Shown here: positions 1-58,724 of the stretch, in pieces | Position numbering within the stretch: position 1 is the first letter of the stretch | How the letters are laid out: each line of letters opens with the position of its first letter | DNA from: a virus | Lineage: Duplodnaviria; Heunggongvirae; Uroviricota; Caudoviricetes | IMG/VR virus record: IMGVR_UViG_3300012007_000007 | Span: 163,434-222,157 of that record | Length of the DNA: 58,724 bases | Strand: one strand, 5' to 3' | The notes under the pieces: generated by a model | Databases searched by the model: none | Told to the model about the DNA's origin: nothing | What the model saw: the letters and a program-made list of their open reading frames with translations, nothing else | Program-made: the position numbers and the translations under genes

Positions 1-83
1 TCGGTTACACACATTGCGGGGCAACGCGCAGTGCGGTGTTCGGTATCATCAACCATCTTGATTGCGGTATTAACTGTCGGCAT
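1..83 (-). CDS. Hypothetical protein, 5' part only (MPTVNTAIKMVDDTEHRTARCPAMCVT...), runs off the window
   Basis: ATG at 83 preceded by AAGGAG; TTGCTATATT promoter-like motif at 129-138; frame open to the window edge. Confidence 0.6.
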   Translation of the reverse strand, partial: MPTVNTAIKMVDDTEHRTARCPAMCVT

Positions 84-202
84 GATAACTCCTTGTTGAG
101 AACTTATGGCCCATTCAGGTCTGTAAGTAATATAGCAATTTATCACGCGAGTGAATCACCAAGTTGGTGAAAATTGTTGTAAATTTTTATTTACATATTT
201 CG

Positions 203-275
203 AGCTGACGGTAGGAATCGAACCCACTCATGCAAAGTTTTGCAGACTCGCCCGTTCCCACTTCGGCACGTCAGC
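203..275 (-). tRNA. tRNA-Cys(GCA)
   Basis: Cloverleaf by eye: GCTGACG/CGTCAGC acceptor, loop CTGCAAA, TTCGATT T-loop, U73; weak anticodon stem. Confidence 0.85.
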
Positions 276-284
276 ATAAAGTAG

Positions 285-366
285 TCCCGCAGGCAGGACT
301 CGGACCTGCACGCCACTAGGCACTAGTTCCTAAGACTAGCGTGTCTACCAGTTCCACCACTGCGGG
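285..366 (-). tRNA. tRNA-Leu(TAG)
   Basis: CCCGCAG/CTGCGGG acceptor, CTAGT-CTTAGGA-ACTAG anticodon arm, long variable arm, T-loop TCCGAGT. Confidence 0.9.
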
Positions 367-371
367 AGATA

Positions 372-442
372 TTGGCCAGCCAGGCTTCGGACCCAGCCCT
401 GATGGCTCAAAACCACCCGTGCTACCGCTACACCACAGGCCA
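372..442 (-). tRNA. tRNA-Gln(TTG)
   Basis: TGGCCTG/CTGGCCA acceptor, GGTGG-TTTTGAG-CCATC anticodon arm. Confidence 0.85.
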
Positions 443-448
443 TCATAG

Positions 449-532
449 TCCGGAAGGCGGGACTTGAACCCGCACGGAGTATGCCTCCAACGGATTTTAA
501 GTCCGCATTGTCTACCATTCCAACACTACCGG
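449..532 (-). tRNA. tRNA-Leu(TAA)
   Basis: GCGGA-CTTAAAA-TCCGT anticodon arm, long variable arm, GCGGG-TTCAAGT-CCCGC T arm. Confidence 0.9.
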
Positions 533-536
533 ATAG

Positions 537-619
537 TCCCGAGAGCAGGACTTGAACCTGCACGTCTTGCGGACAGGGGATTTTGAGTCCTCCGCGTCTA
601 CCAGTTCCGCCATCACGGG
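537..619 (-). tRNA. tRNA-Leu(CAA)
   Basis: GAGGA-CTCAAAA-TCCCC anticodon arm, long variable arm, canonical T arm. Confidence 0.9.
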
Positions 620-624
620 TCTTA

Positions 625-695
625 TTGGGGACAAAGGTTTCGAACCTCTAATTCCAGAGTCAGAGTCTGGCGTGCTACCGTTACACCAGTCCCCA
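625..695 (-). tRNA. tRNA-Gln(CTG)
   Basis: TGGGGAC/GTCCCCA acceptor, CCAGA-CTCTGAC-TCTGG anticodon arm. Confidence 0.9.
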
Positions 696-705
696 TCGTT
701 TTTAG

Positions 706-778
706 CTCTACCCCCAGGCTACGACCCTGGAACCTCCCGGTTAACAGCCGGGCGTTCTACCAGTTGAACTGGGGTAGA
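706..778 (-). tRNA. tRNA-Asn(GTT), atypical (C8; T-loop GTCGTAG)
   Basis: TCTACCC/GGGTAGA acceptor, CCCGG-CTGTTAA-CCGGG anticodon arm, G73. Confidence 0.85.
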
Positions 779-1633
779 TTATGTATATACACTTACCAGT
801 GAAAGGTCAGATGGATAATGTGTTCTTTTACCAACCGTCTTGCCGCTTAGATATTTTGGTATGAATTTCTTAAATGTGTAATACAAAGCCACTTTGGATA
901 TTTTTAATTCATTAGAAAAATCCTCTAGCTTTGAATAATTACCGGAATGATACCTATCCCATAATTCCCTGGCACGTTGAATTGCTGCATTATGTAGTTC
1001 AATCCTTGGTCTTTTAGTGATTTTCCCGGAGACGGTATTTATGCCAGATGATGCATTCGCTGCACATATTTTGCCACACGGTTGACCCTTTTGTTTTGCA
1101 TAAGCAAATATTTTACTTCTTATAGAAGTGCTCTGCCCATGATACAAATTTCTTCCACGGACCCATTCTTTAGCATCTGGCGGCATTCGGAATACCTTAG
1201 ATTCACCGGTTATATAATTGGTATACCACCGGGTTCCGTAATGTGAATTTCGCTGGCCCCGTTGTGTTATTGCCGTTGTATACCCAACTACTTTAGCAAA
1301 TTGACAACGCAATGTTTCGTATATTCTGGCATTTATATATCGACTGTGGTTATCATTAGTACTACGCATTCTCCAAAACGCAAACATCATTTTACGGTAT
1401 TCATTTGATTCGGGTGGATACAATTTCGTTAATAGCCAATGGCATATAAAGTGTTCTTTAGCAGTAAGCAACGCTCGGTTGCATAATCGGTCTACACCAC
1501 CCAATGCCTTTGGTATAATATGGTGTAGTTCATAGTATTGGCCATGTTTTTGTTGCCAACGACGCTGCTCATAATCAGCTTGCGCTCGCAAAACGATACT
1601 TGCGTATATTCTATTGTAATTCATAACAAACAT
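779..1633 (-). CDS. Free-standing HNH homing endonuclease with C-terminal HTH-like region
   Basis: ELHHIIPKALGG...RALLTAKEHFICHWLL HNH motif; AT-rich; inside the tRNA cluster; TATAAACT motif at 1660-1667 upstream. Confidence 0.85.
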   Translation of the reverse strand: MFVMNYNRIYASIVLRAQADYEQRRWQQKHGQYYELHHIIPKALGGVDRLCNRALLTAKEHFICHWLLTKLYPPESNEYRKMMFAFWRMRSTNDNHSRYINARIYETLRCQFAKVVGYTTAITQRGQRNSHYGTRWYTNYITGESKVFRMPPDAKEWVRGRNLYHGQSTSIRSKIFAYAKQKGQPCGKICAANASSGINTVSGKITKRPRIELHNAAIQRARELWDRYHSGNYSKLEDFSNELKISKVALYYTFKKFIPKYLSGKTVGKRTHYPSDLSLVSVYT

Positions 1634-1671
1634 CCGGCAATGTTTTATGTTCTGCCTTCAGTTTATAGGGA

Positions 1672-1733
1672 ATGCTAGGGTAAGACTATGTCAAACATAG
1701 GTCAGGCAGTGCCGGCTGCTTGTCCCCTAGCAC
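1672..1733 (-). other. Branched stem-loop between tRNA-Tyr and the HNH gene
   Basis: GTGCTAGGG...CCCTAGCAT closing stem enclosing GCAG-CCGGCA-CTGC and CTATGT-TTG-ACATAG hairpins. Confidence 0.5.
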
Positions 1734-1796
1734 TACTTAAACTACAACATGTTTATCCAATTTATATAATTATATGAATTGATAGAATTTACTTAA

Positions 1797-1881
1797 TGCC
1801 AGCGGTTGGACTCGAACCAACGAAAGCAGTTTAATGCGAGAGGGTTACGGCCTCCTGGAATTGCCACTATCCGACGCTGGC
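1797..1881 (-). tRNA. tRNA-Tyr(GTA), C33 variant
   Basis: GCCAGCG/CGCTGGC acceptor, GGAGG-CCGTAAC-CCTCT anticodon arm, long variable arm. Confidence 0.88.
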
Positions 1882-1882
1882 T

Positions 1883-1952
1883 TGGTGGAGCATTTCGTAT
1901 GCAAGCCCCCAGCATTAGAGCCAAGCTCAACAGGCACCATCTATGAAGCCCC
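1883..1952 (-). ncRNA. 70-nt tRNA-like RNA with Ala-type ends (GGGGC...GCTCCACCA), no canonical cloverleaf
   Basis: Ends pair G1:C, G2:C, G3:U, G4:C, C5:G followed by A-CCA; fills the gap between tRNA-Asp and tRNA-Tyr. Confidence 0.55.
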
Positions 1953-1962
1953 ATATTTTTAA

Positions 1963-2036
1963 CGATGCCTGAGAGATTCGAACTCTCGAATGTCGGTTAG
2001 ACAGACCGATGTGTTAGGCCACTTCACCAAGGCACC
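1963..2036 (-). tRNA. tRNA-Asp(GTC), U37 variant
   Basis: GGTGCCT/AGGCATC acceptor, TCGGT-CTGTCTA-ACCGA anticodon arm, G73. Confidence 0.85.
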
Positions 2037-2044
2037 ATTCTTAG

Positions 2045-2117
2045 TGCCGCCGGGAGGAATCGAACCTCCGACACGGGGATTTTCAGTCCCCTGCTCTACC
2101 GACTGAGCTACAGCGGC
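2045..2117 (-). tRNA. tRNA-Phe(GAA)
   Basis: Canonical cloverleaf, GGGGA-CTGAAAA-TCCCC. Confidence 0.95.
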
Positions 2118-2127
2118 AAACTGTTCG

Positions 2128-2202
2128 TCCGCGACTCTCGACTTGAACGAGAACATCTCCGCCTTATCAGAGCGGCGTGTTAACCAATTACACCAGACGC
2201 GG
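2128..2202 (-). tRNA. tRNA-Ile(GAT)
   Basis: CCGCT-CTGATAA-GGCGG anticodon arm, TCTCG-TTCAAGT-CGAGA T arm. Confidence 0.88.
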
Positions 2203-2206
2203 ATAG

Positions 2207-2279
2207 TAGCGCCGCCGGGATTCGAACCCGAGTTCCATGAATGAAAATCACGTGTCCTAGGCCTCTAGACGACGGCGCC
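2207..2279 (-). tRNA. tRNA-Glu(TTC)
   Basis: GGCGCCG/CGGCGCT acceptor, GTCTAGAGGCCTAGGAC D arm, CGTGA-TTTTCAT-TCATG. Confidence 0.92.
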
Positions 2280-2294
2280 ATATTAGTTTGTTCA

Positions 2295-2371
2295 TAGTCA
2301 CTGAGAGGCTCGAACTCCCGACCTCCGCGTTCGTAGCGCGGCGCTCTGAATTCCAACTGAGCTAAGTGACT
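2295..2371 (-). tRNA. tRNA-Arg(ACG)
   Basis: AGTCACT/AGTGACT acceptor, CCGCG-CTACGAA-CGCGG. Confidence 0.92.
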
Positions 2372-2375
2372 GTAG

Positions 2376-2449
2376 TGGAACGTGACGGGGCTCGAACCCG
2401 TAACCTCCTCGTTGCGAACGAGGCGCTCTTCCAATTGAGCTACACCCCC
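2376..2449 (-). tRNA. tRNA-Ala(CGC) with 1-nt acceptor-stem bulge
   Basis: 5' GGGGGTG, 3' CAC-G-TTCC-A; CCTCG-TTCGCAA-CGAGG; G3:U70 retained in the bulged register. Confidence 0.88.
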
Positions 2450-2457
2450 AAAGTTAC

Positions 2458-2531
2458 TGGAACGTGACGGGACTCGAACCCGTAACCTCCTGAATGCAAA
2501 TCAGGCGCTCTTCCAATTGAGCTACACCCCC
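2458..2531 (-). tRNA. tRNA-Ala(TGC) with 1-nt acceptor-stem bulge
   Basis: Same body as 2376-2449; CCTGA-TTTGCAT-TCAGG. Confidence 0.88.
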
Positions 2532-2539
2532 ATAGTTAC

Positions 2540-2615
2540 TGGACACATATCGGGCTCGAACCGATGACCTCCTGCCTGCCAGACAGGCGCTCTACCAAAA
2601 CTGAGCTAATGGCCC
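2540..2615 (-). tRNA. tRNA-Ala(GGC) with 1-nt acceptor-stem bulge, different sequence body
   Basis: 5' GGGCCAT, 3' ATG-T-GTCC-A; CCTGT-CTGGCAG-GCAGG. Confidence 0.88.
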
Positions 2616-2677
2616 ATAAAGAAAAACACATCCGGAATTTCAATCTGCAGCAACGCTGCTCGAACGCTGCACTTTAG

Positions 2678-2751
2678 TGGAACGTGACGGGGCTCGAACC
2701 CGTAACCTCCTCGCTGCCGGCGAGGCGCTCTTCCAATTGAGCTACACCCCC
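2678..2751 (-). tRNA. tRNA-Ala(GGC) second copy, C33 variant, 1-nt acceptor-stem bulge
   Basis: Same body as 2376-2449; CCTCG-CCGGCAG-CGAGG. Confidence 0.82.
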
Positions 2752-2765
2752 AAACGGTTAAACGG

Positions 2766-2798
2766 AAAGGGCGGTTGCCGCTGATGCAACCGCCCTTT
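2766..2798 (-). terminator. Intrinsic terminator directly upstream of the first tRNA-Ala (attenuator terminator)
   Basis: Perfect 13-bp inverted repeat AAAGGGCGGTTGC-ATCAGCG-GCAACCGCCCTTT followed by CCGTTT on the minus strand. Confidence 0.8.
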
Positions 2799-2845
2799 TC
2801 GTCTCTTGTAAACCTTTCGTCTACCTGGAACTAGGTTGCATCAGC
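2780..2845 (-). promoter_or_regulatory. Antiterminator helix of a putative attenuator
   Basis: Perfect 12-bp inverted repeat: minus-strand GCTGATGCAACC (2845-2834, last leader codons) pairs with GGTTGCATCAGC (2791-2780, terminator 5' arm and loop). Confidence 0.75.
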
Positions 2846-2938
2846 CTCCGCGTGTTCTGCGAAATCCAACACGGCAAAATAGCGGTTACCCTGTGCGGCA
2901 CCCGCTAAGTTACAAATATTGTTGAATTGCTTCTGCAT
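2831..2938 (-). CDS. Putative attenuator leader peptide MQKQFNNICNLAGAAQGNRYFAVLDFAEHAEADAT (35 aa, 8 Ala)
   Basis: Translated by hand (not in the ORF track); AAGGAA ribosome-binding site upstream of ATG; last codons coincide with the antiterminator strand. Confidence 0.72.
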   Translation of the reverse strand: MQKQFNNICNLAGAAQGNRYFAVLDFAEHAEADAT

Positions 2939-2969
2939 CGTTAATTCCTTTGACGTAATGTTTATAACA

Positions 2970-2998
2970 ATTGTAGAAATAAATATCCCGTTTTGCAA
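2970..2998 (-). promoter_or_regulatory. Sigma70-like promoter of the leader/tRNA operon
   Basis: TTGCAA (2998-2993), 17-nt spacer, TACAAT (2975-2970); a late-like TATAAACA follows at 2966-2959. Confidence 0.65.
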
Positions 2999-3018
2999 GA
3001 CTGTAAGTAAAAAATAAG

Positions 3019-5490
3019 TTATTTTTTCCTGTCGCGGACGCAGTACACCGTGAAATACCCCCGGAGTTCCCTCAGGGAACCCTCGGCCGTTATCGTTATC
3101 TTCCCCTTTGACCGGTCCAGCTCCGCGACGGCGTACAGGGTCCCGTCCTCTTCCCGGGAAGTCTCGTTGTCGTCATCGGGAATATCGTCGTCAGCTTCGC
3201 CGATTATTGTCCATGTTCTCGCCGGTATTCCCCTCATCCCCTTCCGGAGCTCCCGGGAATTCCCGCCCCTCCCGGGAGGAATCACCAGCGGAATCATGAC
3301 CCTGCCTGTGTTTGACGGCATGTCGACGTCGCTTGCCGTGGCCGGCATGGTGAAACCGGCATCCTCCATGGAACGGATGTCCAGCGCCGGGAACCTCAGC
3401 CCGAGCTGCGGCAGCGTCCGGTCGATGTTGATTCCGAACTCCTCGGTACCGGTCTCGTAGTAGCGGGACTCGTCGAGGTCTTCATCCACGGAGACCCCGT
3501 CCTCCGCGTCCCGGTCCCTCTCGGGCCGTACCGCCTGGTGCCGGCGTTCCATGTTCCCGTCGACGAAACCCTCGAACAGGCATTCGGACACGGTATCCCT
3601 CCCGTCCCCGGGGGTTGCCTTCACCGGGAAGTCCCCCTGGTGCGATACCCGGAACTTGCGGAACACCGAGAGGCGGTCGTCGTCCATGTCGAATTCCGCC
3701 GTCGAGCCGTGCCGCATCGCCATGGAGATGAACTCGTCGACCGTCGGTAGGCGCCAGCCTTCCGGTATGGCGGTGGGGACGTATTGCGCCCGGTACTTGA
3801 CGAAGTTCCTTCCCGGCGTGGAGATGTCGTCGACCACGACCGGCTGGCCGTTCACCGTGTATGACGGCGGGTACGACCGGCAGAAGCCTAGCGGGCTGGC
3901 AATCTCGAGCGCGCACCAGTCGTTGAACATGATGGACATGGTACCGTCCTCGGCGTAACTGGTCACATCGTGGTTCTCGGCTCCCGGAATCGGGTCGCAG
4001 TCGTCCCCGCCCAGGTTCTCCGAGCGCCATTTCTTGTAGAGCGAGCAGCTGCTGTCGTAGTTGGCGGTCCCGAGGCCGATGTCCGACTGTACCTGGCTGA
4101 GGACGGCGACTTCGTCGGCACGGTACACGGAGATGCCGCCTCCCGGCATACGGAGTACCGACAGGTTCCGGTATTGCGGTCTCGTGTCTTCCGTGTCCTC
4201 CTCCACGCACTGGTCCCCGTCGTATTGCACCGGGTCCCCGGGTTCGGCAGTGGGGTCATCCGCCACGCACAGGCTGACTTCCGTCCTGAACGAGTACCGC
4301 GCCTGCACCAGCCGCATGTCCTCGTCGTACCGCCTCCATCCCTCCTCGACGGCCTGCCTGTCCGCCGCGAGCCCGTCACCGCGCATGATGTTCCGGAACG
4401 GCACCGGTATGGTCGACACGGGTTCCAGCAGCCACGTTGTCCCGGCATCGGTAACGGCGCGCATCCTGCCCCCTTCAATTTCCATGTTGCGCGCCTTCCC
4501 GCTGGACGGCTTCCTGGAGAGCGCGCCCGCTATCCTGCCCGCCATGAGCCTGGCCCAGCCGAGACAGAACCTGTTGTCGCGTTCGCGGGCCGTGCGGAGC
4601 GCCGCCTCGTACCTGCGGTAGTCCCTCTTGGTGTACGGTGTGCACAGCCTGTAGAATGGCGCTCCCAGCAGTTCCGAGAGTTCCCGCTCGGAATACTTGT
4701 TGTCGCCCTTGCGCTCGTCCACGTTGTCGTGGGCGTGGTTCCACCGGTTGTTGACGTGCATGAGCCGGCCGTCCGGGCCGATGTCTATCCCGAGCATGGA
4801 CTCCCCGTAGAGGGGGTCGTCCTCGGTCATCGTCTCGAAACCCGGTAGGACGGCAAGGTAGAGCTTCACCATGGACAGCATGGTGGTACCGTCCTTGGCG
4901 GTGCGGCGGTTGAATGAGTACGAGTCGAACATGCTCTTGCTGTTGAGGTGGCACCACCCGTGGGGCTGCGTGTACTTGTAGTATGGCTTCCCGGTCTCGA
5001 ACCGGTCCAGCCATATGATTCGGTATCTCCTTGGACCGTAGCTGATTTTCCTCAGTTCGCGCTTCAGTTCCTTCCAGTTGTCCGCCGCGGTCCCCCCGTA
5101 GCGCTCGGTAAGTTCCTTGAACGATAGCTCCGTCCCTCCCGTGGCGAGGTGGCGGGTGTATTCCTCGAAGTGCGCGATGGATATTATGCGGATGTAGTCG
5201 CGCAGGTCGGCCAGCTGGCGGAAGTCCTCGTCGCCGGTACCGAACAGCAGTTCGCCGAAAGCGATACGGGCAGCCCCGGGAGCGAACTTAATCTTGCACT
5301 GGCCGTCACGGAAGAACTGCCTTCTGAGTTCCATGTACGCCGCCCTGGTCCACGAGGTTATCCCGCGGTTCCGCGCAATCTCGTCGTATATGCGTTCCAG
5401 CTCCATCCTGTTGGGGAGCGAGAGCAGGACCTTCTTCGTGTAGCGGTATGCGTCGCCCTCGGAACCGGGGCCCAGTTCTTTTTCCGGCAT
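3019..5490 (-). CDS. Large hypothetical protein (823 aa) with FISUMP/DUF1566-like C-terminal motifs
   Basis: PEGWRLPTVDEF and terminal YCVRD motifs; start set at MPEKEL because the longer ORF overlaps a terminator and a structured RNA. Confidence 0.65.
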   Translation of the reverse strand: MPEKELGPGSEGDAYRYTKKVLLSLPNRMELERIYDEIARNRGITSWTRAAYMELRRQFFRDGQCKIKFAPGAARIAFGELLFGTGDEDFRQLADLRDYIRIISIAHFEEYTRHLATGGTELSFKELTERYGGTAADNWKELKRELRKISYGPRRYRIIWLDRFETGKPYYKYTQPHGWCHLNSKSMFDSYSFNRRTAKDGTTMLSMVKLYLAVLPGFETMTEDDPLYGESMLGIDIGPDGRLMHVNNRWNHAHDNVDERKGDNKYSERELSELLGAPFYRLCTPYTKRDYRRYEAALRTARERDNRFCLGWARLMAGRIAGALSRKPSSGKARNMEIEGGRMRAVTDAGTTWLLEPVSTIPVPFRNIMRGDGLAADRQAVEEGWRRYDEDMRLVQARYSFRTEVSLCVADDPTAEPGDPVQYDGDQCVEEDTEDTRPQYRNLSVLRMPGGGISVYRADEVAVLSQVQSDIGLGTANYDSSCSLYKKWRSENLGGDDCDPIPGAENHDVTSYAEDGTMSIMFNDWCALEIASPLGFCRSYPPSYTVNGQPVVVDDISTPGRNFVKYRAQYVPTAIPEGWRLPTVDEFISMAMRHGSTAEFDMDDDRLSVFRKFRVSHQGDFPVKATPGDGRDTVSECLFEGFVDGNMERRHQAVRPERDRDAEDGVSVDEDLDESRYYETGTEEFGINIDRTLPQLGLRFPALDIRSMEDAGFTMPATASDVDMPSNTGRVMIPLVIPPGRGGNSRELRKGMRGIPARTWTIIGEADDDIPDDDNETSREEDGTLYAVAELDRSKGKITITAEGSLRELRGYFTVYCVRDRKK

Positions 5491-5510
5491 CTTAATTGTA
5501 TCCTGTATTG

Positions 5511-5538
5511 AAAAAAATGGCGGGGTTTCGCCCGCCCC
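5511..5538 (-). terminator. Intrinsic terminator after the tRNA-Gly/ncRNA unit
   Basis: GGCGGG-CGAAAC-CCCGCC followed by ATTTTTTT. Confidence 0.75.
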
Positions 5539-5550
5539 AAATATAGCAAA

Positions 5551-5807
5551 AGTTGGAGCGCATGCGCAACCCCGGCGGACTGACAGCCGTAAGAACGCAC
5601 CGCGGCTAAGCCGCACCGTCGACCATAACGCCAGCCGTTTAGACTCCTTGCGGAGGGCCGTCGCCACAGGACAGCGCAACCGTTGCGCAGCACCGGGCCG
5701 TCATCCCGCTTATCGCGGACCCCCAGGTTTGCCCCTCGGCCTCCCGTTTCGAACCGGGAAGCTCCGGAATGGCCAAGCCCGCGTGGGGCGGCGCATGCAC
5801 GCCAACT
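5551..5807 (-). ncRNA. Candidate 257-nt structured ncRNA of unknown class
   Basis: 17-nt closing inverted repeat (one mismatch, one G:U on the minus strand); several internal hairpins; begins 5 nt after tRNA-Gly and is followed by a U tract and a terminator. Confidence 0.7.
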
Positions 5808-5812
5808 CTTAG

Positions 5813-5885
5813 AGCGGGAAAAGGGATTCGGACCCTCGGCATCGACCTTGGGAAGGTCGCGCTCTGCCAACTGAGCTATTCCCGC
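5813..5885 (-). tRNA. tRNA-Gly(CCC)
   Basis: GCGGGAA/TTCCCGC acceptor, CGACC-TTCCCAA-GGTCG, U73; TTTTGCTATATTTG motif 8 nt upstream. Confidence 0.92.
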
Positions 5886-5992
5886 TGATACCACAAATAT
5901 AGCAAAAATATCTACCGGTGGAACGAAAAATCTTCTAAAAAATCAATTTCCTGTCGTTCCGGGGATTGCTATCACGTGCGATACCACGGTAC

Positions 5993-6223
5993 CTATTTCT
6001 TTATGGATACCCCCATCCCGCCAACATCGAGGAGCCTCCCGTCGGTGAGGTAGAGCCTTACGAACGTGTTCCCGAAGGAGTCCTCCATGGATTCGGCCTT
6101 CTTCACGTTGTAATAGACCTGCGTATAGCAGTGGTTGTACCTGCAAAGTTCGAGGACGACAGTATTCTTCGCCGGGAAGGCAAATGACACGACGAATGCG
6201 ACAATGAACAGAATCTTCTTCAT
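5993..6223 (-). CDS. Small exported protein (76 aa)
   Basis: MKKILFIVAFVVSFAFPA signal-peptide-like N terminus. Confidence 0.65.
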   Translation of the reverse strand: MKKILFIVAFVVSFAFPAKNTVVLELCRYNHCYTQVYYNVKKAESMEDSFGNTFVRLYLTDGRLLDVGGMGVSIKK

Positions 6224-6233
6224 ATCCGAGAGT

Positions 6234-6398
6234 TTAGTAAATCTGGTACTCGGTATCGCCACACACCTTGGTGGAGTCGCTGGTCGTCTGGCACTGGTAC
6301 AGGTAGCTGGAGCCGTCATCCTTGGAGCATCCCTGGAGGGTGTAGGCCATCAGGGCAAGGAGGCCGACAAGCAGTATTACGCAAATATAGCTACGCAT
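6234..6398 (-). CDS. Small lipoprotein (54 aa; MRSYICVILLVGLLALMAYTLQG-CSKDDGSS...)
   Basis: Translated by hand; hydrophobic stretch plus LQGC lipobox-like motif; fills the gap between ligase and the 76-aa gene. Confidence 0.6.
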   Translation of the reverse strand: MRSYICVILLVGLLALMAYTLQGCSKDDGSSYLYQCQTTSDSTKVCGDTEYQIY

Positions 6399-6405
6399 GA
6401 TGTCC

Positions 6406-8514
6406 TCACTTGAGCAGGTCCAGGAACTGCTGCAGGGTTTCCGGGGTGTATACCGTTATGTCCTGGCCGGCACGCTTCAGCTGGTCTATCTTCTGCACCT
6501 TGGAAGGCCCGGCGTTTTCGCCCATGAGGACCACGTTGCACTTCTTGGTTATTGACGAGCAGATGGTGCCGCCGTTGGCCACAACCATGTCCTTGAACAC
6601 ATCGCGGTCCAGCTTCTCGAAGGTGCCGGTCATGATGCACACCTTCCCGGCGAGCTTGGCCGACTGGACTTCCTTCACTTGCTGGGCTACCCCCCACGTG
6701 GCAAGTTCGGCAAGGTCGTCCGCATACTTGGTCACGAACTCGCAGAACTTCCCGGATATTACCGGGGAAATCCCGGCCTTCTGCGCACGGTAGCAGAAGT
6801 CGTCGATGAACCCGGTAGGCTCCCCGTCAGTGTAGAGACGGATGAACCCGCCGGAATCCTTGACGCACTGGGCCACCGCCGGGGCGACCTGGTGTCCGAT
6901 ACCCGGGATGGAGAACCCCTCGATGAGCTGGTGCAGGTAGTTGGACTTGGACTTCTCGATGCTCTGCGTGAGCTTCCTCGCGCCGGCCTCGGTCTTGCCG
7001 CATGCATCCATGATGTCCTGTTCAGTAAGGACGTAGAAGTCACTGAAGAAATGGAGCTTCCCCGCCACCAGCAGCTGTTCCACTATCGACTCGCCTATGC
7101 CCATGATGTTCATGCAGTCGCGGGACACGAAGTTGGTGAGTTTTCCGCCAATCTGTGTCTGGCATTCCTCGTTCGAGCATACCCATGCCACGAGTTCCCT
7201 TCCCTCGGAATTAACCTGGCAAGCCAGGTCTCCGCCGCAGCAGGGGCACTTCACCGGGCGCAGGTAACGGGAATAGGCCCTTTCCCCTTCGGTGCTCGGC
7301 ACCCACGGACTGACATGCGGAATCTTGTCCTTGTCGCACTTGGCACGTTCGACCTCGTAGGTATCCTTTGAACGCCCGGTCTCGGTACACTTCACCAGTT
7401 CCGGGATGATTTCGCCCGCCTTGCGGATTACCACGTGGCAACCCCGGTGGAGCCCGAGGTAGTCGACGAGGTCCCAGTTGTGGAGGGAGCAACGCGATAC
7501 CGTGGTCATGGCCAGGTGGACAGGCCTGATGATGGCGACGGGCGTAATGGCGCCGGACATGCCGATTGACTCCTCTATGTTGAGAAGTTCAGTCTCCTTC
7601 TCTTCCGGCGGGAACTTGTATGCACGGTAGAAGTTAGGGGACTTCGCGGTGTAGCCGAAGCGATTCTGGTCCAACTTGTCGTCCACCTTCAGCACCACGC
7701 CGTCGATGGTGTAAGGCTGTTCGAAACGCTTCTCGCGCATCTTCTCGGCCAGGGAGACTACTTCGTCTACCGTATCGGCAACCCAGTGCTCCGGTACCTC
7801 GAAACCCATCTCGGCGAGCGTATCGATGTCCTTGGCCTGGCTTCCGTTCGGACTCCCTTCCACGATAAGGTACGACACGAAGGACAGCCCGCGCGACTCG
7901 ACCTCGTCAGGGTCATGTGACTTGAGGGTTCCGGCAGCGCCGTTCCTGGGGTTGGCGAACGCCTTCTTGCCGTCGGCGATGAGCTGGTCGTTTATTGGTT
8001 CAAAGTCCGCGTACTTCCATACGGTCTCTCCGCGTATCTCCACCTTGCCGGGCAACGGAATCCTGGTAAGCACTCCCTTGACCCGAAGGGCGTTCTCGAA
8101 GACCGAATCGCCGACGTTGTCCTTGCCGCGGGTAACCGCGTCCACCAGCTGGCCGTCCCGGTACTTGAGCGCGAGGCCGAGGCCGTCGAGCTTGTATTCG
8201 CCCTCCAGTCGGGTGACGCCGCGGTTGAACATCATCATCGCCCATTCGCGCGTCTCCTCGATACCGTTGGAGTTCGCGATGGAAATCATGGGAATCTCGT
8301 GACGGACCTTGCGGAAACCGTCAGCCCCGTCCTCCACGTGACGCGTGGGGGAGGTGTCGAGGATGAAGTTCGGGTTCGCCGCCTCGAACTCCTTGAGCTG
8401 AATGTAGTTCCTGTCGTAAACGTCGTCCGGTACGGACGACGTGCCCGCGGCATATGCACTTGCCCACTGGGAAAGTACACAGCACATTTCCGTGTATTGC
8501 TTGAAGTCTATCAT
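6406..8514 (-). CDS. ligA: NAD+-dependent DNA ligase
   Basis: YKLDG adenylation motif, AVTRGKDNVG, FANPRNGAAG, DGVVLK, AYKF, OB fold, Cys zinc finger, HhH and C-terminal BRCT. Confidence 0.97.
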   Translation of the reverse strand: MIDFKQYTEMCCVLSQWASAYAAGTSSVPDDVYDRNYIQLKEFEAANPNFILDTSPTRHVEDGADGFRKVRHEIPMISIANSNGIEETREWAMMMFNRGVTRLEGEYKLDGLGLALKYRDGQLVDAVTRGKDNVGDSVFENALRVKGVLTRIPLPGKVEIRGETVWKYADFEPINDQLIADGKKAFANPRNGAAGTLKSHDPDEVESRGLSFVSYLIVEGSPNGSQAKDIDTLAEMGFEVPEHWVADTVDEVVSLAEKMREKRFEQPYTIDGVVLKVDDKLDQNRFGYTAKSPNFYRAYKFPPEEKETELLNIEESIGMSGAITPVAIIRPVHLAMTTVSRCSLHNWDLVDYLGLHRGCHVVIRKAGEIIPELVKCTETGRSKDTYEVERAKCDKDKIPHVSPWVPSTEGERAYSRYLRPVKCPCCGGDLACQVNSEGRELVAWVCSNEECQTQIGGKLTNFVSRDCMNIMGIGESIVEQLLVAGKLHFFSDFYVLTEQDIMDACGKTEAGARKLTQSIEKSKSNYLHQLIEGFSIPGIGHQVAPAVAQCVKDSGGFIRLYTDGEPTGFIDDFCYRAQKAGISPVISGKFCEFVTKYADDLAELATWGVAQQVKEVQSAKLAGKVCIMTGTFEKLDRDVFKDMVVANGGTICSSITKKCNVVLMGENAGPSKVQKIDQLKRAGQDITVYTPETLQQFLDLLK

Positions 8515-8571
8515 ATACATAAATATAGCAAAATGCATAAACATTCGTATGCACTGGACTAGTTTCATAGT

Positions 8572-9285
8572 ATGCAAATAGATATAGACTACTTCGGATG
8601 GCCAGAAAAGTTCACCTATATGGTAGAGTTCAACAACGCCATTTTCGAGAGCCTGGAACCTTCCCGGGAGGACCTCTTTATAAGACGAATGAATGAGGCA
8701 TTTCCCGGATTTTCCGCCAAAGTCATACCGAACATGCTTGGATATCCCATGGGATGCGTCATTGTGTACCGTGGAATACTGGACGATTGCGCTCTCGACG
8801 AGCTGACGGAACGTGCCGAGGCATTCTCCTACGCCACTACAGACCATGCGGACAAGAACGTAATCATATTCAAGCCGAACAACGCTCCATCCGGGCTACC
8901 ACCGGAAAGCCGATACATTCACCTGAGCCCGGTAGACTCCCTCGATTCCACCGGCATACGGTGCAAGTCTTCCGGGAAATTCGAGACATACGAGCCAAGA
9001 ATATACCTTTTCCCACTTTCATCACTGGTAGACCCGCACTCCCCACAAGACAAAATGTATGATGAACTTGAGAAAGAATGCATAAAAATAGCCAGGCTGT
9101 TCAACGACACCTACCTGAAGAAAAAAGTCATCGAGCAACGAGAAATCTACTATATGTACCTGGTAGACCTCCCAACAGCATTCCAGCGTTATGACGATTT
9201 CTCGTTCGACAGGCCATCAGTGTACATATTGAATAACATCACACCGGACAAAGTCACCAAAATAGGAGTTCTCGAAAATTCTTAA
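8572..9285 (+). CDS. Hypothetical protein, possibly with an ADP-ribosyltransferase-like C-terminal domain
   Basis: Clean AT-rich ORF; YIHLSP...GIRCKS...YEPRIYLF loosely resembles ART-fold signatures (weak). Confidence 0.5.
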   Translation: MQIDIDYFGWPEKFTYMVEFNNAIFESLEPSREDLFIRRMNEAFPGFSAKVIPNMLGYPMGCVIVYRGILDDCALDELTERAEAFSYATTDHADKNVIIFKPNNAPSGLPPESRYIHLSPVDSLDSTGIRCKSSGKFETYEPRIYLFPLSSLVDPHSPQDKMYDELEKECIKIARLFNDTYLKKKVIEQREIYYMYLVDLPTAFQRYDDFSFDRPSVYILNNITPDKVTKIGVLENS

Positions 9286-9301
9286 ACCAGGAGTTTACAA
9301 C

Positions 9302-10168
9302 ATGAAACCCATAGCAATCAGTGTAAATGGCGGTGGAGCCCTCGGTATAGGCCCCTTGGCCTTAATGTGTAGGCTTGAGCAGGATATTGGTAAAAAGATT
9401 GGCGATATTGCAGTCGCATTTGCCGGTACGTCCACCGGAGCAATCATTGCTGGCGGCCTGGATGAAGGCTATTCTGCCCATGAACTATTCGACCTCTATT
9501 ATAACAATCTTGGCAAGATATTTACGAAATATTCATGGTACAAGCGGTTACAACCCACTTGTCCAACCTACGACAACACAAACCTCATTAATATTCTAAA
9601 GAGCAAATTCAAGGGAAACGTATGTGACTGGAAAAAGCCCATATTCATTCCGACTACGCACACCAATGGCAAGAGTGTTGAGAAGGTATGGGACCTGGGT
9701 GACAAAAATGTTCCTAAATGGTTTTCCATTTTAACCAGCACGGCAGCTCCGTCGTATTTTGATGTTGTAGTGAAGGATGGACAGTCCTATATTGATGGTG
9801 GTTGTTGGGCAAATTCACCCATAGCTGTATTGAACGCTGGCTTGAAGAAATCATCATACAATGGTAATCTGAAGATATTGGCATTTAATACTGGAATGGA
9901 CCACCCAAATAATAAAATAGGAAACAAGACGTTACTCGGTTGGGCCGACTACATGCTTACCGAATGGGTCGCTCGCGCTGGTAAAAGCAATGAATATGAA
10001 GTTAGTGCTGACATTGGCGCAGATAATGTTGCTGTTGCCTCCCCCTATGCCGACAAGATTCACAAGATGGATGACGTGTCTAAGAAGCACCTGAACGAAG
10101 TGATTGATATCTGGGAGAAATATTATGAAGAAAATAGAAAATACTTCACCAAGTTCGTTACAGGTTGA
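9302..10168 (+). CDS. Patatin-like phospholipase
   Basis: GGGALG oxyanion loop, GTSTG nucleophile elbow, TAAPSYF and DGG catalytic Asp. Confidence 0.92.
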   Translation: MKPIAISVNGGGALGIGPLALMCRLEQDIGKKIGDIAVAFAGTSTGAIIAGGLDEGYSAHELFDLYYNNLGKIFTKYSWYKRLQPTCPTYDNTNLINILKSKFKGNVCDWKKPIFIPTTHTNGKSVEKVWDLGDKNVPKWFSILTSTAAPSYFDVVVKDGQSYIDGGCWANSPIAVLNAGLKKSSYNGNLKILAFNTGMDHPNNKIGNKTLLGWADYMLTEWVARAGKSNEYEVSADIGADNVAVASPYADKIHKMDDVSKKHLNEVIDIWEKYYEENRKYFTKFVTG

Positions 10169-10332
10169 TATCGCCAGTGCGGAAGATTTGAATGTCCTTA
10201 AAGAAATGCGGCCTAAACATGAGATGCGAGCAAAGCATGTCTCGTTTGTATGTAATGATTGTAAAGAGATAAAAACACTTAGATTACGTTCAATTACTTC
10301 AATACGAAATAAACTTTCCTGATATCAATAAG

Positions 10333-10357
10333 AAAGGCGGTGAGCATCACCGCCTTT
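10333..10357. terminator. Bidirectional intrinsic terminator
   Basis: AAAGGCGGTGA-GCA-TCACCGCCTTTT between convergent units. Confidence 0.8.
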
Positions 10358-10361
10358 TAAC

Positions 10362-10946
10362 TTATTGTCCACCGCCAGCACCACCTCCCGTACCTCCCCC
10401 GGCATACCCGACGTCCGTTCCCTGGTAGTTAAGCGGATTGGTTATGGTGTACCCGCAGCGCATCGGCATGGTGCAGTTGGGTACGCCCATCATCATGCGG
10501 TCCTGCTGGTTCTTCTTGCCGTTCCTGGAAAGGTCGTCTATCACGGAGCTCTTGCACTTGTCGTACTTGGTAGGCACCGGGGTCCCCGCCGTTCTCCCGC
10601 GCAGCAGCGCGTCGTTGAGCTTCCCCTTCTTGAACTGGGCGAAGTCCGGTACTACCCAGCTGTCCTTCAGCGTCTCCTCCCCGATATCCCGGGTGGCCCC
10701 GGAGTTGACGATGGTGTTCACCTGGGCCGGGCAGACGTCCGGCTGGTTGGTGCCGCATGCGGCATGCGGGACCAGGTGCATGAATCCCTTGTAGTCGATT
10801 GCCGGGGTCTGCCTGGTCGCTGACGCCGGCATGAACTGCTCCAGGAATATGTTCCTGTACAGGTCCATGGCCTCGAGCACCGCGGGGCACCCGGTCTCGC
10901 GGTATAGGTTGTCCATGAACTCGAGCATTTCGTTATGCCGACGCAT
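10362..10946 (-). CDS. Hypothetical protein (194 aa), Gly-rich C terminus, probably late/virion
   Basis: ORF with consistent codon style; co-transcribed behind a late motif. Confidence 0.6.
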   Translation of the reverse strand: MRRHNEMLEFMDNLYRETGCPAVLEAMDLYRNIFLEQFMPASATRQTPAIDYKGFMHLVPHAACGTNQPDVCPAQVNTIVNSGATRDIGEETLKDSWVVPDFAQFKKGKLNDALLRGRTAGTPVPTKYDKCKSSVIDDLSRNGKKNQQDRMMMGVPNCTMPMRCGYTITNPLNYQGTDVGYAGGGTGGGAGGGQ

Positions 10947-11325
10947 TTGCCTGGTCCTGATGGTTGTTCTGGGTGTCCTGGCTGGACTGGCCCTGTGTGT
11001 CGTTGGATGCTATCGCCAGCGTATCCCGGAGGTTCTGTACCTGTTCGCCGGCAGTCTTCTTCAGGTCCTCGAGCTTCTTCTCCTCGGTCTCGACGGCCTT
11101 CGCCGTTGTCTGGGCAGTCTTCAGCTGGGCCGGTATCGTGTTGGCCGCAGTGCTGTTGACCACGTTGCCGGTATCCACAGGCACGGTGTCATTCTGTGCC
11201 TGCTGGGTTGTGGTTCCGGTTGCCTGGTCGTCCTCGAACAGGCTACTGTATGCCTTGATTACGCTTTCTCGGAAAATCCCGGAAGCCCCACAGCATTCTT
11301 TCAGCAATTCATCGGTACATGACAT
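10933..11325 (-). CDS. Hypothetical low-complexity/coiled-coil protein (130 aa), probably late/virion
   Basis: TATAAACT at 11356-11363 upstream; FRES/LFED motifs near the N terminus. Confidence 0.6.
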   Translation of the reverse strand: MSCTDELLKECCGASGIFRESVIKAYSSLFEDDQATGTTTQQAQNDTVPVDTGNVVNSTAANTIPAQLKTAQTTAKAVETEEKKLEDLKKTAGEQVQNLRDTLAIASNDTQGQSSQDTQNNHQDQANASA

Positions 11326-11416
11326 GATACTAACCCATTCTAGCTTACATCAGCCAGTTTATACGGAAACGCCTCCCGGATTCCCCGGGAGGCTTCTATG
11401 TTCCGGCTGTCATGGC

Positions 11417-12544
11417 CTAGAATATCAGCGAAAGTACCAGGCAGACCGTCGATATCGCGGCGCATGCCGCCGGCACGTAGTTCCTGACCCTCGCCTTCAT
11501 CGCCAGGAGGGCGACCTGGTGGCGCAACCCGCTAATCTCCTCGGCGTTCAGGTCACGCACGGCGTCACACTTCTCGTCCATGGAACGGATGGCCTCGGCC
11601 GCCATCGCGTCGATGTCGGATACCTTCTCCTGCAGTCCCTGTATTCCCCTGACGTTCTCGACGGCGATGCCGTGGGTCTTGACGGCGAAGTCGCTGAGCC
11701 GCCTCACCGTGTTCGCCATGACCTGCACGACCCGGAGGGACGCGTATGCCTCCATCGCCTCTTGGTTCGGTCCAGTCATCTGCCCGCGCAGTTCGTCGTC
11801 CACCCCGCTCTCTACCCCCATCGACCCGGAGTCGTCGTAACCGGCTTCGCCGTACACTTCCCCGGTGGATGACACGTTTTCCGTATGTGCCAGGAACTGG
11901 GGCATGTCGTAGTCGTACTTGCCGAACACCTCCCAGGTGGTCAGTATGGTGGCAATGAGGCGGTCAAGTTCCCGCTTCGACTCCGGGACGAGCTCGGAGT
12001 CCGACGGCTCGTTCATCTCCATCTCCATGCGGCTGATTTCGGCATCCAGCTCGCTGTCATCCAGGTCCTTCGCCTTGCACCTCTTCATCTCGACCAGCTG
12101 GAAATCCGGTTCCAGCTCGGTGGACTCGTCCATTTCCCAGCCCCGGTACTCCGGGAGCTTCCCGGGGCACTCGTCGGCAGTGCAGTTCATCGCGATGAAC
12201 AGCCGGTCCAGCCTGTCGCTGTCGACAACCGAGCGGTAGTTTGTCTCGTCCGGGAACACCGCGGTCTTGAGGTCGGAATCGCTCTCGGCCAGCCTCCGTA
12301 CGACGCTCTTGAAAAGCCAGTTGCCCTGTATCGGCACGACCGTCGGGCAGAGCGCCAGGATTCCCGGGATTGCCCCGGCCTCGGCCATGTGTTCCGACAT
12401 TATGGCGACGTTCCCGTAGAATACCTCGGTCAGCCTGGATATGTTCCAGGTGGGCCGCCTGGCGAATATGTTCGCCGGCTCGTACTGTCCGGTGGAGCAG
12501 TTGTAGTTGAGTATAACGCTAATTTGTGCCATTGCCGCCTGCAT
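11417..12544 (-). CDS. Hypothetical coiled-coil protein with C-terminal membrane anchor
   Basis: Acidic coiled coil; terminal AACAAISTVCLVLSLIF; true start may be 12532. Confidence 0.65.
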   Translation of the reverse strand: MQAAMAQISVILNYNCSTGQYEPANIFARRPTWNISRLTEVFYGNVAIMSEHMAEAGAIPGILALCPTVVPIQGNWLFKSVVRRLAESDSDLKTAVFPDETNYRSVVDSDRLDRLFIAMNCTADECPGKLPEYRGWEMDESTELEPDFQLVEMKRCKAKDLDDSELDAEISRMEMEMNEPSDSELVPESKRELDRLIATILTTWEVFGKYDYDMPQFLAHTENVSSTGEVYGEAGYDDSGSMGVESGVDDELRGQMTGPNQEAMEAYASLRVVQVMANTVRRLSDFAVKTHGIAVENVRGIQGLQEKVSDIDAMAAEAIRSMDEKCDAVRDLNAEEISGLRHQVALLAMKARVRNYVPAACAAISTVCLVLSLIF

Positions 12545-12944
12545 CTATAGCCACGTAGCTCACCGTGTAGTCGGTGACAACCCCGTTCTCGTCCTCGTCG
12601 CCTATTCCTACCGGCATGAAACCCACCCCGGCCTCGATTGACTTCTTGAGGAGGGTGCCGTACTTGTTGTTCTTGATGTCGAAGGACACCATCAGCCGGT
12701 TGTCGACCACTTCGGCCTTTGTCGACGTCGCCATGGCGTGTTCCGGCCACGAGTAGCACACGGGAACCTTCTTCAGCTTGCGTTCCAGCGGGGAAACTTC
12801 CTCGATGGTTATTGGCTTCGTATTGATATCGGCGGCCAGCTTCTCGATGAGGGGCTTAGTGTAGACCCTGTTGTTGCGGGTTGGCTGGTCCGCTATCAGA
12901 AGCTCCACGTCTATGGTGCCTAGCGGCTTCTTACTTCTGGGCAT
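12519..12944 (-). CDS. Prohead-protease (T4 gp21/S77)-like protein, apparently lacking the catalytic Ser motif
   Basis: PTRNNRVYT resembles NRNGRVYP; GFMPVGIG sits where GVSSRGxG is expected. Confidence 0.5.
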   Translation of the reverse strand: MPRSKKPLGTIDVELLIADQPTRNNRVYTKPLIEKLAADINTKPITIEEVSPLERKLKKVPVCYSWPEHAMATSTKAEVVDNRLMVSFDIKNNKYGTLLKKSIEAGVGFMPVGIGDEDENGVVTDYTVSYVAIDAGGNGTN

Positions 12945-13233
12945 CTTCCTTCCTCCACGCCTCGAGATAGCTGTTCATCCCGACTTCCTCCATCGTACGT
13001 TCCAGTGCAAGCCTGCGGCGGTTCCAGTAGTCGGTGGAGCACTTCATGAGGAGCAGGCGCACTTCCGGGCCGGTCTCCTTGGCGGTTATGACCTTCTTCG
13101 CGCTGTCGTACATCCTGCGGCAAAGAGTCCATTCGGCATGGAGCTTCTCCACGTCGCCGAGCAGGGTGTTGTACAGTGCCTCCTGCTCGTCGGTGAACGA
13201 CTGCTTAATCTTCTCAATCTTCTTCAGGTCCAT
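12931..13233 (-). CDS. Hypothetical protein (100 aa)
   Basis: Start MDLKK overlaps the upstream stop (ATGA-type coupling). Confidence 0.6.
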   Translation of the reverse strand: MDLKKIEKIKQSFTDEQEALYNTLLGDVEKLHAEWTLCRRMYDSAKKVITAKETGPEVRLLLMKCSTDYWNRRRLALERTMEEVGMNSYLEAWRKEDAQK

Positions 13234-14060
13234 CAGAACACACTCCCCTGGTCGACTAGGCCGAGCTGCTGGGCACGCATCGCAAGCATCTGTGACACCT
13301 CGTTGCTGAAGTCCTGCACCGGGAACATCTGCTGCGTAGCCGCCTCGCTGGAGAACCAGCATAGATAGCACTGGCCAATGGGAATGCCGGTGGCCTCCAT
13401 GAACAGCTTCTTGTACATGTTGAGCTGCAGGGAGTACTTGTGGTACTCGCAGTTCGCCAGGTGGCTGAAAGGGGGATTGAACTTGAAGTTGGAATCCAGG
13501 TCGAACTTCTCGTTGGTCTTCCAGTCCCATATCTGGAACTCGTTCGCCTTCTTGTTCCAGAAAATCTGGTCGACGATGCCGCACACCATGTACTTGGGCG
13601 AACCCACCACCTGTTCGGACAGTACAGGTATCAGCTTGCCCCGGATGGATTCACGGAAACTATCGACCTGCAATATGATGCGGTTGTAGCGGTCGCGCAC
13701 CGGGTCGCTGGTGTCGTTGGGGAATTCCTTCATCACGGCCGCATCGTCGTAACGGTAGAACTTGTTTGCTATGGCCGCCTCGAGATACGCGTGGACGTTG
13801 ATTCCGAGGACGGTGGAGACCTTGCCCTTGTGGTTCCATTCGGCTATGACCTCCTCCGGGGTGACCGGGACGCCACGCTCCCTGGTCCACTTCTCGGCTG
13901 TCTTGGCCGACTGCGTCACCTTGTCGAATGGTGGTATGTACGACTCAATCAGCTTGTTCACGCCGAGCAGCTTCACCGCGTTTATCGTGAACGTGCTCCA
14001 CTTCGTGTCGGCCTTAATCATGCCGAATGCATTGTCTACTCTCTCGAAGAATTCCTGCAT
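13233..14060 (-). CDS. PD-(D/E)XK (RecB/Cas4-like) nuclease
   Basis: G..VH..LE, SEQVV, CGIVDQI, IWDWKT, YSLQLNMY motifs. Confidence 0.88.
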   Translation of the reverse strand: MQEFFERVDNAFGMIKADTKWSTFTINAVKLLGVNKLIESYIPPFDKVTQSAKTAEKWTRERGVPVTPEEVIAEWNHKGKVSTVLGINVHAYLEAAIANKFYRYDDAAVMKEFPNDTSDPVRDRYNRIILQVDSFRESIRGKLIPVLSEQVVGSPKYMVCGIVDQIFWNKKANEFQIWDWKTNEKFDLDSNFKFNPPFSHLANCEYHKYSLQLNMYKKLFMEATGIPIGQCYLCWFSSEAATQQMFPVQDFSNEVSQMLAMRAQQLGLVDQGSVF

Positions 14061-14090
14061 CTTTGCTTCCTCTACGCAGAAAATTAAATC

Positions 14091-14110
14091 AAAAGGCCGT
14101 CACCCGGCCT
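14091..14110 (-). terminator. Intrinsic terminator
   Basis: GGCCG-GGTGA-CGGCC followed by TTTT. Confidence 0.55.
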
Positions 14111-14112
14111 CC

Positions 14113-14586
14113 TTATTTTACATTCCAGGATTCAAGGTGAATGTACCTGCTGCCGAGCCGGTATCCCTCCGGTATGTCGGGCTCCGCGTTCAGAGTCTTT
14201 GCCAGCGTGTTGTCCCAAAGCTCGTCCAGCGCATCCTTGATGGCATCCTCCAGGGTACAGCTTATCGCGGAGTCTATCACCATGTCCGGCATCGGCTTGC
14301 TATCGAACGAATCGGGATATTCCGTCTTGAGGTACTTCTTCCACTTCTTGACCACTTCCCTGGGGGCATTGTATTCCGGGATAATCCTGGTCTCGGCTCC
14401 ATTCGGGTCGAGTCCCTCGAATCCCTTGATGTACAGGGGGACATACTCGGAAAGCTCATCGGGAACCTCAAGGGTGAGGTCCACCGAGTATGCGTTCATG
14501 GGAAGCATCATCGGCCGGTCGGTCTCATTCTCCTTCAGCATGTACTGAACAGTGAATCGACTGACCGTTATGTTGACTACAGACAT
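14113..14586 (-). CDS. Hypothetical protein (157 aa)
   Basis: ORF tightly packed with its neighbours. Confidence 0.6.
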   Translation of the reverse strand: MSVVNITVSRFTVQYMLKENETDRPMMLPMNAYSVDLTLEVPDELSEYVPLYIKGFEGLDPNGAETRIIPEYNAPREVVKKWKKYLKTEYPDSFDSKPMPDMVIDSAISCTLEDAIKDALDELWDNTLAKTLNAEPDIPEGYRLGSRYIHLESWNVK

Positions 14587-14587
14587 C

Positions 14588-15433
14588 CTATTTCCCCTTC
14601 TCGGTGAGCTTCAGGAGCATCTTAGCGGTTATCGGCGAAGTGGCCAACATCGTGTTGAAGGAATCGATAAACGAGCGCACCCGTTCCGTACTTACCGGGT
14701 GGGTCCTGAACAGGTTCGGCTTCTTCCTGGAGGATTCGCTCACGTAAGGCGAGTACTTTCCCTGCATCCAGACGAATGAGACATCCAGCACGACCGCGCC
14801 GATTGCCCCGGCATACCCGTTTCCTATCGACTGTGCAACCGAGGAAGCGAACAGGTCGGCGCAACGCTCGTTGTTCCGTGACAGAGACTTCTGCTCGGGA
14901 GTCCACGCATGCCCGAGACAGGCGTGGCCAAGCTCGTGACCCATCAGGCCCACCAGTATGGCTATCGCGTACATCCTCACGACCTCTTCGCTGCGACCGT
15001 CGCAATGTATGGAGAACTCGTCCAGGAACCTCTGTACGAAGTCGCTCCCGGCATTAAAATTTGTCAGACGTTCGGAGGCCCACATGAGCATCTTCCTCGC
15101 CTCGCCCATCTTCCTGGTACGGTCGATGTACTCGCACACGTGCGCCACCATCGTAACCCACCGGCACATCCCGGTTGTTACCATCAGCATATGGCAGTAG
15201 CTGTCCCAGTCCGGACCGGGGTATTCCTTCAGCAGGTACTCGCGGACCTCGTCGCTCAGGTGGGCGCAGTACGCGTTGACCTCGTCATTGTCGCTCACCC
15301 TGAGGAACGTGGCGTCGACGACGGCCTTGTATTGCCTGTTGTCGGCGATGAACTCGCACGCCTTGCACTGAGCGAAGGCGGTCTCGCAGTCCTTGTCGGT
15401 TACAAAATAGGACGTTCCTGATTTGTTAGGCAT
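14588..15433 (-). CDS. Zinc metallopeptidase (M48/U49-like)
   Basis: GHELGH zinc motif, downstream NERCAD and THP...ERV motifs. Confidence 0.8.
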   Translation of the reverse strand: MPNKSGTSYFVTDKDCETAFAQCKACEFIADNRQYKAVVDATFLRVSDNDEVNAYCAHLSDEVREYLLKEYPGPDWDSYCHMLMVTTGMCRWVTMVAHVCEYIDRTRKMGEARKMLMWASERLTNFNAGSDFVQRFLDEFSIHCDGRSEEVVRMYAIAILVGLMGHELGHACLGHAWTPEQKSLSRNNERCADLFASSVAQSIGNGYAGAIGAVVLDVSFVWMQGKYSPYVSESSRKKPNLFRTHPVSTERVRSFIDSFNTMLATSPITAKMLLKLTEKGK

Positions 15434-15666
15434 CTGGGTATCCCCTTGCTTTCTAGTACGGCCATCACCTGCCCCGGTATTTCCGAGGGGCGCTTGGCCT
15501 TGGTAATGGCTTCCTTGATTTCAGGCGCCGAGCGCACGCGGTTCCATACGGCCCACTCCCTGTCGGTCATGTCTCCGCGGTCCACGTTCGTAATCCCGTA
15601 GCTCCCGGCCCTGTACATGGGGACCACCACGTAGTCCCCGGTAAATTCTTCAAGTCTTGCAATCAT
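15400..15666 (-). CDS. Hypothetical protein
   Basis: ORF behind GAGAG RBS-like sequence and a CTATATTT motif. Confidence 0.5.
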   Translation of the reverse strand: MIARLEEFTGDYVVVPMYRAGSYGITNVDRGDMTDREWAVWNRVRSAPEIKEAITKAKRPSEIPGQVMAVLESKGIPRCLTNQERPIL

Positions 15667-15758
15667 GGCAGTTTCTCTCCTCAAATATAGTATAAATCTA
15701 GTTCATTGACGCGGCCCCGCCGGTATAAACTTGTAAAAAACATGGAAAATACCCGGCA

Positions 15759-16301
15759 ATGTACTCCGTAGACGAAATATTCCTCATGTCAGGCATGGCG
15801 GACAGGGCCCTGGCCGAATCGCTGTACCTGGGACTCGACGAGATAGGCAGGCACCAAAAACCCCTCCAGGAAGGCATAGGCGGGAAACTGCTCACGATAG
15901 GCGCCATCCTGGCCGGTACCATATTTTCCGGGTGTGCCGGCAACCAGGCAAGGAACGTGCCCGCCCTGGATGTCGACCAGGCCGCAACGGTAAGCAACCA
16001 GACCGTCAGCACGCTGGCCATGGAGATTGCCAACGGGATACATGACGAGATGGAGACCAGCGACAAAGTGACCGATACGCAGTCGTGGCAGGCGGCCAAG
16101 GACATCTACAAGAACCTGGTGGACAGCAAGAAGCAGGGCCTCGCCGACATGTTCGCCCGCGTGGTCAACCGGAAGACCAAGGAATTCTTCAACGCACCCC
16201 CCTGCTGCGACAACGCGACCTACGACAACACCAGGCAGGAAGTCCCGGAGCAGCATTCCGAATACAACCCGGCCACCGGGTACTGGGAGGTCAAGAACTG
16301 A
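15759..16301 (+). CDS. Hypothetical late protein with internal hydrophobic/lipobox-like segment
   Basis: TATAAACT at 15724-15731; LTIGAILAGTIFSGC segment. Confidence 0.65.
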   Translation: MYSVDEIFLMSGMADRALAESLYLGLDEIGRHQKPLQEGIGGKLLTIGAILAGTIFSGCAGNQARNVPALDVDQAATVSNQTVSTLAMEIANGIHDEMETSDKVTDTQSWQAAKDIYKNLVDSKKQGLADMFARVVNRKTKEFFNAPPCCDNATYDNTRQEVPEQHSEYNPATGYWEVKN

Positions 16302-16303
16302 TT

Positions 16304-17002
16304 ATGCAGAACGTATTCGAATCGATGATGGACATGGATGCGGCCCTCGCCATCTGCGAGGCAATAGGCGATTCCCAGGAACCCCAGGAAACTACAGCCG
16401 AACTGGACCCGGAAAGGTTCAAGGCCTACGCCAAGTCCCCGTCCGACATAGACGAGGCCACCCTCAGGGACATAGCCGCGGTCATCGACGGCAAGGACGA
16501 CCTGTCGCCTCCCCCGGACAACCACGTGCCGGTTGCCACGCCCAGCACCCTGGACAGGCTGCTCAACTCCGTCACCGTCGTCTACATCACCGACAACGAC
16601 TACCCGGTGGCCGCGGCCAACCTGATAGACCCCACAAAGGAGGACTACAGGGGAATCGTGCCAATCAAGTACTACAGCCTCCTGAGCGGGTACAACCTGG
16701 ACGGGAGGGTGCAACAGGAATTCTTCGCCGTAGCCGAGGAATACCGGAACAGGGGAGTCGGGACGGAGCTCAGGGCCCAGATTAACGCGCTGGACACCCC
16801 TACCTTCATCGTGGTCGACAGCACCGACAGGGACTGCATAGAGGGGCTCGCCAGGAGCGGGTACCAGTTCGTCGCCCAGGTGGCCGACGAGACCGCCGTC
16901 TACCCGGTGCAGCTGTGGGTGGACAACGCCGATGCCGACCCGGCTTCCCCGGAAAACCCGGAAGAACCCGCGTTCCTCGACGACGCGGTCGAATTGATGT
17001 AG
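16304..17002 (+). CDS. GNAT-family acetyltransferase-like protein
   Basis: FFAVAEEYRNRGVGTELR acetyl-CoA-binding motif A; start MQNVFES. Confidence 0.75.
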   Translation: MQNVFESMMDMDAALAICEAIGDSQEPQETTAELDPERFKAYAKSPSDIDEATLRDIAAVIDGKDDLSPPPDNHVPVATPSTLDRLLNSVTVVYITDNDYPVAAANLIDPTKEDYRGIVPIKYYSLLSGYNLDGRVQQEFFAVAEEYRNRGVGTELRAQINALDTPTFIVVDSTDRDCIEGLARSGYQFVAQVADETAVYPVQLWVDNADADPASPENPEEPAFLDDAVELM

Positions 17003-17012
17003 TTTCAACAGT

Positions 17013-17243
17013 ATGATAGCAAGAACAAAGGACGACCAGTACCTCAACATTTTCGAGCTGGCGTGGCTTATCGCGTCGGCGGAGTTCTTCATTGCGATGA
17101 GCTGGCTCGGCCTGTACGACATGGAAAACGACACCTGGCACAGGAGAAGGATTTTCTGGTACGCTGCCGGGTTCCTGGCCGTACTCCCAGTCCTGCTCGC
17201 CGGGATTTTCGGCACAGCCGCGGCGATAAAGTACCTGATGTGA
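17013..17243 (+). CDS. Small two-helix membrane protein
   Basis: Two hydrophobic segments in 76 aa. Confidence 0.55.
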   Translation: MIARTKDDQYLNIFELAWLIASAEFFIAMSWLGLYDMENDTWHRRRIFWYAAGFLAVLPVLLAGIFGTAAAIKYLM

Positions 17244-17250
17244 GGCGGCC

Positions 17251-17556
17251 ATGACACTGGACGAACTGCTGGCAATGAACCCGAACCTGGGAAAGATGTC
17301 GGGCTTCATGAAGGAACACCCGGAATTCCCGGTGAGGTTCTGGGATGACGGAACGGTGGACATCACCATACCGGAAACCGTCAGGATTGCGAGCTTCGTG
17401 GAGAAGTTCCGCTGCCCGTGCTGCCAGTCGCCAACCGAAGGGCCGTATATCCAGACTGACAAGGAAGACATCAAGGGAACTTTCCGGAAATGCAATGAAT
17501 GTTCAATCCGGTTCTTCATCCACAACAAGGTCAAGTTCGGCGGGACCGCTAAATAA
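17251..17556 (+). CDS. Small zinc-ribbon protein
   Basis: CPCC...CNEC. Confidence 0.6.
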   Translation: MTLDELLAMNPNLGKMSGFMKEHPEFPVRFWDDGTVDITIPETVRIASFVEKFRCPCCQSPTEGPYIQTDKEDIKGTFRKCNECSIRFFIHNKVKFGGTAK

Positions 17557-19675
17557 GCTCCGATGCCTCAGCCAGCTCGCAACATGCCGAGAAGATGTTA
17601 TCGTCGAGCGTCGCCTTCACGTCCACGTTCACCATATGGTCAGACGCTGATGACTGACCGGCCTTAAACAGGCAGTTCACGTTCAATGTGTAAGGAAGGC
17701 TGAACGTGTACGACCCGGGTATATTGAACGTCCTGGTGACTCCCCCGATGTCCAGCACGCACACGTAGCACTTCGGTACATTGCCGGGAATGCTCGCGCC
17801 TATGCCTTCGGTAATCTTCACTTTTACGACCACATCCACCGAGTAGAGGGTATCCTCCATTACCTTGAACGGGCTTGACTGGTTGGTAATTAGGGAGGTG
17901 CCCGTACCAACAACCACATAGGAATGCCCGGTACTGGTATAGTGCCGGTTCGTCGTAGGCGTGGATGTCCATGACGTAGTACTCCCGGTCCCGGACTGGA
18001 GCATCATGCCTTCCGTAGGGGCATTGGATGGAGGAAGCGCATGCAGAACGGACGACATGTCCAGCGTAACACCCGACGACATGTTGTACCCAATCTCGAA
18101 TGTTCCGGACGAATTACGCAAGTTAGCGAAGGCAATCGTCGATGCGGAATGCACATGGTCGGCTGGCGCGACATACACATATCCGTCGGATGACGGGACA
18201 GTAGTACCGGGTGAACTTGTGCCGCTTATCGGCTGTATGTGAGAACTTTCCGGCGAATCCGGTTCGTCCGACGGCACGGCAATCTCGACCAGTCCCGTAA
18301 CCTTTTCGACACCGTCAGTCGTTGCCGCAGTCGCCGGGAAAGTTATTTCTTCGCTACCTACGCCGGTTACGTGGCCCGTCGAGGTTACAGTCAGGCTAGG
18401 CTCATGAAAAGTTCCGCCGAATCCTGATATCGCATCGTATGCGAATTCTCCACCCGCGTCGCCTATCCCGCTCTTGCTGTGGGCGATACCTTCGGCCACG
18501 GTACTGGTAAGGACGTTTTCATCGGGTTCCCCGGGAGTTCCGATGTTCAGGTCTATCTGCCTGGTATAATGGGACTCATCGCCATCGCTGACGATGGTCC
18601 CCTTTCCAGGTACCATGGTATAGTTGCAGGCGATTGGGACAAACGACCCGGTCTTCGGACTGCCTGATGACGCACCGGCTTCCTCCACCCACCTGTAGAA
18701 CTTGTCAGGCTGTCCATCCTGACGGAGGCAGTAGACTTTATCAATGATTCCATATGATGGCAAGATTGGAACTATTTCAACATATGAACAGTCGGATATG
18801 CATGACGGCATATTGACTGCCGGAATTTTTCCTTGTGGACCGGTTACAACTAGTCGCTCTGCACATATACGCTTACCAAAATACTTCCCGGATGGTGGCC
18901 TCGGTACATCACGAACTAGCCTGATATATCTACAGTTACCGTAAGGAATATGATAAAGCGCTATACTATTTCCATCTAGATATAATGCCGGCATCATTGG
19001 GGCAGAACCAGAACCCCTCAAATAGCCACCGTAATGAACCAGGTAGTCCATGAAGTAAAACTCCATTTCGCCCACATAGGCTAAGCACGTGCCGCCCGGT
19101 AGTGCGTTATACCCATATTCATCCGTCCCATTCCATTCTGTTGACCTCAATTTCTGCCCATCGTAACCCGCATAGTGAATTAAATCCTCAAAGTCATTTG
19201 CCCTTGGAACACGCCACCCATCAGCCAAACCAAATTCTTCCAAGTGGCCTTGCAAGTAAGTTATTGCTGCTCCACTGTATAATAGCCCATACCGTTTTCC
19301 ACTCTGCCCATATTCTTCCTCATTATACTGATAGTAAGCTGCCTGAACGACAGGAGCACTGTAATACGATTCGGGTGGAATAAGAGGGTTGCTTGCATCT
19401 TTAAACTCTAATCCTGGGAATACCCAATCCAAATTTTCGGTCAGCCATTCCTGATTCCCAATCCGTGTTGTCCCATACGTTCTTCCACCAATATCAACAG
19501 CACCATGTGGTCCTGGCTCGGGCGGAATTACTTCATCCATGCTATCTATCCCAATCCACCAGTTCTTGTTTTCCGGGTTGCCCGCCAGGACACCGACCGG
19601 GTCTTCCGACTCGTCGCCGAATGGGACCAAGTCCCTAATTCGGTAGTGGGTCATGTCGTATATTGACTTCTCCAT
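17549..19675 (-). CDS. Tail-fibre/receptor-binding protein with a FISUMP (Fib_succ_major)-like domain
   Basis: TTRIGNQEWLTENL, YGLLYS, GWRVP, GTDEYGYNALPGG, YIRLVRD; shaft paralogous to 19677-21245. Confidence 0.8.
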   Translation of the reverse strand: MEKSIYDMTHYRIRDLVPFGDESEDPVGVLAGNPENKNWWIGIDSMDEVIPPEPGPHGAVDIGGRTYGTTRIGNQEWLTENLDWVFPGLEFKDASNPLIPPESYYSAPVVQAAYYQYNEEEYGQSGKRYGLLYSGAAITYLQGHLEEFGLADGWRVPRANDFEDLIHYAGYDGQKLRSTEWNGTDEYGYNALPGGTCLAYVGEMEFYFMDYLVHYGGYLRGSGSAPMMPALYLDGNSIALYHIPYGNCRYIRLVRDVPRPPSGKYFGKRICAERLVVTGPQGKIPAVNMPSCISDCSYVEIVPILPSYGIIDKVYCLRQDGQPDKFYRWVEEAGASSGSPKTGSFVPIACNYTMVPGKGTIVSDGDESHYTRQIDLNIGTPGEPDENVLTSTVAEGIAHSKSGIGDAGGEFAYDAISGFGGTFHEPSLTVTSTGHVTGVGSEEITFPATAATTDGVEKVTGLVEIAVPSDEPDSPESSHIQPISGTSSPGTTVPSSDGYVYVAPADHVHSASTIAFANLRNSSGTFEIGYNMSSGVTLDMSSVLHALPPSNAPTEGMMLQSGTGSTTSWTSTPTTNRHYTSTGHSYVVVGTGTSLITNQSSPFKVMEDTLYSVDVVVKVKITEGIGASIPGNVPKCYVCVLDIGGVTRTFNIPGSYTFSLPYTLNVNCLFKAGQSSASDHMVNVDVKATLDDNIFSACCELAEASELI

Positions 19676-19676
19676 C

Positions 19677-21245
19677 CTACTTCACCTCGGCTATCTGGAT
19701 GGAACCGGTAGTGGACCAGCTTACTCCGGACCGCGTGCACGCAACCTTGAACATACAGGATGTCTCGGCGGCAACTATGGTCATGCTCCCGTTCACGTGG
19801 TTAGGAATACCGTTACTTCCGGTAATGCTTTCATCGATGATGTGCCTCCGATTGTAGTTGCTGCTTGCAAATGTTGCAGCAAAAATCAACTCATCCAGGT
19901 ACAATCCGGCCGTCGCCAGCGTGATGCTGAGACTGTATGTGACCACATATACCTTCCCGACAACCAGTCCGGTAACCTTGTTGTTGGACACGTTCATGTC
20001 GGAACTGCGAGCGCTTGGAGTAGCGAGGGTAAGCGCAGATGCCGTCGAGGTACAGGTACCAGATACGTCGATGAACGCGTATGATGGCTGTATCACCGCC
20101 CTTGTGTCCTTCCATGCCGACACCAAGTTGCTCCCGCTCGTTTCCGTGGTCAGGACAAGACCGGCTCCAGCAGGGGCTGTCGAAGGCAGGGGTACCTTCA
20201 GGAACTTGTCGAAATCATAGCTTACGGCCGCGCTGCCGTTGTATGTCTTTGTTCCGTCGTTGGTGTTGATAAGTGAAAGCGAAGCGGCATTGTGCGTGTG
20301 GTCGGCCGCAGACACGAGGACATATCCGCTAGATGGATTGTACGTTCCGGGACTACTTGCGCTGCCTATTGCCGTAGCGCTGTCGCCAATCTGCACCAGC
20401 CCGGGTACGGTTACGCGCGCCGGCGTGCTGGGCACTGTTACGTCTGACGAAGAAGCGGTCGTGACATGTCCAGCCGAATCCACAACAAACGACAACGACT
20501 TGAAATTACCGCCAAAATCCGGGGTGGCGGTCTGGGTTGCCGGATAGGTACCGGCAGTTACTCCCGATGTGCTGTGCCGCAACGTGTTGCTTGCCGCATC
20601 GACAAACAGAATCTTCTTCTGCCCACCAGTCGACGAGTCTGGCTCCGGTGAAGGCGTGCCTATCTCTATGTCAACCTGCCTGGTATATGCGGCGTCATTA
20701 TCAACTACGAACGTACCAACGCCGTTCTTCATCACCAGGTCGCTTGGAATTGGAACGAAGTGCCCAGTTTCGGTGGTCTCCCCGGCATGCTCCGGGTCGG
20801 CAACATACCTGTACTGAGTGTATATCGTCTTGCCGCCTACCGTCCTCACGTCACGGTACACGTTGTCTATTACCGGCTGTTCTTGAGGGTCCACCGCAGG
20901 ACCGGGGCAAACGTACTCCGTACCGGTAGCAGAATCGGTAAATACCCAGTCGCCGGTGGGGTCCTCCGGGATGGCCATCGTCCCGTCTATTACATTATCC
21001 ACTTTGTGGGGAAGCATGTTCTGGGGGACCAGATGTGTCTTGGTTAGCAAGGCTATGCGGTTCATCGGTATGTGACGGGTTCCCTGGTCTATCAACGGGG
21101 ATTGACCCTCGACGGGGTCCGGAACCACATAATCTATTGCGGCCGACCACTTTGCAGCCTCCTCCGGATTCTTTATGAGGGTATCTATCTGGGCACTGGT
21201 TATCGGGTCCAGCTCTGCTATGCGTTTTTGCTTCAATTTGGCCAT
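19677..21245 (-). CDS. Tail-fibre protein
   Basis: Thr/Ser/Gly-rich; VDSAGHVT and ADHTH fibre motifs; TATAAACT at 21341-21348. Confidence 0.72.
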   Translation of the reverse strand: MAKLKQKRIAELDPITSAQIDTLIKNPEEAAKWSAAIDYVVPDPVEGQSPLIDQGTRHIPMNRIALLTKTHLVPQNMLPHKVDNVIDGTMAIPEDPTGDWVFTDSATGTEYVCPGPAVDPQEQPVIDNVYRDVRTVGGKTIYTQYRYVADPEHAGETTETGHFVPIPSDLVMKNGVGTFVVDNDAAYTRQVDIEIGTPSPEPDSSTGGQKKILFVDAASNTLRHSTSGVTAGTYPATQTATPDFGGNFKSLSFVVDSAGHVTTASSSDVTVPSTPARVTVPGLVQIGDSATAIGSASSPGTYNPSSGYVLVSAADHTHNAASLSLINTNDGTKTYNGSAAVSYDFDKFLKVPLPSTAPAGAGLVLTTETSGSNLVSAWKDTRAVIQPSYAFIDVSGTCTSTASALTLATPSARSSDMNVSNNKVTGLVVGKVYVVTYSLSITLATAGLYLDELIFAATFASSNYNRRHIIDESITGSNGIPNHVNGSMTIVAAETSCMFKVACTRSGVSWSTTGSIQIAEVK

Positions 21246-21434
21246 TTTGCTTCCTCGTACCTACCCGTACTCATACGTCGACATGATGGTCTTGCCGCCA
21301 AGACAGTCATGTCTTTCGGATACTGCGTCTCACATTCACCAGTTTATACAGGTTTACCCTAGCGCCGACCGCTAGTAGCAGCCATAATGTAACGAGCTAC
21401 CGTTTTCGGAAGCATGTGTGAACTACCAAAAATA

Positions 21435-22700
21435 TCAATGTGTATCGGTCGTTGACAGCTTGTACCTGAAGGTGAACTTGTATGACTGCCCGAACTGCTT
21501 GCGCCACGGCTTGGAAACCCATACTGGGTTGTCCGGGTCGGTGTTGTCGTAATACCCGAAACGGAAATATGCACCTTCATACGCGAATCCAAAAATATCT
21601 TTATACTCTGAGTCGATATTTGGATATGATGGATTGATTATTACAATTCTATCTCTGACAAAGCTACCAGGTACATAATCCAACTGAGTAAATGAACAAT
21701 TTTGATAATCTATGTCATAAGTAGAATACAATGAGCCACCTATAGAACCTGAACTAGAAAGGATAGGAATTAAATCACTTTCTATTTTTGGAATAAGTAA
21801 ATTAGCTGAACTTACAGTACCTTGATATGAACTGTTTTCGTTTGAAACACTTACTGGACCTACAGTATGGTATGGGGTATTTCTAGGAACACTTCTTCCT
21901 AGACCGTTGGTACCTATGGCATACGGTATCTGTATAAGTTTCGTTGTTACGCCATTTCCGGAATAATTACCATTTATCCATCCCGGCTGTTCTGGATATT
22001 GTACGAATACCGGCCTCTGGCATGTACCCCTCAATGGATTCCCATCAGAATCAATCAGTCCAGAAAATAACGAAGACACATCATGTTCAGCTTCGTATTC
22101 ATTGATGTTCACCTGATAGCATACACTCAATCGGTCTCCAGCATCTAGTTCAATGCCATCTGGAAGGACCACTCGTGAAAACATCGGATACGTATCTTCT
22201 GCATAATACTTACCAAACCAACCAACCTCATGTATAGTAACACTGTTATCCATGGCTACAGACTGAAGCGTTATTCGAAGCTGAATGTTGTTGTTTGAAA
22301 CGTCAAAGTTCGTTCCATTATATGGAGCCACGGTATACGCAACCTCTTCACTGAATCCTCCAGCCTGAGAATATAGTCCCGTATCGGTAAAATTGGTTTC
22401 GTGGTCACTCGTCCCAACCGCAATAAATTGCAAGCAACCGCTGTAATTGTCTTTAGCGCTCTCACTAGCCACTCTTCTGCGCCACCTATTGTAATAAGTG
22501 ACGTAACCCGTATATGACCCTTCCCACGTCGGGCAATACTTTACCGCACTGTTACTTCCGTTAAATGTCAATAGATAGTCTAGCCCGCCGCTCACTATCC
22601 TATTGTGGATAGGCTTGTCAAGCCATCGGAATTCCTTACTTCCATCCTTCCTTATTTTTCCGAGGCCTACTACCAGGCCGTGCAAAGTCTGTTCAATCAT
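21435..22700 (-). CDS. Tail/baseplate-associated structural protein, AT-rich
   Basis: NRIVSGGLDY, AVGTS and EVGW motifs typical of tail-fibre-proximal proteins; position in the tail block. Confidence 0.6.
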   Translation of the reverse strand: MIEQTLHGLVVGLGKIRKDGSKEFRWLDKPIHNRIVSGGLDYLLTFNGSNSAVKYCPTWEGSYTGYVTYYNRWRRRVASESAKDNYSGCLQFIAVGTSDHETNFTDTGLYSQAGGFSEEVAYTVAPYNGTNFDVSNNNIQLRITLQSVAMDNSVTIHEVGWFGKYYAEDTYPMFSRVVLPDGIELDAGDRLSVCYQVNINEYEAEHDVSSLFSGLIDSDGNPLRGTCQRPVFVQYPEQPGWINGNYSGNGVTTKLIQIPYAIGTNGLGRSVPRNTPYHTVGPVSVSNENSSYQGTVSSANLLIPKIESDLIPILSSSGSIGGSLYSTYDIDYQNCSFTQLDYVPGSFVRDRIVIINPSYPNIDSEYKDIFGFAYEGAYFRFGYYDNTDPDNPVWVSKPWRKQFGQSYKFTFRYKLSTTDTH

Positions 22701-22924
22701 TGTGCAATCTCCTCTATTGAAATTAAGCCCATCTCTATGCCGCAGTCATCTGCAAGGGTGTGCATATATGGCATCTCCCTCACTGACTGCAAGCCCATCT
22801 CTATGCCGCAGTCATCCACTGGTATGCCATGGCCGAGGCTGGTCGTGACATTCTCGTCCTCCATCCAGCCCTGCTCGTAGCTCCCGCCCCTCGTCAGGCT
22901 GTTCGCTCCGTGCGTCAGTATCAT
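22697..22924 (-). CDS. Small hypothetical protein with duplicated DDCGIEMGL
   Basis: ATGA overlap with the downstream gene; in-frame internal repeat. Confidence 0.5.
   Translation of the reverse strand: MILTHGANSLTRGGSYEQGWMEDENVTTSLGHGIPVDDCGIEMGLQSVREMPYMHTLADDCGIEMGLISIEEIAQ
22725..22816. repeat. Perfect 26-bp direct repeat, two copies, period 66 bp
   Basis: AAGCCCATCTCTATGCCGCAGTCATC at 22725-22750 and 22791-22816. Confidence 0.9.
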
Positions 22925-22934
22925 CTTACACCTC

Positions 22935-23882
22935 CTACGGGTTGGACATGGCGAACTCGGCCAGCGTCCAGCAGCTGCCCACGCAGGTGACCTGGTAGAG
23001 CTTGCCGGTAGTCAATGAATTACCGCCAGATACGGACGGGCTCAGTGTGGTCGTGGTGCTGCCAACCGTCTTGGTTACGGTCAGGGTCACATCCACGCTC
23101 GGTGTAACCTCAACGGCGAAGTTTGGTACCTCGCCGGAACCGACATTGACATTCAGCGTGAGAGCGGCCTGTGCCGTCGCAAGTGTAGAGAGGGCATTGT
23201 TAGGCACGTTCACGGAGGACGCGTCAATCAGAACACCGCCGTTGTTGACTCCGTTCAATGCCTGTTCAGTGACTATCCATACATCATCCTCCACTTCCAG
23301 GATTTCATTCGTTCCGGTAAATTTCATTCGGACATGGCCACTTCCGCTGTTGCGATAGGTCAAGTAGAATACATCGTAACGGCTCGGATAGCTTGTGCGT
23401 ATTAGGACAATATCCTTTCCCTTCAGTAATTTGGCATTCATGTCTGCGATAAGCGGGTAATCCGTGCCAGAGAATTTGAACACAGCAATAGGTGCGGTAT
23501 CGCCACCGACCTTGAGCCACTCGCCATTTTCAGTCCAGGCAACCTCGTCGCCCACGTCCACGACGATGCTCCCATCAGTCAAAGTACCGGCATCGGTCAG
23601 CGTGTAGGTCCATCCAGCCTGGATTCCAGTAATTCCGGAGTTGAGCTGTGCGACGGTGGCGGGCCCCTTCCACTGCAGCGGCTTGCCGATTGATTCTACT
23701 TCCTCGCGTACCTCATTCAACTCAGTCGCATCGGCCTTCCCAGCCAAGGACGTACCCAAGTCGAACTTTTTGGCCATCTCTAGGGCAGACTGGTCAACTG
23801 GTACGTACAGTCCCGGAGAAAGACTGGAAATTTCATCCAGTTCATATATTCTCTTTTCTTCCGATTGATTTGCGTTAGTCAT
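22935..23882 (-). CDS. Tail-fibre-associated protein (315 aa)
   Basis: N-terminal KRIYELD paralogous to KRIAELD of 19677-21245; QWKGPAT...GDEVAW fibre-type repeat. Confidence 0.65.
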   Translation of the reverse strand: MTNANQSEEKRIYELDEISSLSPGLYVPVDQSALEMAKKFDLGTSLAGKADATELNEVREEVESIGKPLQWKGPATVAQLNSGITGIQAGWTYTLTDAGTLTDGSIVVDVGDEVAWTENGEWLKVGGDTAPIAVFKFSGTDYPLIADMNAKLLKGKDIVLIRTSYPSRYDVFYLTYRNSGSGHVRMKFTGTNEILEVEDDVWIVTEQALNGVNNGGVLIDASSVNVPNNALSTLATAQAALTLNVNVGSGEVPNFAVEVTPSVDVTLTVTKTVGSTTTTLSPSVSGGNSLTTGKLYQVTCVGSCWTLAEFAMSNP

Positions 23883-23897
23883 TGCTAGTCTCTCCAG

Positions 23898-26800
23898 TTA
23901 ATCGTTCTTATGGTATGCCAGCTTCACGCCTTCACCTAGCGTGATGTTTATGCCATCCTTGGCGATAATCCATTCTCCTGATTGGGGCGGAACCGGTCCA
24001 ATTGGTTCTCCTGGTATGGCTGCCGTCAGTATGAAGTTCTTGTGATTACCGAGTTGAATATTTCCAGTATCCATCAAGTTGGTCGTTCCGTTACGCTTTG
24101 CGTAAACTAGGTAGTTGACCGCGCGGTCCACGTCCGGATATTCCGTGTCGGGAAGATGATATTCCACCTCGTTCTTTTCAGGGTAGTCATATTGACCCCA
24201 TAGAACAGAATCTGCCATTATACCGCCAGACGGTTCGTATTGCTTGTACATCTCGTCGTCGCGGTAATAGTGTGGGATGTCGCCCACCGCAACTGCTCCG
24301 GTGGCAGGACGTAGATGAGGACGGACACTCCAGAAATTGGCATGTACCAGCTTCTCGTAGTCGGTAACCACTCCATACCCGTTCTTGTCCAGCGGAGCAT
24401 TAAGGCCGAGCCCACCTTCGGACACCGGCTTGTAAGATAGAGCAAGCCGGTTACGTATGTTGGTTACCTTTAGGTTCTTGATTGCCAGCGTACCCCTTCC
24501 GTTACTAAAGTCGGTGCGGAGCCCAACATAGCACTTACTGTAATAATAAAACCACGTACTACTTATATCAAAGTCGGTCTCGTAGTGATATGTACCGCTT
24601 GGGTTGGCAAGCAAAAGTTCCTTTGGACGGATGACATTGTTCAAGGCGGTACACAAATCATTTGAACCCTCCCACACCCATTCCTCGGTATTTTTATCGT
24701 GCCGTGCACCCTGGAACCGGCAATCGAATTGCTCCGGATGGTCTATATACGTGAAATCCGACCATTCAAGGTCGAGAGACACGTGGTACTCGTTCATTGT
24801 ACGGTCCGGAGTGAATTCTATTCCATTGATGCAGGAATTTTCCACGTTTCTTGACGGAACATACTCTATCGATACATCCCCTTGTTCTAGAATGAGCCTG
24901 GGAGACACTACTTCGTTTACAATGGCCGGGTTGATATCCATCGGCCTGTATTCCTCGTATGTATGCGACAGCGCATCCCGCCAACTGTACGTACCGCAAC
25001 CGGGCGGTATCCAAACACGGTGCCCGTCAATTGTCTCTTCTAACGCGTTTGCCCCATACAGCGGGCTCAGGTAGGAAACCGGAGCTTGCCTGTAATCAAC
25101 ACAGTACCACCTTCCGGCATCCGCACAGAAAGTAAATTTCATGAATACCCTGACATATCCCACCGCATTTTGGTCACGGTACGTAGCAAACGGGGAACGA
25201 CTCCTGTAGTCGCGTGTGCACGAGTATGGCGGAACACTGTAGTCCATAGACAGAGCTTCATATGCCGAATTGAACATAAGCCTGTTCATGTTCGGGTCAT
25301 CGAACGTGTAACTGACAACGAACGCGTCAGCCGCATATTCCCCACGGTAAGAATCTTCGCAGTCGGTACCGTTCCACGCCATACGAGTAAGAAAAGTCGA
25401 TTTCTTTCGGTCATATTCGGTAGGTTCTGCTTTCACTTTTACTCGGAAGCCGTCCCAATGTCTTACCGTCATAGCGGCACCGTAACTGGATACGTATTCT
25501 TTCAGAAAACTTGCCAGCGAATCATCTGTCGGCATGGTGGTGGCAATGAATTCATCATTCGACATAGATGCCCAGTCGTTCAACAACTTGTAGTATCCAT
25601 AAGCGTCTCCAGCGATGAATGCATATTGCTCCTCGGTCATCCCGGCATCGTCGTACTTGAATGATGCCTGTACACTAGGTACCGGTATATTGTCCGGCGA
25701 CAATATCTTGGTAAATGCGTCGAGTGGTTCAAGCCACGGACTACTATACCTCGACACCGGGGTACGCAGAACACCGGAATCATTAAAGTTGATTGCCGAC
25801 AGTTCAGCTGCCCTGAGTAGGTCATCATATGCGCTAGTATTTTGTAACCAAGGTATATTCTTTTCAGTGCACGCATTTACTATGCTGTTAACTGAGAATA
25901 CTCTGGTACTGGTATTGTTTGTCACTTCACATGGGGTGTCGGAAATTTTATCCGTTGTCCCGTAAGTGTCGTATTCGTACGGGTTACTGGCGTAGTACGA
26001 ATACTCGTCGCCAACATACGGATATGCGTATAGTAGAGGTGAAATGGGCTCGCCAGTATCACTTGTACCTGCCGTTGCTATATACGTCGGAAGATGACTC
26101 AGTCGAATCTCGTTAGCCATCTCTTCGTATTTATTGCCGATTTGCATTGGCAGACTATCTTTACCAGATAAATCCCATGACGTATCGATGGGGTCCGCAT
26201 TCTTTAGAATGGAGTCACTTGAACTTATGTCATAGGTCGTCCACCTCGCACGGCTGTTGCGATAATCCCGGGAAAGCAGCTTGACTGCCTTGATGGCCTG
26301 GCGTACCGGCTGTGCCGGGATTTCGGGAGAAGGTTCATCATACTGCGCGACCGAAAGTACCGCCCCTATGAATGATATATTGTTTTTCAGTGAATCCCCA
26401 TATCTGCTTGCTATGTAATCCCGAGAAACAGACAAGTCAATCGGGTACTCTTCCGGGGTGAATGCAACTGCATCATATTCTGTTGGCCTAGTTGCATTGA
26501 CTGCTCCAATAATATCCAGGTCCATTTCCCTGGTATATGCAAACAGGCTGTTGTACCCGAGGTCAGCCTCGTTGGTCATCAGTTTTTCCAGGAAGTTCTG
26601 CTTCCTCCTGTGGGTGAGTGCCCAGGGGAACGTGTTGGTGACCGTCGGGTACACCGTCGCCACTACCTGCCTTTGGTCGTCCTTTGGATTCCCCTCGTCA
26701 TCAAACAGGACATGATGCCTGGTATCGTCGTCCTGGTCAACCGTATACAGCTTGTTGTACTGTTCGACTCCGCCATCCGTTTCGCCGAAGTCAGCACCGA

Positions 26801-29012
26801 GTACCCCGTCCTCGCACCTGACGGCGTTCAGTCCGATAGGAGTGGAACCTTCGGGAAGTGTCCCATTGTTCGGCTCGACGTATGCCGCTCCGCATATGGT
26901 ATTTGGCGTCTTCCTGGTGGGCGGTATGGTCAACAAGCGCTTGACATTCTCATCCACGTCGAAAGTATCATACAGCTCTATTCCCGGGTTCCCGTCGACC
27001 TGGGCAAGGACTCCGGTCATATCGAAATCTTTTTTCTTGTAGGAACCGAACGAAAGCTTTACCCTCACATCGGTACCGTCCGGCAGAGGGTTCCCGTCAG
27101 TATCGAGGAATTCCTCGCTGAGCTTCACCTTGGTAAGGTCGCCAGAAATAGTGAACTCGACCGGGGTTTCACTGAACTTCCACGTACCGCTCATGACGTA
27201 CACCCTGGGCTGAGAGATGTACGCATAGTACCCGCTGAGGTTCTTCAGGTCGTCAGTGTTGTCACCCTTGAACGCCTTGTCCAGGGACACGTTAGGAAGA
27301 GATACGGTAATTTCGAACTCGTCCCCGTCCCTGGTAGTAATCGGGGTTGCCAAGTTGACAAACGTCTTCTTCAGCACTGTAGTGCCGGCCGTATGGCCGT
27401 TGTCCGAATTTGAAGGTTCGAAATCGTTATATAGGCAGACGTGCACCTTGTTCATATCCACGTTCTTTCCGTGGACTGTGCCGGTTCCACCGCACGTACT
27501 GCAGCGGAACCCGTTTACCGCACCAGTCCCATCGCACACGTCGCATTTCGCCGAATGCCCGCTCCCCAAGCATACCGGGCAGTCCTTGTCGTCGACCTTG
27601 CCCGTTCCCTGGCATCTCCCGCATTCCGGAACTTCGCCAGTCCCGCGGCATATTGGGCAAGGGACGTCATTCCCGTCGTCGGCAATTGTCCCGTACCCGT
27701 CACACCTGGTGCATTCCGGGTCTATCCTGTCGAGCCTCCCGTAAACCTTGCCGTTCACCAGGGCACCTTTCCTTATAAGGGTGATGCTATTGTCCACCGT
27801 GGTGTTGGCGTACTGCGAATTGTCGGTGAATGGCCAATCCATCGGCAGGGCCGGTACGCTGTTGTTGCCCGTCAGCTTGTCGTCGTGCGCGGTGCCGTAG
27901 CCGAATGTAATCCACTGGCTGTCTTTCACTTCAGTCTCTGGCTTTCCCTCGGGGGCACGTTCGCCCGTGACGCATGACTGGAAATACCCGGAACCCAGTC
28001 CGAATCCGGGCACCATCACCTGGTTATCCCCGGCACCGCCGGATATGTCCACGTCGGCACACGACACGAACCACTGGACGAATGCACCGGCACCCGTCAG
28101 TTCCCCCGGATATGGCGATGGATGCTTGCCATGCCCTATAATCCCGCCAACTCTCCCGGAAACCCAGGCACGCACCTCGGAACTCCCATACCCGTTCCTG
28201 GCGTTGCAGGTCGGCACATCTTCCACTTCATCGCCGTCTTCCGGTTCCGGAAGTGGGCATACCTTGCGGAACGGTTCTCCCGGGGTATTCCCTACAATGA
28301 AGATTCCGTTGGCCTGCTCCGGGTAATTGTCCTTCACCGATACCAGGTTCGGGCCATCTCCCTCAGTCTCGTATAGTATGGCAAGTTCCAGCTTCCCCGG
28401 CCCGGCTATGCCGGAAAACGGCGCGCCCGGCTGGTTTCTCACCTTAATCGTCGATACTCCGTCGACTACGCTTACGCTATCTATATCGAACCCGTTCTCG
28501 CCGATAAGCCCGGTAGGTGCATAGTCGTCGGATGTGACGTTGTACAGCCTGATTGCCCCGGCAGTGAGTGACTCATCGTCGCAGTCCCTTATGTCGCCGG
28601 TTACGACAACCACATAGAGCGACGGGTCCTCATCGTCTACCGTGACCGACAGCACCGGGAACTTCAATTCAGTTCCAGAGAAACTGGAATACGGCCCAGC
28701 CAGGTGGTACTTGACATATCCGTACAGCACGTCCGGAGGTACCGGTTTCCCCTCGTCTTCCGGTGTCGGCGCAGGTATCCCGTACATGTCCCCGTAGTAT
28801 ATCGGGTACGCCATCATGCCCATGGTTGGCTCTGCCGTTTCCAGCACGGAGCCGTCCGGGGTCATCCCAAAACCTAGCGGGTTCACCGGGTATATCCCGT
28901 GCTCGTCCGGGAGAAGCTCGCCCGCGGTAAGCGGTCTCCCAGTCACGAACTGCCTTATCGTGTAGGCGTTTCCCTCGGTTTCTTTTACAATGTAAGGATT
29001 ATCTGCGACCAT
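23898..29012 (-). CDS. Large structural (tail/baseplate) protein, 1704 aa, with a six-repeat CxxCxGxG zinc finger
   Basis: In the late tail block behind CATAAACTAC; DnaJ-type repeats at 27480-27713. Confidence 0.7.
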   Translation of the reverse strand: MVADNPYIVKETEGNAYTIRQFVTGRPLTAGELLPDEHGIYPVNPLGFGMTPDGSVLETAEPTMGMMAYPIYYGDMYGIPAPTPEDEGKPVPPDVLYGYVKYHLAGPYSSFSGTELKFPVLSVTVDDEDPSLYVVVVTGDIRDCDDESLTAGAIRLYNVTSDDYAPTGLIGENGFDIDSVSVVDGVSTIKVRNQPGAPFSGIAGPGKLELAILYETEGDGPNLVSVKDNYPEQANGIFIVGNTPGEPFRKVCPLPEPEDGDEVEDVPTCNARNGYGSSEVRAWVSGRVGGIIGHGKHPSPYPGELTGAGAFVQWFVSCADVDISGGAGDNQVMVPGFGLGSGYFQSCVTGERAPEGKPETEVKDSQWITFGYGTAHDDKLTGNNSVPALPMDWPFTDNSQYANTTVDNSITLIRKGALVNGKVYGRLDRIDPECTRCDGYGTIADDGNDVPCPICRGTGEVPECGRCQGTGKVDDKDCPVCLGSGHSAKCDVCDGTGAVNGFRCSTCGGTGTVHGKNVDMNKVHVCLYNDFEPSNSDNGHTAGTTVLKKTFVNLATPITTRDGDEFEITVSLPNVSLDKAFKGDNTDDLKNLSGYYAYISQPRVYVMSGTWKFSETPVEFTISGDLTKVKLSEEFLDTDGNPLPDGTDVRVKLSFGSYKKKDFDMTGVLAQVDGNPGIELYDTFDVDENVKRLLTIPPTRKTPNTICGAAYVEPNNGTLPEGSTPIGLNAVRCEDGVLGADFGETDGGVEQYNKLYTVDQDDDTRHHVLFDDEGNPKDDQRQVVATVYPTVTNTFPWALTHRRKQNFLEKLMTNEADLGYNSLFAYTREMDLDIIGAVNATRPTEYDAVAFTPEEYPIDLSVSRDYIASRYGDSLKNNISFIGAVLSVAQYDEPSPEIPAQPVRQAIKAVKLLSRDYRNSRARWTTYDISSSDSILKNADPIDTSWDLSGKDSLPMQIGNKYEEMANEIRLSHLPTYIATAGTSDTGEPISPLLYAYPYVGDEYSYYASNPYEYDTYGTTDKISDTPCEVTNNTSTRVFSVNSIVNACTEKNIPWLQNTSAYDDLLRAAELSAINFNDSGVLRTPVSRYSSPWLEPLDAFTKILSPDNIPVPSVQASFKYDDAGMTEEQYAFIAGDAYGYYKLLNDWASMSNDEFIATTMPTDDSLASFLKEYVSSYGAAMTVRHWDGFRVKVKAEPTEYDRKKSTFLTRMAWNGTDCEDSYRGEYAADAFVVSYTFDDPNMNRLMFNSAYEALSMDYSVPPYSCTRDYRSRSPFATYRDQNAVGYVRVFMKFTFCADAGRWYCVDYRQAPVSYLSPLYGANALEETIDGHRVWIPPGCGTYSWRDALSHTYEEYRPMDINPAIVNEVVSPRLILEQGDVSIEYVPSRNVENSCINGIEFTPDRTMNEYHVSLDLEWSDFTYIDHPEQFDCRFQGARHDKNTEEWVWEGSNDLCTALNNVIRPKELLLANPSGTYHYETDFDISSTWFYYYSKCYVGLRTDFSNGRGTLAIKNLKVTNIRNRLALSYKPVSEGGLGLNAPLDKNGYGVVTDYEKLVHANFWSVRPHLRPATGAVAVGDIPHYYRDDEMYKQYEPSGGIMADSVLWGQYDYPEKNEVEYHLPDTEYPDVDRAVNYLVYAKRNGTTNLMDTGNIQLGNHKNFILTAAIPGEPIGPVPPQSGEWIIAKDGINITLGEGVKLAYHKND

Positions 29013-29054
29013 ATCGTATCCCGCGTTTTCCGTAGTTTATGCAGTTCGCCGGTC

Positions 29055-29085
29055 AAAAAGAAACGGGCGGCAACCGCCACCCGTT
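29055..29085 (-). terminator. Intrinsic terminator
   Basis: AACGGG...CCCGTT hairpin followed by TCTTTTT. Confidence 0.6.
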
Positions 29086-29107
29086 AAACTACTTCCTTGT
29101 TCGCCGT

Positions 29108-30925
29108 CTAGCTTTCGATACGATTCAGCTTTACCGCGCCGAGGTCCATTCCGCCGAACGGGTCCTGCATCAGCGGGAACCCGGCAGTCTGTACACCGGT
29201 GTATGGCCTGTCCGTCCCGTATACCCCGTCTTCTTCCCTGTCGGATGGGTCGACGAATCCCTTCGGGGATAGGAATACGTGGTCAGGCACCTGGTAATAA
29301 TCGTACGTCCTCCATTCTTTCGACGTCTTGGAGTAGATGAACCGGGCCTTGTAAAATACCGGGCGGTTCGGTATTGCGATATTTTCCGCCCAGACGTAGA
29401 AGTTCGTCAGCCTGGCCATGCTGAACTTGGCGATAATCTCGGCACCGTCATCCATCATGTCCGCCCTCGGGAGGCTGTACACGTATATCTGGGACTTGTT
29501 GATGATGAGGTCTGCCGTCTCCTTCCCGTTGTATTCGGTGTTCGGCCATATCCGGAACATGAACTCGAACATCGCACCATCCCTGGCCTCCACCAGTGAT
29601 GCCTCGCCCTTCGGGCCGCGAACAACGTCCTCTGCCGGAAGATATATGGCCAGGCCGCAATCCAGGTCCGGGCCGTCGTAGTTGATTATGTTGTGGTTCT
29701 TCGTCATGTCGTCGGCATGATGGAACACCATCTTGGCGGTGTAGCTACCCGACGTGCTGTAGTCCGTCCCGCGTTGCCAGAGAGTGTGGGTGTTGTTCGG
29801 CCAACTGATGAAGTTGCATGAGTTGAACAGGCCGACTCCCCGGTGCGGCTCCGACGACCCTTCCCTGATGGCCGTATTTGCCAGGACGCTTACTTGCCCC
29901 CTGTCCGGCGACCTTGATTGCAGGATATATCCCCTTATGTCGGTCGTCGGGGTGTGGTGCAGGACAGAGGACTTTTCGAAATCGACCACCGGGGCGACCA
30001 TAATCGGGCCGTACCAGTTGTCCTCGTCCAGATGTCCCGCTTCGTCGAACGGGGTGAACGCCTTGCCGTCAGCCTTCGTAGCCCCGTCGCCGATATACAT
30101 GTACATCGTCGCGTCCGCGTAGTCCGGGTCAGCTTCGGGGTCCTCCTGGGGGGTGTAATAAAGATACAGCTCACCCTTCGAAAGAGTGGCCCCATCGGGA
30201 AGGTCGTTGAGGGATTCAGCCAGGAAATCCCAGTTGCTGTCCGCCGAACCCGGGGGTTCCGAATTGCTGCCCCCTCGCAATATATATCCGCGCAGGCTGT
30301 TGTTGCCGTCCCCCGTGGGAACTACCCTGTACGCTACCATGCCGGGATACTGCGAATAGAGATAGACCTCGTTGTGTTTCCATAGGGTTATCGCCCTACG
30401 GCACGTGGAACTTATCGTATCCCCCGCATTCACGTCCTGAACCGAGACATACACCCCGTTGGCCTGCGGGGTAGTGGCGGACCTTACCCTGATGAACGAA
30501 CCCTTTATGTATCCCCTGGTAGCCACGTCGTCTGCCTCGTCGTACACGACGACGTTCTGGTACAAGGTCCAGTTATGGTGGTGGCCTTCGTCCACCGACA
30601 GGCGCAGCGTGTTCACATCCGTCGTTGTCGAAGCGATATCCAGCATATTATCGTAATCGAACTGCCCATTGCCGACTGCCGTGGAGCCGAATACGCTGTT
30701 TGTCTTGGAGAACATTGAACGGGACGGGAACGTATAGTCTACAAACCCCGGGTCATCATCCGTTACCAGCCTGACGGTGACTTCCTGGCTGTCCGTAGTG
30801 TTCCAGGTCACGAGACCGTTCAAAATGGCCTCGTAGTTCGTCCTCGCCTTGGCCAGGTCACTTGTAATATGCTCCAGGGGATTGATGTCCCCGATGTTTA
30901 CTGTCTTGATGTTTACATTTCCCAT
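29108..30925 (-). CDS. Structural protein (605 aa), tail/baseplate region
   Basis: Long ORF in the late block; no recognised motif. Confidence 0.6.
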   Translation of the reverse strand: MGNVNIKTVNIGDINPLEHITSDLAKARTNYEAILNGLVTWNTTDSQEVTVRLVTDDDPGFVDYTFPSRSMFSKTNSVFGSTAVGNGQFDYDNMLDIASTTTDVNTLRLSVDEGHHHNWTLYQNVVVYDEADDVATRGYIKGSFIRVRSATTPQANGVYVSVQDVNAGDTISSTCRRAITLWKHNEVYLYSQYPGMVAYRVVPTGDGNNSLRGYILRGGSNSEPPGSADSNWDFLAESLNDLPDGATLSKGELYLYYTPQEDPEADPDYADATMYMYIGDGATKADGKAFTPFDEAGHLDEDNWYGPIMVAPVVDFEKSSVLHHTPTTDIRGYILQSRSPDRGQVSVLANTAIREGSSEPHRGVGLFNSCNFISWPNNTHTLWQRGTDYSTSGSYTAKMVFHHADDMTKNHNIINYDGPDLDCGLAIYLPAEDVVRGPKGEASLVEARDGAMFEFMFRIWPNTEYNGKETADLIINKSQIYVYSLPRADMMDDGAEIIAKFSMARLTNFYVWAENIAIPNRPVFYKARFIYSKTSKEWRTYDYYQVPDHVFLSPKGFVDPSDREEDGVYGTDRPYTGVQTAGFPLMQDPFGGMDLGAVKLNRIES

Positions 30926-30939
30926 CCTAATTCCCGCCT

Positions 30940-33900
30940 TTATTCATCGGTTTCCAGGTCATCCTCGACGTCGCCGTAACGTCGGCCGGAGGATGCACTG
31001 TCGAGCCCGTACACGCCGCGGACAAAGTTCACCCATTCCGGGGATATCCAGTCAGTACGGCACATGCTGGCCGCAACAAACGGTACTATTCCGGAGAATG
31101 TCACCCTTATGTTTGCGGGAATTGAACCGGATACCACACAGCGTAGCTCGATATACAGGAACCCGTCGTTGAATACCTTCGCCTCGGCATGCAGGTCCTG
31201 GAAATCGTAGTCGCCGTCATCCTTGGCATACTTGTAGCCTGTCGTTATATGCCCCGGAATGATGCGGTACTTCGTCGATGAACCGTCAGCACTGGGTGTC
31301 TGCTCCTCGAACGTCACCAGCGAAGACCCCGGGCACTTACTGTGGTCAACTACACCGCAGCCGATGAAGAACGGAATTCGTATTCCCCTGTAATCGGTAT
31401 CGAATTTAAGCGGCCCGTTGCCGGAGGTATTGAATTGCATTTCCAAGTCCAGCCAGTTTCCGTTAAGCGTATATGACATGTATACACTGCCACCACCGTT
31501 CCCCCATATGCCTGAACCCAGCGCAGACCTGATATCGAACCGGTTCGAGAATGTCATACCCATCTGTGCCATCTGCGCCGAGTCAACGCCAAGTGTCCTG
31601 GACGATAAGATGCAAACCGGGTACGCACGGTACTTGCTGGATACCTTCCAGCTCTTGTCGGATGAATCATACGTAGCTATGGGCATATATATGCATGCCA
31701 TGCTGTCTGTTATGCCAAGCGGGCCCATTATCCTGGAATCGGACTTCGTATCGGTTATTGTGCTGAATCCGCAGCGCATCATCGGCCCGGAAGACCACAC
31801 GTTGGCTTCTACCGTATCATCGTACGTGGCCAAGTGATAACTGAGGGCATTCCCAACTGAATTACTGTTGCCTATTCCCGAGTAAGATGACACCGTGACC
31901 ATCGGTCTCCAGTATGACGACGATATGTACGCGGTTCCCATGACTGACCTGTATATATCCGTATTCGGACGGTCAGCTATGGTCAAGGATGCTGTGTGGT
32001 ACAGCCTGTCCTTGTCATTATATACGGTACTGTTGAATACATGCAGGCCCTGCCCTTCCCATGACTGCGGCGTGTATGGCATAGCAAATCCTTGCCCGTT
32101 TGTCCCGAAATAGAACCCGCTTCGGCCGCTGGTATTACCGTACAGGATGTCCGTCATCTTTCCGGTCGTGCCGGTTCCACCCTGCCTCTGTGCGAGCCAG
32201 AAAGATTGCGCCTCGTCGGTGGCAGTAAGCTCACCGAAAGTATCTCCCTTGATACGGAGAGCCTTGAATGACAGGGTCAGGTAACTACATGTCTCGATGT
32301 TGATTCCGCGCCCCAGCCTATTGTCGGTATTCCTGATATCGATTCCGTCCTGGGCATAGATTGCCACCGCGTTGTCGCTGGAATTCTTTATTACGCTGGA
32401 CCTGGTAAGCAACGCATTGTCCACGCCGCCTTCCGACGTACCATCGCTCCTCAGATATGAACCAGCCGCTATGACCGCGGTTCCCTGGAGGCTCCTTACC
32501 ACAGTGGCTACGTTGTATGACGGATTCACGAGCACGCCAGGTGCAGCAGATGCGGATATCAACGCATTGGACTTGCCGTCGGCCAAGTAGGTCTCCATCG
32601 AAGCGGATGCGGGCGTTGCCGTCACGTAGCTAGTGCCGCCATGAACATACGACGTGCCGGTTCTGATATATGCCGAAGACCTGGAGTACATGAAAGACCC
32701 GCGATAGACTTTAGTCCTGTCCTGGTCGTCTATTGTCGAGTTTCCGCCAGCAACTCCCATGACCGCGCTTCCGTCGGCTATCCTCATGTAGCCGTAGTAC
32801 GGGGCAACCACCAATCCATTGGACCTGGCCAGCGCGTTCGTTGAACCGACATATGAAGATGATGTGCCCGGTGCCGTCCCGGTACCAACGATGAAATTTG
32901 CCTCGTAATTGCTGGTATTGCTTATACCGGCAACTAACTGGTTATCACCTGTAGCTATATTATTGTACCCGAATGTGGCCGAGTTCTCGCCAAGCCTCAG
33001 ATTCCTCGTACCGCCGAGTGCCAGCGAGGAGTTGGTTGTATTTATCTTTCCTACCTGCCTGGAAATATAGGCCCCGGTCAGATTATACAGCGGATTTTCC
33101 ACAGGAATCGGGTTATCCAGGGTAATTTGCATTTCGGATAGTGTTCTTACGCCGTTCCTCTCGATATATTTCGGGGAAACCGCCGCAACAGTTGTCACAA
33201 ACCTGGCACTGGCGTACCCATCCAGGTCACATGCGGTCACACCTCCGGTGATATAGGACGTGCGGTCGGAACCCCTGACCATGCCGTTGTATATATGGTC
33301 GTATACAACAATCGTATCGCCTTCCTTTATCTCAAAAGGCATCCCGGACGCATCTATAACACCCGCCGATATACGCATGACTTTTTTCGATGCGGTAAGT
33401 GCCTGGGCCTGCAGGGTACTGGATGCCACGCACTTTCCCTCAGTAGATATCTCTATCGTTTCGCATGGCACCGTTGTGATGTCAGTACTGGTAATGAATT
33501 CAAACCGGTACGGATATCCGCCGGTAACGTTTTTCCGGTTCGCGGCGAACGAATTGTCCCCTATTGCATAATTGTTGTAGTTCGAGGCAAATCCCCTAGT
33601 ACCAACCGTTACAAGTTCCTCGCCACCTCCGATGAATGAATTTGGCCCAAACCCGCGAGACCTGCGACCGAAGACCACCGCACCCGGGGCTACTGCGACC
33701 GACTGGAAGCCAAATGCTGCCGAATTGTCCTTGAACGCATAGCTTTCTCCACCCCAGCTGAGAGTATTGATGCTGTCACCGTAATTTGCCAGGCGATTTT
33801 CCGGATTGGATACCTTTCCCAGGGTAATCCGGTTTCCGCTGAACGTAAGCGTGTCCGTCACATCTATAGCCCAGTTCTTTCCGCCAGCCAGGTAAGATTC

Positions 33901-34473
33901 CTCGTCTCCGGGAATACCCAACAACTCGGCCCGCTGATATCCGATAGGGAACAGATAAGTCTCGTATTGGCTAAATGACTTCACCGACAGGTTTTCGTCG
34001 TACAACGGAGTTCGCAGGTTGAGGGGAATCGGCGCAGTCGACACCGTAACTTTCGGTGATACCGAATTCCTGATACGTTCCAACCAGTAATCGTAGTTTG
34101 CCTCTCCCGTCTTGCTGGCATCCGAGGCAGTCATGAATAGTATCTGCGAATGCTTGACCACGGCCTCAGTGGCCAGTGCGGAATCCTCGCTGATAGTCTT
34201 TCGCCACCTGGCGTCTGCAGCCGACAGAATACTGTAAAACGAGGTTTCATCCGAGGGAAAATTCTCTGACTCCCATGACTGGTAGAAGTCATACAGCCGA
34301 TATATGTCGGACCTCGTCAGTACAATCTCGTTCCCGTACTTGGTCACCTTGTATCCACTGGATGACCCGGAGGCCACGCATGAGCGAATAAGGGCATTGA
34401 GCACCTGCTGGGAATTTGCAGTCAGTGCGTCGATGCGTTTCACCAGGTCATAAAGATTGTTCATAAATGACAC
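30940..34473 (-). CDS. Tail fibre/spike with YadA-head-like beta-roll repeats (1177 aa)
   Basis: NSAAFG..SVA, NSFIGGG, NSFAAN, NSATFGYNNIATG repeats; CATAAACTAC upstream. Confidence 0.7.
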   Translation of the reverse strand: MSFMNNLYDLVKRIDALTANSQQVLNALIRSCVASGSSSGYKVTKYGNEIVLTRSDIYRLYDFYQSWESENFPSDETSFYSILSAADARWRKTISEDSALATEAVVKHSQILFMTASDASKTGEANYDYWLERIRNSVSPKVTVSTAPIPLNLRTPLYDENLSVKSFSQYETYLFPIGYQRAELLGIPGDEESYLAGGKNWAIDVTDTLTFSGNRITLGKVSNPENRLANYGDSINTLSWGGESYAFKDNSAAFGFQSVAVAPGAVVFGRRSRGFGPNSFIGGGEELVTVGTRGFASNYNNYAIGDNSFAANRKNVTGGYPYRFEFITSTDITTVPCETIEISTEGKCVASSTLQAQALTASKKVMRISAGVIDASGMPFEIKEGDTIVVYDHIYNGMVRGSDRTSYITGGVTACDLDGYASARFVTTVAAVSPKYIERNGVRTLSEMQITLDNPIPVENPLYNLTGAYISRQVGKINTTNSSLALGGTRNLRLGENSATFGYNNIATGDNQLVAGISNTSNYEANFIVGTGTAPGTSSSYVGSTNALARSNGLVVAPYYGYMRIADGSAVMGVAGGNSTIDDQDRTKVYRGSFMYSRSSAYIRTGTSYVHGGTSYVTATPASASMETYLADGKSNALISASAAPGVLVNPSYNVATVVRSLQGTAVIAAGSYLRSDGTSEGGVDNALLTRSSVIKNSSDNAVAIYAQDGIDIRNTDNRLGRGINIETCSYLTLSFKALRIKGDTFGELTATDEAQSFWLAQRQGGTGTTGKMTDILYGNTSGRSGFYFGTNGQGFAMPYTPQSWEGQGLHVFNSTVYNDKDRLYHTASLTIADRPNTDIYRSVMGTAYISSSYWRPMVTVSSYSGIGNSNSVGNALSYHLATYDDTVEANVWSSGPMMRCGFSTITDTKSDSRIMGPLGITDSMACIYMPIATYDSSDKSWKVSSKYRAYPVCILSSRTLGVDSAQMAQMGMTFSNRFDIRSALGSGIWGNGGGSVYMSYTLNGNWLDLEMQFNTSGNGPLKFDTDYRGIRIPFFIGCGVVDHSKCPGSSLVTFEEQTPSADGSSTKYRIIPGHITTGYKYAKDDGDYDFQDLHAEAKVFNDGFLYIELRCVVSGSIPANIRVTFSGIVPFVAASMCRTDWISPEWVNFVRGVYGLDSASSGRRYGDVEDDLETDE

Positions 34474-34513
34474 CTTGTACGGACAGTTTTCCGTAGTTTA
34501 TGATTGTTTGCGA

Positions 34514-34540
34514 GCAAAAAAGGGCGGCCCAGGCCGCCCA
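34514..34540 (-). terminator. Intrinsic terminator after the glycosyltransferase
   Basis: GGGCGGCC-TG-GGCCGCCC followed by TTTTTT. Confidence 0.65.
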
Positions 34541-34543
34541 ATG

Positions 34544-35686
34544 CTAAATGAAAGCCTGATATCCGGGCGCAGTAGTCCCAAAGTTCAGGTGAGCCGGCAT
34601 TCCATCGTAGCCGCCATACCCATATCCGTCATCGATGGTGTCTGGCTGCATTGGGTCAACCGTGGACAGGGATGCCGACATATTCCTCTGCAGCTCCTCT
34701 TTTACCATGAAGACAATAGACCGGATTTCCTCCTTGTCATAAATCTTCATGTTAAGCCACAGATTATGCATCTTTGGCGGCTTGATGGTCATTAGCTTAT
34801 CAAGGCACTTCAGGGAGTACTCGTAGTCGCCTTTCTCGAAGTTGTACCTGGCACGATAGTAGTAGCCCTCGCCCCGGGTGGGGAACTCCTCTATCATCTG
34901 CAATGAACGGGTCCCTAGCTCCTCAAGGTCAGTCCTCGTCATTACTATCATGGCACATATCTGCTCCATGGACTTCAGGCGGTCCTCGTTGTGCTCTTCC
35001 GGGAACTCGTCCACCGCGACGCTGTACCATTCGTAAGCATGCGCATAGTCCTTCAGGTCGGAATAGGAATTTCCGAAGTAGAAGGCGGTGCGCTGGGTTC
35101 GTTCCTGCTTCCAGGATTTGCTTAGTCCGGCAATGTTCCTGACTATGTCTCTGCCCGGCTTGTAGTTCTCGAACACTTCCTTGGTATGCACGGTCGGGGC
35201 GTTCGGGTCCGTATTGACTACCATCTCGTGGATAATACCCTTGAATTTCGCATGTTCCCTGGGAAGTATCCTCAGCCTAGGGAATGAATGAGTGGGCGTA
35301 ACCTTCGTCAGCATGCTTATACCGGCGGTTGGATACTTGGCCACTATGTTCTGGAACAATGACCTGGCATGCTTGCCATTGAGAAGTATGTCGTTGACAT
35401 CCACCCACATAACATACTGGCAGGTAGCAATCGATATTGCATAATCCTTGGCCGCGCCGAAATCAAAGACGCCATCCTTGTCGTGAAACTTGGAGCCAAC
35501 CTTGTCCAGTATCACTCTGGACTTTGGGTGACGCTTCATCCAGTCAGCAACCAACTCCAGCGTACCGTCAGAAGACCCGGTATCCACCAGGACATACTCA
35601 TTCACCATCGGTAGTAAGGCATCAAGACAGCGCAGGATGCTACCCTTGCCGTTCTTGACAACGATGCATGCACTCAACGTAGGCAT
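34544..35686 (-). CDS. GT2-family glycosyltransferase with C-terminal TPR repeats
   Basis: SACIVVKN, LVDTGSSDGT, DFGAAKD, WVDVND (DxD equivalent), IHE; helical TPR-like C terminus. Confidence 0.9.
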   Translation of the reverse strand: MPTLSACIVVKNGKGSILRCLDALLPMVNEYVLVDTGSSDGTLELVADWMKRHPKSRVILDKVGSKFHDKDGVFDFGAAKDYAISIATCQYVMWVDVNDILLNGKHARSLFQNIVAKYPTAGISMLTKVTPTHSFPRLRILPREHAKFKGIIHEMVVNTDPNAPTVHTKEVFENYKPGRDIVRNIAGLSKSWKQERTQRTAFYFGNSYSDLKDYAHAYEWYSVAVDEFPEEHNEDRLKSMEQICAMIVMTRTDLEELGTRSLQMIEEFPTRGEGYYYRARYNFEKGDYEYSLKCLDKLMTIKPPKMHNLWLNMKIYDKEEIRSIVFMVKEELQRNMSASLSTVDPMQPDTIDDGYGYGGYDGMPAHLNFGTTAPGYQAFI

Positions 35687-35698
35687 GGTGAACCCCCG

Positions 35699-36205
35699 TT
35701 AGTGGTCAGCCGGCTCTTCGTCGCGGATAATACCGTTGCCGTTATTGAAAAGGGCATCCCAGATAGCCCAGGCGTTTGGCCCCTGGATAGACACATCGGC
35801 GGAATTAATCGTATAGAGGTCAACCTCCACGGTTTCCTCCAGGGTCTTGCGGCGTTCAGCTTCCGTGGCATTGTTCTTTTCGATTACATCCTTGTATTCC
35901 TCGTCGATTGCAGCCACCTTGGCCGTAATCTCGGCACGCTGTTCTTCCGGCAGCGCAGCAAATTCGCTGGTCGTGCGCACATTGGCTTCCTCGTAAATGG
36001 CATCGTGCTTTGCGGTATATTCACCCCACTTTGGGTCTACCGGGTAAGCCTGCATAAACCCGTCATAATATGTCTTGGCCACGTTTCGGTCCATGTACAC
36101 CTTGTAGGCAATATTTCCCTTGCAGTCCCCGGAAAAAATTCGGTCCGGCTGAGCAAGAATGTTGGCGAGCTGGATAAGGTAGCTGTGCTTGACTGTCATT
36201 TTCAT
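35699..36205 (-). CDS. Hypothetical protein (168 aa), possible fibre assembly chaperone
   Basis: Helical acidic ORF directly after a tail-fibre gene; chaperone role inferred from position only. Confidence 0.55.
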   Translation of the reverse strand: MKMTVKHSYLIQLANILAQPDRIFSGDCKGNIAYKVYMDRNVAKTYYDGFMQAYPVDPKWGEYTAKHDAIYEEANVRTTSEFAALPEEQRAEITAKVAAIDEEYKDVIEKNNATEAERRKTLEETVEVDLYTINSADVSIQGPNAWAIWDALFNNGNGIIRDEEPADH

Positions 36206-36273
36206 ATGAAAATTCCTCTCTGTAGGTTTCTACGAGAGGAAAACTATATCAATTTGCTCCACCCTGCTACATT

Positions 36274-39200
36274 TTATGCCATCCGCAGCAACAAATATTG
36301 CCCATATGGTGATGTAGAGCTCGATGAACTTATATAAGAGGTCTTACGGCACAGTAAGTTTCCGTCGGTTGACGCAACTGTGCATGGACCGCCGAGCGCC
36401 CCATTGTATCCGCCACCATACACTTCGTATGCACTATAGCATATGGCGAATTCATCTCCCAGGTTCATATCATTGTTGACTGACAAAACAAGATACGCTC
36501 CACTAGTTGTCGGCAACGTACCCGCACTGATGTTGTACAGTCGTCCACGTCTCGGGTAGAATAGGATTTGCACGGGTGTTGTTCCGTAGGAAATGGAATA
36601 ACTATAGTCATCGGTCGTTACCGTCCCATCGACACTATTAATCGTCACGGGAACGTACGTGAATTCGGTAGTCAGTCCTCCGCCACCGAACGGTTTTCCC
36701 TTGTATGTGATAATTGTATTGCTCGCATCGTATCCCAGGTCGCTTTCTCTCATGCAGCCGGCTCCGTTCGGAAACAGTCCAATCTGCAAGGTTCCGTCTG
36801 GCTCCTGTGTATCGAGAATGCCCAGAACTCGTCCGCCGTATGGGCACTCGGTTGTGCCGGTTACTATTTTCGGGATAATCGGGTCGGAAGTTACGTCACT
36901 GACCCAGCCGCTAACCGGATGGTTAGTTATATAGGCAGACGGCACCGCACTGGACCCGAGCCTGATAAGACCCGGATTGCCTCTGGTACTGTCATCGTTA
37001 ACACCGCGGGCCCCAACGGGCTTTCCGGCCAAGGCTATGCCACCGGTATATATCATGGAAGCGTCTGTCTTGTTTATCATGCTCTTGATTTCCGGCTTCG
37101 TCCTGCCCTGGAATATCTTACCCACGCCGCCAGTCGCCAAGTATATGCCTTCGGGATTAAAATCGTACGGGTTATACTCAAAATAACTTTCATCACGGTT
37201 GACCGTGGCGGAATTATTCGCCGAAGGACCATTGCCATCCAGGGGACTGTAGCTCGAGTAGCACGTTGGAACCGGGAATATGCCCAGTACTTCCGGAATC
37301 TGGTAGGCTGAACTCAAAAATACCAGTGCATTCGAGTAATCGGTAGTCGCCATGTCCGCCGGAGAGAACAAAGCGTTCAACGTGGCAGCACCCTGCTGAG
37401 CCAGCACCATAACGTTGGTTAACCTGTGATTCCTGGCGGAGCCATCAGTATTCACCTCGTTTGCCTTATTTTCATGAGAATGCGGGCCATAGAAAGAACC
37501 GTCCCCGATAATTAAGCAATGTTGCATGGTGATGTTACGCGCATCGTTACCGTTTCCCAGTATAATGCTGTTCACCGTATTTGTCCCGATATTATTTGAG
37601 TCGCCAAGCACGATTGTCCTGTAAATGTCCCTGGAAGCCGCCCAGTGCTGGGATATCCGTCCATAGCCACTTTCTAGGGGAGAAAGGCCAGTACCCTGCA
37701 CGCCATCCCTGGTGACGGTCCCCAGTGTCTCACCTCCGTATGTATAGGTTCCGCGGTCCTTGTAGATAGTGGCAACCCTGTCAACATACGGGGTGTATGA
37801 TACCGCCAGGTTTTCATCCACCACGACACCCGCATGATAACCATTCTCAGCCTCCAGCTCTACGAGAGCTCCCCCGGCTTCTATAACCGGATGCTCGCCT
37901 GGACTGGATAGCAATACATAGTTACCCGCCGTAAGATTACCGGCAAGCTGTATTTCCCTGAATTTCTCCGCGGGCAGCATTATTTCCCACGTGCCACCAT
38001 TTCCACCATTGCTATTTAACCAAATATTTGATGCGCTTCTGACCGGGAAATTCGAACCGCCGCCAGCAAGGATGCTATTTCTCGTTCCTGTCGGAATGTT
38101 GCTTCCCCCAGTCAATACGAGGTTGTTCTCGAAGGTCATGTCATACGTTTCTTCGCCCGGATACCCGATTACCGTGTCGTTTGCGTCAATATACTGCGGC
38201 TGGGTCATGTTGTACTGCGTGCCACCGGTAGATGACAAAAGCGAGCTCCATATTGTACCGCGCATCCGAACTCCGTAACCGTTTACCATTACAGTGTCAT
38301 ACACGTTAGGAATTACGCTCTGCAGTAATGCATCCTCTGATTTTCCCTTCTCGGAAGCAAGCCATTGCATGTAATTGTAGTCATTCTCGGTAAGACATGA
38401 TGAGCGGTTTGCTCCGGAAAGGAAAGAATTGTTAACAACCCTACTATTCCATGCATCGGAACCAACCTTTTCAATAATATCGGTTACGCCATAGTCTCCA
38501 TATCCCTGCCCAAGTACAACAGAATCTGTAATACGCCCTATTTGGTACATGTAGTCTACAGGGTTCTCACTAGTTCTAAGAACTACACTGTCTAATATAG
38601 ACGGCGATTCCATTTCTCCTATGGCGACAGAACCTTGTATGTTAGCAAGCTTGAGTTCCTTGCCGGCATAGCGTCCAATAATCAGCGAAGTATCGGAATT
38701 TTCAATTTTTCCAAAAGCTCCACCAACTATAGTATTGTTCACATTGACGGCAGTGGCCTTGTTGTCCACTGATGACGATTCGCTGCCATAATAGCTGGTT
38801 CCCAGGAAAGCCGAATGATAACTGTTTGCCACATCGGTGTTGGTTGCTCCCAATGCAACAGTATCATGGGACAATGCATCGACTGTCGTGCTTACACCCT
38901 GGACAATTTGCCTGTCCCCGTATGCCCCGGTATCTTCACCAAGTTGCAGGCTATTCTTTCCAACGCCTGCTGCCGCCGATTCCACCTTAGTATTGACACC
39001 GCGCACCGCACCCTCCGATACAGTACCATCGACAAGATTCCTCAGATAGTCATGGGTATGGTCCTTCAGTGCATATTCAGTACAATCCTGTGTCGCTCCC
39101 CCACCGGCACAGTTTTCGGTCATGTTACGGTTAAGCAAGTGAGCCACGCCGACCCCTAGGTTGGTCACTGCCTCAGACAGGCCAGCCGTTGCGAGCAACT

Positions 39201-40662
39201 GGTTCTGATACCACGTAATAGCTTCATTTTCCACAAGGTTGTAATATACTTCCGGTTCCTTGCATATACCGGAATCCGCATCCGCCTCGAGGTGGAGAAT
39301 GAATTCGGTACGGAACCGGTCCATGCCGAACGAAGCATCCTCGGACATCGAAACTTCATCTAGCCTGATAACGGCAAACAGGATTGGGTCTGCATCCGGT
39401 GAAATTCCCACCTGGTAGTGAGTTGACCGGCAATCAGTACGATTCTCCGCATCACCCTGCTTGTAAAAATGCCTGATTGTTGCCGGAACCGCGTATATGC
39501 CTATTCGGTTGAACTTGAATGAATTCACGCTATTGCCGGAGAATATATCCTCATTTGCCGCCTCAGCCTCGCTTTCCCTTTCGTCACCAGCATTCTTTGC
39601 CTGGTATTCCAATGTGGCGAAGTATTCCTGCATACTCTGGCGAGCACCGCGCAGGTCAAGGTCAATGATATACTTGATTTGGGACAGGCTACCCTTTTCA
39701 GTAACACTCGGGTTCGTCGTGGAAGGGTCCTTGGCGTCAATCTCGTACTGTGCAATCGGGAAGAGCTTGGTCACCCTGCTCATGTTGTGGCATGATTCCT
39801 GCGCGTTTATCCCGTATCCTTCCGACGACACATGCCCATGGGCCTTGTTGAAATTGGAAATACTGACGAACTCGGCAAACTGGTCAATGTAATCATCCTC
39901 GCCACTCCTGGTCTCGGATGATGCGATGACGCCGAACGGGTCATTTTCTGAACCAGATGGGATAGACCCAAATTCGGCACCGTCCGGGCGGGGAACCGTT
40001 CCGAAATAATACCTCATGTCGGGGGTGACTAGCGGGACCGGATGTCCATCCGAGTCGAGAGCATCCGAATTGAGGGGCCAGTCGCTGCCAACCTCGTCCA
40101 CGAATTCTTCCGCGGTCATGCCCGATGTGTATGACTTTCCATGGCCAAGATAGAACAGCGGTGCAGGACAAGGAATCCTCGAATCACCCGCCACGCTTAC
40201 GTCATTGCCGTCACCCATCTGGACACCGTCATACACCTTGTAGCCCGTCCTGATATAAGACGGGGTCTCACCGCCCGACAAGCCAACTGCATTACCGTCC
40301 GTCGTCCACGTGACAAGACGGTTGCACCCCTTGTCGGCATCGTAAATGTAGCGGAAATTCGCTGACAGGTTGCGGTCGTACAAAGTTAATCGGGTAAGCG
40401 AGTTGCTGGCAATTGAGTGGCCTTCGTTCGTAATGTCGCTCTGCCATATATTGTAGATATAGTCACCGGATTCGCCGTCACCCGAACCGCTGTCCCCGGC
40501 CGTGCCGGCGTGAAAAATAAGCTCGTTGTGACTCGCGTCGAACTTGGACTGGTCGGGCACGTATGCCAACCCGTAATACCCTACCCAGTATGTCTGCCCC
40601 CCGTTGATTGTGTTCCTGTACAGAATGTCTTTTCCAGCGGAGGTAAGCGTGATGTCATTCAT
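36274..40662 (-). CDS. Long tail fibre/spike (1462 aa): baseplate-anchor N terminus plus beta-helix repeats
   Basis: ITLTSAGK...FNRIGIYA...LFAVI resembles the P2 gpH/DUF3751 anchor; NSIILG/SVVLG repeats; TATAAACTAG at 40697-40704. Confidence 0.75.
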   Translation of the reverse strand: MNDITLTSAGKDILYRNTINGGQTYWVGYYGLAYVPDQSKFDASHNELIFHAGTAGDSGSGDGESGDYIYNIWQSDITNEGHSIASNSLTRLTLYDRNLSANFRYIYDADKGCNRLVTWTTDGNAVGLSGGETPSYIRTGYKVYDGVQMGDGNDVSVAGDSRIPCPAPLFYLGHGKSYTSGMTAEEFVDEVGSDWPLNSDALDSDGHPVPLVTPDMRYYFGTVPRPDGAEFGSIPSGSENDPFGVIASSETRSGEDDYIDQFAEFVSISNFNKAHGHVSSEGYGINAQESCHNMSRVTKLFPIAQYEIDAKDPSTTNPSVTEKGSLSQIKYIIDLDLRGARQSMQEYFATLEYQAKNAGDERESEAEAANEDIFSGNSVNSFKFNRIGIYAVPATIRHFYKQGDAENRTDCRSTHYQVGISPDADPILFAVIRLDEVSMSEDASFGMDRFRTEFILHLEADADSGICKEPEVYYNLVENEAITWYQNQLLATAGLSEAVTNLGVGVAHLLNRNMTENCAGGGATQDCTEYALKDHTHDYLRNLVDGTVSEGAVRGVNTKVESAAAGVGKNSLQLGEDTGAYGDRQIVQGVSTTVDALSHDTVALGATNTDVANSYHSAFLGTSYYGSESSSVDNKATAVNVNNTIVGGAFGKIENSDTSLIIGRYAGKELKLANIQGSVAIGEMESPSILDSVVLRTSENPVDYMYQIGRITDSVVLGQGYGDYGVTDIIEKVGSDAWNSRVVNNSFLSGANRSSCLTENDYNYMQWLASEKGKSEDALLQSVIPNVYDTVMVNGYGVRMRGTIWSSLLSSTGGTQYNMTQPQYIDANDTVIGYPGEETYDMTFENNLVLTGGSNIPTGTRNSILAGGGSNFPVRSASNIWLNSNGGNGGTWEIMLPAEKFREIQLAGNLTAGNYVLLSSPGEHPVIEAGGALVELEAENGYHAGVVVDENLAVSYTPYVDRVATIYKDRGTYTYGGETLGTVTRDGVQGTGLSPLESGYGRISQHWAASRDIYRTIVLGDSNNIGTNTVNSIILGNGNDARNITMQHCLIIGDGSFYGPHSHENKANEVNTDGSARNHRLTNVMVLAQQGAATLNALFSPADMATTDYSNALVFLSSAYQIPEVLGIFPVPTCYSSYSPLDGNGPSANNSATVNRDESYFEYNPYDFNPEGIYLATGGVGKIFQGRTKPEIKSMINKTDASMIYTGGIALAGKPVGARGVNDDSTRGNPGLIRLGSSAVPSAYITNHPVSGWVSDVTSDPIIPKIVTGTTECPYGGRVLGILDTQEPDGTLQIGLFPNGAGCMRESDLGYDASNTIITYKGKPFGGGGLTTEFTYVPVTINSVDGTVTTDDYSYSISYGTTPVQILFYPRRGRLYNISAGTLPTTSGAYLVLSVNNDMNLGDEFAICYSAYEVYGGGYNGALGGPCTVASTDGNLLCRKTSYISSSSSTSPYGQYLLLRMA

Positions 40663-40748
40663 AGCAAAAAATCCAGGCTGTTCCCGTTAAAAAACTAGTT
40701 TATATACCCGGAAAGCGGCATGAAACATGCTAGAATGCGATAAGTGCC

Positions 40749-43700
40749 TCAGAACTTGCAAGTCTTGGCGCTCGGGTCGCCGTATTCGACCTTTATGTCG
40801 TCAGCGTCCCCGGCATTCACCAGAGCACCCAGCCCGGTACTCCCGGATATCCCGCCCAGGGTTATAGTCGGCTTCAGGTACACGGTATCGACCACCCTGT
40901 ATAGGAAATCCCGGAACACCACGTTAATCGGCTTGAACACCCTAATCTGTTCCCTCAGCCGTTCGATGTCGCTTTGCATTACCGAGAATTGCGGCAAGTC
41001 GGCGTTGCTGGTCACCTCGATGTCAATATACGGGGTAGGCACCCATTTCCCCTTGTCCCCGTCCTCGTATCTGGCCTCGACTTCCTTCTTCGGGATGAGT
41101 TCCTTGTATGGGTGGTTCGCGTCGGTCCAGAGCGTCAGTACATCGGCAATGACCCCGAACGTGCTCATCAGCATGTGCAGACCGGAGCGCGTCCCGCCCA
41201 GGGCATAGTATTGCGGGAGGTTAGCTATGGTCTCCCTGACAGCAAGCTCCCTGTCGGTCTTGTTCCTGTACAGGCTGCTCTCGGTCACGTCATCGCCGAG
41301 CGGTGTAATGTCATATCCGAGGAACCTGGCCAGGTACTCTATCATGTCATAGTCTATCACCCTGGCGTCTCGCAGGTAGCACAGACGTTCTATTTTCTCC
41401 GCCAGCGGATACTTCATTGACGGTATCCCCTTGAATCCCGCCTTCATGTTGTGTCTTGGGGCAACTGTAGAATAGTCCTCGCGGGACGAATATTCCTCGT
41501 CCGCTCTCCTGGTGGTATCCATCTCGTCTATGGATGGGAGGTAGAATTGCTGGTTGGCGACACACCGGTACCCAGCCATGTACACATCTGCATCGAAGGT
41601 GGCGATATCTACATCGCTGTACGTCTCGTACTTTTCCCTGGCTTCCCCGGAATTGACGTCGGTTTCGTCATACTTCCCGTTCAGGTAGCTGTACACTCCC
41701 AGGCTGGAGACCTTCATCGAGCGCTTTGACCTCACGGGAACCCAGTATCCGTTGGCCACCACTCGCCATGTCATTATCTCGCACGGGTTCTGCTGGGCAA
41801 GCGCTACCACTATGTCGCCATTCCTGAACCTGACGTTCTTCCCTCCCAACGAATGGAGTTTCCTGGTATACTCGTTCCTTAGCGAGCCCAGGTCGTCAAG
41901 CCGGTCAGTCAGCACGACTCCCCTGGAAACGACACACCCAGCCAGGCTGTCGGCGACTACCCTGTCCCCGTCCAGGGTCACTAGGCGTGCCGCCCTGCCG
42001 CCGGTTACTGCCCTTACCCGGTAGCAACCTATCTTGTTGGATAATGTATCCACGTTGTCCCGGTCGACAGTTATCAGGTTTTCCAGGCTTCCCACGACCA
42101 CATAGTCCCCGTCGCGGAGGCCGTGCTCGCGTTCCGTTATTATTTCGTCGCCAACGCCGTCGGTTATCCCGTTGTTCAGCGAATAGGTGACACGGTTGCT
42201 TACCTTGTTCCAGTCCAGGCCCTTCACGGTAAACGCATACCACCGGCCCTCGTTCAGGTACATCTCTTCCCCGTTCACTCCCAACCCCGGAACCAGGTCG
42301 GATTCCTTGGCAAAGCGCATCGTGACCTTGAATGCTTTGGGACTTATGACTTCAGTAACGGTATGCCACCCGTTATACTGGCTCGGGGTAACGTTGGCAA
42401 TTCTTACCATCGTCCGGCCGTTTATAACCTCGGCATTGTCCACAGTGAAATGCGGGAGCATGTCCTTCAGCCGCACTATGGCGGAATCCATGCCGTCAGG
42501 AATGATAGAGTCTATCCTAATGTCCTCGCCAATCGCCCACTCCGGGTTCGTGGCCGACGTATCAATCAGGTTTTTCCGGGACAGCAGTACGGAAGGTATG
42601 GCCAGGTCGCTCTTCTCGGCGTGTTCCCACACCCCGTCGGAAACATGGTATACTTCATCATCCACAAGGACGTAATCGCCCACTGCGGGGTCCCGGCGTA
42701 TGTGGAAATGGTGGCCAAGCTGCGACAGGAGGGTATTGTCCCCGCAAGATACCCTGATTGCTGTATCATCAAGGTCACCTTCATCAAGCACCGTAACACT
42801 GAATGTCGGAAGGCCGTCCGCCTTGCCAGTATCTACGTCCAGGTCGCACAGCTCCAAGATGTCTCCCGGACGAATGCCTATTGCGGGACTGACTGTCTTA
42901 ATCCTGTAGTCCTCGACGACCGCAGATACCTCGACGGTATCCATCCAGTATTGCCCAATATACCTTATGCTGGAACCCTCGCTAACCGTAACATAGGTCA
43001 TGGTCATCACGCTGATTCCCTTTTCAACGGGCGCATCGAAGCTGAAATTGTCCCCGTCGATTACATGAAGCCGGAAATATCCATTGATGTCCACGTCGTG
43101 TTCCTTGCCGAAACCGGCCACACGTATCAGGGCGCCCTCCACCATGCCGTGCCCGGCGGATGCCACCGTGACGGTCCAATGGTCCCCCATGTACTCAACC
43201 GGGATAGATACTGGGTTGTCCACATCCAGCGGGATATATGCTTCCGTTCCGCGCTTCACGAGCGGGTAAGTGATGTTCCACTTGGCCTTGCTGTCAAGCG
43301 TGGCCGTGACAGCATCTATCCTGGTCTCTATGTATGAATCTCCGCCTGACCTGGCTGAACTAAATATGTCTACCGAACCATTCCTGTCACGGTTGTTCAT
43401 GTTCATCATGGTACCGTAATTCAGGAACTCCCGGTGCTCCCAGCCGTATTTCAGGCGGTTCTCGACGACCTTCGTTATGTACAACGGTCTGGTGACTATC
43501 GACATATCGCCAAGATAATCCACAGTACCCCCGTAGTCAAGAGCCTTAACCTGGCCATAGTACGGCATGAACTTGTTGTATATCTCCGTATACTCCGTCC
43601 TGAACTTGCTTACCTTGTCCAGCTTGAAGTACTCCATGTTACCCGGAAGGTCGCCATCCTGCGGTACGCACGGCGAGGTGCACCGGTATATGTTGCCGTC

Positions 43701-45860
43701 TTCCGGACAGTAGACGGTTTCACCGACGCTGTACCTTCGGTTCGTTACAAACTCGGTTACTTTCACTTCACCCTGAATCAGTTCCATGAAAGCACTGTTT
43801 CCCTTGCTGTCGTATACGTAGAACAGCCCGTCGGTAAACACGTCCCCGGCATACTTGGTGCACTTGCCGGACCAATTCCCATCCGTTCCCCGGGTCACCC
43901 CGGTAATTTTCCGGGCACGCCCCCACTTGTTGCCCGTGGCGCCGACGCTTTCCCTGGTAGGATAAACATTGGCGACCGTGCAGGCATACGTAACTTCCTT
44001 GGCCTCCGCATCATACGGAATATCCCCGGGCACAAATTCTATTTCCCCAGTAAGCCGGTTTACCGAAGTCACCCTGGCGTTGTAAGTGCTGCCGCCAGGA
44101 GCATGACACTCGAGGTAGCCGGTTACATCGCCACTCAATTCGTCTGAACATACCGCCGACGCAACCTTGTCCAATGACCCGTCCGAATAATCCCCACCAG
44201 AATACGGGTTCCATTGACCTTTTCCCGGGCCAGTAACCTTCATTATGCCGGTCATACCGTACATCAGCTGTACGTTCCCGCAGTAACTCCAGTTCAACGG
44301 AACATCCATCCGCACGCTTACCTGGCCATCGTATTCGGGAACGACGCTCTTGACCGTGTGTATCCCATCCCATATAGTATTCCCGCAATAAATGTCCATT
44401 CCAGGAAGGACGGTACCGTATATGTTCCCGGGAGCATAGAAAGTGTATGCGCCGTCCTTCGACGGCTTGCGCCGGTCATCGAAATAGAACACCGTGCCGG
44501 CGGTTTCCGTGTCGGCCCCGCACCTTTCTATTGTAGCCGTGGCCCAGTCGATGTGCCCCATCTCCGGGCTGTCCTTCCAATGAATTAGCGGCGTGGACGT
44601 ACGGAAATCGGGCATTCCCTTCGTATAAAACAGCGGAAAATTCAAAACGCAATTGTCGCTGGCCGGTATGGTGTCGGAGAACTCCGTCCATACCGCACTC
44701 ATGCGGGTTACGTACACTTCGTCTATGAAATATGACGGGGAAGCCACGAATTCCCCCTTGCACTCGCCGGTGTTCTTGTCGCTTACATAAAACCGGGTCC
44801 CGCTAGCCTGCGGTAGAGGGGACGATGTACGGAATTCCCAAGTACCTGTGAGTATATCAAACACGGCGTCACTGGTAAGTGCATACTTATCGGACTTCAG
44901 TGCGATGGTCGGGTCAACCGCGAGTTCCTCATTCTTTCCCATGGCATCCCCGACGGCGGAAAGCTTCGCCCCGGTAGTATCCTTCAGGTAAAACATGCCG
45001 GTTGGATACCCGTCCTTCCATTCCCACCCATCTTCCGAATAGAATGAAAGCGATGTATGGTATTTCCCGCTTGGTACATAACTCATCCCGTAGTAGTCAA
45101 CCAGTATGTCGTCCGCCACTCCATCCACACGGTCAGCGTCATATCTTACCTGCTCTGTAGCAGGTTCATTCTTGACGTCGCTTATTCTGGCAGTGAAGAA
45201 AATTTCATAGTACGTGTTGCCAGAATTCTCGCCACCGTACCGTTTCCCTATGGATGATATGTCGTCAACCAGGAATGAAATCATGCGGGTAGCCAGGTTA
45301 TCGGTATCAGTGAACGGGTCCTGGGTGGTGCCCTCGTCATCCGCTATCAGGCTATTCTTTTCCCGGCAGTAGTAATAGGCCTTCGTTATTACCGGGTCCA
45401 TCTTTATGTACCTTACGAACACCACATCGCCATCATCCATCGAGGCGACCTTCCTGTCTATACCGGATATCCCGTTAATCTCGTCATATATCTCATCGTA
45501 GGATAAGTCGATATAATACGGCGTATGCCCGGTATTTTTCCCAAATACGACATTAGATTTAACGTTTGCCCGAGGCACCGACAGGTAATAGACCCTGTCG
45601 CTTCTCCCGGAAGCCAGGGTAAACATCGTCCTGAGTCTGGATAGTGTATCCATCGCACTGGCTACCTTTGGTTCGGCGACGCACAGCTTGAACTCGAACT
45701 CTTCCACATCCTCGATATTCCTGTACGCGTCGTTGATATAGTCGCTCATCAGCTGTAGAAAGTCAACGACGTCCGGCTCGTCCACCAGGAACTCCGGGAG
45801 GTATGCTACGAAGTCGGTATATCGGAACTGTCCACGGTCATTTAGGGGTATTGGATTCAT
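40749..45860 (-). CDS. Baseplate wedge protein, gp7/P2 gpI-like (1703 aa)
   Basis: Directly after the gp6-like gene; C-terminal YLARFLGYD...NLPQYYALGGTRSG...FG motif. Confidence 0.7.
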   Translation of the reverse strand: MNPIPLNDRGQFRYTDFVAYLPEFLVDEPDVVDFLQLMSDYINDAYRNIEDVEEFEFKLCVAEPKVASAMDTLSRLRTMFTLASGRSDRVYYLSVPRANVKSNVVFGKNTGHTPYYIDLSYDEIYDEINGISGIDRKVASMDDGDVVFVRYIKMDPVITKAYYYCREKNSLIADDEGTTQDPFTDTDNLATRMISFLVDDISSIGKRYGGENSGNTYYEIFFTARISDVKNEPATEQVRYDADRVDGVADDILVDYYGMSYVPSGKYHTSLSFYSEDGWEWKDGYPTGMFYLKDTTGAKLSAVGDAMGKNEELAVDPTIALKSDKYALTSDAVFDILTGTWEFRTSSPLPQASGTRFYVSDKNTGECKGEFVASPSYFIDEVYVTRMSAVWTEFSDTIPASDNCVLNFPLFYTKGMPDFRTSTPLIHWKDSPEMGHIDWATATIERCGADTETAGTVFYFDDRRKPSKDGAYTFYAPGNIYGTVLPGMDIYCGNTIWDGIHTVKSVVPEYDGQVSVRMDVPLNWSYCGNVQLMYGMTGIMKVTGPGKGQWNPYSGGDYSDGSLDKVASAVCSDELSGDVTGYLECHAPGGSTYNARVTSVNRLTGEIEFVPGDIPYDAEAKEVTYACTVANVYPTRESVGATGNKWGRARKITGVTRGTDGNWSGKCTKYAGDVFTDGLFYVYDSKGNSAFMELIQGEVKVTEFVTNRRYSVGETVYCPEDGNIYRCTSPCVPQDGDLPGNMEYFKLDKVSKFRTEYTEIYNKFMPYYGQVKALDYGGTVDYLGDMSIVTRPLYITKVVENRLKYGWEHREFLNYGTMMNMNNRDRNGSVDIFSSARSGGDSYIETRIDAVTATLDSKAKWNITYPLVKRGTEAYIPLDVDNPVSIPVEYMGDHWTVTVASAGHGMVEGALIRVAGFGKEHDVDINGYFRLHVIDGDNFSFDAPVEKGISVMTMTYVTVSEGSSIRYIGQYWMDTVEVSAVVEDYRIKTVSPAIGIRPGDILELCDLDVDTGKADGLPTFSVTVLDEGDLDDTAIRVSCGDNTLLSQLGHHFHIRRDPAVGDYVLVDDEVYHVSDGVWEHAEKSDLAIPSVLLSRKNLIDTSATNPEWAIGEDIRIDSIIPDGMDSAIVRLKDMLPHFTVDNAEVINGRTMVRIANVTPSQYNGWHTVTEVISPKAFKVTMRFAKESDLVPGLGVNGEEMYLNEGRWYAFTVKGLDWNKVSNRVTYSLNNGITDGVGDEIITEREHGLRDGDYVVVGSLENLITVDRDNVDTLSNKIGCYRVRAVTGGRAARLVTLDGDRVVADSLAGCVVSRGVVLTDRLDDLGSLRNEYTRKLHSLGGKNVRFRNGDIVVALAQQNPCEIMTWRVVANGYWVPVRSKRSMKVSSLGVYSYLNGKYDETDVNSGEAREKYETYSDVDIATFDADVYMAGYRCVANQQFYLPSIDEMDTTRRADEEYSSREDYSTVAPRHNMKAGFKGIPSMKYPLAEKIERLCYLRDARVIDYDMIEYLARFLGYDITPLGDDVTESSLYRNKTDRELAVRETIANLPQYYALGGTRSGLHMLMSTFGVIADVLTLWTDANHPYKELIPKKEVEARYEDGDKGKWVPTPYIDIEVTSNADLPQFSVMQSDIERLREQIRVFKPINVVFRDFLYRVVDTVYLKPTITLGGISGSTGLGALVNAGDADDIKVEYGDPSAKTCKF

Positions 45861-45861
45861 C

Positions 45862-48489
45862 TTAGTTCACCGTCCCGGTTAGAAGTGATGTGGACTGGGC
45901 AACACTGAGTTCTATCAGCTCGTTCGGTATGTTGAACTGCACGATTTCGTTGTCGTTACTGTACTCGGTGATGTTGCCCGTATCCTTATTTATCAAGGAA
46001 GCCGTGGCCTTTGCACCAAGAATCCGCCTAACGAGCTTGATGTAATCCATGGCGTAACGCATGTAATCGAACAGTACACTGCCATTCACTTCAGCCATGT
46101 CCGCCATATCCTCGGTGTCCTTGAATGTTAGGGATTCCTTTCCCATGTCCCAGCACTTGATTGTATCGAGCACAGCCCTGTAATACAAGGCATCTTGCCC
46201 GCTATTGTATGCTTCACCGAGCGTCTCGGTTACCGGATAGTAAATCTCCTGCATGACCCTATCCCATATAAACGCAACGAATCGGTCAATCAGTTTGTCG
46301 GTTATCCTCCCGGTTTCTACGGTAGGTGCAACATATACTTTGTAGTATTCCGATATCTTTGCCTGTATTTCGCCCTGGTCCCTCATGGAAAATACCGAAG
46401 TCTTTGAAGTACCGTTATACGTTCCTCTCAAGGTATATTTCATGCCGTCAAACGAGGTCGTCCCCATGTTGCAGAAGGTTGCGGTCGAATCACCCATCCA
46501 CGGATAATTGGCTACGTTAAGCTCTGTAAATGCACTGTCGGCCGGCTGGAAATACACGTCGACGCCGGCAACCTCCTTCATCCGGTGCACCAGGGAAGCT
46601 ATCTTGGAACGATAGATTGGTGTCCCAAACTCAGTATTTTCCTTCAGGAACTTGTACACGACAGTCTTTATCCTTTCGCGTATGTCAGTAAAGTTGTTTC
46701 CCTTGAACAGCACTACGTTCATCTTCATTTCCATAGCGTGCACCGACGGATAGACGTAGTTATGGAATCCGTCTCCCACGGTAAGCATGCCTCGGCGGTT
46801 CAATGCGACCATTATACTGTGCAGCTCGGACCCATCAACCACAAAATCAAGCGGAGTCATCATCGTCGAAAACACCGTATCGTCGAGCGTGATGGCGGGA
46901 ACGCTGCGCGATATCGCCTTCATGAGTATATCTACCATTCCGGATAATGTCTCGTCATCGACCGGTGCGGGGCAATTTGCATTTTTCAACACTTCCTCCA
47001 GTGCAGCCGGCAAGTCTTCCCGGATACCGGCGAGTATCTTTGCCCCGTCTTCCACGACACCTTCGTTTGGGTCCTGGAAATCATACAGCCAGTTATACAT
47101 CAGGCCGTTCACCTTGTATCCTTCCAGAAGGTACTCGTCTTCCCCGGTCGGATAGTACTTCCCGTCCTTCAGACGGTACAGGTCCTTCAGCGCGGTGAAC
47201 CTTACCTGGTTCATGTACTTCACGTTGATACCGCCGTTCCTGAGCTTCGTATTGAGCACGTCCTCGCCGAAAGCGGTCGCGTACTTCACATCGGCATACC
47301 TGCGGAGGAAAATCTTGTAGGCTTCCCGGGTAACCAGCCTGTCAAGCGAGTTGAAGATTCCCGAAGCATTATTCTTGATTGATTCCGCGGACTCTATGTC
47401 CAGGCCGCCCCTGATGTCCGACGTAAGACAGATGTTCAGGTCGTTCAGCGTTACGTCCGTCTCCTGCCCGTCCTTGGTGGTAATGGTGATGCCGCCACCC
47501 GCCGTCGACAGGGCAGTACCAAACACGCCGAGCATATTGCCCGCCTCTCCCCTGGTGGAAAAATAATTGACCTGTATGTTACCGAACGGGATTGCCGCCT
47601 TCAGCCCGTCACCGAACCTGAGCGCCACCGTACCGTCATTGGCGGTCTCTATGAGCACCGTGTAATTGTTGCTGTAGTTTCCCTGGGCAGTAGAATAGGT
47701 AAGCGTCTCGGCATTCTGGGGAGCGAGGCCCGGGTCCTCCAATCCCCTGCGCGAAATTCTCCAGTACAGCTTGTCGTCTATGACGACATCCGGGTCTATG
47801 TTGTCCATCAGCGTGGCATCCGACGTGACCGTGGTGAAGCAGGCCGGCCTGTGGGCAATGTTGCCGTCGTCAGAAAAGTTTGGGTCGCTGTCACCGAAAA
47901 AATCAGAAAATGACGTATCCGTAATGTAGAATACCTGGTTCTGCGTGCCGTTGGACACGAGCACTTCACTGCGTGCCTGCCCTTCGGCCAGGACGTTGAA
48001 CCCGCTGGTAAGTTCCATGAGGCCAGTCTGCGCGGTGTCCTGGTCATAATCGTAATCGAACTCCATGTCGGCCATCGAAGTCAGCGTGGCCCCGGACATG
48101 GTGAACACGGTGCCCTTCGGGATGAACACCTTCAGCGTGGCATGTTCCCTAATCTCGGCCACCCGGATACCTATGGAGCACTTTGCGGGCACGGGTCGCC
48201 GTACGCTGTAGCCCAGTGACCTGGCCCCGGCATATATCGGCGGCTTAGCGTAGGCAGTCTCCAGCCAGGAGTTCTCGAATGCGGATTCCACCCAGTTCGC
48301 CGTAAGGTCTCCATAACCGGCGAACAGTTCCAGCATCATCTTGCCGTAGGCGCTGTCACCCAGGTCGGCCATCGGGCCTTCCTTGGCCCTCACTATGTCC
48401 ATCAGGTGCGACCTGATTTCGTCGAAGGATATGTTCGTGTATTTTCTTGCGACAGCGGTAGAAGCAGCCATTGTAGGTATCCTCATCAA
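45862..48489 (-). CDS. Baseplate wedge protein, T4 gp6/baseplate-J-like (875 aa)
   Basis: NISFDEIRSHL, FGDG..AAIP, GGLDIESAESIK, RLVTREAY motifs. Confidence 0.88.
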   Translation of the reverse strand: MMRIPTMAASTAVARKYTNISFDEIRSHLMDIVRAKEGPMADLGDSAYGKMMLELFAGYGDLTANWVESAFENSWLETAYAKPPIYAGARSLGYSVRRPVPAKCSIGIRVAEIREHATLKVFIPKGTVFTMSGATLTSMADMEFDYDYDQDTAQTGLMELTSGFNVLAEGQARSEVLVSNGTQNQVFYITDTSFSDFFGDSDPNFSDDGNIAHRPACFTTVTSDATLMDNIDPDVVIDDKLYWRISRRGLEDPGLAPQNAETLTYSTAQGNYSNNYTVLIETANDGTVALRFGDGLKAAIPFGNIQVNYFSTRGEAGNMLGVFGTALSTAGGGITITTKDGQETDVTLNDLNICLTSDIRGGLDIESAESIKNNASGIFNSLDRLVTREAYKIFLRRYADVKYATAFGEDVLNTKLRNGGINVKYMNQVRFTALKDLYRLKDGKYYPTGEDEYLLEGYKVNGLMYNWLYDFQDPNEGVVEDGAKILAGIREDLPAALEEVLKNANCPAPVDDETLSGMVDILMKAISRSVPAITLDDTVFSTMMTPLDFVVDGSELHSIMVALNRRGMLTVGDGFHNYVYPSVHAMEMKMNVVLFKGNNFTDIRERIKTVVYKFLKENTEFGTPIYRSKIASLVHRMKEVAGVDVYFQPADSAFTELNVANYPWMGDSTATFCNMGTTSFDGMKYTLRGTYNGTSKTSVFSMRDQGEIQAKISEYYKVYVAPTVETGRITDKLIDRFVAFIWDRVMQEIYYPVTETLGEAYNSGQDALYYRAVLDTIKCWDMGKESLTFKDTEDMADMAEVNGSVLFDYMRYAMDYIKLVRRILGAKATASLINKDTGNITEYSNDNEIVQFNIPNELIELSVAQSTSLLTGTVN

Positions 48490-48495
48490 TTATCG

Positions 48496-48537
48496 GTAGT
48501 TTATATGCCCCGGACACCCCGTCCCTGTATAAACTAC
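48496..48537. promoter_or_regulatory. Back-to-back late-promoter-like motifs (TATAAACTAC on each strand)
   Basis: GTAGTTTATA 48496-48505 and TATAAACTAC 48528-48537 between divergent baseplate and neck genes; same motif upstream of many structural genes. Confidence 0.75.
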
Positions 48538-48554
48538 GGCAAGAGGTTGCTACC

Positions 48555-49571
48555 GTGCCATCACTTCCGCTAGACATACAGGGATTCGTCAGGGCGAGAC
48601 ACGTCCTGGTGCCGGAATTCAGCGTCCAGGCCAACGTGTCCAAGCCCCTGTGGGAGGACAAGGCGGCCGGATATGTCGACCGCACGCCGAAGTCGCACTA
48701 CAACCACCCCGACTTCGAGCAGAACACCAGGCTCGGATACGGCAGCTTCTACCGGAACGAGAACGCCTTCCATGCCCAGAAGAAGTACAAGGACACCACG
48801 TACGACTGGATTCGCAACCACGGGGACAGGTTCCTGTACTACACGACCACTTTCGACACGTCGGCCAACCCGCTCACCAAGGAAGACAACGCCCGTACAA
48901 TAGACAGGGTGTTTGACCTGAAGGCCAAGATTACCTTCACGCCGCAGAACGAGATTTACCGCAGGTTCGGTATCCAGTTCACCGACAAGACCGAGGTGTT
49001 CATCCACATGGGTCTGTTCCTCGACCGGAACTACCGGAGTCTCCGGGATGCTGGCATCGAACCGCTGTGCGACCCTGGCCTCCACGACCCGGAATGGTCG
49101 CAGCGAGGCTACTCCACCTTCGTATACCACGGGTACACGGCTGCCCAGATATTCCCGAAGGCCGGGGACTTCATGAAACTGGAGTACAACAACATACTGT
49201 ACCAGATTTCGTCGATAACCGACGATATCCCGGATTACGAGTACATGTGGCACAAGTACTGGTGGAAGGCGTACATCGAGGTCGCCACCGACAACGGACA
49301 GAATGTATCCCAGGAAGTCAAGGACGACCCGCTCCAGCAGCACTTCATCGACAACCTGTTCGGCTCGACCTCCCTCGGGAAGGCGACGGACGGGGATGCG
49401 ACCGCCACTCTCGCCGACAACACCGGGAACCCGCTCGCCCTCGACAAGGACACGGTGCTTTCGCTCAAGCAGGACGTCCTGTTCCGCCCGCCGGAGGTCG
49501 ACAAGTGCGTCAAGGACGTCACCGGGGACTCCAGCTACTACCCTTGCGGCGAACTGCTCGGCAAGTGGTAA
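48555..49571 (+). CDS. Neck/head-closure protein, T4 gp14-like
   Basis: YRRFGIQFTDKTEVFI and PKAGDFMKL..NILYQI motifs; GTG start. Confidence 0.75.
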   Translation: MPSLPLDIQGFVRARHVLVPEFSVQANVSKPLWEDKAAGYVDRTPKSHYNHPDFEQNTRLGYGSFYRNENAFHAQKKYKDTTYDWIRNHGDRFLYYTTTFDTSANPLTKEDNARTIDRVFDLKAKITFTPQNEIYRRFGIQFTDKTEVFIHMGLFLDRNYRSLRDAGIEPLCDPGLHDPEWSQRGYSTFVYHGYTAAQIFPKAGDFMKLEYNNILYQISSITDDIPDYEYMWHKYWWKAYIEVATDNGQNVSQEVKDDPLQQHFIDNLFGSTSLGKATDGDATATLADNTGNPLALDKDTVLSLKQDVLFRPPEVDKCVKDVTGDSSYYPCGELLGKW

Positions 49572-49605
49572 TCTTACAAAAAACTTACAATACTGCCGGG
49601 CCGCA

Positions 49606-49619
49606 TTTTGCTATATTTG
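49606..49619 (+). promoter_or_regulatory. TTTTGCTATATTTG motif, putative host-type (TAnnTTTG) promoter
   Basis: Recurs at 5538, 5894, 8521, 51075, 51589, 52677 and 54068, always just upstream of a gene or tRNA and in its orientation. Confidence 0.7.
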
Positions 49620-49623
49620 CGGC

Positions 49624-50283
49624 ATGAGCATCAAGACATACCTATCGATAGACACCGAGACCGGCGGTCTCGACTACAACAAGCACCCGCTGCTCCAGGT
49701 CGGCGTAGGCATATACGCGCTGGACGATTCCACCCTCCAGTACACAACAGTTACCGAGTGCGAGTGGAACCTCAAGCCGAGCCAGTTCCCGTGGGCGGCA
49801 GCCGACCCGGAGGCAATCGCGGTAAACAAGCTGGACCTCTACGAGCTCGAACGCAACGGGGTTACCCGGGAGGAGGCCTGCGATGTACTGTCCAAGCTGA
49901 TTGACTCCAGTTCTCCCGACATTGTCCTGGGCCAGAACCTCCCGTTCGACATGGGATTCCTCCGGAGGTACCTGGTACCGGAATGCTTCATGAAGCTGGA
50001 CAGCATCCGCCGCAAGGACCTGTTGGACACATCAGAGGCATACAATTTCCTTACCTGGAACAACCCGGACAAGTACCCGAGCCGGTCTCTCGGTACGATG
50101 TGCCCGAGGTTGGGTGTTGTAAACGACAGGGCACATGCGGCGCTGTCCGACGCCAGGGCGACATTCCTCTGTCTGGTCGCCATGTTCAAGAAGTTCAGGG
50201 AAGCCAATAAAGTGCTCCAGCACATACGCAACAGAGCGAGCGAGACGAAAGATATTCTCGATACGGCAATGAATCTGCTCTAG
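49624..50283 (+). CDS. DEDDh 3'-5' exonuclease (DnaQ-like)
   Basis: SIDTETGG, GQNLPFD, HAALSDA. Confidence 0.92.
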   Translation: MSIKTYLSIDTETGGLDYNKHPLLQVGVGIYALDDSTLQYTTVTECEWNLKPSQFPWAAADPEAIAVNKLDLYELERNGVTREEACDVLSKLIDSSSPDIVLGQNLPFDMGFLRRYLVPECFMKLDSIRRKDLLDTSEAYNFLTWNNPDKYPSRSLGTMCPRLGVVNDRAHAALSDARATFLCLVAMFKKFREANKVLQHIRNRASETKDILDTAMNLL

Positions 50284-51035
50284 CTCAGGTCCGTCATCAT
50301 GAACGTGCCGGGGGCTTCCTGCTTCATCAGGTCGAATAGCTTGTCCCACTTTGCCGTGGCGTCGGTGTAAATCAGCGTGCCGTTAATCTTTCCACCACCC
50401 GGTATGGCGTAGTCGTCACGCTTCAGAATGTCGCCCAGCTGCTGCTGTGCCCTGGCGACCGCCATGTCACGGAAGATGACATTGTTATACAGTTCGGACT
50501 TCTTCGCCTTGGTGTAGACCATGGCGATTGCGTTTCTGGGGGTCTTCGGGGTCGGGAACACCCTCAGGAGGTGGTCCACCGGGTGCAGCTTGATGTTGTA
50601 CTGGGTACCGACGAGTTTCTTCACGTCCTGCAGGTAGCGCATTGCCCCGGTCATGGTGACAAGGTCGAACTGTCCAAGCCCGCCCATGCCGGCACCTCCT
50701 ACGCCTATGAGGGATTCGCCGGGCCCGACGTCCCATGCCATCATCGGCGAGAACGTGTTTCCGTAGGACGGGGTCAGTTCGACCACGTTCATGACTTCCT
50801 CCGGTACATGGTACTCGATTACCCCCGGCTGAAGACGTATAAGCATGTAGTCCACGTACGCAGCCTCGTCAAAGCAGTAACGGTAGAAATAGTCGGCCGT
50901 GTCGTTGATGGCCATGTAGACGTGTCCCAGGCCATGGTGTTCCTCGACCACCATCTCTATCTCGTTCACCTGTCCGCCCATCCTGGATATGATGTAGCGG
51001 GCCATGTCGTCGGTCGTAATGAAATGTACGTTCAT
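50280..51035 (-). CDS. Neck/head-tail adaptor protein, T4 gp13-like
   Basis: ARYIISRMGGQVNEIE N-terminal motif; GGGKINGTLIY..A; GATAAACTAC upstream. Confidence 0.8.
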   Translation of the reverse strand: MNVHFITTDDMARYIISRMGGQVNEIEMVVEEHHGLGHVYMAINDTADYFYRYCFDEAAYVDYMLIRLQPGVIEYHVPEEVMNVVELTPSYGNTFSPMMAWDVGPGESLIGVGGAGMGGLGQFDLVTMTGAMRYLQDVKKLVGTQYNIKLHPVDHLLRVFPTPKTPRNAIAMVYTKAKKSELYNNVIFRDMAVARAQQQLGDILKRDDYAIPGGGKINGTLIYTDATAKWDKLFDLMKQEAPGTFMMTDLS

Positions 51036-51090
51036 AAGCTTCTCCGATATCCGTAGTTTATCTACCGAACAAAATTGCTATATTTGTGCC

Positions 51091-51588
51091 ATGAGCATTA
51101 TCGACCGCATCAGGGTCACGAACTGGACCTTCATCAGCAGCGTGCTAGCCGTCAACGCCAGGGAGCATGACATCCCGGCCACGGCTGTCGGCGAGATGCG
51201 GTGCGCATACCTTGCCCATCGGCTTTTCGATACACTCGGCGGTTCCGAGTCCATGGCCGAGGAATACGTGGCCAAAGTACTGAGACGGCAACCTCCCGGC
51301 GCACGCAGTGCAATATCCTCCGGCCTCTCGGCTTTCCTGGATAACCCGGTGGACCACGGGCTGCTGCACAAGTACGAGCTATCTGCCGAGGACCTGGTGT
51401 CCAACTGGACATTCGAGTGTCTGGACGACCCCACCATCATGGAAAAGTTCAATGTCGGGGCCAGCGTAGAATGCGAGCACCATACCAGATGGAAGAAGGA
51501 GAATACGTCGAACAATACTCACCAGAGTCAGGAAGCCAGCGCAGTTAAACCGCCCGTGAGCGAGGTGGATTCGCTCCTTTCCCTATAA
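51091..51588 (+). CDS. Hypothetical protein (165 aa)
   Basis: ATG 4 nt after a TTGCTATATTTG motif. Confidence 0.6.
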   Translation: MSIIDRIRVTNWTFISSVLAVNAREHDIPATAVGEMRCAYLAHRLFDTLGGSESMAEEYVAKVLRRQPPGARSAISSGLSAFLDNPVDHGLLHKYELSAEDLVSNWTFECLDDPTIMEKFNVGASVECEHHTRWKKENTSNNTHQSQEASAVKPPVSEVDSLLSL

Positions 51589-51617
51589 TTTGCTATATTT
51601 TGCACCGAGGTATTTCC

Positions 51618-52667
51618 ATGTTCGAATACATTCCGGATTCAAAATTAAAGGACGCCATCATCCAAGGTTATTCACTGTGCAAGAAAGAGCACAACTTCTC
51701 TGCATTTGCTGGATTCCTCGATGAGTTGAACCTCGACCCCGGACTGTCGATGCGGATTGTCCTCGACACATTGAAGCAATCGACTGCCCTCAACGAAGGC
51801 ATACAGACCGGCCTGAAGAAAATCCTTACGGACGCTGGTCTGGCAGACCGCAATACCGTTCATATCGTCGACGGAAATGAAGGAATCATGAACCTGGATT
51901 TTTCCGCTCCAAAGCCATACAAGAGCACCCTCATGTTGGCTAATGGCGAATACAGCGGCAAGATGGAATGCTACTCAATTCTAGGTAGAACCAACGGCTC
52001 CGCCAATGACGGGAATCCGTTAATATATGCCCTGAAACGAATCAAGAACTGGCGTCTGGCATCGGTTGATGATTTCCGGGTTCTTCTATCGTATTTCATT
52101 GATTCATGCAATTCATCCTACGGAAATGACATATTTGATGGTGTCGACTGCATGGTTCCCGTTCCGTCTTCGGCAAAAATCAATGACGCTATGGTCAGTT
52201 GCATCCACAAGTATGTCGATGCATCAATCATATCGCTAGACGGTATACAGAAACGGTCAGTAGAGTCGGTTTATGGCCAGATGGACTACGAATCCTTGGA
52301 GACCCTTGTCGGTTCCCTGCTGTATCCGAACATGAGGACTGATACCAATTTCTATGACGAGACGGTGAAAGAAGTATATTCCGTTCTACAGACATCCCGC
52401 AAGAGAAATGAGGATGCCAACAGGCAGAATGGAGTAAAGGGAAATCCGTTCGCAATAAAGTACGTTCCAGCCAAATACAGGAAGCTGTTTGATTCCTATG
52501 TAACCGGCGAATTTGAAGAGGGAACGTTTACGGGAAAAAACGTATTACTCATAGACGATTCGATATCCACGGGAAAATCCATTACCGGTATTGCCGAGGA
52601 ATTTATATTGCCACAAAAGCCGAAGGAGATACGTGCTTTGACCCTGCTATCTCCCCTAATTCGATAA
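51618..52667 (+). CDS. Type I phosphoribosyltransferase-fold (ComF-like) protein
   Basis: LIYALK, MVPVPSS and VLLIDDSISTGKS PRPP-binding loop. Confidence 0.82.
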   Translation: MFEYIPDSKLKDAIIQGYSLCKKEHNFSAFAGFLDELNLDPGLSMRIVLDTLKQSTALNEGIQTGLKKILTDAGLADRNTVHIVDGNEGIMNLDFSAPKPYKSTLMLANGEYSGKMECYSILGRTNGSANDGNPLIYALKRIKNWRLASVDDFRVLLSYFIDSCNSSYGNDIFDGVDCMVPVPSSAKINDAMVSCIHKYVDASIISLDGIQKRSVESVYGQMDYESLETLVGSLLYPNMRTDTNFYDETVKEVYSVLQTSRKRNEDANRQNGVKGNPFAIKYVPAKYRKLFDSYVTGEFEEGTFTGKNVLLIDDSISTGKSITGIAEEFILPQKPKEIRALTLLSPLIR

Positions 52668-52721
52668 ACCGTAGCATTTTTGCTATATTTGTAGCATCAC
52701 TATCAACTACAGGATACCATC

Positions 52722-53036
52722 ATGAACATGACATCTGAAGAAAATACCGCCCCCATCCACCCGGAAGAGGCCGAGGCCGCCAACTACAGCGTCCCGAAGA
52801 TGACCAAGGGAGCCCTGTGGCGCATGAAGCAGAAACTCGAGAAGATGCGCAACGACCCCGAACGCATGCGTCAGTTCCAGAACTGGCAGCGGACCCAACA
52901 GGAATACGAGCAGCTGCTCAATGCCGACCAGGAAACCCGCAGGAAAATCCTGTTCCATGGTCAGTGCATCCTGATGTCCAATTTCAACAATGCAGTTGCC
53001 AAGGGTAACTGGAAGCCTCGCCTGGTGTACGCCTAG
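52722..53036 (+). CDS. Hypothetical protein (104 aa)
   Basis: ORF behind a TTTTTGCTATATTTG motif and AGGA RBS-like sequence. Confidence 0.6.
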   Translation: MNMTSEENTAPIHPEEAEAANYSVPKMTKGALWRMKQKLEKMRNDPERMRQFQNWQRTQQEYEQLLNADQETRRKILFHGQCILMSNFNNAVAKGNWKPRLVYA

Positions 53037-53425
53037 GCCTTGCTCAGCATATATCCGACATTGGACTTGGGGTCCGGTTCTTCGACGAACACGAACCCCA
53101 TTTTCTTATAGAAGCCGAACGCATCCCTCATGGCCACCAGCTTCACGTCGTCGTATTCGTTAAGCACGTCCTCCATGACCCGTCTCCCATAGCCGAGCCC
53201 CCTATATCTCGGAGATACTTCCAGACACCATACCTTCGCATAAAGCGGATACGCGTCGGGGTCGACTATCGCGACAGCAATTACCTTGCCGTCCTCGACA
53301 TACGCGTGCATCGGCATTCCGGTAAAGTCATTCTTCGCCATCATGGCCTGCACCAGCTGCAGGTCCTCCCAACCGGGAATCTCCCGTACGTTCCCGGGAG
53401 CAGTCATTTTCTCTAGTGTCGCCAT
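53033..53425 (-). CDS. GNAT-family acetyltransferase
   Basis: LEVSPRYRGLGYGRR motif A; AFGFYKKMGF motif B. Confidence 0.9.
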   Translation of the reverse strand: MATLEKMTAPGNVREIPGWEDLQLVQAMMAKNDFTGMPMHAYVEDGKVIAVAIVDPDAYPLYAKVWCLEVSPRYRGLGYGRRVMEDVLNEYDDVKLVAMRDAFGFYKKMGFVFVEEPDPKSNVGYMLSKA

Positions 53426-54003
53426 CCGAAGTGTGAAGGGAACGAATCAACGGTCCCGGTGAGTTTATCATCCAGCCTGAAGTCCGACCATTCCGCTATC
53501 CTGTTTGAATTCACCGGCTTTCCCCCGGGAGGTATCGCGACGGTCACGTGCGGAATGGGATTCTTCGACCTGAAGTCCCCGGAGAGCCCGACAGCCATCG
53601 CATCACCCGACAGCCCGACCGACACGGCATCCATCGAGGCGCTCTTCCCGAGATTCCTCGCAATGTACTCGAACACTTCCCGGTTGTCCGCCGGGTCGCC
53701 GAACGAAAGCGTGCAGTGGTGGCACAGGACGGTCCACCCGGAGGGAATCATCTCAATGAGGGAATCGATGAGCAGGTTCTTCGACCGTTCGTCCAGGAAT
53801 ATCCCGAAATACACCGGCTTCTTCCCGTCGCCGAGGTCCATCATGTGCTGCATGTTGTAGCCTACGTTCCAAGCCTCAGCATGTTCCTTGGTCCACTCAA
53901 CCATCCTGCGCTCGCCAAGGTCGGTTCCTGCCTTCTCGGAAGCTATGTACTTATCGCGGAGCATCTCCTCTGCCTGCGCCTCAGCTCTCTTCTTCAAGTC
54001 CAT
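53413..54003 (-). CDS. 2H phosphoesterase with small N-terminal helical domain
   Basis: Two HxT motifs: HHCTLSF and PHVTVA. Confidence 0.8.
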   Translation of the reverse strand: MDLKKRAEAQAEEMLRDKYIASEKAGTDLGERRMVEWTKEHAEAWNVGYNMQHMMDLGDGKKPVYFGIFLDERSKNLLIDSLIEMIPSGWTVLCHHCTLSFGDPADNREVFEYIARNLGKSASMDAVSVGLSGDAMAVGLSGDFRSKNPIPHVTVAIPPGGKPVNSNRIAEWSDFRLDDKLTGTVDSFPSHFGWRH

Positions 54004-54086
54004 GGTGAACCTCCGGTAGAAGTTTAGTCGAAAAAAGGAATCCGGGCACCCGGACTCCCAATTCAAGAATATAGCAAAATCCGTAG

Positions 54087-54629
54087 CTAGCTTACGAACC
54101 TGGCCCACTTGTATATGATTGTCGTGATTTTCTCGTCGAAATCGGCAAAAATGTTCTTCACGCCCTCGCTGAACTTCGGGTTCTTCCCGATTGCCTCCTG
54201 CATCCTGGCCTGGAGGTCCTTCAGGTGCTTCAGGACGGCGGCATCCTCGGTATCGGTGCTAGGGAGTGCAGGTGCCTTCTTGACGTCTATTGACCTGTCG
54301 ACAATGGCGATATACGCCTCGGCGAGCTTGTCCCCCGTGGAACGGCACAACTCGTAAGCCTCGTCAAGAAGCTCGTGCTTCACGTTGCGGTCGACATTCC
54401 AGTGAATGACGTTGAGGGCGTTACCCTCAACCAGCAGGTACATCGCCATGTCTTTCAGCGTATCGTACGCGTTTCCCTTGCCGTCGGCTGCCTCGAACAT
54501 GGCGCGGAACCGGCCGTCGGCATTCGCGCTCGCCGCGACACTCTCGCAGATGGACATAATCATGTCGGCCTGTTCCTCGTCCTGAACGACACCCATGATT
54601 CCTTCACGCAGAACATTCTTCAGGGACAT
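54087..54629 (-). CDS. Ferritin/Dps-like four-helix protein (DUF5856-like)
   Basis: IHWNV...HELLDEAY...DKLAEAY pattern; TATAAACTAC at 54660-54669. Confidence 0.75.
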   Translation of the reverse strand: MSLKNVLREGIMGVVQDEEQADMIMSICESVAASANADGRFRAMFEAADGKGNAYDTLKDMAMYLLVEGNALNVIHWNVDRNVKHELLDEAYELCRSTGDKLAEAYIAIVDRSIDVKKAPALPSTDTEDAAVLKHLKDLQARMQEAIGKNPKFSEGVKNIFADFDEKITTIIYKWARFVS

Positions 54630-54719
54630 CTTCCCACGCTCCTCTAATTGAGTATACCGGTAGTTTATATGCGTGGCAGGTTGCGTGCCGCCACGTGTCC
54701 CGCAACCGCCCGAATTTTG

Positions 54720-55388
54720 CTAACCTATTGTCTTCTTGGTCCTGCGGCGAATCTGCCTGGGGGCTTTTTTCGGTTCAGGCTTTGCTTCGGCGGTGGAAAT
54801 GACCGGGGTTGCCTGGTATGGCATGCCGGTGACCGGCTCGCTTGCCTTGGCCTCAATCGCCATCTCGCCTTCCGCGGTGGAAACCCCGTTCACCGGGGTC
54901 GCTTCGGTGGATTCGGCCTTCGGGACGAAGTACATCGGCCCTTCCTTGGCCAGTTCAGCCTCGAGCTTCTTCAGGAACACCTTGTACTGCGCCTTCAGCT
55001 TCTCAATTATGTCCTTGTTCACCTCGACCTTGGTATCGCCATTTTTCTGTGCAACGACGGCGATTGCCTGTTTCTGGATGCGCTCGGCGGCACTCATGGA
55101 AGGTGCCGGGGCGGCAGCCGGCGGAGGGGGAGGTACCGCTGCCGTAGATACACTGGCCTGCCTGGCTATGCTGGCCTGCCTTGCAATGCGCTGGGCAGCA
55201 CTCACCGATGCGGGAGCCGCCTTTGGCGCAGGTGGAGCAGCCTTCGTCACAGTAGCCTGCTTGGCCATTCTCTGAGCAGCGCTCACCGTCGCTGACTTCG
55301 TTACACTCTTCATCGGGGCCTGATGGGAGGCCACCGCTGCCCTGGCCTGCATGGCCATCCTTTCTGCTATTGTCATGCCCATAGTCAT
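54720..55388 (-). CDS. Ala/Pro/Lys-rich low-complexity protein (222 aa)
   Basis: Repeats TIAERMAMQA, SAAQRMAKQA, SAAQRIARQA, SAAERIQKQA. Confidence 0.65.
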   Translation of the reverse strand: MTMGMTIAERMAMQARAAVASHQAPMKSVTKSATVSAAQRMAKQATVTKAAPPAPKAAPASVSAAQRIARQASIARQASVSTAAVPPPPPAAAPAPSMSAAERIQKQAIAVVAQKNGDTKVEVNKDIIEKLKAQYKVFLKKLEAELAKEGPMYFVPKAESTEATPVNGVSTAEGEMAIEAKASEPVTGMPYQATPVISTAEAKPEPKKAPRQIRRRTKKTIG

Positions 55389-55409
55389 GCTCTGCCTCAT
55401 AAAATGTAT

Positions 55410-55640
55410 ATAAAAGTATAGGCGGAATTGCCTATGCCTTAAATATAGTTTATGGTTGCGTTGGCAACTTGGTTCCATAGACGATTGAAGAAATCGTCCA
55501 CCATTGCCGTCCGACCATCTCTGGTAAGTAAGCAATGAGCATCATCCTCGGTAGTTTCACCAGTTCCCGAAAGGGAAGAGGCCAGAGCTACCAAGTCCGC
55601 TGGCGTGAATTTCCGACGGGCAATGTCGGTATTGAATCTC
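55410..55640 (-). ncRNA. Putative omega-RNA/right-end region overlapping the tnpB 3' end; boundaries approximate
   Basis: CCCGTCGGAAATTCACGCC motif typical of TnpB 3' ends; hairpins GGACGATT/AATCGTCT, GTTGC/GCAAC and ATAGGC/GCCTAT; non-conserved-looking C-terminal protein tail. Confidence 0.6.
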
Positions 55641-56821
55641 TTATTTAGTTCATTGAACAAGGCCTCCGCGAGGATGTTGATTGCGGCGTTGGTATCGCGG
55701 TCGATGACCAGTCCGCATTCCTCGCAGATGAACTCCCGTTCGGACAATGAAAGTTTTTCTTTCACGTGTCCGCAACCGGAACATTTCTTGCTGGACGGGA
55801 AGAACCGTCCGACTTTCAAGAGCATTGTTCCGTACTTGTCACTCTTGTATTCTAGGAACCTACGTATCATGCCGAATCCGCAGTCCGAGATGGCCGATGC
55901 CAACTTGTGGTTGGACACCATGCCCTTGACGTTCAAGTCCTCTATGGCGACAACCATATTGCGCTTGACAATTTCCGTCGTCGCCTTATGTATCAAGTCC
56001 TTTCTGAAGTTCTTGATATAGGCATTCTTCTTGTCGAAAGTCTTCTTGATGTCCTTGTAGTGTGTAGAATTGTACTTCCTGCGAGACATCATCCGCTGAT
56101 ATCGCTTCAGTCGCTTGTAGTGCCGCTTGTTGATATGCTCGTTGGCAACGCATTCCCCTGTCGATAACTGCATCAATGTCTTGACACCCATGTCTATGCC
56201 GACAAGGCCATTCTCGCCAGTTCCATACAAACTTGCGGTGTCATCGTAAGTATAGGATATCGAGATGTACCAACGGTCGTTGCTTCCCTTGGATACAACG
56301 AAGTTGTTGATTTTGCCATGCAAGCATTCTTGTTTGACTGGCTCCGCCAGTCTGACCGGTGTCTTGATTAACGGCAACTTGACATGGGTAGGGTCTACAA
56401 TCCTCGCCTTGTCGTTCTCTATGTAGAACGAACGCTTCGCCTTGTATTTCTTTCGCTTGGGAAACCCGAACAGTTCCGGATTCTCGTAATGCCTTTTCTT
56501 GGCAAGTACGAAGTTCTTGATTGCCTGGTCCATCGCGCCCTTAGGGCTCTCGTACATCCAGTCACTCTTCTGTGCGTTGAACTCCTTGCGGAGTTCCGCA
56601 CACGTCACCGATTTCTGTCCAGCTTTCTTCTTTGCGAACCAGGTATCCCTAGCCCAGTTGTATGCGTAGCGAGCGCAACCGCATGCGCGGTTCAACGCGC
56701 TTGCCGTCTTACCATCAACTATCAACCTTATCTTCTGGGCGGTCGTTATCATATAATAGGAAATGCCCCGAAGACACTTAGTGTAGGATTTAGCATCTTC
56801 AGGGCATCTAAACTCTTTCAT
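55439..56821 (-). CDS. tnpB: TnpB RNA-guided endonuclease (IS200/IS605 OrfB family); alternative start 56752
   Basis: N-terminal HTH (RACGCARYAYNW), RuvC GIDMG, AIEDL, DRDTNAAINI, CSGC...CEEC zinc ribbon. Confidence 0.95.
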   Translation of the reverse strand: MKEFRCPEDAKSYTKCLRGISYYMITTAQKIRLIVDGKTASALNRACGCARYAYNWARDTWFAKKKAGQKSVTCAELRKEFNAQKSDWMYESPKGAMDQAIKNFVLAKKRHYENPELFGFPKRKKYKAKRSFYIENDKARIVDPTHVKLPLIKTPVRLAEPVKQECLHGKINNFVVSKGSNDRWYISISYTYDDTASLYGTGENGLVGIDMGVKTLMQLSTGECVANEHINKRHYKRLKRYQRMMSRRKYNSTHYKDIKKTFDKKNAYIKNFRKDLIHKATTEIVKRNMVVAIEDLNVKGMVSNHKLASAISDCGFGMIRRFLEYKSDKYGTMLLKVGRFFPSSKKCSGCGHVKEKLSLSEREFICEECGLVIDRDTNAAINILAEALFNELNKRFNTDIARRKFTPADLVALASSLSGTGETTEDDAHCLLTRDGRTAMVDDFFNRLWNQVANATINYI

Positions 56822-56924
56822 CGAACCGAAGAAATCCTACTAACTTCAATTCATTAATAAGTTTATATAGTTTCAATTTTATTTTACCTATATGTTACTA
56901 TACATTTATGTATAAAATTATGGA

Positions 56925-58724
56925 CTAGATATTATCTCCAGCTAAGTTCGTTTTTATCCATTCAAGCCAGGTGCCGGATTCTTTGCCGGCCATTTCCATG
57001 CATTTCGTCAGTCGTCCACCAATCGGGTCGTCTCCCAGACGGTGCTTCGGGTCAAAATGGTTACACATAGCGTCCAGAGCCGGATATAGTTCCTTGCTGC
57101 CCAATGGTATGTATTCGGCTATACCGAGGTCATACAGTTTCCATTGCTTATCGTCACCAAGTACCGCTACGAGTGACGAGGTTCCAAAATGCCTAACTGG
57201 AGACTGAATATCCAAGGCGGGTTCCAACGATGATAGTTCCCAGGAAATGCCGTTAAACGCGGCTAGTTGCTTGTGGTTTCGCCCATACTGTATTATATAG
57301 ATATCGGGCGCTTCAGATGCGGTATCGGCAAGCCCGGCCTTCCGGCTCTTTTCGCTGAGGATATCATCCACGCCGGGCCATATCGTGTGCTGCAATAAAT
57401 CAGGCTCGTCATCCATCCAGCTGCCGTTCAGGGGAGACTTAGACGCTATGTCATATATCAGGAACCTGTCCTTCCCCGACCGATTCATTTTAAGCACTGT
57501 TCCATTATACACGCCACTCTGGAAAAGGCCGTCAAATTCAACGGAACACTTCTTGTCGTCCTCAATCGAACGTATAACGAAACGGTCAAATTCATCACTG
57601 ATATATAGGTCATGTGTATATGGATAACACTTACCGTCCATCGGCCGGTCATATATCGGCTTTCCCGATGGCCAGTCGAACAGGAAAGTATTCCCCTTCT
57701 TGTCAGTGCATTCAAGGACTCGGTGTTCGGGCATGGCACATAACATCGGTGAATCTATATCCAGCTGTATTCTTATATCGGCCCACCCGGAATCAAACAG
57801 AGGCTTTCCATCAGGACCCAAGATATTCTTTGTCCTATGTCCACGGTCCGTGGATATTATGCCTTCGGTGTCGCTGCACATGGTCAGGTTGTCCATGGTG
57901 AACTTGCCGGTTGACAGGTCGAACAACAGCTCATTTCCACCATACGGGATTACGTGGACCAAGGACCCGTACCTTGGCGGAAGCATCGTCATGCTTTCGC
58001 AGTTATCATGCAGCTTGCGTTCCTTTCCGTCGATTAGGGCATACAGCGTTGCATCCAGCAGGTATACAAGCGATGCCTTGCTCCTTGACGGGTAGATATA
58101 TGCCAGCGACTTGAGGTCTCCCTCGGTATACCTGCGCATCCCCAGGATTTCCCTGTACCGGCCATCCGCGTAGCTTATGACCTCGGGGCATCCGTCAACC
58201 GTGTCGAAATCGGTGACGTACTCGCTGGAATCAATGTCGCAACATATCAACTTGTCGTCTTCCCTGACGCTTATCCGGCGATGAAAACTGGAAACTCCGG
58301 TAAAGTCGCTGTTTACGAGTATCTGCGTATCGCCATTATCGCGGTACCCAACCTCGGCAAGATACAAGTGCGGCAGACCTATCGAAGTCACGTCGACAAC
58401 TTCCTCATCCAGCAGGCTGTCTTCCTGGCAATCGATGTCATTTGACCCAAGCACGATGCTATCGCCGTCGGCACGAAGCAGGCATTGCAGGCATATGTCG
58501 TCGCCGTATTCGTCGGTACCGGACAGCGCCTCCGCGTATATGCATGTGTCATCCAGGGGCCTGAATGCCTTGAGCTCGACATCCCACTTCGGCCGCATGG
58601 TCTGGCTGTCGAGCAGTATAAAGGAACCGGATGACATCTCATATACAGTCAGGTCCCATCCATAACTATTTGCGTATTGTTTCCCATATTCCCTAAGCCG
58701 TGAGCCGTCGAACACATCTTCCGG
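56925..58724 (-). CDS. Hypothetical protein (at least 599 aa), 5' end probably outside the window; possible beta-repeat fold
   Basis: Frame is open upstream of the GTG at 58715 to the window edge. Confidence 0.65.
   Translation of the reverse strand, partial: PEDVFDGSRLREYGKQYANSYGWDLTVYEMSSGSFILLDSQTMRPKWDVELKAFRPLDDTCIYAEALSGTDEYGDDICLQCLLRADGDSIVLGSNDIDCQEDSLLDEEVVDVTSIGLPHLYLAEVGYRDNGDTQILVNSDFTGVSSFHRRISVREDDKLICCDIDSSEYVTDFDTVDGCPEVISYADGRYREILGMRRYTEGDLKSLAYIYPSRSKASLVYLLDATLYALIDGKERKLHDNCESMTMLPPRYGSLVHVIPYGGNELLFDLSTGKFTMDNLTMCSDTEGIISTDRGHRTKNILGPDGKPLFDSGWADIRIQLDIDSPMLCAMPEHRVLECTDKKGNTFLFDWPSGKPIYDRPMDGKCYPYTHDLYISDEFDRFVIRSIEDDKKCSVEFDGLFQSGVYNGTVLKMNRSGKDRFLIYDIASKSPLNGSWMDDEPDLLQHTIWPGVDDILSEKSRKAGLADTASEAPDIYIIQYGRNHKQLAAFNGISWELSSLEPALDIQSPVRHFGTSSLVAVLGDDKQWKLYDLGIAEYIPLGSKELYPALDAMCNHFDPKHRLGDDPIGGRLTKCMEMAGKESGTWLEWIKTNLAGDNI

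Follow-up and report, generated by a model that had tools for sequence, protein, structure and literature searches.

The 17 tRNA genes at one end of the 58,724-nt stretch of phage DNA analysed here (hereafter the window) are preceded by what we think is probably a leader-peptide (ribosome-mediated) transcription attenuator, a reading that we hold with reasonable confidence and for which all of the evidence is computational. The region between positions 2998 and 2752 of the minus strand contains, in order, a promoter-like site, a 35-codon open reading frame (ORF) and a predicted terminator hairpin, after which the tRNA cluster begins. About four-fifths of the codons in this leader are read by the operon's own tRNAs, so that the leader would gauge several of these tRNA pools at once and would place the phage tRNA supply under negative feedback. 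The tRNAs of the operon would probably be made when ribosomes slow. We put at slightly better than even the chance that the phage in this way regulates its own tRNA supply, with the multivalent attenuator being on while ribosomes are slow and off once decoding speed has been restored.

A putative leader precedes a cluster of 17 tRNA genes

The 17 co-oriented tRNA genes (positions 202–2751, minus strand) belong to an island of 31 tRNAs within a virus record of 222 kb, and no such leader was found at the other tRNA blocks of the same genome (Table 1). The cluster is interrupted by a mobile HNH gene at 779–1633, whose homologues in two relatives (L003 and L034) occupy different inter-tRNA junctions. 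The first-pass annotation had described the cluster as lacking an obvious internal terminator, and our scan agrees with this, as it returned no terminator-like site other than parts of tRNAs.

Table 1. Positions of the leader elements, tRNA blocks and associated features in the window
Feature	Position	Strand	Description
Promoter-like site	2970..2998	-	TTGCAA, 17 nt, TACAAT
Putative ribosome-binding site	2946..2950	-	Purine-rich AAGGA; ATG 7 nt further on
Leader ORF	2831..2938	-	35 codons (2938–2834) and TAG stop (2833–2831)
Predicted antiterminator strand A	2834..2845	-	Last four sense codons, GCT GAT GCA ACC
Predicted terminator hairpin	2766..2798	-	13-bp stem, 7-nt loop, -23.8 kcal/mol
U-rich tail	2752..2768	-	UUUCCGUUUAACCGUUU, up to the first base of tRNA-Ala
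First tRNA block	1797..2751	-	Ala-GGC, Ala-GGC, Ala-UGC, Ala-CGC, Arg-ACG, Glu-UUC, Ile-GAU, Phe-GAA, Asp-GUC, Tyr-GUA
Conserved spacer	2616..2678	-	63 nt, after the first tRNA-Ala; 8-bp hairpin, then motif AGATTGAAATTCCGGATG
Proposed "decoy" element	1883..1952	-	70 nt; GGGGC start, GCTCCACCA end, CCA-ending
HNH homing endonuclease gene	779..1633	-	Between tRNA-Tyr and tRNA-Asn; phrog_655, E 2e-29
Second tRNA block	202..778	-	Asn-GUU, Gln-CUG, Leu-CAA, Leu-UAA, Gln-UUG, Leu-UAG, Cys-GCA

The box of the leader promoter, TACAATTG, is the phage-wide box TATATTTG with one mismatch. The standard promoter of the phage, TTTGC-TATATTTG, is present in 45 copies in the genome (TTTGC precedes 39 of the 45), with no copy inside the tRNA cluster. 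The leader promoter of one relative (L039) carries the exact TATATTTG box, and the positions of the -35/-10-like hexamers, read by eye, are kept in L003 and L004. Because the U-rich tail abuts tRNA-Ala, there is no space for a separate promoter between the hairpin and the first tRNA gene. The conserved spacer that follows this gene, in which no copy of the standard promoter was found, might itself contain a signal. The HNH gene had been credited with its own late-like motif; the TATGTTTG box is indeed present at 1699, 66 nt ahead of the HNH start, but TTTGC is missing, which leaves a weak TAnnTTTG box that could provide a leader bypass for the last seven tRNAs. The promoters are Bacteroidota-style, which makes a host of this type likely.

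Leader codons match the downstream tRNAs

The leader ORF includes 8 Ala, 4 Asn, 3 Gln, 3 Phe, 2 Leu, 2 Asp and 2 Glu codons, and the codons read by operon tRNAs span Ala, Asn, Gln, Phe, Leu, Asp, Glu, Cys, Ile, Arg and Tyr. We defined codon match as the leader codons read by tRNAs located no more than 3.5 kb downstream, with the expectation taken from the phage's own genes. By this measure, the 17 downstream tRNAs can read 28 of the 34 codons after the start, compared with an expected fraction of 0.47–0.48 (P = 2.6e-5). The leaders of three relatives gave matches of 31/34 (L039; 0.59 expected), 30/44 (L004; 0.26 expected, P = 6e-9) and 35/44 (L038; 0.34 expected, P = 1e-9).

Several comparisons place this match at the extreme of the genome. 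At least 28 codons are matched in just 5 of the 52,431 34-codon windows in the phage's genes, and only one of 502 small ATG ORFs has a codon match of at least 0.82. The remaining five frames of the leader reach 0.14–0.67, and comparison with shuffled sequences gave P ≤ 2e-4. When leaders were set against clusters, a cluster's own leader was the best or equal-best match in five of six columns.

The leader is predicted to fold into mutually exclusive structures

The predicted terminator ends 14 nt ahead of the first tRNA in the window, and the hairpins of relatives end 11–16 nt ahead of the first tRNA or tRNA remnant. Among the lineages compared, these hairpins range from -21 to -29 kcal/mol with 5–8 U per 12-nt tail, and at two stem positions the relatives show co-varying changes between GC and AU pairs. 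In the window the U tract is not continuous (UUUCCGUUU), and a scan for consensus terminators did not list the leader hairpin as terminator-like, probably because A/U base pairs carry the stem on into this tract. We infer that transcription would terminate at the hairpin.

Strand B (positions 2791–2780), which comprises the 5' arm and loop of the hairpin, is the exact complement of strand A, and the resulting A:B duplex is 12 bp long (-24 kcal/mol). In all four lineages, folding with the 3' arm withheld paired the 5' arm of the terminator with the last 10–12 nt of the ORF. The 3' end of the ORF was the best partner within the ORF for the 5' arm in every lineage (P of 0.007–0.05 versus shuffled ORFs), and the L004 lineage achieves the same pairing with other bases. 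Changes in the two strands across lineages are wobble-neutral, not truly compensatory. A simulated ribosome, modelled by geometry only, disrupted A:B only with its P site at the stop or in one of the ~7 codons before it, and a ribosome at the stop codon covers strand A. At equilibrium the terminator won in every folding, so that a switch would depend on kinetics.

These structures suggest how the leader might operate. Transcription would start at the leader promoter, and a ribosome would load on the 35-codon leader as RNA polymerase moves ahead. Were the leader read quickly to its UAG, the ribosome would hide strand A, the terminator hairpin would form and transcription would stop just before the first tRNA. 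A slow ribosome would instead leave strand A free to pair with strand B ahead of the synthesis of the 3' arm, and the polymerase would read through into the 17 tRNA genes. The outcome would be set by a kinetic race of ribosome versus polymerase. In the free-RNA fold the ribosome-binding site is predicted, in all four lineages, to pair with 7 nt from the stop codon onward (2833–2827), a pairing that would keep ribosomes after the first from translating the leader. The proposal of the first-pass annotation that the cluster is expressed conditionally, through a translation-sensing leader, is thus upheld in silico by the conserved leader ORF, the in-frame codon match and the ribosome-position-dependent choice between terminator and antiterminator.

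The whole leader folds much more stably than shuffled sequence (z-scores of -6.4 and -5.9). A fold of this strength (z about -6), together with a ribosome-binding site that is paired in free RNA, would also be expected of a structured non-coding RNA or processing element, such as an element that stabilises the 5' end or a site at which an RNase cuts the tRNA precursor, in which the ORF goes untranslated. Hosts of the Bacteroidota type, the likely host here, make little use of Shine-Dalgarno pairing, which would fit the same reading. We regard it as very improbable, since the frame, with its ATG and TAG, survives in 35- and 45-codon versions separated by indels of whole codons, and the codon match is seen in this frame alone of the six. 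We infer that the leader ORF is translated, as an attenuator would need.

The arrangement is conserved among relatives

The order of promoter, ORF, hairpin and tRNAs is kept in L003, L034, L039, L004, L036 and L038, the relatives counted being all those with the neighbouring 823-aa gene and enough downstream sequence. The six relatives represent four lineages, in which the neighbouring protein is 41–47% identical, and the conservation is to be read as that of only about four independent lineages. Variation in the length of the leader ORF is by whole codons (35 versus 45), with the frame retained. Ten residues of the leader peptide are invariant across lineages, an N-terminal KQ-x-NN-x-C-x-L is kept, and several of the conserved residues are encoded by synonymous codons.

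Such invariant positions, with KQ-x-NN-x-C-x-L retained despite synonymous codon changes, would suit a small functional protein or an arrest peptide. The ORF might accordingly be an ordinary small phage protein gene followed by a leaky terminator, with no sensing at all and with constitutive expression of the tRNAs via read-through or from the promoter of the 823-aa gene; the imperfect U tract agrees with this, as does the lack of a convincing terminator between the upstream 823-aa gene and the leader. We consider this explanation unlikely. It accounts neither for the genome-extreme match of the ORF's codons to the downstream tRNAs, nor for the complementarity between the ORF end and the 5' arm in two lineages of different sequence, nor for the pairing of the ribosome-binding site with the post-stop segment, and searches of the leader peptide against Pfam and PHROG identified no family.

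Unusual tRNAs and a proposed decoy RNA

The first-pass annotation had further envisaged an anti-defence back-up operon, induced by nuclease depletion of tRNAs, with tRNAs altered for resistance and a co-transcribed decoy RNA. The alterations themselves are present at the sequence level: tRNA-Tyr and the first tRNA-Ala(GGC) carry C33, tRNA-Asp carries U37, and none of the four tRNA-Ala has a standard acceptor stem. Across the clade, C33 occurs in about 15 of some 185 tRNAs, among them tRNA-Tyr of two separate lineages. Phage tRNAs whose altered anticodon loops let them escape anticodon nucleases are on record (van den Berg et al. 2023, PMC10264068), and the loop deviations seen here resemble those cases, though as a lead only, since that study set phage loops against host loops and known nuclease determinants and ours used the universal consensus. 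The tRNA-Tyr of T5/SP15 counters retron-Eco7 PtuAB, and phage tRNA-Lys counters PrrC and PARIS (PMC11555353, PMC11464382). In these cases the phage tRNA genes sit in a tRNA-rich region, as do those of the window, and supply substitutes for host tRNAs that infection has depleted. The attenuator proposed here would, moreover, respond to tRNA depletion.

Other observations make the anti-defence scenario, taken as a whole, improbable. C33 and U33 alternate between close relatives, a pattern that tolerance would fit as well as selection, and the first tRNA-Ala of L003 has decayed to a remnant; both suit relaxed constraint. With the deviations judged against the universal tRNA consensus, not host tRNAs, nuclease-hardening of the tRNAs is not supported. 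The decoy RNA is not supported either, as the 70-nt element folds no more stably than shuffles (z = +0.23), has no counterpart in any relative and gave no Rfam match (E ≤ 1). Its likeness to tRNA-Ala/tmRNA is limited to its GGGGC...GCUCCACCA ends, and it is probably a decayed tRNA-Ala-like or tmRNA-like remnant. Finally, rescue from retron-Eco7 requires an unusually strong promoter, that is, constitutive abundance (PMC11555353), unlike the conditional expression expected of an attenuator. A tie between the attenuator and anti-phage tRNA depletion is possible, and supply-and-demand feedback explains the anatomy equally well.

Comparison with known regulatory systems

Leader-peptide attenuators are classically found ahead of amino-acid operons and include trpL, hisL, pheL and leuL as well as the multivalent thrL and the 32-codon ilvGMEDA leader. 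The phage leader shares their computed anatomy: a promoter and a ribosome-binding site precede a short ORF rich in the gauged codons, an intrinsic terminator separates this ORF from the first regulated gene, the antiterminator is built with the terminator 5' arm, and the geometry is such that ribosome position is predicted to select the structure. Like the ilvGMEDA and thr leaders, it would sense several amino acids at once. It differs in being phage-encoded, in sampling ~11 amino acids, and in lacking a tandem run of one regulatory codon, in contrast to the his and phe leaders. In folding simulations its antiterminator is the default partner in the absence of a ribosome, unlike the 1:2 "superattenuation" state of trp. 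Above all, the products that it would regulate are tRNAs and not biosynthetic enzymes, so that the circuit would measure and correct the tRNA pool itself.

In T-boxes, as proposed for the phage leader, tRNA charging controls read-through via a competition between terminator and antiterminator. T-boxes, however, recognise uncharged tRNA by direct binding, work without an ORF and control genes for aminoacyl-tRNA synthetases, transport and biosynthesis; no T-box match was found in the leader-tRNA region.

The trn L-array of Anabaena sp. PCC 7120 is a tRNA operon that stays silent until translational stress induces it (PMC8421152), with its promoter controlled by the ribbon-helix-helix repressor TrcR, which binds tandem direct repeats over the -10 box and start site (PMC10272220). 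Supernumerary tRNA genes expressed at a low level until translation becomes impaired are common to that array and to our proposal for the phage, but the Anabaena array is cellular or plasmid-borne and repressor-controlled, and the words leader, attenuator and terminator are absent from the paper describing it.

Implications for phage tRNA genes

The role and expression of phage tRNA genes have been debated for decades. We found no published account of a leader-peptide attenuator gating phage tRNA genes; the published phage cases that we know of represent constitutive, promoter-driven supply, and the one inducible tRNA array in print is, to our knowledge, the repressor-controlled array of Anabaena. 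If our reading is correct, the phage gauges decoding speed and corrects it by feedback, and classical attenuation would extend from amino-acid synthesis to tRNA synthesis. The combination of codon match and terminator provides a simple sequence signature for locating such switches in other phages. The switch would also double as a detector for the loss of host tRNAs to defence nucleases and, if host tRNA-cleaving defences do trigger it, would constitute a new layer of phage counter-defence.

Anatomy of a candidate attenuator upstream of the tRNA cluster

The window forms the final 58.7 kb of a 222-kb virus record with an estimated completeness of 78%, and no close relative of this phage was found among deposited phage genomes. 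Its 17 tRNA genes (202-2751, minus strand), on which ARAGORN and Rfam agree, belong to an island of 31 tRNA genes that all lie on the minus strand, and most are only 3-15 nt apart. The cluster is preceded by a leader that combines a promoter-like site, a short ORF and a putative terminator hairpin (see table). Since the U-rich tail of the hairpin reaches straight to tRNA-Ala(GGC), there is no space for a separate promoter between the two. The last four sense codons of the leader ORF, GCT GAT GCA ACC (strand A, 2845-2834), are the exact complement of the 5' arm plus loop of the hairpin (strand B, 2791-2780).

Features of the leader, the tRNA cluster and related elements
Feature	Position	Strand	Details
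Promoter-like site TTGCAA-17-TACAAT	2998-2970	minus	3' of the stop of the 823-aa gene
AAGGA ribosome-binding site	7 nt 5' of leader ATG	minus	
Leader ORF	2938-2834	minus	35 codons, TAG stop
Spacer	between leader ORF and hairpin	minus	32 nt
Hairpin	2798-2766	minus	13-bp stem, 7-nt loop, -23.8 kcal/mol
U-rich tail UUUCCGUUUAACCGUUU	abuts tRNA-Ala(GGC) at 2751	minus	
Conserved hairpin, then AGATTGACAGTYCGGATG	2616-2678	minus	3' of first tRNA-Ala
Long spacer, 63 nt	3' of first tRNA-Ala	minus	
Long spacer, 80 nt	between tRNA-Asp and tRNA-Tyr	minus	
HNH homing endonuclease gene, 855 nt	779-1633	minus	phrog_655, E 2e-29; 163-nt upstream region
Standard-promoter examples in window	5901, 5545, 6389, 15689	minus	
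Standard-promoter examples in window	49612, 51079, 52684	plus	
Spacer-element copies before tRNA-Met/Glu sub-cluster	L052 ~6300-6345; L003 16712; L034 8761; L039 7222		
Anticodon loops			Tyr CCGUAAC (C33); first Ala-GGC CCGGCAG (C33); Asp CUGUCUA (U37)

In sequence and predicted folds the leader has the full anatomy of a leader-peptide attenuator, and we consider it somewhat probable that it gates the tRNA genes as such a switch. A fast ribosome would mask the antiterminator strand and the terminator would form; a slow ribosome would leave that strand uncovered, and polymerase would continue into the tRNAs. By sampling codons of about eleven amino acids that are decoded by the operon's own tRNAs, the leader would act as a feedback gauge of decoding speed. 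Our confidence goes no higher because the terminator is favored at equilibrium, its U tract is interrupted in the window and only four lineages are available.

The leader is conserved among related phages

To place the leader among relatives, we used the protein encoded by the neighboring 823-aa gene to retrieve two IMG/VR contigs and several metagenome contigs. Every relative with sufficient downstream sequence has a homologous small ORF of 35 or 45 codons, followed by a hairpin of the same type and, 11-16 nt further on, by the first tRNA. These contigs (L003, L034, L039, L004, L036 and L038) represent four lineages, between which the neighboring protein is 41-47% identical. The leader ATG and TAG are conserved, length varies by whole codons, conserved residues are specified by synonymous codons, and two pairs of the terminator hairpin alternate between GC and AU. 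In L003 the first element 3' of the terminator (13255-13327) is a decayed tRNA-Ala(GGC) that ARAGORN does not call, with acceptor, anticodon and T arms discernible and the D arm absent. Ten positions of the leader peptide are invariant, which may instead reflect a functional peptide or an arrest peptide.

More distant homologues of the neighboring gene (L029, L030 and L040-L051) lack tRNA genes nearby and are uninformative about the leader. When IMG/VR was scanned for the exact hairpin pattern, 22 contigs were returned, with the leader present only in the two relatives already known and the other contigs discarded as unrelated palindromes; a scan with the peptide pattern matched only the contig of L003. 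Neither Pfam nor PHROG contains a family for the leader peptide or the 823-aa neighbor. The other tRNA blocks of the same genome have no leader of this type, nor any outstanding ORF upstream.

The DNA ligase gene and tRNA-Gly(CCC) flank a 76-aa ORF with a signal-peptide-like N-terminus (5992-6222, minus strand), whose last 30 codons include four GGG, the sole codon of that tRNA (background 2%). We rejected this GGG-rich stretch as a second leader, as it is the C-terminus of the 76-aa signal-peptide protein; the match is probably coincidental, because no terminator separates the ORF from the tRNA.

Leader codons match the downstream tRNAs

We matched the post-start codons of each leader to tRNAs by standard wobble rules, taking the phage's own genes as background. 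In the window, the 17 tRNAs of the cluster can decode 28 of 34 leader codons, against an expected fraction of 0.47-0.48 (P 2.6e-5). The same excess was found in the leaders of L039 (31/34; 0.59 expected), L004 (30/44; 0.26 expected; P 6e-9) and L038 (35/44; 0.34 expected), and in every case the match was still significant with the first unbroken tRNA run alone. The other five frames of the leader DNA gave matches of 0.14-0.67, and mononucleotide and codon-position shuffles attained a match as high as the real one no more than twice in 10,000 trials. Genome-wide, 28 matches is the maximum for any 34-codon window and is attained by only 5 of 52,431, while a single one of the 502 ATG-started ORFs of 30-45 codons attains 0.82.

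Across lineages, leaders tend to match their own tRNA set, the own leader being the best or equal-best match in five of six cases and codons unique to the own set being at least as frequent in the own leader in eight of nine informative comparisons; this is a weak trend, and the comparisons are mutually dependent. The ninth comparison, L004 with L003, is level (4/44 vs 3/34). Nine of the ten codons inserted in the L004 lineage specify Phe, Tyr, Ala or Gln, and its array opens Phe-Ala-Ala-Tyr-Ala.

Alternative pairing between the leader ORF and the terminator

Folding was performed per lineage, as a MAFFT/RNAalifold consensus over the full leader proved informative at the terminator only, the 35- and 45-codon versions being misaligned elsewhere. 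The free leader is predicted to fold much more strongly than shuffled sequence (z -6.4 for the window, -5.9 for L004). In all four lineages the minimum-energy fold contains the terminator, which always wins at equilibrium, and the ribosome-binding site is predicted to pair with bases at or just 3' of the stop codon (GGAAUUA:UAGUUCC in the window, AAAGGAUU:AGUCUUUU in L004); translation would thus be limited to ribosome loading during transcription.

When the 3' arm of the terminator is withheld, to mimic the moment at which polymerase has yet to complete it, the 5' arm is predicted in every lineage to pair with the final 10-12 nt of the ORF. This A:B duplex, at -18 to -24 kcal/mol, is the best partner of the 5' arm within each ORF (P 0.007-0.05 against dinucleotide-shuffled ORFs, with placement allowed anywhere in the ORF), and its 3' limit always falls 2-3 nt short of the ORF end, counting the stop codon. 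With a simulated ribosome footprint, A:B pairing persists as long as the P site has not passed about codon 27 of 35 (or 38 of 45) and is lost when the footprint lies at the last ~7 codons or at the stop. The stem begins 21-36 nt after the stop codon and the core motif 26-38 nt after it, so a terminating ribosome would leave the terminator unmelted. The L004 lineage forms its duplex with other bases (CUGCAACUGC:GCGGUUGCAG), and single-base differences in L003, L039, L036 and L038 give G-U pairs and no mismatches; in L039, one pair of the A:B duplex is lost through a loop change. Together, leader anatomy, codon match and alternative pairing agree in silico that conditional, translation-sensing expression of the cluster, as proposed in the first-pass annotation, is likely.

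Promoters and cluster boundaries

The standard promoter of this phage, TTTGC-TATATTTG, occurs in 45 copies (6.8 expected), often only 4-6 nt 5' of an ATG, so that leaderless or near-leaderless mRNAs are implied. Its TAnnTTTG form belongs to a promoter type known in Bacteroidota, pointing to a Bacteroidota-type host RNA polymerase. The leader promoter of L039 carries an exact TATATTTG box, and that of the window, TACAATTG, is off at one defined position. Several standard promoters are directly followed by a GC-rich hairpin and a T run (5519-5552, minus strand, in the window; 19447, 130951 and 150792 in the genome), as in TATATTTG-GGGCGGGCGAAACCCCGCC-ATTTTTTT before the 823-aa gene; these hairpins may be 5' stem-loops or promoter-proximal terminators. 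The motif ATAAACAT, which the leader has in common with the region upstream of HNH, was rejected as a promoter class, its seven copies equaling chance expectation.

With regard to bypass of the leader, only TAACTTTG (2456) and TATGTTTG (1699) fit the loose TAnnTTTG form within the cluster, and both lack the TTTGC that precedes 39 of the 45 standard copies. The former is too near the next tRNA to serve it. The latter lies 66 nt 5' of the HNH start, so that of the late-like motif previously ascribed to the HNH gene the TAnnTTTG box stands and the preceding TTTGC is absent. HNH homologues (37-40% identity) occupy different inter-tRNA junctions in two relatives, indicating that the gene is a mobile insertion into an originally continuous tRNA array; judging by sequence, a weak promoter brought in with it may serve the last seven tRNAs.

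The 63-nt spacer contains a hairpin that differs between the window and L003 by one compensatory and two G-U/Watson-Crick changes (assessed by eye). In four genomes the motif AGATTGA..CGGATG that follows it is found again ahead of the tRNA-Met/Glu sub-cluster, and in every case a TATATTTG promoter box lies a short distance upstream of it. The AGATTGACAGTCCGGATG-type spacer motif is accordingly disfavored as an internal promoter and is more likely an RNA element.

The gene 3' of the cluster, which starts at 85 (minus strand) and extends beyond the window, is equipped with a near-consensus promoter of its own, AAATTGCTATATTAC, and with a strong AAGGAG ribosome-binding site (region 85-202), and is probably outside the tRNA operon. 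The 10-mer TTACTTACAG (minus strand) has just two copies in the 222-kb genome (0.4 expected), immediately upstream of the leader promoter (3001-3010) and immediately past the cluster's last tRNA (121-130); the pair may be the scar of a module insertion, or chance.

Deviant tRNAs

The altered loops and acceptor stems from which a nuclease-hardened operon had been proposed are present in the sequence (C33, U37 and irregular tRNA-Ala stems). All four tRNA-Ala have eight bases instead of seven on the 3' side of the acceptor stem. Infernal and ARAGORN assign these tRNAs a C discriminator and one or two stem pairs that are non-standard; if one base is taken to bulge out, G3:U70 and A73 are recovered, in agreement with the N73-C-UA trailer pattern of most of this phage's tRNAs. 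No tRNA of the island encodes CCA, most ending in discriminator-C-TA and thus supplying only its first C. The irregular stem is common to the L003, L034 and L039 lineages and absent in L004. ARAGORN also predicts a tmRNA gene within the tRNA island of L003 (19736-20095; tag peptide ADNAFAYAVAA) and none in the record studied here.

Van den Berg et al. (PMC10264068) have described loop variation in phage tRNAs. C33 is found in ~15 of ~185 tRNAs of the clade, alternates with U33 among close relatives and occurs in tRNA-Tyr of two separate lineages. This pattern fits selection for such loop variation and, given that L003 retains only a remnant of the first tRNA-Ala, fits tolerance or decay equally well.

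A further element, at 1883-1952, had been put forward as a decoy RNA. It has tRNA-Ala-like or tmRNA-like ends, yet its predicted fold is no more stable than that of shuffled sequence (z +0.23), none of the relatives has it and no RNA family matches it; we interpret it as a decayed remnant.

Comparison with known systems

Searches of the full-text literature, on phages and otherwise, yielded nothing relevant on leader peptides or attenuators before tRNA operons, and as far as we searched a leader-peptide switch in this position is unpublished. Among published systems, the Anabaena trn array comes closest in concept, being silent until translation is impaired (PMC8421152); the paper on that array mentions no leader, attenuator or terminator. 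In Anabaena the repressor TrcR exerts control through direct repeats within the promoter (PMC10272220), whereas the phage cluster has a putative leader switch. Rescue from retron-Eco7 by the tRNA-Tyr of T5 and SP15 requires an exceptionally strong promoter (PMC11555353) and is thus a matter of constitutive abundance, whereas the leader proposed here would provide feedback. What is new in this proposed switch is that the regulated genes are tRNA genes, and that what would be sensed is the very codons those tRNAs decode.

What the first reader, a model, noticed from the sequence alone, without database searches (positions are those of the whole stretch)
1883..1952. 70-nt CCA-ending RNA with an alanine acceptor end but no cloverleaf
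Seen: GGGGCUUCAUAGAUGGUGCCUGUUGAGCUUGGCUCUAAUGCUGGGGGCUUGCAUACGAAAUGCUCCACCA. Its ends match those of tRNA-Ala and tmRNA (GGGGC...GCUCC-A-CCA, G3:U70). It is the only element in the cluster with a genome-encoded CCA, and it ends 1 nt before tRNA-Tyr. I cannot fit D and T arms; an anticodon-like CU-CUA-AU heptamer is present but has no good stem. Established: T4 carries tRNA-like RNAs of unknown function in its tRNA cluster. Inference: an alanylatable decoy or mini-tmRNA-like RNA, or a decayed tRNA; it is a fifth Ala-identity RNA in an apparently Ala-regulated operon.
Basis: partly seen in the sequence, partly recalled or inferred. Interest (0 to 1): 0.72.

Follow-up and report, generated by a model that had tools for sequence, protein, structure and literature searches.

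The report
Clipped phage RNA mimicking alanine tRNA
This 70-base stretch is a shortened copy of an undescribed small RNA gene of rumen phages whose knotted 3' end copies the business end of alanine tRNA, as plant-virus tRNA mimics do; its job is untested.

Summary
The sequence is real (minus strand, 1952-1883, 1 nt before tRNA-Tyr), but the 70-nt unit is a deletion product. Against a related phage, 390 nt are gone: the first 10 nt are the 5' end of a true tRNA-Ala(GGC) gene, joined to the last 60 nt of an 87-103-nt RNA gene. I found six distinct full-length copies, all in tRNA clusters of phage-like contigs, with no Rfam match. Covariation supports two H-type pseudoknots. The 3' one (33 nt, 31-33 identical) holds an internal GGGGC/GCUCC helix with G3.U70, A73 and an encoded CCA: an alanine acceptor built as in plant-virus tRNA-like structures, but without T, D or anticodon arms. 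The CUA heptamer is not conserved, TAG is a stop here, and tmRNA features are absent. Best guess: a trans-acting acceptor/CCA decoy against tRNA-targeting host defence (0.4). Expression and charging are untested, and the window copy may be dead. The scan noted pseudoknot-CCA RNAs on other DNA, not this family.

The parts
1883..1952 (-). Chimeric, 5'-truncated copy of the small RNA gene (10-nt tRNA-Ala scar + 60-nt 3' part of the family RNA)
   Evidence: two adjoining blocks of near identity to L011, 390 nt apart there; model positions 39-92 only
1943..1952 (-). First 10 nt of a phage tRNA-Ala(GGC) gene, left by the deletion; joint between 1943 and 1942
   Evidence: tRNA-Asp + spacer + these 10 nt match L011 at 94 of 95 positions; strains X2, X6, X10 carry the L011 base at the one difference, 1947
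1933..1937 (-). GUGCC, orphan 3' strand of the family's 5' pseudoknot (its partner was deleted)
1918..1928 (-). Optional GAGC/GCUC hairpin between the two pseudoknots (present in L011, L186, window; absent in L028, L029, L030, L233); overlaps the CUCUAAU heptamer (1920-1914)
1899..1915 (-). Stem S1 of the 3' pseudoknot: AUGC (1915-1912) with GCAU (1902-1899); C-G becomes U-A in L186 and L233
1887..1909 (-). Stem S2, alanine-type acceptor helix: GGGGC (1909-1905) with GCUCC (1891-1887), G3.U70; A-rich loop 1898-1892
   Evidence: invariant in all 7 sequences; pairing inferred from complementarity and ensemble
1883..1886 (-). Discriminator A and genome-encoded CCA, 1 nt before the RNase P site of tRNA-Tyr
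1797..1881 (-). tRNA-Tyr(GUA), downstream neighbour
1962..2037 (-). tRNA-Asp(GUC), upstream neighbour, identical to the L011 gene
2761..2938 (-). Context: Ala/Phe-rich leader peptide (35 aa) with overlapping antiterminator/terminator at the head of the operon

Best explanation
SHOWN: the window holds a 5'-truncated, chimeric allele of an undescribed 87-103-nt RNA gene family that sits like a tRNA gene in tRNA clusters of rumen-type phages. SUPPORTED BY COVARIATION: the RNA folds into two H-type pseudoknots; the 3' one stacks a 4-5-bp stem under a 5-bp (up to 7-bp) helix identical to the bacterial tRNA-Ala acceptor and ends in ACCA, so the acceptor is formed without using the RNA's 5' end. INFERRED: it is co-transcribed with the tRNAs, and the RNase P cut at the next tRNA leaves the CCA end (spacer 0-1 nt); the CCA is encoded because the RNA lacks the elbow that CCA-adding enzymes read. 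It cannot decode (no anticodon, T or D arm). Most likely it works in trans as a decoy for host proteins that read the first acceptor base pairs and CCA of tRNA-Ala (anti-phage acceptor/CCA-attacking enzymes), charged by AlaRS or not, within an operon induced when Ala/Phe decoding slows. The window copy keeps the whole acceptor pseudoknot but lost the 5' pseudoknot, so it is either a partly working or a dead allele.
For: Deletion anatomy; junction also spanned by contigs of three other studies. Family. Pairing: 84 of 84 cells paired in 3 helices, 3 pairs with two-sided change, 0/500 shuffles reach it, slid controls 24-54%. 3' 33 nt 31-33/33 identical while the middle is 29-71% identical, across loci of 34-52% GC. 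Discrete cassette: cleanly absent from the same slot in relative L241; stands before Tyr, Asp, Gly or a protein gene, so not tied to one tRNA. G3.U70 is the main Ala determinant (PMC9976931). toxSAS enzymes read CCA plus the first five acceptor pairs and accept minihelices (PMC11559606); Cas12a3 cuts CCA tails of minimal acceptor substrates (PMC12851939). Context: four tRNA-Ala genes with irregular acceptor stems, Ala/Phe-rich leader, a PolyA_pol/CCA-adding-type enzyme.
Against: No expression, charging or binding data. Only six distinct full-length sequences from about four lineages; S1 rests on one compensatory change and S2 never varies, so it has no covariation support. In the window copy the 5' scar competes for the same 3' strand (0.90 against 0.06 in a nested-only ensemble; rough energies of the two folds are not separable). 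Most relatives lack the RNA, so it is dispensable. No host enzyme that attacks tRNA-Ala acceptors was identified for this host. A similar pseudoknot-CCA element in L006 has A3-U70, not G3.U70, so Ala identity may not be essential to the architecture.
Confidence: 0.4

Rival explanations
1. The pseudoknot plus CCA is only a maturation and stability handle (a tRNA-like 3' cap, as on plant-virus RNAs); the working part is the 5' pseudoknot, and the window copy, lacking it, is a dead remnant.
For: Other CCA-ending RNAs of these phages have different acceptors; the window allele arose in a deletion that removed redundant tRNA genes; neighbouring DNA is as conserved as the element among close strains, so no selection on this allele is shown.
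Against: The 3' domain, loops included, is the most conserved part, more than a generic cap needs, and it keeps the full Ala identity set in all members.
Confidence: 0.27
2. An alanylated RNA that donates Ala in ribosome rescue (mini-tmRNA or RqcH-type Ala tailing).
For: Ala identity; relatives carry tmRNA and PTH2 in the same cluster; no tmRNA found in this contig (contig 78% complete).
Against: No T arm or D loop for EF-Tu, SmpB or the A site, no conserved stop-ended frame; no Rfam tmRNA match. RqcH reads the tRNA-Ala(UGC) anticodon (own knowledge); the UGC triplet in the RNA is not conserved (UAC in L186, L233) and is paired.
Confidence: 0.1
3. A cis-acting processing element or self-cleaving ribozyme that helps release the neighbouring tRNA.
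For: 0-1 nt from the next tRNA in five of six members; double pseudoknot; theta ribozymes abut phage tRNAs (PMC10879173).
Against: L030/L031 have no tRNA downstream; the pseudoknots are in series, not nested; no ribozyme family matched; removed without trace in L241.
Confidence: 0.08
4. The window's 70-nt fusion is itself a new functional RNA that uses the tRNA-derived 5' end as acceptor.
For: The fold is feasible (-13.1 kcal/mol with S1 and the hairpin); the allele persists in samples of 2013-2025.
Against: Seen only in near-identical strains; the 5' end is a scar with an 8-nt microhomology 6 nt from the joint; whole-sequence z +0.23.
Confidence: 0.1
5. Decayed tRNA or amber suppressor.
For: First 10 nt come from tRNA-Ala; a CUA heptamer is present.
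Against: The other 60 nt belong to a non-tRNA family; heptamer absent in 4 of 6 members and split between two stems; TAG ends 49 of 115 long ORFs.
Confidence: 0.03

Closest known systems
Plant-virus tRNA-like structures (TLS-Val, TLS-His, TLS-Tyr; PMC8127992, PMC9976931)
   Same: Acceptor helix made as a pseudoknot so the RNA can carry a 5' extension; 3' NCCA; a second pseudoknot upstream, as in TLS-His.
   Different: Here a free-standing 87-103-nt gene of a DNA phage; Ala identity, which is not among the three TLS classes; no T arm, no anticodon arm; aminoacylation not shown.
Phage T4 species 1 and 2 RNAs (rnaC, rnaD; NC_000866, PMC9697503)
   Same: Small non-decoding RNA genes of unknown function packed in a phage tRNA cluster; rnaD has an encoded CCA and no T loop.
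   Different: No sequence similarity; neither shows the compact pseudoknotted acceptor or G3.U70; rnaC has a T arm.
tmRNA (RF00023)
   Same: Ala acceptor identity, pseudoknots.
   Different: No T arm, no tag frame, a quarter of the size, acceptor pseudoknotted.
Theta (HDV-like) ribozymes of gut phages (PMC10879173)
   Same: Short double-pseudoknot RNAs next to phage tRNAs.
   Different: Pseudoknots in series, no P3/L3 or catalytic C position, sits before rather than after the tRNA, ends in CCA.
Synthetic Ala mini- and microhelices
   Same: Acceptor helix with G3.U70, A73, CCA is enough for AlaRS (own knowledge; minihelix work cited in PMC9976931).
   Different: Natural gene; the helix is crossed by a pseudoknot loop that may hinder AlaRS.

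Membership tests
tRNA | Cloverleaf with D, anticodon and T arms | tested here: not met
tRNA-Ala identity | G3.U70, A73, G1-C72, G2-C71 on an acceptor helix with CCA | tested here: met
   invariant in 7 sequences; helix inferred, not probed
Amber suppressor | Conserved CUA in a 7-nt loop on a stem; TAG recoded in the phage | tested here: not met
tmRNA | T arm and SmpB-binding elbow | tested here: not met
   (one TTCAA 5-mer in L030's variable region only)
tmRNA | Conserved internal tag frame ending in a stop | tested here: not met
   three-frame translations
Viral tRNA-like structure (TLS) | Pseudoknotted acceptor stem with 3' NCCA | tested here: met
   descriptor reached by 2 of 400 shuffles; one compensatory pair only
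Viral tRNA-like structure (TLS) | T-arm and anticodon-arm analogues | tested here: not met
Viral tRNA-like structure (TLS) | At the 3' end of a viral RNA genome or mRNA | tested here: not met
   discrete gene in a DNA phage tRNA cluster
Viral tRNA-like structure (TLS) | Aminoacylated by a host synthetase | not testable with these tools
   needs AlaRS assay
T4 rnaC/rnaD | Sequence or structure homology | tested here: not met
Stable RNAs of phage tRNA clusters (loose class) | Discrete non-decoding gene with CCA end between tRNAs | tested here: met
Stable RNAs of phage tRNA clusters (loose class) | Accumulates as a stable RNA | not testable with these tools
   no RNA run of this phage on offer
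HDV-like/theta ribozyme | Nested double pseudoknot with P3/L3 and catalytic C | tested here: not met
   parse; no Rfam match
Y RNA (YrlA) | Model match and Ro60 partner | tested here: not met
   no match over the element; DUF2828 near L028/L233 but not found in this contig (the latter without a positive control); TROVE itself not searched

The most novel reading that the evidence does not exclude
The family is an alanine-accepting tRNA-like structure of bacteriophages: a plant-virus-style pseudoknotted acceptor on a free small RNA that host AlaRS charges and that the phage uses to absorb acceptor/CCA-targeting immunity; it would be a new amino-acid class of TLS and the first in a DNA phage, with related elements of other acceptor identities in the same clusters.
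Probability: 0.25. Interest if true: 0.82.

Novelty: new variant of a known kind. Interest (0 to 1): 0.55.

Why it matters
Small RNAs in phage tRNA clusters (T4 rnaC/rnaD) have had no known function for 50 years. This family is small and has a sharp handle: five invariant acceptor pairs, G3.U70 and CCA, which one in-vitro charging or toxin assay can test. It also suggests that phages reached the pseudoknotted-acceptor design known from plant viruses. The caveat is that the window's own copy is a deletion chimera, so experiments should use a full-length member.

Tried and rejected
Exact 5' 20-mer in viral contigs: no hit, because that end is a scar. Central 17-mer: nine chance hits. Patterns gave only known members or chance hits. 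Bacterial/archaeal genomes: no member (0; 112 pattern hits, none scored by the profile). Cultured phages and plasmids: nothing. Five whole relative records and several loci lack it (many are fragments). A first reading that paired 5' GGCGU with AUGCU (RNAfold) and the GCAU/AUGC hairpin were dropped: the G-to-A change in L186/L233 breaks the hairpin and is explained only by S1. Hammerhead, twister, HDV and guanidine motifs were considered by eye and have no Rfam match. Relaxed ARAGORN was uninformative noise. Supplements of PMC10690425 are not held, so I cannot exclude that the family is among its unnamed candidates. Literature searches found no description.

Full report
Observation. The quoted RNA is window 1952-1883 on the minus strand, between tRNA-Asp (1962-2037) and tRNA-Tyr (1797-1881), 1 nt before Tyr. 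The window is the end of a 222-kb virus contig with 31 tRNA genes, none with encoded CCA. Relatives come from cattle and sheep gut samples and carry Fib_succ_major domains, so a Fibrobacter-like host is an inference. ARAGORN and Rfam see nothing at the element, and alone it folds no better than shuffles (z +0.23). The phage uses TAG as a stop (49 of 115 long ORFs).

The 70-nt unit is a deletion chimera. Relatives fetched through the DNA ligase gene include L011/L012, which hold nt 11-70 at 59 of 60 identity, also 1 nt before tRNA-Tyr. In L011 the order is Asp, Ala(GGC), Ile, Ala(CGC), Ala(UGC), the RNA, Tyr. The window matches L011 through tRNA-Asp, the spacer and the first 10 nt of Ala(GGC) (94 of 95), then jumps 390 nt into the RNA gene. 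An 8-nt microhomology lies 6 nt from the right break. The direction is clear because the lost 5' end is shared with distant phages. Contigs of three other studies span the same joint and differ in the element only at 1947, where they have the tRNA-Ala base (one is at low depth), so this is a real allele and not an assembly error. The end-to-end GGGGC...GCUCC pairing is therefore an accident of the deletion.

The family. Pattern scans found further copies in L028/L034, L029, L030/L031, L186 and L233: six distinct full-length sequences of 87-103 nt, all in tRNA clusters, loci 34-52% GC, about four lineages (L028, L029 and L233 are related). A model of them scores the window at E 1.6e-12 over positions 39-92 only. 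No member was found in prokaryotic genomes, cultured phages or plasmids, nor in Rfam. It behaves as a gene cassette: it precedes Tyr, Asp, Gly or a protein gene and is cleanly absent from the same slot in L241.

Structure. All six parse alike. The 5' domain is a hairpin whose loop GGYRY pairs with a downstream RURCC after a variable hairpin and a conserved AAAGA; this helix takes four forms with two two-sided changes. The 3' domain is AUGY, UG, GGGGC, UU, RCAU, an A-rich 7-nt loop, GCUCC, ACCA. AUGC/GCAU becomes AUGU/ACAU in L186 and L233, a compensatory change, and the loop of that stem pairs with the 3' end: an H-type pseudoknot. All 84 cells of the three helices pair; no shuffle of 500 reaches that, and slid controls give 24-54% (relatedness inflates such counts, and the acceptor helix itself never varies). 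The descriptor is reached by 2 of 400 shuffles. The last 33 nt are 31-33 identical between lineages while the middle is 29-71% identical. The terminal helix has G1-C72, G2-C71, G3.U70, G4-C69, C5-G68 and A73, the bacterial Ala set (PMC9976931). Building the acceptor as a pseudoknot is how plant-virus TLSs keep a 5' extension (PMC8127992). There is no T, D or anticodon arm; the CUA heptamer occurs only in members with the optional hairpin, and no tag frame is conserved.

The window copy keeps the 3' pseudoknot and the optional hairpin and has lost the 5' pseudoknot. Its tRNA-derived 5' end competes for the same 3' strand; rough energies cannot choose between the folds (-13.1 against -14.5 or -6.6 by two pseudoknot models). 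Either fold shows the same five acceptor pairs and ACCA. Flanking DNA is as conserved as the element among close strains, so selection on this allele is not shown.

Mechanism, inferred. The RNA is probably cut out of the tRNA transcript, the RNase P cut at the next tRNA leaving CCA (spacer 0-1 nt in five of six members). Lacking arms, it cannot decode or act as tmRNA. What is held fixed is what acceptor-reading proteins touch: toxSAS enzymes read CCA and the first five pairs (PMC11559606), Cas12a3 cuts the tail of minimal acceptor substrates (PMC12851939), AlaRS needs little more. The operon has several irregular tRNA-Ala genes and an Ala/Phe-rich leader with terminator/antiterminator, and the phage has a CCA-adding-type enzyme. 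I put a trans-acting decoy at 0.4, a mere 3' stability handle at 0.27, a rescue role at 0.1, a functional neo-fusion at 0.1, a cis or ribozyme role at 0.08, decayed tRNA at 0.03. No host target was identified and nothing here is experimental.

Comparison. It is not homologous to T4 rnaC or rnaD, fails tmRNA, tRNA and theta-ribozyme tests, and meets only the acceptor-pseudoknot feature of TLSs. I found no description, with the Fremin candidate lists unreadable. Earlier scan notes report pseudoknot-CCA and double-pseudoknot RNAs in other phages (unchecked) but not this family. I file it as a new variant of a known kind. Interest 0.55: a new, testable RNA family with an unusual design, tempered by few sequences, no expression data and a truncated copy in this window.

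Noticed in passing
L006 17000-17062 (+): CCA-ending element 1 nt before tRNA-Ile with a pseudoknotted acceptor (6+6 pairs, 0/400 shuffles) ending GCUCC-ACCA like this family, but with A3-U70 and two hairpins in the loop; not scored by the family model.
   Followed up: partly
L233 about 4400-4465 (+); also L028, L029, L241: Another CCA-ending element before tRNA-Arg that parses as a pseudoknotted, Leu-like acceptor (0/400 shuffles) and resembles tmRNA pseudoknot 1 in sequence; weaker case in L186 before tRNA-Gly(GCC).
   Followed up: partly
L001 13662-13848, L005 16847-16968: 122- and 187-nt RNAs with Ala-like ends and a T arm but no cloverleaf, in the tRNA-Ala block; T4 rnaC-like in outline.
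   Followed up: partly
window 2761-2938 (-): Leader peptide with antiterminator/terminator; conserved in L001, L005, L010, L011, L013, L014 (6-11 Ala, several Phe), less Ala-rich in L004 and L006.
   Followed up: partly
window 2377-2449, 2459-2531, 2541-2615, 2679-2751 (-): All four tRNA-Ala genes have irregular acceptor stems (an extra base on the 3' strand); the same in L001, L004, L010, L013. L011 and L014 use a second odd tRNA-Ala type with a divergent D arm that ARAGORN partly misses.
   Followed up: no
genome 158553-159206 and 159282-159567 (-), upstream of the window: Two long ORF-free segments ending in encoded ACCA just before tRNAs; the first is conserved in L001; no Rfam match.
   Followed up: partly
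window 2616-2678 (-): A 56-63-nt spacer with a hairpin and a CAGATTGA(C)A motif recurs between tRNA genes in L001, L004, L006, L011, L014; possible internal promoter or small RNA.
   Followed up: no
L001 19925-20284, L013 21728-22090; L010/L011/L013 PTH2 genes: Relatives carry tmRNA and peptidyl-tRNA hydrolase in the tRNA island; neither was found in this contig (78% complete).
   Followed up: partly
window 779-1633 (-): 284-aa HNH-like homing endonuclease ORF inside the cluster, just after tRNA-Tyr; a homologue directly follows the RNA in L030.
   Followed up: no
window 1797-1881: tRNA-Tyr differs at 5-6 positions, mostly anticodon loop and variable arm, in strains that are otherwise near identical.
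   Followed up: no
L233 10588-12384, L241, L246: Phage-encoded GH10 xylanase next to a DUF2828 gene and the tRNA cluster; L246 also has PolyA_pol and RtcB.
   Followed up: no

Follow-up and report, generated by a model that had tools for sequence, protein, structure and literature searches.

Why should a phage keep four tRNA-Ala genes whose acceptor stems each contain one nucleotide too many? The genes in question belong to a giant phage from rumen or gut with a 222-kb genome (G000), and lie within a window of 58,724 nucleotides, the whole stretch of that genome that was analysed. All four (window 2376-2751, minus strand) have eight nucleotides, not seven, from the T stem to A73. Looping out the fourth of the eight gives seven of seven acceptor pairs in every gene, with G1:C72, G2:C71, G3:U70 and A73, and puts the extra base on the 3' side of the acceptor stem, where it separates pair 5:68 from pair 4:69. 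The genes are:

2678..2751, minus strand: tRNA-Ala(GGC) copy 1, GGGGGUG body; 3' strand CAC-G-UUCC; A73 at 2678, extra G at 2683, trailer CUA

2540..2615, minus strand: tRNA-Ala(GGC) copy 2, GGGCCAU body; 3' strand AUG-U-GUCC; A73 at 2540, extra U at 2545, trailer GUA

2458..2531, minus strand: tRNA-Ala(UGC), GGGGGUG body; A73 at 2458, extra G at 2463, trailer GUA

2376..2449, minus strand: tRNA-Ala(CGC), GGGGGUG body; A73 at 2376, extra G at 2381, trailer CUA

A preliminary description had already given the eight-nucleotide strand, the sequences and coordinates, the anticodons (CGC, UGC and two GGC) and the first place of these genes in the operon, and all proved correct on re-reading; the computed pairing likewise bears out its claim that a looped-out base restores the three top pairs and A73 in both bodies. 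In most respects the genes resemble the canonical tRNA-Ala of bacteria and phages. They form a cloverleaf with a D-loop GG and clean 5-bp T stems (ACGGG/CCCGU, AUCGG/CCGAU), the 5' acceptor strand has seven nucleotides followed by U8 and A9, and the NGC anticodons sit in ordinary 7-nt loops with U33 and A37; the GGGGGUG body carries three of these anticodons (CGC, UGC and GGC), which together cover the GCN codons. ARAGORN and Rfam RF00005 both call tRNA-Ala on the minus strand (2679-2751 GGC, 2541-2615 GGC, 2459-2531 UGC, 2377-2449 CGC), the latter with 46.7-61 bits against a gathering score of 29. They differ from the canonical form in the additional 3'-strand nucleotide, which interrupts the helix after 4:69 and leaves none of the four with an uninterrupted 7-bp acceptor stem, and in lacking the minor bacterial Ala determinants G4:C69 and G20: pair 4:69 is G:U in three genes and C:G in one, and position 20 is A or U. 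No CCA is encoded after the genes, and G000 encodes a CCA-adding enzyme (genome positions 148120-148497). We define the bulged mobile class discussed below by an 8-nt 3' acceptor strand, G3:U70, A73 and location in a phage or mobile tRNA array, and the four genes possess all of these.

The presence of A73, G1:C72 and G2:C71 depends on the A at 2678, 2540, 2458 and 2376 being position 73, and both ARAGORN and Infernal (RF00005) impose a 7-nt 3' strand on their tRNA-Ala calls. Under this imposed reading the GGGCCAU gene acquires two mismatches (G3xG70 and C4xU69), and its minihelix energy is -0.5 kcal/mol, compared with -7.6 kcal/mol when bulged; it has G3:U70 in the bulged register only. The three GGGGGUG genes acquire a G4xG69 mismatch and a discriminator C73, with energies of -6.5 kcal/mol bulged and -5.4 unbulged. 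The earlier claim that the unbulged register is mismatched therefore holds for both bodies, with the qualification that GGGGGUG still keeps a G3:U pair and is just ~1.1 kcal/mol worse, so that for the GGGGGUG genes the case for the bulged register comes from the trailer motif and homologues rather than from energy. CUA directly follows the discriminator in 17 of the 27 other tRNAs of G000, and the Ala genes match this pattern (A|CUA or A|GUA) only with the A as position 73. Among homologues, CCA is encoded in the genome right after the A in GGGCC-type phage genes (L010, L021, L031, L039, L066, L074, L086, L093, L096, L102, L110, L111 and L123), and immediately 3' of the A in the GGGGG-type L300 (GGGGGCG, CGC-A-UUCC). 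The bulged register is thus supported by the GGGCCAU energy, the trailer motif, the encoded CCA of homologues and the compensatory changes in relatives described below. Treating the three GGGGGUG genes as mismatched rather than bulged, with G1:C72, G2.U71, G3.U70, G4xG69 and C73 as the true register, would agree with what both programs report, retain G3:U and cost little stability; it would nonetheless put C73 in place of the Ala determinant, set these genes outside the genome-wide N73-CUA trailer pattern, run against L300 and separate them from the fourth gene of their operon, which is readable in bulged form only, and we find it scarcely credible. Assembly or sequencing error is ruled out by the occurrence of the bulge in four genes, two bodies and related phages.

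The surroundings of the four genes provide an internal control, as the tRNAs that follow them in the cluster have ordinary 7-nt 3' strands. The features concerned are:

202..2371, minus strand: 13 further tRNAs downstream in the same cluster (Arg, Glu, Ile, Phe, Asp, Tyr, Asn, Gln, Leu, Leu, Gln, Leu, Cys)

2616..2677, minus strand: 62-nt spacer from Ala copy 1 to copy 2, also present in the relative L002

2760..2795, minus strand: terminator-like GC-rich hairpin of 10 bp (2795-2786 with 2778-2769), then UUUCCGUUU; 8 nt upstream of the first tRNA-Ala

2831..2938, minus strand: leader ORF of 35 codons, 8 of them Ala codons, immediately upstream of the Ala genes; ATG at 2938, AAGGA at 2950-2946; kept in L002

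2970..2998, minus strand: promoter-like TTGCAA-17-TACAAT before the leader ORF, a consensus match only

The L002 copy of the hairpin is identical except for one additional loop base, and the Ala-rich leader ORF and hairpin ahead of the Ala genes were counted among the pointers to a benefit. A terminator-like match at 2616-2602 was discarded as spurious, as it falls within the following tRNA. Phage tRNA islands, that of G000 included, also contain tRNA look-alikes. Across the 222-kb genome, none of the 27 other tRNAs needs a bulge, and at most four of 714 non-Ala tRNAs in the other loci fetched read better with one. Pfam and PHROG matches among the neighbouring ORFs of the window (ligase, homing endonuclease, transposase, patatin-like protein and M48 peptidase) included no family relevant to tRNA-Ala.

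Related phages reveal how the bulge has been maintained. There are two bulged tRNA-Ala in L002 and three in L003, against four in G000, and the GGGCCAU gene (2540..2615) is the ortholog of bulged GGGCCAU genes in both. The bulge has been kept in these two relatives despite compensatory changes in the helix around it (4:69 C:G to U:A, 6:67 A:U to U:A and 7:66 U:A to G:C). The same gene is also orthologous to a canonical Ala(GGC) in L004, a more distant relative (67% ligase identity) in which all three tRNA-Ala are canonical. In the UGC and CGC slots the body found in G000 differs from that of L003, yet it too is bulged, and unbulged twins of the G000 UGC/CGC body occur in L119 and as a remnant in L002. 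In an alignment of 52 bulged sequences, which average just 69% column identity, the interrupted helix is 98% paired with two to four pair types at each of 4:69, 5:68, 6:67 and 7:66; sliding the 3' partners by one column as a control leaves 40-45% paired over the entire structure. Because the patterns used in the homologue search fixed part of the 3' strand, some of the conservation at and next to the bulged base follows from how this set was collected. The earlier suggestion of selection rather than error is upheld by the two bodies in G000, the compensatory changes, more than 60 distinct homologous cases and the CCA encoded in the bulged register, and on this sequence evidence bulged tRNA-Ala almost certainly form a distinct structural class, both real and selected.

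The bulge is not specific to G000, but recurs across many phage and mobile tRNA clusters. The more than 60 distinct bulged tRNA-Ala (about 60 of them beyond G000, L002 and L003) come from viral contigs and from bacterial and archaeal genomes, in the latter from densely packed tRNA arrays, and the elements concerned span many bacterial phyla and the haloarchaea, Haloarcula amylolytica JCM 13557 and H. argentinensis DSM 12282 being cultured carriers of such arrays. In a subset sampled without bias, about a tenth of phage tRNA-Ala genes are bulged. The position varies somewhat (after 67, 68 or 69), the bulged base may be U, G, A or C, and at least three acceptor-stem contexts are represented. A bulged gene is the sole tRNA-Ala found in 11 of 16 near-complete phage genomes, while the other 5 have a canonical tRNA-Ala alongside; in some clusters canonical and bulged tRNA-Ala(UGC) stand side by side. 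All 12 cellular matches fall within dense arrays (3-26 tRNAs per 8 kb), and the dispersed housekeeping tRNA-Ala of five carrier cells, from five different lineages, are all canonical. The bulged class is therefore common in the tRNA arrays of phages and mobile elements and absent among the cellular tRNA-Ala checked. The preliminary description had raised the idea that the bulge mirrors an unusual host tRNA-Ala, so that the phage merely carries a copy. Phage tRNAs are indeed often of host-gene origin, but the canonical genes of the five carriers, the confinement of cellular matches to arrays, the scatter of the class over unrelated phyla and archaea, and the canonical tRNA-Ala of the related L004 make a host-lineage trait very unlikely.

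A full-text literature search turned up no account of phage tRNA-Ala with a bulged acceptor stem, and this is apparently an undescribed tRNA variant. It is probably hidden in existing annotations, because standard tRNA finders place the 3' end in the wrong register and give C73 with mismatches. Scanning viral contigs for exact copies of the GGGGGUG 5' half or of the GGGGGUG 3' end gave no match. A limited BLAST search of the bulged tRNAs against 50,697 GenBank phage records gave no cultured-phage example among the records opened, which have canonical tRNA-Ala throughout except for one tRNA-Ile (Myxococcus phage Mx1); the closest relatives in cultured phages (DSS3_MAL1, Phosso, IME-SM1, syn9, EFGrNG, Wakanda and CcrBL9) are ordinary tRNA-Ala.

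The nearest structural parallels are the irregular cluster tRNAs, comprising 8/4 and 9/3 allo-tRNAs, (8/4) tRNA-Ser, tRNA-His, tRNA-Sec and a selC* tRNA-Cys with bulge A51a (Mukai et al. 2017, PMC5389517). Like the G000 genes, these have a non-canonical acceptor/T branch and occur in phage tRNA clusters and rumen bacteria, and one subgroup has a single bulged nucleotide. However, those tRNAs extend the acceptor stem on both strands while shortening the T stem, where the bulge of that subgroup is also located (51a). In G000 the T stem remains at 5 bp and the 5' strand at 7 nt, the added length being confined to the 3' strand; nor does PMC5389517 report an Ala isotype. Refolding of the G000 acceptor/T branch into an 8/4 allo-tRNA architecture is ruled out by the 5-bp T stem. 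A side group of homologues (L007, L018, L056, L071, L078, L082 and L218) may approach 8/4. Mitochondrial tRNA-Ala with a displaced identity pair, G2:U71 in Drosophila and G5:U68 in human (PMC6451123), are likewise natural tRNA-Ala with an acceptor helix unlike the universal G3:U70 arrangement, but there the G:U pair moves and the cognate AlaRS has co-evolved, while in G000 G3:U70 is in place and there is no dedicated AlaRS.

How, then, might such molecules function? No AlaRS was found in G000 or in 46 other phage records with bulged tRNA-Ala, and the bulged gene is often the only phage tRNA-Ala; they are therefore probably ordinary decoders charged by the host AlaRS, a role that we regard as likely. 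We envisage that the four genes would be transcribed within the phage tRNA operon, that their 3' ends would be trimmed and CCA added after A73, for which the phage has its own CCA-adding enzyme at hand, and that host AlaRS would then charge them and GCN codons be decoded. The bacterial Ala identity set consists of A73, G2:C71, G3.U70, G4:C69 and G20, and recognition by AlaRS depends on helix geometry at G3:U70 (PMC9976931); the first four pairs alone suffice as an AlaRS substrate (Shi et al. 1992, as cited in PMC11392972). An extra base would be tolerated in tRNA-Ala in particular because AlaRS takes no account of the anticodon and recognizes nothing beyond A73 and pairs 1:72 to 4:69, the insertion lying directly beneath this block. 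Charging may be less efficient, because 4:69 is C:G or G:U instead of G:C and G20 is absent. The bulge would also carry a cost, since an unstable acceptor stem beginning GG is a known trigger of CCACCA tagging and decay (PMC10275265). The substrates of that reaction (Wilusz 2011, Kuhn 2015, as reviewed in PMC10275265) share with the G000 tRNAs a 5' GG, a weakened acceptor helix and nucleotides that can loop out. As presented there, they are defective RNAs marked for decay, whereas here the irregularity is conserved, and CCA rather than CCACCA is encoded after A73 in many phages.

The benefit may lie in protection from a factor that attacks or reads the acceptor stem, which we put forward tentatively, as the leading possibility. 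The preliminary description had already suggested that the bulge could block a nuclease or toxin, or alter handling by AlaRS or EF-Tu. A flipped-out base would alter the surface or geometry of the acceptor helix, the phage tRNA-Ala would become poor substrates for host or competitor enzymes that read it, such as a tRNase or a toxin modifying the 3' end, and alanine decoding would carry on during infection. Enzymes of this kind exist: CdiA-CT from Bp1026b cuts tRNA-Ala within the acceptor stem (PMC9086364), the toxSAS FaRel2 inspects the acceptor stem (PMC11559606), and Cas12a3 clamps the acceptor stem and CCA tail (PMC12851939). Phage tRNAs that escape defence are also established, with anticodon-loop variants in mycobacteriophages that evade anticodon nucleases (PMC10264068), T5 tRNA-Lys against PARIS (PMC11464382) and tRNA-Tyr against retron Eco7 (PMC11555353). 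The bulged tRNA-Ala resemble these in being phage-borne, in being unlike cellular tRNA, here as judged against the five carrier genomes, at a site that a protein can read, and in the presence of tRNA maintenance genes in the same phage; they differ in that the known cases involve anticodon-loop changes and a known nuclease, while in G000 it is the acceptor stem that is altered and the protection would be an inferred one. We know of no nuclease or toxin directed against the tRNA-Ala acceptor stem in the host of G000. An all-against-all BLASTP of the ORFs from 64 bulged and 310 control loci gave no family in more than 5 bulged loci, and the families shared among up to 5 reflect phage relatedness. 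The occurrence of canonical tRNA-Ala beside bulged genes in 5 of 16 phages is not what would be expected if the canonical form were useless during infection. Taken together, a real class of tRNA-Ala acting as host-charged decoders with a protective bulge is the best explanation of the sequences that we can offer, and its chances of being right as a whole seem to us evenly balanced.

The alternative that fares best is that the bulge is close to neutral and marks a lineage: a one-base insertion would have arisen long ago in mobile tRNA-Ala, spread with arrays whose accessory tRNAs are under relaxed selection, and would confer no specific benefit. With the top four pairs sufficient for AlaRS, the insertion would do no harm, and it lies exactly where the enzyme should be indifferent. 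The coexistence of both states among close relatives (L004 against L003, L002 and G000; L119 and the L002 remnant against G000), the phages that hold both forms, the want of a partner gene among neighbours of bulged loci, and the somewhat variable position and base would all suit such a history. A neutral single-base bulge should be easily lost, however, and this one persists at 69% mean column identity with compensatory changes on both sides. It was also retained in G000 although two Ala genes changed body, it occurs in at least three acceptor-stem contexts and in the sole tRNA-Ala of most near-complete phages (11 of 16), and it is missing from every cellular housekeeping tRNA-Ala examined. 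We hold neutrality to be doubtful, if quite conceivable.

Rather less probable is that the bulge tunes kinetics or portability, loosening or kinking the helix under G3:U70 and thereby easing handling by the AlaRS of many hosts, or by EF-Tu, RNase P or the phage CCA-adding enzyme. Elements passing from host to host would profit from such tuning, and the class is indeed found across many bacterial phyla and archaea; host enzymes must serve where the phage has no AlaRS, G000 and some other phages have a CCA-adding enzyme and no encoded CCA, and AlaRS recognition is sensitive to the geometry of the G3:U70 helix (PMC9976931). Yet cells, which are under the strongest selection for efficient charging, never use the bulge in the five genomes checked, and canonical tRNA-Ala is already charged via G3:U70 across the domains of life. 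A role outside decoding, with the bulged RNAs as decoys or as alanine donors for an off-ribosome reaction, might be read into the clusters shared by canonical and bulged tRNA-Ala(UGC), the look-alikes in phage tRNA islands and the aberrant anticodon arms of some bulged-acceptor genes (L163 6325-6400), but is quite unlikely given one G000 body furnished with three anticodon arms that cover GCN codons, ordinary anticodon loops with U33 and A37, and the bulged gene as the only tRNA-Ala in most near-complete phages.

The selected class of host-charged decoders proposed here adds to tRNA biology a conserved natural variant, in which a base is looped out below the G3:U70 region in tRNA-Ala of mobile elements from bacteria and haloarchaea. 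Its interrupted acceptor helix would have to be accepted by AlaRS, EF-Tu, RNase P, the CCA-adding enzyme and the ribosome alike, and the bulged genes and their unbulged twins form a natural substrate series for tRNA biochemistry. The question that this raises is why mobile elements keep the bulge and cells do not. It is conceivable, though on balance doubtful, that the bulge is a pan-domain mark of mobile tRNA-Ala, hiding them from a widespread immune or competitor enzyme that inactivates tRNA-Ala by way of the acceptor stem, or letting a phage factor tell its own tRNA-Ala from those of the host. For phage-defence research the variant provides a lead toward factors that target the acceptor stem, and if the pan-domain reading were true, phage defence in bacteria and archaea alike would have a major, so far undiscovered front at tRNA-Ala and its acceptor helix.

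The window covers the final 58.7 kb of a viral genome of 222,157 bp (G000; linear and about 78% complete according to its IMG/VR record), whose 31 tRNA genes all lie on the minus strand and form an island at 154-169 kb of the genome. Four alanine tRNA genes come first in the tRNA operon, after an Ala-rich leader ORF and a strong hairpin, both strongly conserved in the related phage L002. In window coordinates the features are:

2377-2449, minus strand: tRNA-Ala(CGC), called by ARAGORN and Rfam; A73 at 2376, extra base G2381
2459-2531, minus strand: tRNA-Ala(UGC), called by ARAGORN and Rfam; A73 at 2458, extra base G2463
2541-2615, minus strand: tRNA-Ala(GGC) with the GGGCCAU body, called by ARAGORN and Rfam; A73 at 2540, extra base U2545
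2679-2751, minus strand: tRNA-Ala(GGC) with the GGGGGUG body, called by ARAGORN and Rfam; A73 at 2678, extra base G2683
2760-2795, minus strand: 10-bp GC hairpin followed by a U-rich run, just 5' of the first tRNA-Ala
2831-2938, minus strand: leader ORF of 35 codons, 8 of them for Ala, with a Shine-Dalgarno-like AAGGA

Both ARAGORN and Rfam impose 7 nt between the T stem and the discriminator. Read in this unbulged register, the three genes with the GGGGGUG body (named, like the GGGCCAU body, after its acceptor 5' strand) have G1:C72, G2.U71, G3.U70, a G4xG69 mismatch and C as discriminator, and the GGGCCAU gene has two mismatches and no G3:U70. With A as position 73, all four have 8 nt after a clean 5-bp T stem, and looping out the fourth of these gives seven pairs with G1:C72, G2:C71, G3:U70 and A73. 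The preliminary description had reported this 8-nt 3' acceptor strand and the recovery of G1:C72, G2:C71, G3:U70 and A73 once one base is looped out, which are confirmed, and its sequences, coordinates and anticodons for the four genes are all correct. Minihelix energies are -7.6 (bulged) versus -0.5 kcal/mol (unbulged) for GGGCCAU and -6.5 versus -5.4 kcal/mol for GGGGGUG, a gap so small that energy alone leaves the register of the latter three genes unsettled.

The 3' end of the genes provides further evidence. CCA is encoded in none of the tRNA genes here (window 202-2371 and 5812-5885; G000 154-169 kb), and at 148120-148497 G000 has a gene for a CCA-adding enzyme (PolyA_pol family, PF01743, 93.7 bits). 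Directly 3' of the discriminator, 17 of the 27 non-Ala tRNAs of G000 have CTA/CUA, the others having TA, CGA, TTA or TGA, and in the Ala genes the corresponding reading, A|CUA or A|GUA, requires A as discriminator. Many tRNA-Ala genes of unrelated viral contigs also have the CTA trailer, which may be a 3'-processing signal tied to G000's own CCA-adding enzyme. CCA is encoded right after the A in GGGCC-type tRNA-Ala of 13 loci in other viral contigs (L010, L021, L031, L039, L066, L074, L086, L093, L096, L102, L110, L111 and L123) and in a GGGGG-type gene of L300 (GGGGGCG/CGC-A-UUCC-A-CCA; 5' strand/3' strand, with the extra base between hyphens and the A of position 73); with the 3' end thereby set, the 8-nt strand is no artefact of sequence reading. 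Energy, trailer motif, relatives and the CCA encoded in homologues thus make four lines on which the bulged register is the favoured reading of these sequences.

The four genes have normal anticodon loops, with U33 and A37, fit the Rfam tRNA definition and carry the major Ala determinants. What they lack is an uninterrupted 7-bp acceptor stem and the minor determinants G4:C69 and G20. The 8/4 and 9/3 allo-tRNAs differ (PMC5389517), and the 5-bp T stem and lone lengthening of the 3' strand exclude that identity for the G000 genes. Elsewhere in the island, a fifth "tRNA-Ala(CGC)" call outside the window (G000 158475-158552, minus strand, 77 nt) has the acceptor GUCGCGG/CCGUGGC with A73, G4:U69 in place of G3:U70 and an over-long anticodon arm; its neighbour, a "tRNA-Asn(AUU)" call at 157297-157372, is similarly odd. 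A homing-endonuclease-like ORF of 284 aa (PHROG 655, E 2e-29; window 779-1633, minus strand) lies in the tRNA cluster between tRNA-Asn and tRNA-Tyr.

Related phages were found through the NAD-dependent DNA ligase at window 6406-8847. L002 (87% ligase identity) carries GGGCCAU/AUG-U-GUCC-A and GGGUCAU/AUG-U-AUCC-A, and L003 (71%) has both of these and GGGCCUG/CAG-U-GUCC-A. The extra base keeps its position in both relatives while pairs 4:69, 6:67 and 7:66 change on both strands, which supports the earlier suggestion of selection rather than error. L004 (260 kb, 67% ligase identity) has three tRNA-Ala, all canonical, one of which (GGGCUGU/AUG-GUCC-A) is a clear ortholog of the G000 GGGCCAU gene, an unusually long D loop being common to both. 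The order Ala, Ala, Ala, Arg(ACG), Glu, Ile, Phe, Asp, Tyr is common to L003 and G000; the GGGCCAU gene is retained in G000, and the GGGGGUG body, identical in its three genes except for the anticodon arm and one T-loop base, occupies the UGC and CGC slots and an extra GGC copy heading the operon, so that two Ala genes have a different body that is again bulged. This body has an un-bulged twin in L119 (GGGGGUG/CAC-UUCC-A-CCA). In the slot of the first G000 copy, L002 has a tRNA-like remnant without the extra base (16330-16403; GGGGGCG/CGC-UUCC-A), with a GGC anticodon loop and a weak D stem, that is called by neither Rfam nor ARAGORN, and the gap in the alignment of G000 with L002 coincides exactly with the bulged G. 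Whether the G was gained on the G000 line or dropped from the L002 remnant, the GGGGGUG body exists with and without it. Three bulged tRNA-Ala of L003 (15415-15703) have C at position 33, where the G000 genes have U33.

The bulged class extends well beyond these relatives. With a search pattern constrained only at the T loop and at GUCCA, the latter at the longer spacing, about 45 among the 120 matches listed from viral contigs are tRNA-Ala that pair perfectly after one base is looped out; further viral-contig scans revealed the G000 type (G4:U69, purine bulge) in L395 and L300 and a bulged G4:C69 type in L466. At least 64 distinct bulged sequences were collected, and their D, anticodon and T arms differ greatly. 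When 52 of these were aligned, pairing in the interrupted acceptor helix came to 98.1%, with CG, GU and UA at 4:69, CG and GC at 5:68, AU, CG, GC and UA at 6:67, and GC, UA and CG at 7:66; a one-column shift of the 3' partners brings whole-structure pairing down to 40-45%. The extra base of the collected set is almost always U with G on either side. Conservation near the bulge is partly built in, because the patterns used to find the sequences already prescribed some of the 3' strand and only pairing sequences were kept; independent checks on the class come from the anticodon, from CCA where it is encoded and from the variation of pairs 5:68 to 7:66. One subgroup has the extra base one step lower (GGGCUCG/CG-U-GGUCC). 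In 237 viral loci that had been retrieved because they matched other patterns, incidental tRNA-Ala number about 23, of which about 2 are bulged (L351 and L511), and the bulged share of viral tRNA-Ala is, very roughly, 1 in 10. At most 4 of 714 non-Ala tRNAs in the first locus set are better read with a bulge, two of which have an Ala-type bulged acceptor, and this rarity marks the trait as specific to tRNA-Ala and not as a property of generally sloppy tRNAs.

Several variants were seen within or beside the class. A "tRNA-Phe(GAA)" in L047 (10405-10478) combines a bulged Ala-type acceptor with A3:U70 (GGACCAG/CUG-U-GUCC-A) and may be a bulged Ala body that has switched identity. The 3' acceptor strand of a tRNA-Met adjoining a bulged tRNA-Ala in L171 (1539-1612) likewise contains an extra U (GGGGUGC/CG-U-CACCC-A). 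The bulged tRNA-Ala of L007, L018, L056, L071, L078, L082 and L218 begin GGGCCAUG or GGGCCGUG and have a poor T stem (AGGGG/CCCAC); pairing of G8 with the last base of this stem could give an 8/4-like branch besides the bulge. Tracts in L163 (6325-6400; a rumen Lachnospiraceae MAG) and L113 (3538-3614) are tRNA-like, each combining an acceptor stem of the bulged Ala type with an unusual D region (GGGACUGC…); in L163 the anticodon loop has 9 nt, and ARAGORN makes no call. The phages L023 (6765-6838) and L064 (44-117) carry a bulged tRNA-Ala(AGC) alongside a canonical tRNA-Ala(UGC); A34 of the AGC anticodon would require deamination to inosine.

A pattern scan of 185,579 species genomes returned at least 12 bulged tRNA-Ala among the 119 scored matches listed, in carriers that include two Haloarcula isolates, an Asgard MAG, Gemmataceae, Tepidisphaeraceae, Promineifilaceae, Chitinophaga and rumen Lachnospiraceae genomes. 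All 12 of those listed sit in dense arrays (3-26 tRNA genes per 8 kb). Five carrier genomes were searched whole, using a covariance model derived from the bulged sequences, and the dispersed tRNA-Ala among the fetched matches are all canonical, with a 7-nt strand, G3:U70 and A73. These observations and the canonical genes of L004 disfavour the proposal that the bulge mirrors an unusual host tRNA-Ala, and indicate instead that it belongs to mobile tRNA-Ala genes, with gains or losses inside phage lineages.

One body combined with three different anticodon arms (CGC, UGC and GGC) is understandable only as a decoder. No AlaRS (PF01411) was found in G000, and none of 46 viral records with bulged tRNA-Ala encodes one (16 of them at least 90% complete), so charging would fall to the host enzyme; the bulged gene is the sole tRNA-Ala found in 11 of the 16 near-complete genomes and has a canonical one alongside in 5. 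We consider it probable that the bulged tRNA-Ala are decoders charged by host AlaRS. This enzyme does not read the anticodon, and in the EF-Tu ternary complex protein backbone contacts on the 3' acceptor strand end at about position 67. The bacterial Ala identity set comprises A73, G2:C71, G3.U70, G4:C69 and G20 (PMC9976931), and AlaRS charges substrates of the first four acceptor pairs alone (Shi et al. 1992, as cited in PMC11392972). In the G000 genes the insertion sits directly below pair 4:69, and may lie between the AlaRS and EF-Tu footprints; alanine would be the isotype able to bear a bulge because its synthetase ignores the anticodon and needs only the first four pairs.

Why mobile elements keep the bulge is a matter on which we can offer a tentative explanation, that it might protect tRNA-Ala from a factor reading the acceptor stem. 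Against this, we know of no cognate enzyme for bulged tRNA-Ala, no partner gene recurs near them, and some phages have canonical copies as well. Moreover, CCACCA tagging is known to be triggered when an acceptor stem starting GG is weakened (PMC10275265). The main rival, which we think less likely, takes the bulge as a nearly neutral mark that is tolerated in an old lineage of mobile tRNA-Ala. Protection is preferred because factors acting on the acceptor stem exist, phage tRNA escape has a precedent and the Ala genes stand first behind the Ala-rich leader and hairpin: CdiA-CT Bp1026b cuts tRNA-Ala within the acceptor stem (PMC9086364), toxSAS FaRel2 inspects this stem (PMC11559606), Cas12a3 clamps it together with the CCA tail (PMC12851939), and small structural changes let phage tRNAs escape anticodon nucleases (PMC10264068).

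A full-text literature search brought up no account of phage tRNA-Ala with a bulge in the acceptor stem, and the tRNA-Ala relatives in those GenBank phage records examined after a BLAST search were all canonical. The bulge is supported as a selected feature, which is of real interest for tRNA and phage-defence specialists.

Follow-up and report, generated by a model that had tools for sequence, protein, structure and literature searches.

Organization of the locus

The stretch of DNA analyzed here (58,724 nt; hereafter "the window") is the end of a 222-kb phage record in IMG/VR that is 78% complete. Its minus strand carries 17 tRNA genes in the order Ala (four genes), Arg, Glu, Ile, Phe, Asp, Tyr, an open reading frame (ORF), Asn, Gln, Leu, Leu, Gln, Leu, and Cys. 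The first four tRNAs have the anticodons GGC, GGC, TGC, and CGC, and 13 more follow within the window. The extent of this cluster as given in a first-pass annotation of the window had to be corrected, because the island runs past the window start, where 13 further tRNAs on the same single strand bring the total to 30.

An attenuator-like element sits at the head of the island (Table 1). The layout that the first-pass annotation had described, consisting of a promoter, a Shine-Dalgarno (SD) sequence, a 35-codon ORF, an antiterminator, a terminator, and tRNA-Ala, held base for base. A leader ORF equipped with an SD sequence and an ATG lies downstream of a conserved promoter; that it is translated is an inference. 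Between this ORF and the first tRNA gene lies a GC-rich hairpin with a U-rich tail, which has the form of an intrinsic terminator and whose termination activity is likewise inferred. The sequence GGTTGCATCAGC, which comprises the end of the hairpin 5′ arm plus six loop bases, is perfectly complementary to GCTGATGCAACC at the end of the ORF, and the two strands can form a helix of 12 bp. The first tRNA-Ala(GGC) gene begins 14 nt past the hairpin.

Table 1 Features of the putative attenuator module and the tRNA genes behind it (window coordinates; lineages are defined in the text)
Feature	Position	Strand	Basis or remark
−35 hexamer TTGCAA	2993..2998	−	Sequence and consensus promoter scan
−10 hexamer TACAAT	2970..2975	−	17-nt spacer from −35; site listed by consensus scan
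TATAAACA motif, at or near the transcription start	2959..2966	−	Invariant in lineages a–d and G001
Shine-Dalgarno sequence AAGGAA	2945..2950	−	6 nt upstream of ATG
Leader ORF, 35 codons, ATG at 2938, TAG at 2833-2831	2831..2938	−	
Antiterminator 5′ strand (region 2), GCTGATGCAACC	2834..2845	−	Last four sense codons of the ORF
Spacer hairpin GUAGAC/GUUUAC between stop codon and terminator	2808..2824	−	Predicted fold
Antiterminator 3′ strand (region 3), GGTTGCATCAGC	2780..2791	−	Terminator 5′ arm end and loop
Terminator hairpin, 13 bp, 7-nt loop, −23.1 kcal/mol	2766..2798	−	Arms 2798-2786 and 2778-2766
U-rich tail TTTCCGTTT	2760..2768	−	Interrupted in the window sequence
17 tRNA genes behind the switch, first tRNA from 2751	202..2751	−	ARAGORN, Rfam

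Transcription and genomic context

The promoter scan found no sigma-70-like site between the hairpin and tRNA-Tyr, the tenth tRNA gene, and the gap between the hairpin and the first tRNA is too short for a promoter. Promoter-like sites near 1640-1515 might feed the second tRNA block independently. Between the tenth and the eleventh tRNA lies a 284-codon ORF without a Pfam match (window 779-1633, minus strand). A gap of ~950-1000 nt is found at the same position in relatives (L003 and G002), which suggests that a gene within the tRNA array is conserved at this place.

A phage RNA polymerase might ignore terminators; no RNA polymerase gene was recognized in the 78%-complete record. The search for a T7-type enzyme was also without a match in 14 control genomes, and only the negative result for multisubunit polymerases therefore carries weight. 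The sole sigma-like signal was one weak match resembling sigma-70 region 2 (genome positions 126177-126296). An SD core is present at ~47% of the crude gene starts in this phage, compared with a background of 13%. Host-type transcription and SD-led translation are plausible because no polymerase was recognized and about half of the gene starts have an SD core.

The TATAAACA motif is possibly a second, phage-type promoter. A related word, TATAAACT, occurs 21 times in the genome versus 4.2 occurrences expected, a 5-fold excess, and is often found directly after terminator hairpins and 10-30 nt ahead of gene starts (for example at 2966-2959 on the minus strand of the window). By analogy it may represent a phage-type promoter word, recalling the T4 late TATAAATA. 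A further motif of 16 nt, AGATTGA(A/C)ANNNCGGA, is preceded by a hairpin and lies between the first and the second tRNA (window 2646-2631, minus strand). It was seen in every lineage (the window, L003, G001, and G002), and a second copy is located at genome position 159839, 3.6 kb beyond the window start and just before a large structured RNA of the island; the G001 counterpart of the motif before the large structured RNA is on L099. The motif contains a TTGACA-like hexamer, without a usable −10 element ahead of the next tRNA. Elsewhere in the window, a 708-residue protein (17549-19675, minus strand) matches the Fibrobacter succinogenes major paralogous domain (PF09603, E = 1.4e-9), a possible hint at a host range among Fibrobacter or Bacteroidota of the rumen.

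Related phages carrying the module

Relatives were gathered via a neighboring protein of 823 residues, DNA patterns, and a peptide profile search. The module was found on 14 contigs, which represent ~7 sequence lineages of related huge phages from gut and rumen metagenomes, and it is always positioned at the head of the main tRNA array. Lineage a comprises the window's own sequence (WIN in lineage comparisons) and L090; lineage b comprises L003, L047, L056, L070, and L071; lineage c comprises L088 and L089; lineage d comprises L004 and L091; and G001 (L097), L136, and G002 (L098) make up the remainder. The leader peptide profile, searched against 1.8 billion representatives, retrieved three clusters only and missed the leaders of G001 and G002, which were located via the neighboring protein and by reading the heads of tRNA arrays. 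A DNA search of the annotated phages in INPHARED returned matches to tRNA-Ala only and no relatives. Two other ways of finding relatives were discarded: of 13 matches to the exact 16-mer of the spacer in viral contigs, 12 were due to chance, and a terminator-only pattern returned just the same two relatives. Other tRNA block heads in these phages were inspected for similar modules, and neither a hairpin nor a frame was present; one such block head has a plain promoter directly before the tRNA.

The promoter hexamers hold their position across lineages. The −35 element of the relatives reads TTGCCA, TTGAAA, or TTTACA, and the −10 counterpart at the same place reads TACTAT, TATAAT, TACATT, or TAAACT, while the sequence of the 16-17-nt spacer between them varies. 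The SD core AGGA is retained in lineages a-d, and the SD motifs of G001 and G002 are weak. The distance from the hairpin end to the first tRNA is 14-25 nt across lineages. The assumption that this first tRNA is always tRNA-Ala proved false, as it is tRNA-Phe in L056, L071, L088, L089, L004, and L091 and is replaced by a degenerate tRNA-like sequence in L003, L047, and L070. In L003 this sequence (9245-9330) takes the place of the window's first tRNA-Ala(GGC), and the same holds for L047 and L070. It has kept a G3:U70-type acceptor end and a GGC anticodon-like loop and is not called by ARAGORN.

The leader reading frame

The leader frame is open in every lineage, with a length of 33-45 codons, and both other frames contain stops. 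The chance of an open frame is 0.07-0.17 per lineage and ~2e-4 jointly for four independent lineages. In public data the leader ORF is present as a called protein of 35 amino acids. The window and L003 differ in 13 of 35 residues, and the flanking untranslated parts are nearly identical; the window and L090 are distinguished by four replacements and no other change over ~300 nt. Lineage d has an in-frame insertion of 30 nt. The peptides of G001 (L097:859-957, plus strand) and G002 (L098:239-349, minus strand) cannot be aligned with the others past the first residues, and some residues, Cys9 and an R-Y-F triplet, are retained within lineages a-d. Such a lack of alignable sequence between clades would be expected of a frame that needs only to be read, although this is inferred from sequence alone.

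The window leader contains eight alanine codons in 35 residues, including all four GCN codons, as the first-pass annotation had stated; a content this high is reached by ~1% of proteome windows. Tandem runs of regulatory codons are absent from the frame. The antiterminator strand overlaps with the last five to six codons, of which three encode Ala, and for this reason a ribosome stalling there would favor termination. This caveat, already raised in the first-pass annotation, stands. Some 26 of the 34 codons are far enough upstream for stalling to favor read-through. The rare leucine codon TTA, which accounts for 4% of the Leu codons of the phage proteome, occurs exactly once in each of the leaders of lineages a, b, d, and G001, each time at another position in the frame, and the phages of these lineages each carry a tRNA-Leu(UAA).

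A rival explanation is that the frame is an ordinary small phage protein gene followed by a leaky intrinsic terminator, with the tRNAs being produced by unregulated read-through. In favor of this view, the ORF has its own promoter, SD sequence, and terminator, it is called as a protein in public data, and Cys9 and the R-Y-F triplet are conserved within lineages a-d. Against it, the peptide is unalignable between clades and is found in only three clusters among the 1.8 billion representatives, and the differences between the window and L090 are the four replacements and nothing else in the ~300 nt. This view also leaves unexplained the co-varying complementarity of the ORF end, the fixed position of the stop codon, and the compositional match to the tRNAs (see below). 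We consider it unlikely.

Mutually exclusive RNA structures and their covariation

Our favored reading is that the module is a leader-peptide attenuator, which requires two conformers that exclude one another. Folding of the full-length leader yields the terminator, whereas a transcript cut just before the 3′ arm folds into the 12-bp alternative helix instead. Pairing of the ORF end with the 5′ arm in folds of the nascent transcript was obtained for the window, L003, L088, L004, and G002 and was partial in G001. Among shuffled leaders, only 2 of 2000 matched the 12-bp alternative helix (p ~0.001 for the window; ~0.01 for L004). When all 16-nt windows of the leader were scored against the terminator 5′ arm plus loop, the ORF end of the window sequence was the best partner of the terminator 5′ half (−24.1 kcal/mol). 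The ORF-end segment ranks first in five of six lineages and second in G002, where another segment pairs better.

In all lineages, the stop codon follows the pairing segment after 0-1 nt. The ORF end resembles the terminator 3′ arm and tracks changes in it: the ORF ends GCUGAUGCAACC, CUGCAACUGC, GUUGCACUGG, and GUUGCACCG co-vary and pair with arms ending in GGGCGG, GGCGG, CCAGG, and CCCCGG, respectively. The predicted energies of the alternative helix and the terminator are −24.1 versus −23.1 kcal/mol in the window and −18.3 versus −19.3 kcal/mol in lineage d, and the two conformers are balanced in lineages a-d. In G001 and G002 the alternative helix is bulged and weaker than the terminator (−14.9 versus −18.4 and −13.9 versus −23.7 kcal/mol, respectively).

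The terminator hairpin itself was found in every lineage. In a register-checked alignment of nine sequences, 98% of the cells are paired and 5 of 13 pairs have changed on both sides; the covariation score was reached by 0 of 500 shuffles, and no slid register comes near. The MAFFT alignment A4 of the 3′ half was excluded from these counts, being out of register for lineage d. Six loop-proximal pairs of the stem, GGUUGC/GCAACC, never vary, an immobility that would be explained by a second constraint on this half of the stem, namely its pairing with the ORF end. In lineages a-c the U tract is interrupted; it reads TTTCTTTATT in d and TTTTTT in G001 and G002; lineage d, G001, and G002 thus have runs of 6-8 U after canonical GC-rich stems.

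One could argue that the hairpin is a processing or stability element, for example the 5′ boundary of a tRNA precursor whose shape is influenced by the alternative pairing. Consistent with this, the hairpin and the first tRNA downstream of it are separated by just 14-25 nt in all lineages, and the U tract is imperfect in lineages a-c. The canonical stems and long U runs of G001, G002, and d speak against it, as does the absence of a recognized phage RNA polymerase, and it would account for neither the ORF nor the composition match. This explanation appears very unlikely to us.

Further structure is predicted around the two main conformers. A small spacer hairpin between the stop codon and the terminator is found in every lineage, with a lineage-specific sequence (UUCCUUAU/AUAAGGAA in G001, UUUCC/GGAAA in G002, and GUCUUU/AAAGAC in d). 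Hairpins are predicted inside each ORF, without evidence that any of them is conserved or competes with region 2, and the folds contained no clear 1:2 anti-antiterminator or pause hairpin. In full-length folds of the window leader, the SD region GGAAUUA (2946-2952) pairs with the stop codon and the bases following it, UAGUUCC (2827-2833, minus strand), and the folds of L003 and L004 contain a comparable predicted pairing. Such a pairing might keep the leader RNA silent after its release, or it might serve as an anti-antiterminator, both of which are mere possibilities.

A second rival retains an RNA switch and assigns its control to a factor acting in trans (a protein antiterminator or terminator-promoting protein, an sRNA, or a tRNA), with the reading frame being incidental or secondary. 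The 3′ untranslated part is indeed better conserved than the ORF between the window and L003, the conserved spacer hairpin within the antiterminator loop could be a binding site, and the SD sequences of G001 and G002 are weak. On the other hand, the frame is open, and both other frames are closed, in all lineages, the stop codon is found 0-1 nt past the pairing strand everywhere, and the composition of the frame tracks the tRNAs. Neither a T-box nor any other Rfam leader was matched at E values up to 1. We therefore regard control by a trans factor as unlikely.

The attenuator layout proposed in the first-pass annotation held and is conserved across diverged relatives, with an open frame, an abutting stop codon, and co-varying helices. 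A hairpin kept by a relative that has lost the ORF, which would have refuted the proposal, was not seen, the frame being open in all lineages examined. The alanine content of the leader is not kept family-wide.

Leader composition follows the downstream tRNA repertoire

Each leader was compared with its own proximal tRNA array, in which tRNAs were counted until the first gap of >1.1 kb, and the proteome of this phage served as a proxy background for the other lineages. In the window, 28 of the 34 codons fall within the set of 11 amino acids served by the array, which confirms the count of the first-pass annotation. Residues for served amino acids amount to 28/34 in lineage a, 30/34 in b, and 31/44 in d, compared with backgrounds of 56%, 66%, and 32%, respectively. 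This excess is significant in all three (p = 0.001 for a, ranging from 0.001 to 0.004 across tests; p = 0.003 for b; p = 1.5e-7 for d). Residue counts were also correlated with the number of tRNA genes per amino acid in five lineages (rho = 0.72, 0.65, 0.70, 0.69, and 0.47), and these values were reached by 1, 9, 0, 7, and 668, respectively, of 4000 length-matched windows drawn at random from the proteome. The composition match of G002 alone is not significant. With scores centered per amino acid, the true pairing of leaders and arrays scores best of 120 permutations. The lineages are few and partly related, and the permutation result could partly reflect shared descent.

Individual amino acids illustrate this match. 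Trp is confined to the two leaders whose arrays include a tRNA-Trp, Pro is confined to the G002 leader, and five Leu codons stand against five tRNA-Leu genes in both lineage b and G001. The insertion in lineage d consists of Tyr, Phe, Ala, Gln, and Gly, with the first three of these in abundance; the array of this lineage begins with Phe, Ala, Ala, Tyr, and Ala. In the window, the alanine share of the leader codons (8/34) equals that of the proximal tRNA genes (4/17).

Two finer levels of correspondence were not supported. Decodability of the leaders by whole tRNA sets did not separate matched from mismatched pairs (21/120 permutations), and the choice of synonymous codons did not match the anticodons beyond expectation.

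The first-pass annotation had offered two readings of the leader, a sensor of charged tRNA-Ala and a broader sensor of tRNA supply. Alanine-specific sensing is not supported. Alanine richness is confined to lineages a-d, and the alanine content is only 3/32 (9%) in G001 and 5/36 (14%) in G002, although tRNA-Ala heads both arrays; elsewhere it corresponds to the alanine share of the tRNA genes, and the arrays of several relatives start with tRNA-Phe. The broader reading is supported by the observation that, lineage by lineage, the composition of the leader reflects the set of tRNAs encoded behind it, with the function itself remaining an inference. Because the composition of the frame is roughly proportional to the numbers of the tRNA genes behind it, the quantity sensed is most likely general decoding capacity rather than alanine alone. 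The leader has the look of a multivalent gauge, since it lacks a tandem codon run and represents 11 or more amino acids.

Proposed mechanism

Taken together, we favor, with moderate confidence, the interpretation that the module is a ribosome-mediated (leader-peptide) transcription attenuator which heads the phage tRNA island and acts as a multivalent sensor of decoding capacity. Its anatomy, conservation, covariation, and compositional match to the tRNAs are shown by our data. That the frame is translated, that transcription terminates at the hairpin, and that the response runs in the proposed direction are inferences without any experimental evidence, and there are no transcript, 3′-end, or ribosome data.

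According to this model, host RNA polymerase would start at the conserved promoter and make a leader of ~200 nt. A brisk ribosome would cover the last four codons and the stop codon as the terminator 5′ arm emerges; with the 12-nt strand at 2845-2834 masked, the 13-bp hairpin would form and transcription would end 14 nt before the first tRNA. A ribosome could be late owing to slow initiation or to a stall within approximately the first 27 codons for want of charged tRNA. The free ORF end would then pair with 2791-2780 upon emergence of the latter, no terminator would form, and the tRNA genes would be transcribed. The frame that the ribosome has to traverse is composed of the served amino acids, roughly in proportion to the numbers of their tRNA genes. 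It follows from this model that the phage probably produces these tRNAs only at times of slow decoding.

A bolder reading has, in our view, slightly less than even odds and is more doubtful than the attenuator model as such. In this reading, the leader is a proportional sample of the island and would act as a phage-encoded gauge of decoding capacity, turning on ~17-30 tRNA genes upon failure of the tRNA pool of the host. Host shut-off, heavy late translation, or tRNA-cleaving defense systems are possible causes of such a failure. If this bolder reading is true, the tRNA supply of the phage would be inducible and feedback-controlled rather than constitutive.

Phage tRNAs are usually discussed as static aids to codon usage or as replacements for tRNAs destroyed during infection, and, to our knowledge, the control of their expression is largely undescribed. 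If the attenuator model is correct, the phage would gauge decoding speed directly and reply with tRNA synthesis, closing via tRNA a feedback loop for which classical attenuators use amino-acid synthesis. The reach of leader-peptide attenuation would then include viruses, as well as target genes that are non-coding. With ~240 nt the module is a compact and testable element, and it offers a signature for regulated tRNA islands in metagenomic phages, namely a short frame that ends in a copy of a terminator 3′ arm, the terminator being located just before a tRNA.

Comparison with known attenuation systems

T-box riboswitches (RF00230) bind uncharged tRNA directly and do not need translation. They resemble the phage module in being leaders in which a choice between terminator and antiterminator reports tRNA charging. 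The phage module differs from them by having a conserved ORF instead and by the absence of a T-box match: within positions 1-7000 of the window, RF00230 was not matched at E values up to 1. In the same region and at the same cutoff, the Rfam amino-acid leader families (His, Trp, Thr, and Leu) gave chance-level matches only, tRNAs aside.

In the attenuator of the trp operon (trpL), a terminator competes with an antiterminator, and termination yields the leader RNA as a product in its own right (see also PMC6614838). As proposed here for the phage, the position of the ribosome decides between the two structures. The trp leader differs in that it consists of 14 codons, among them two neighboring ones for Trp, is divided into four defined regions, and responds to one amino acid only, whereas the phage leaders have 33-45 codons and no codon run. 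The pheST operon of E. coli, which is controlled by attenuation via the pheM leader, belongs to the translation apparatus. It is similar to the phage system in that a leader-peptide attenuator acts on a component of the decoding machinery and not on a biosynthetic pathway, and it differs in that it controls a synthetase, is Phe-specific, and is chromosomal.

In enterobacteria, multivalent attenuators are known from the ilvGMEDA leader (Ile/Leu/Val) and the thr leader (Thr/Ile). Like the phage module, these have a short frame close to the promoter in which several amino acids are enriched together, an intrinsic terminator ahead of the first gene under control, and an antiterminator which excludes the terminator via a common strand and is masked by a ribosome at the stop codon. 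They control biosynthetic enzymes, whereas the genes behind the phage module are tRNAs, and the signal would be restored here by tRNA and not by an amino acid. Moreover, the phage module lacks tandem codon runs, represents at least 11 amino acids roughly in proportion to tRNA gene number, has its antiterminator strand inside the last codons, shows no clear 1:2 pause hairpin, and is phage-borne. No description of an attenuator controlling tRNA genes was found in the full-text literature searched, including a paper on attenuator surveys. The attenuator logic of the module is thus known and comes closest to that of the multivalent ilv and thr leaders, whereas its tRNA-gene targets, its phage carrier, and the proportional make-up of its frame differ from the classical systems.
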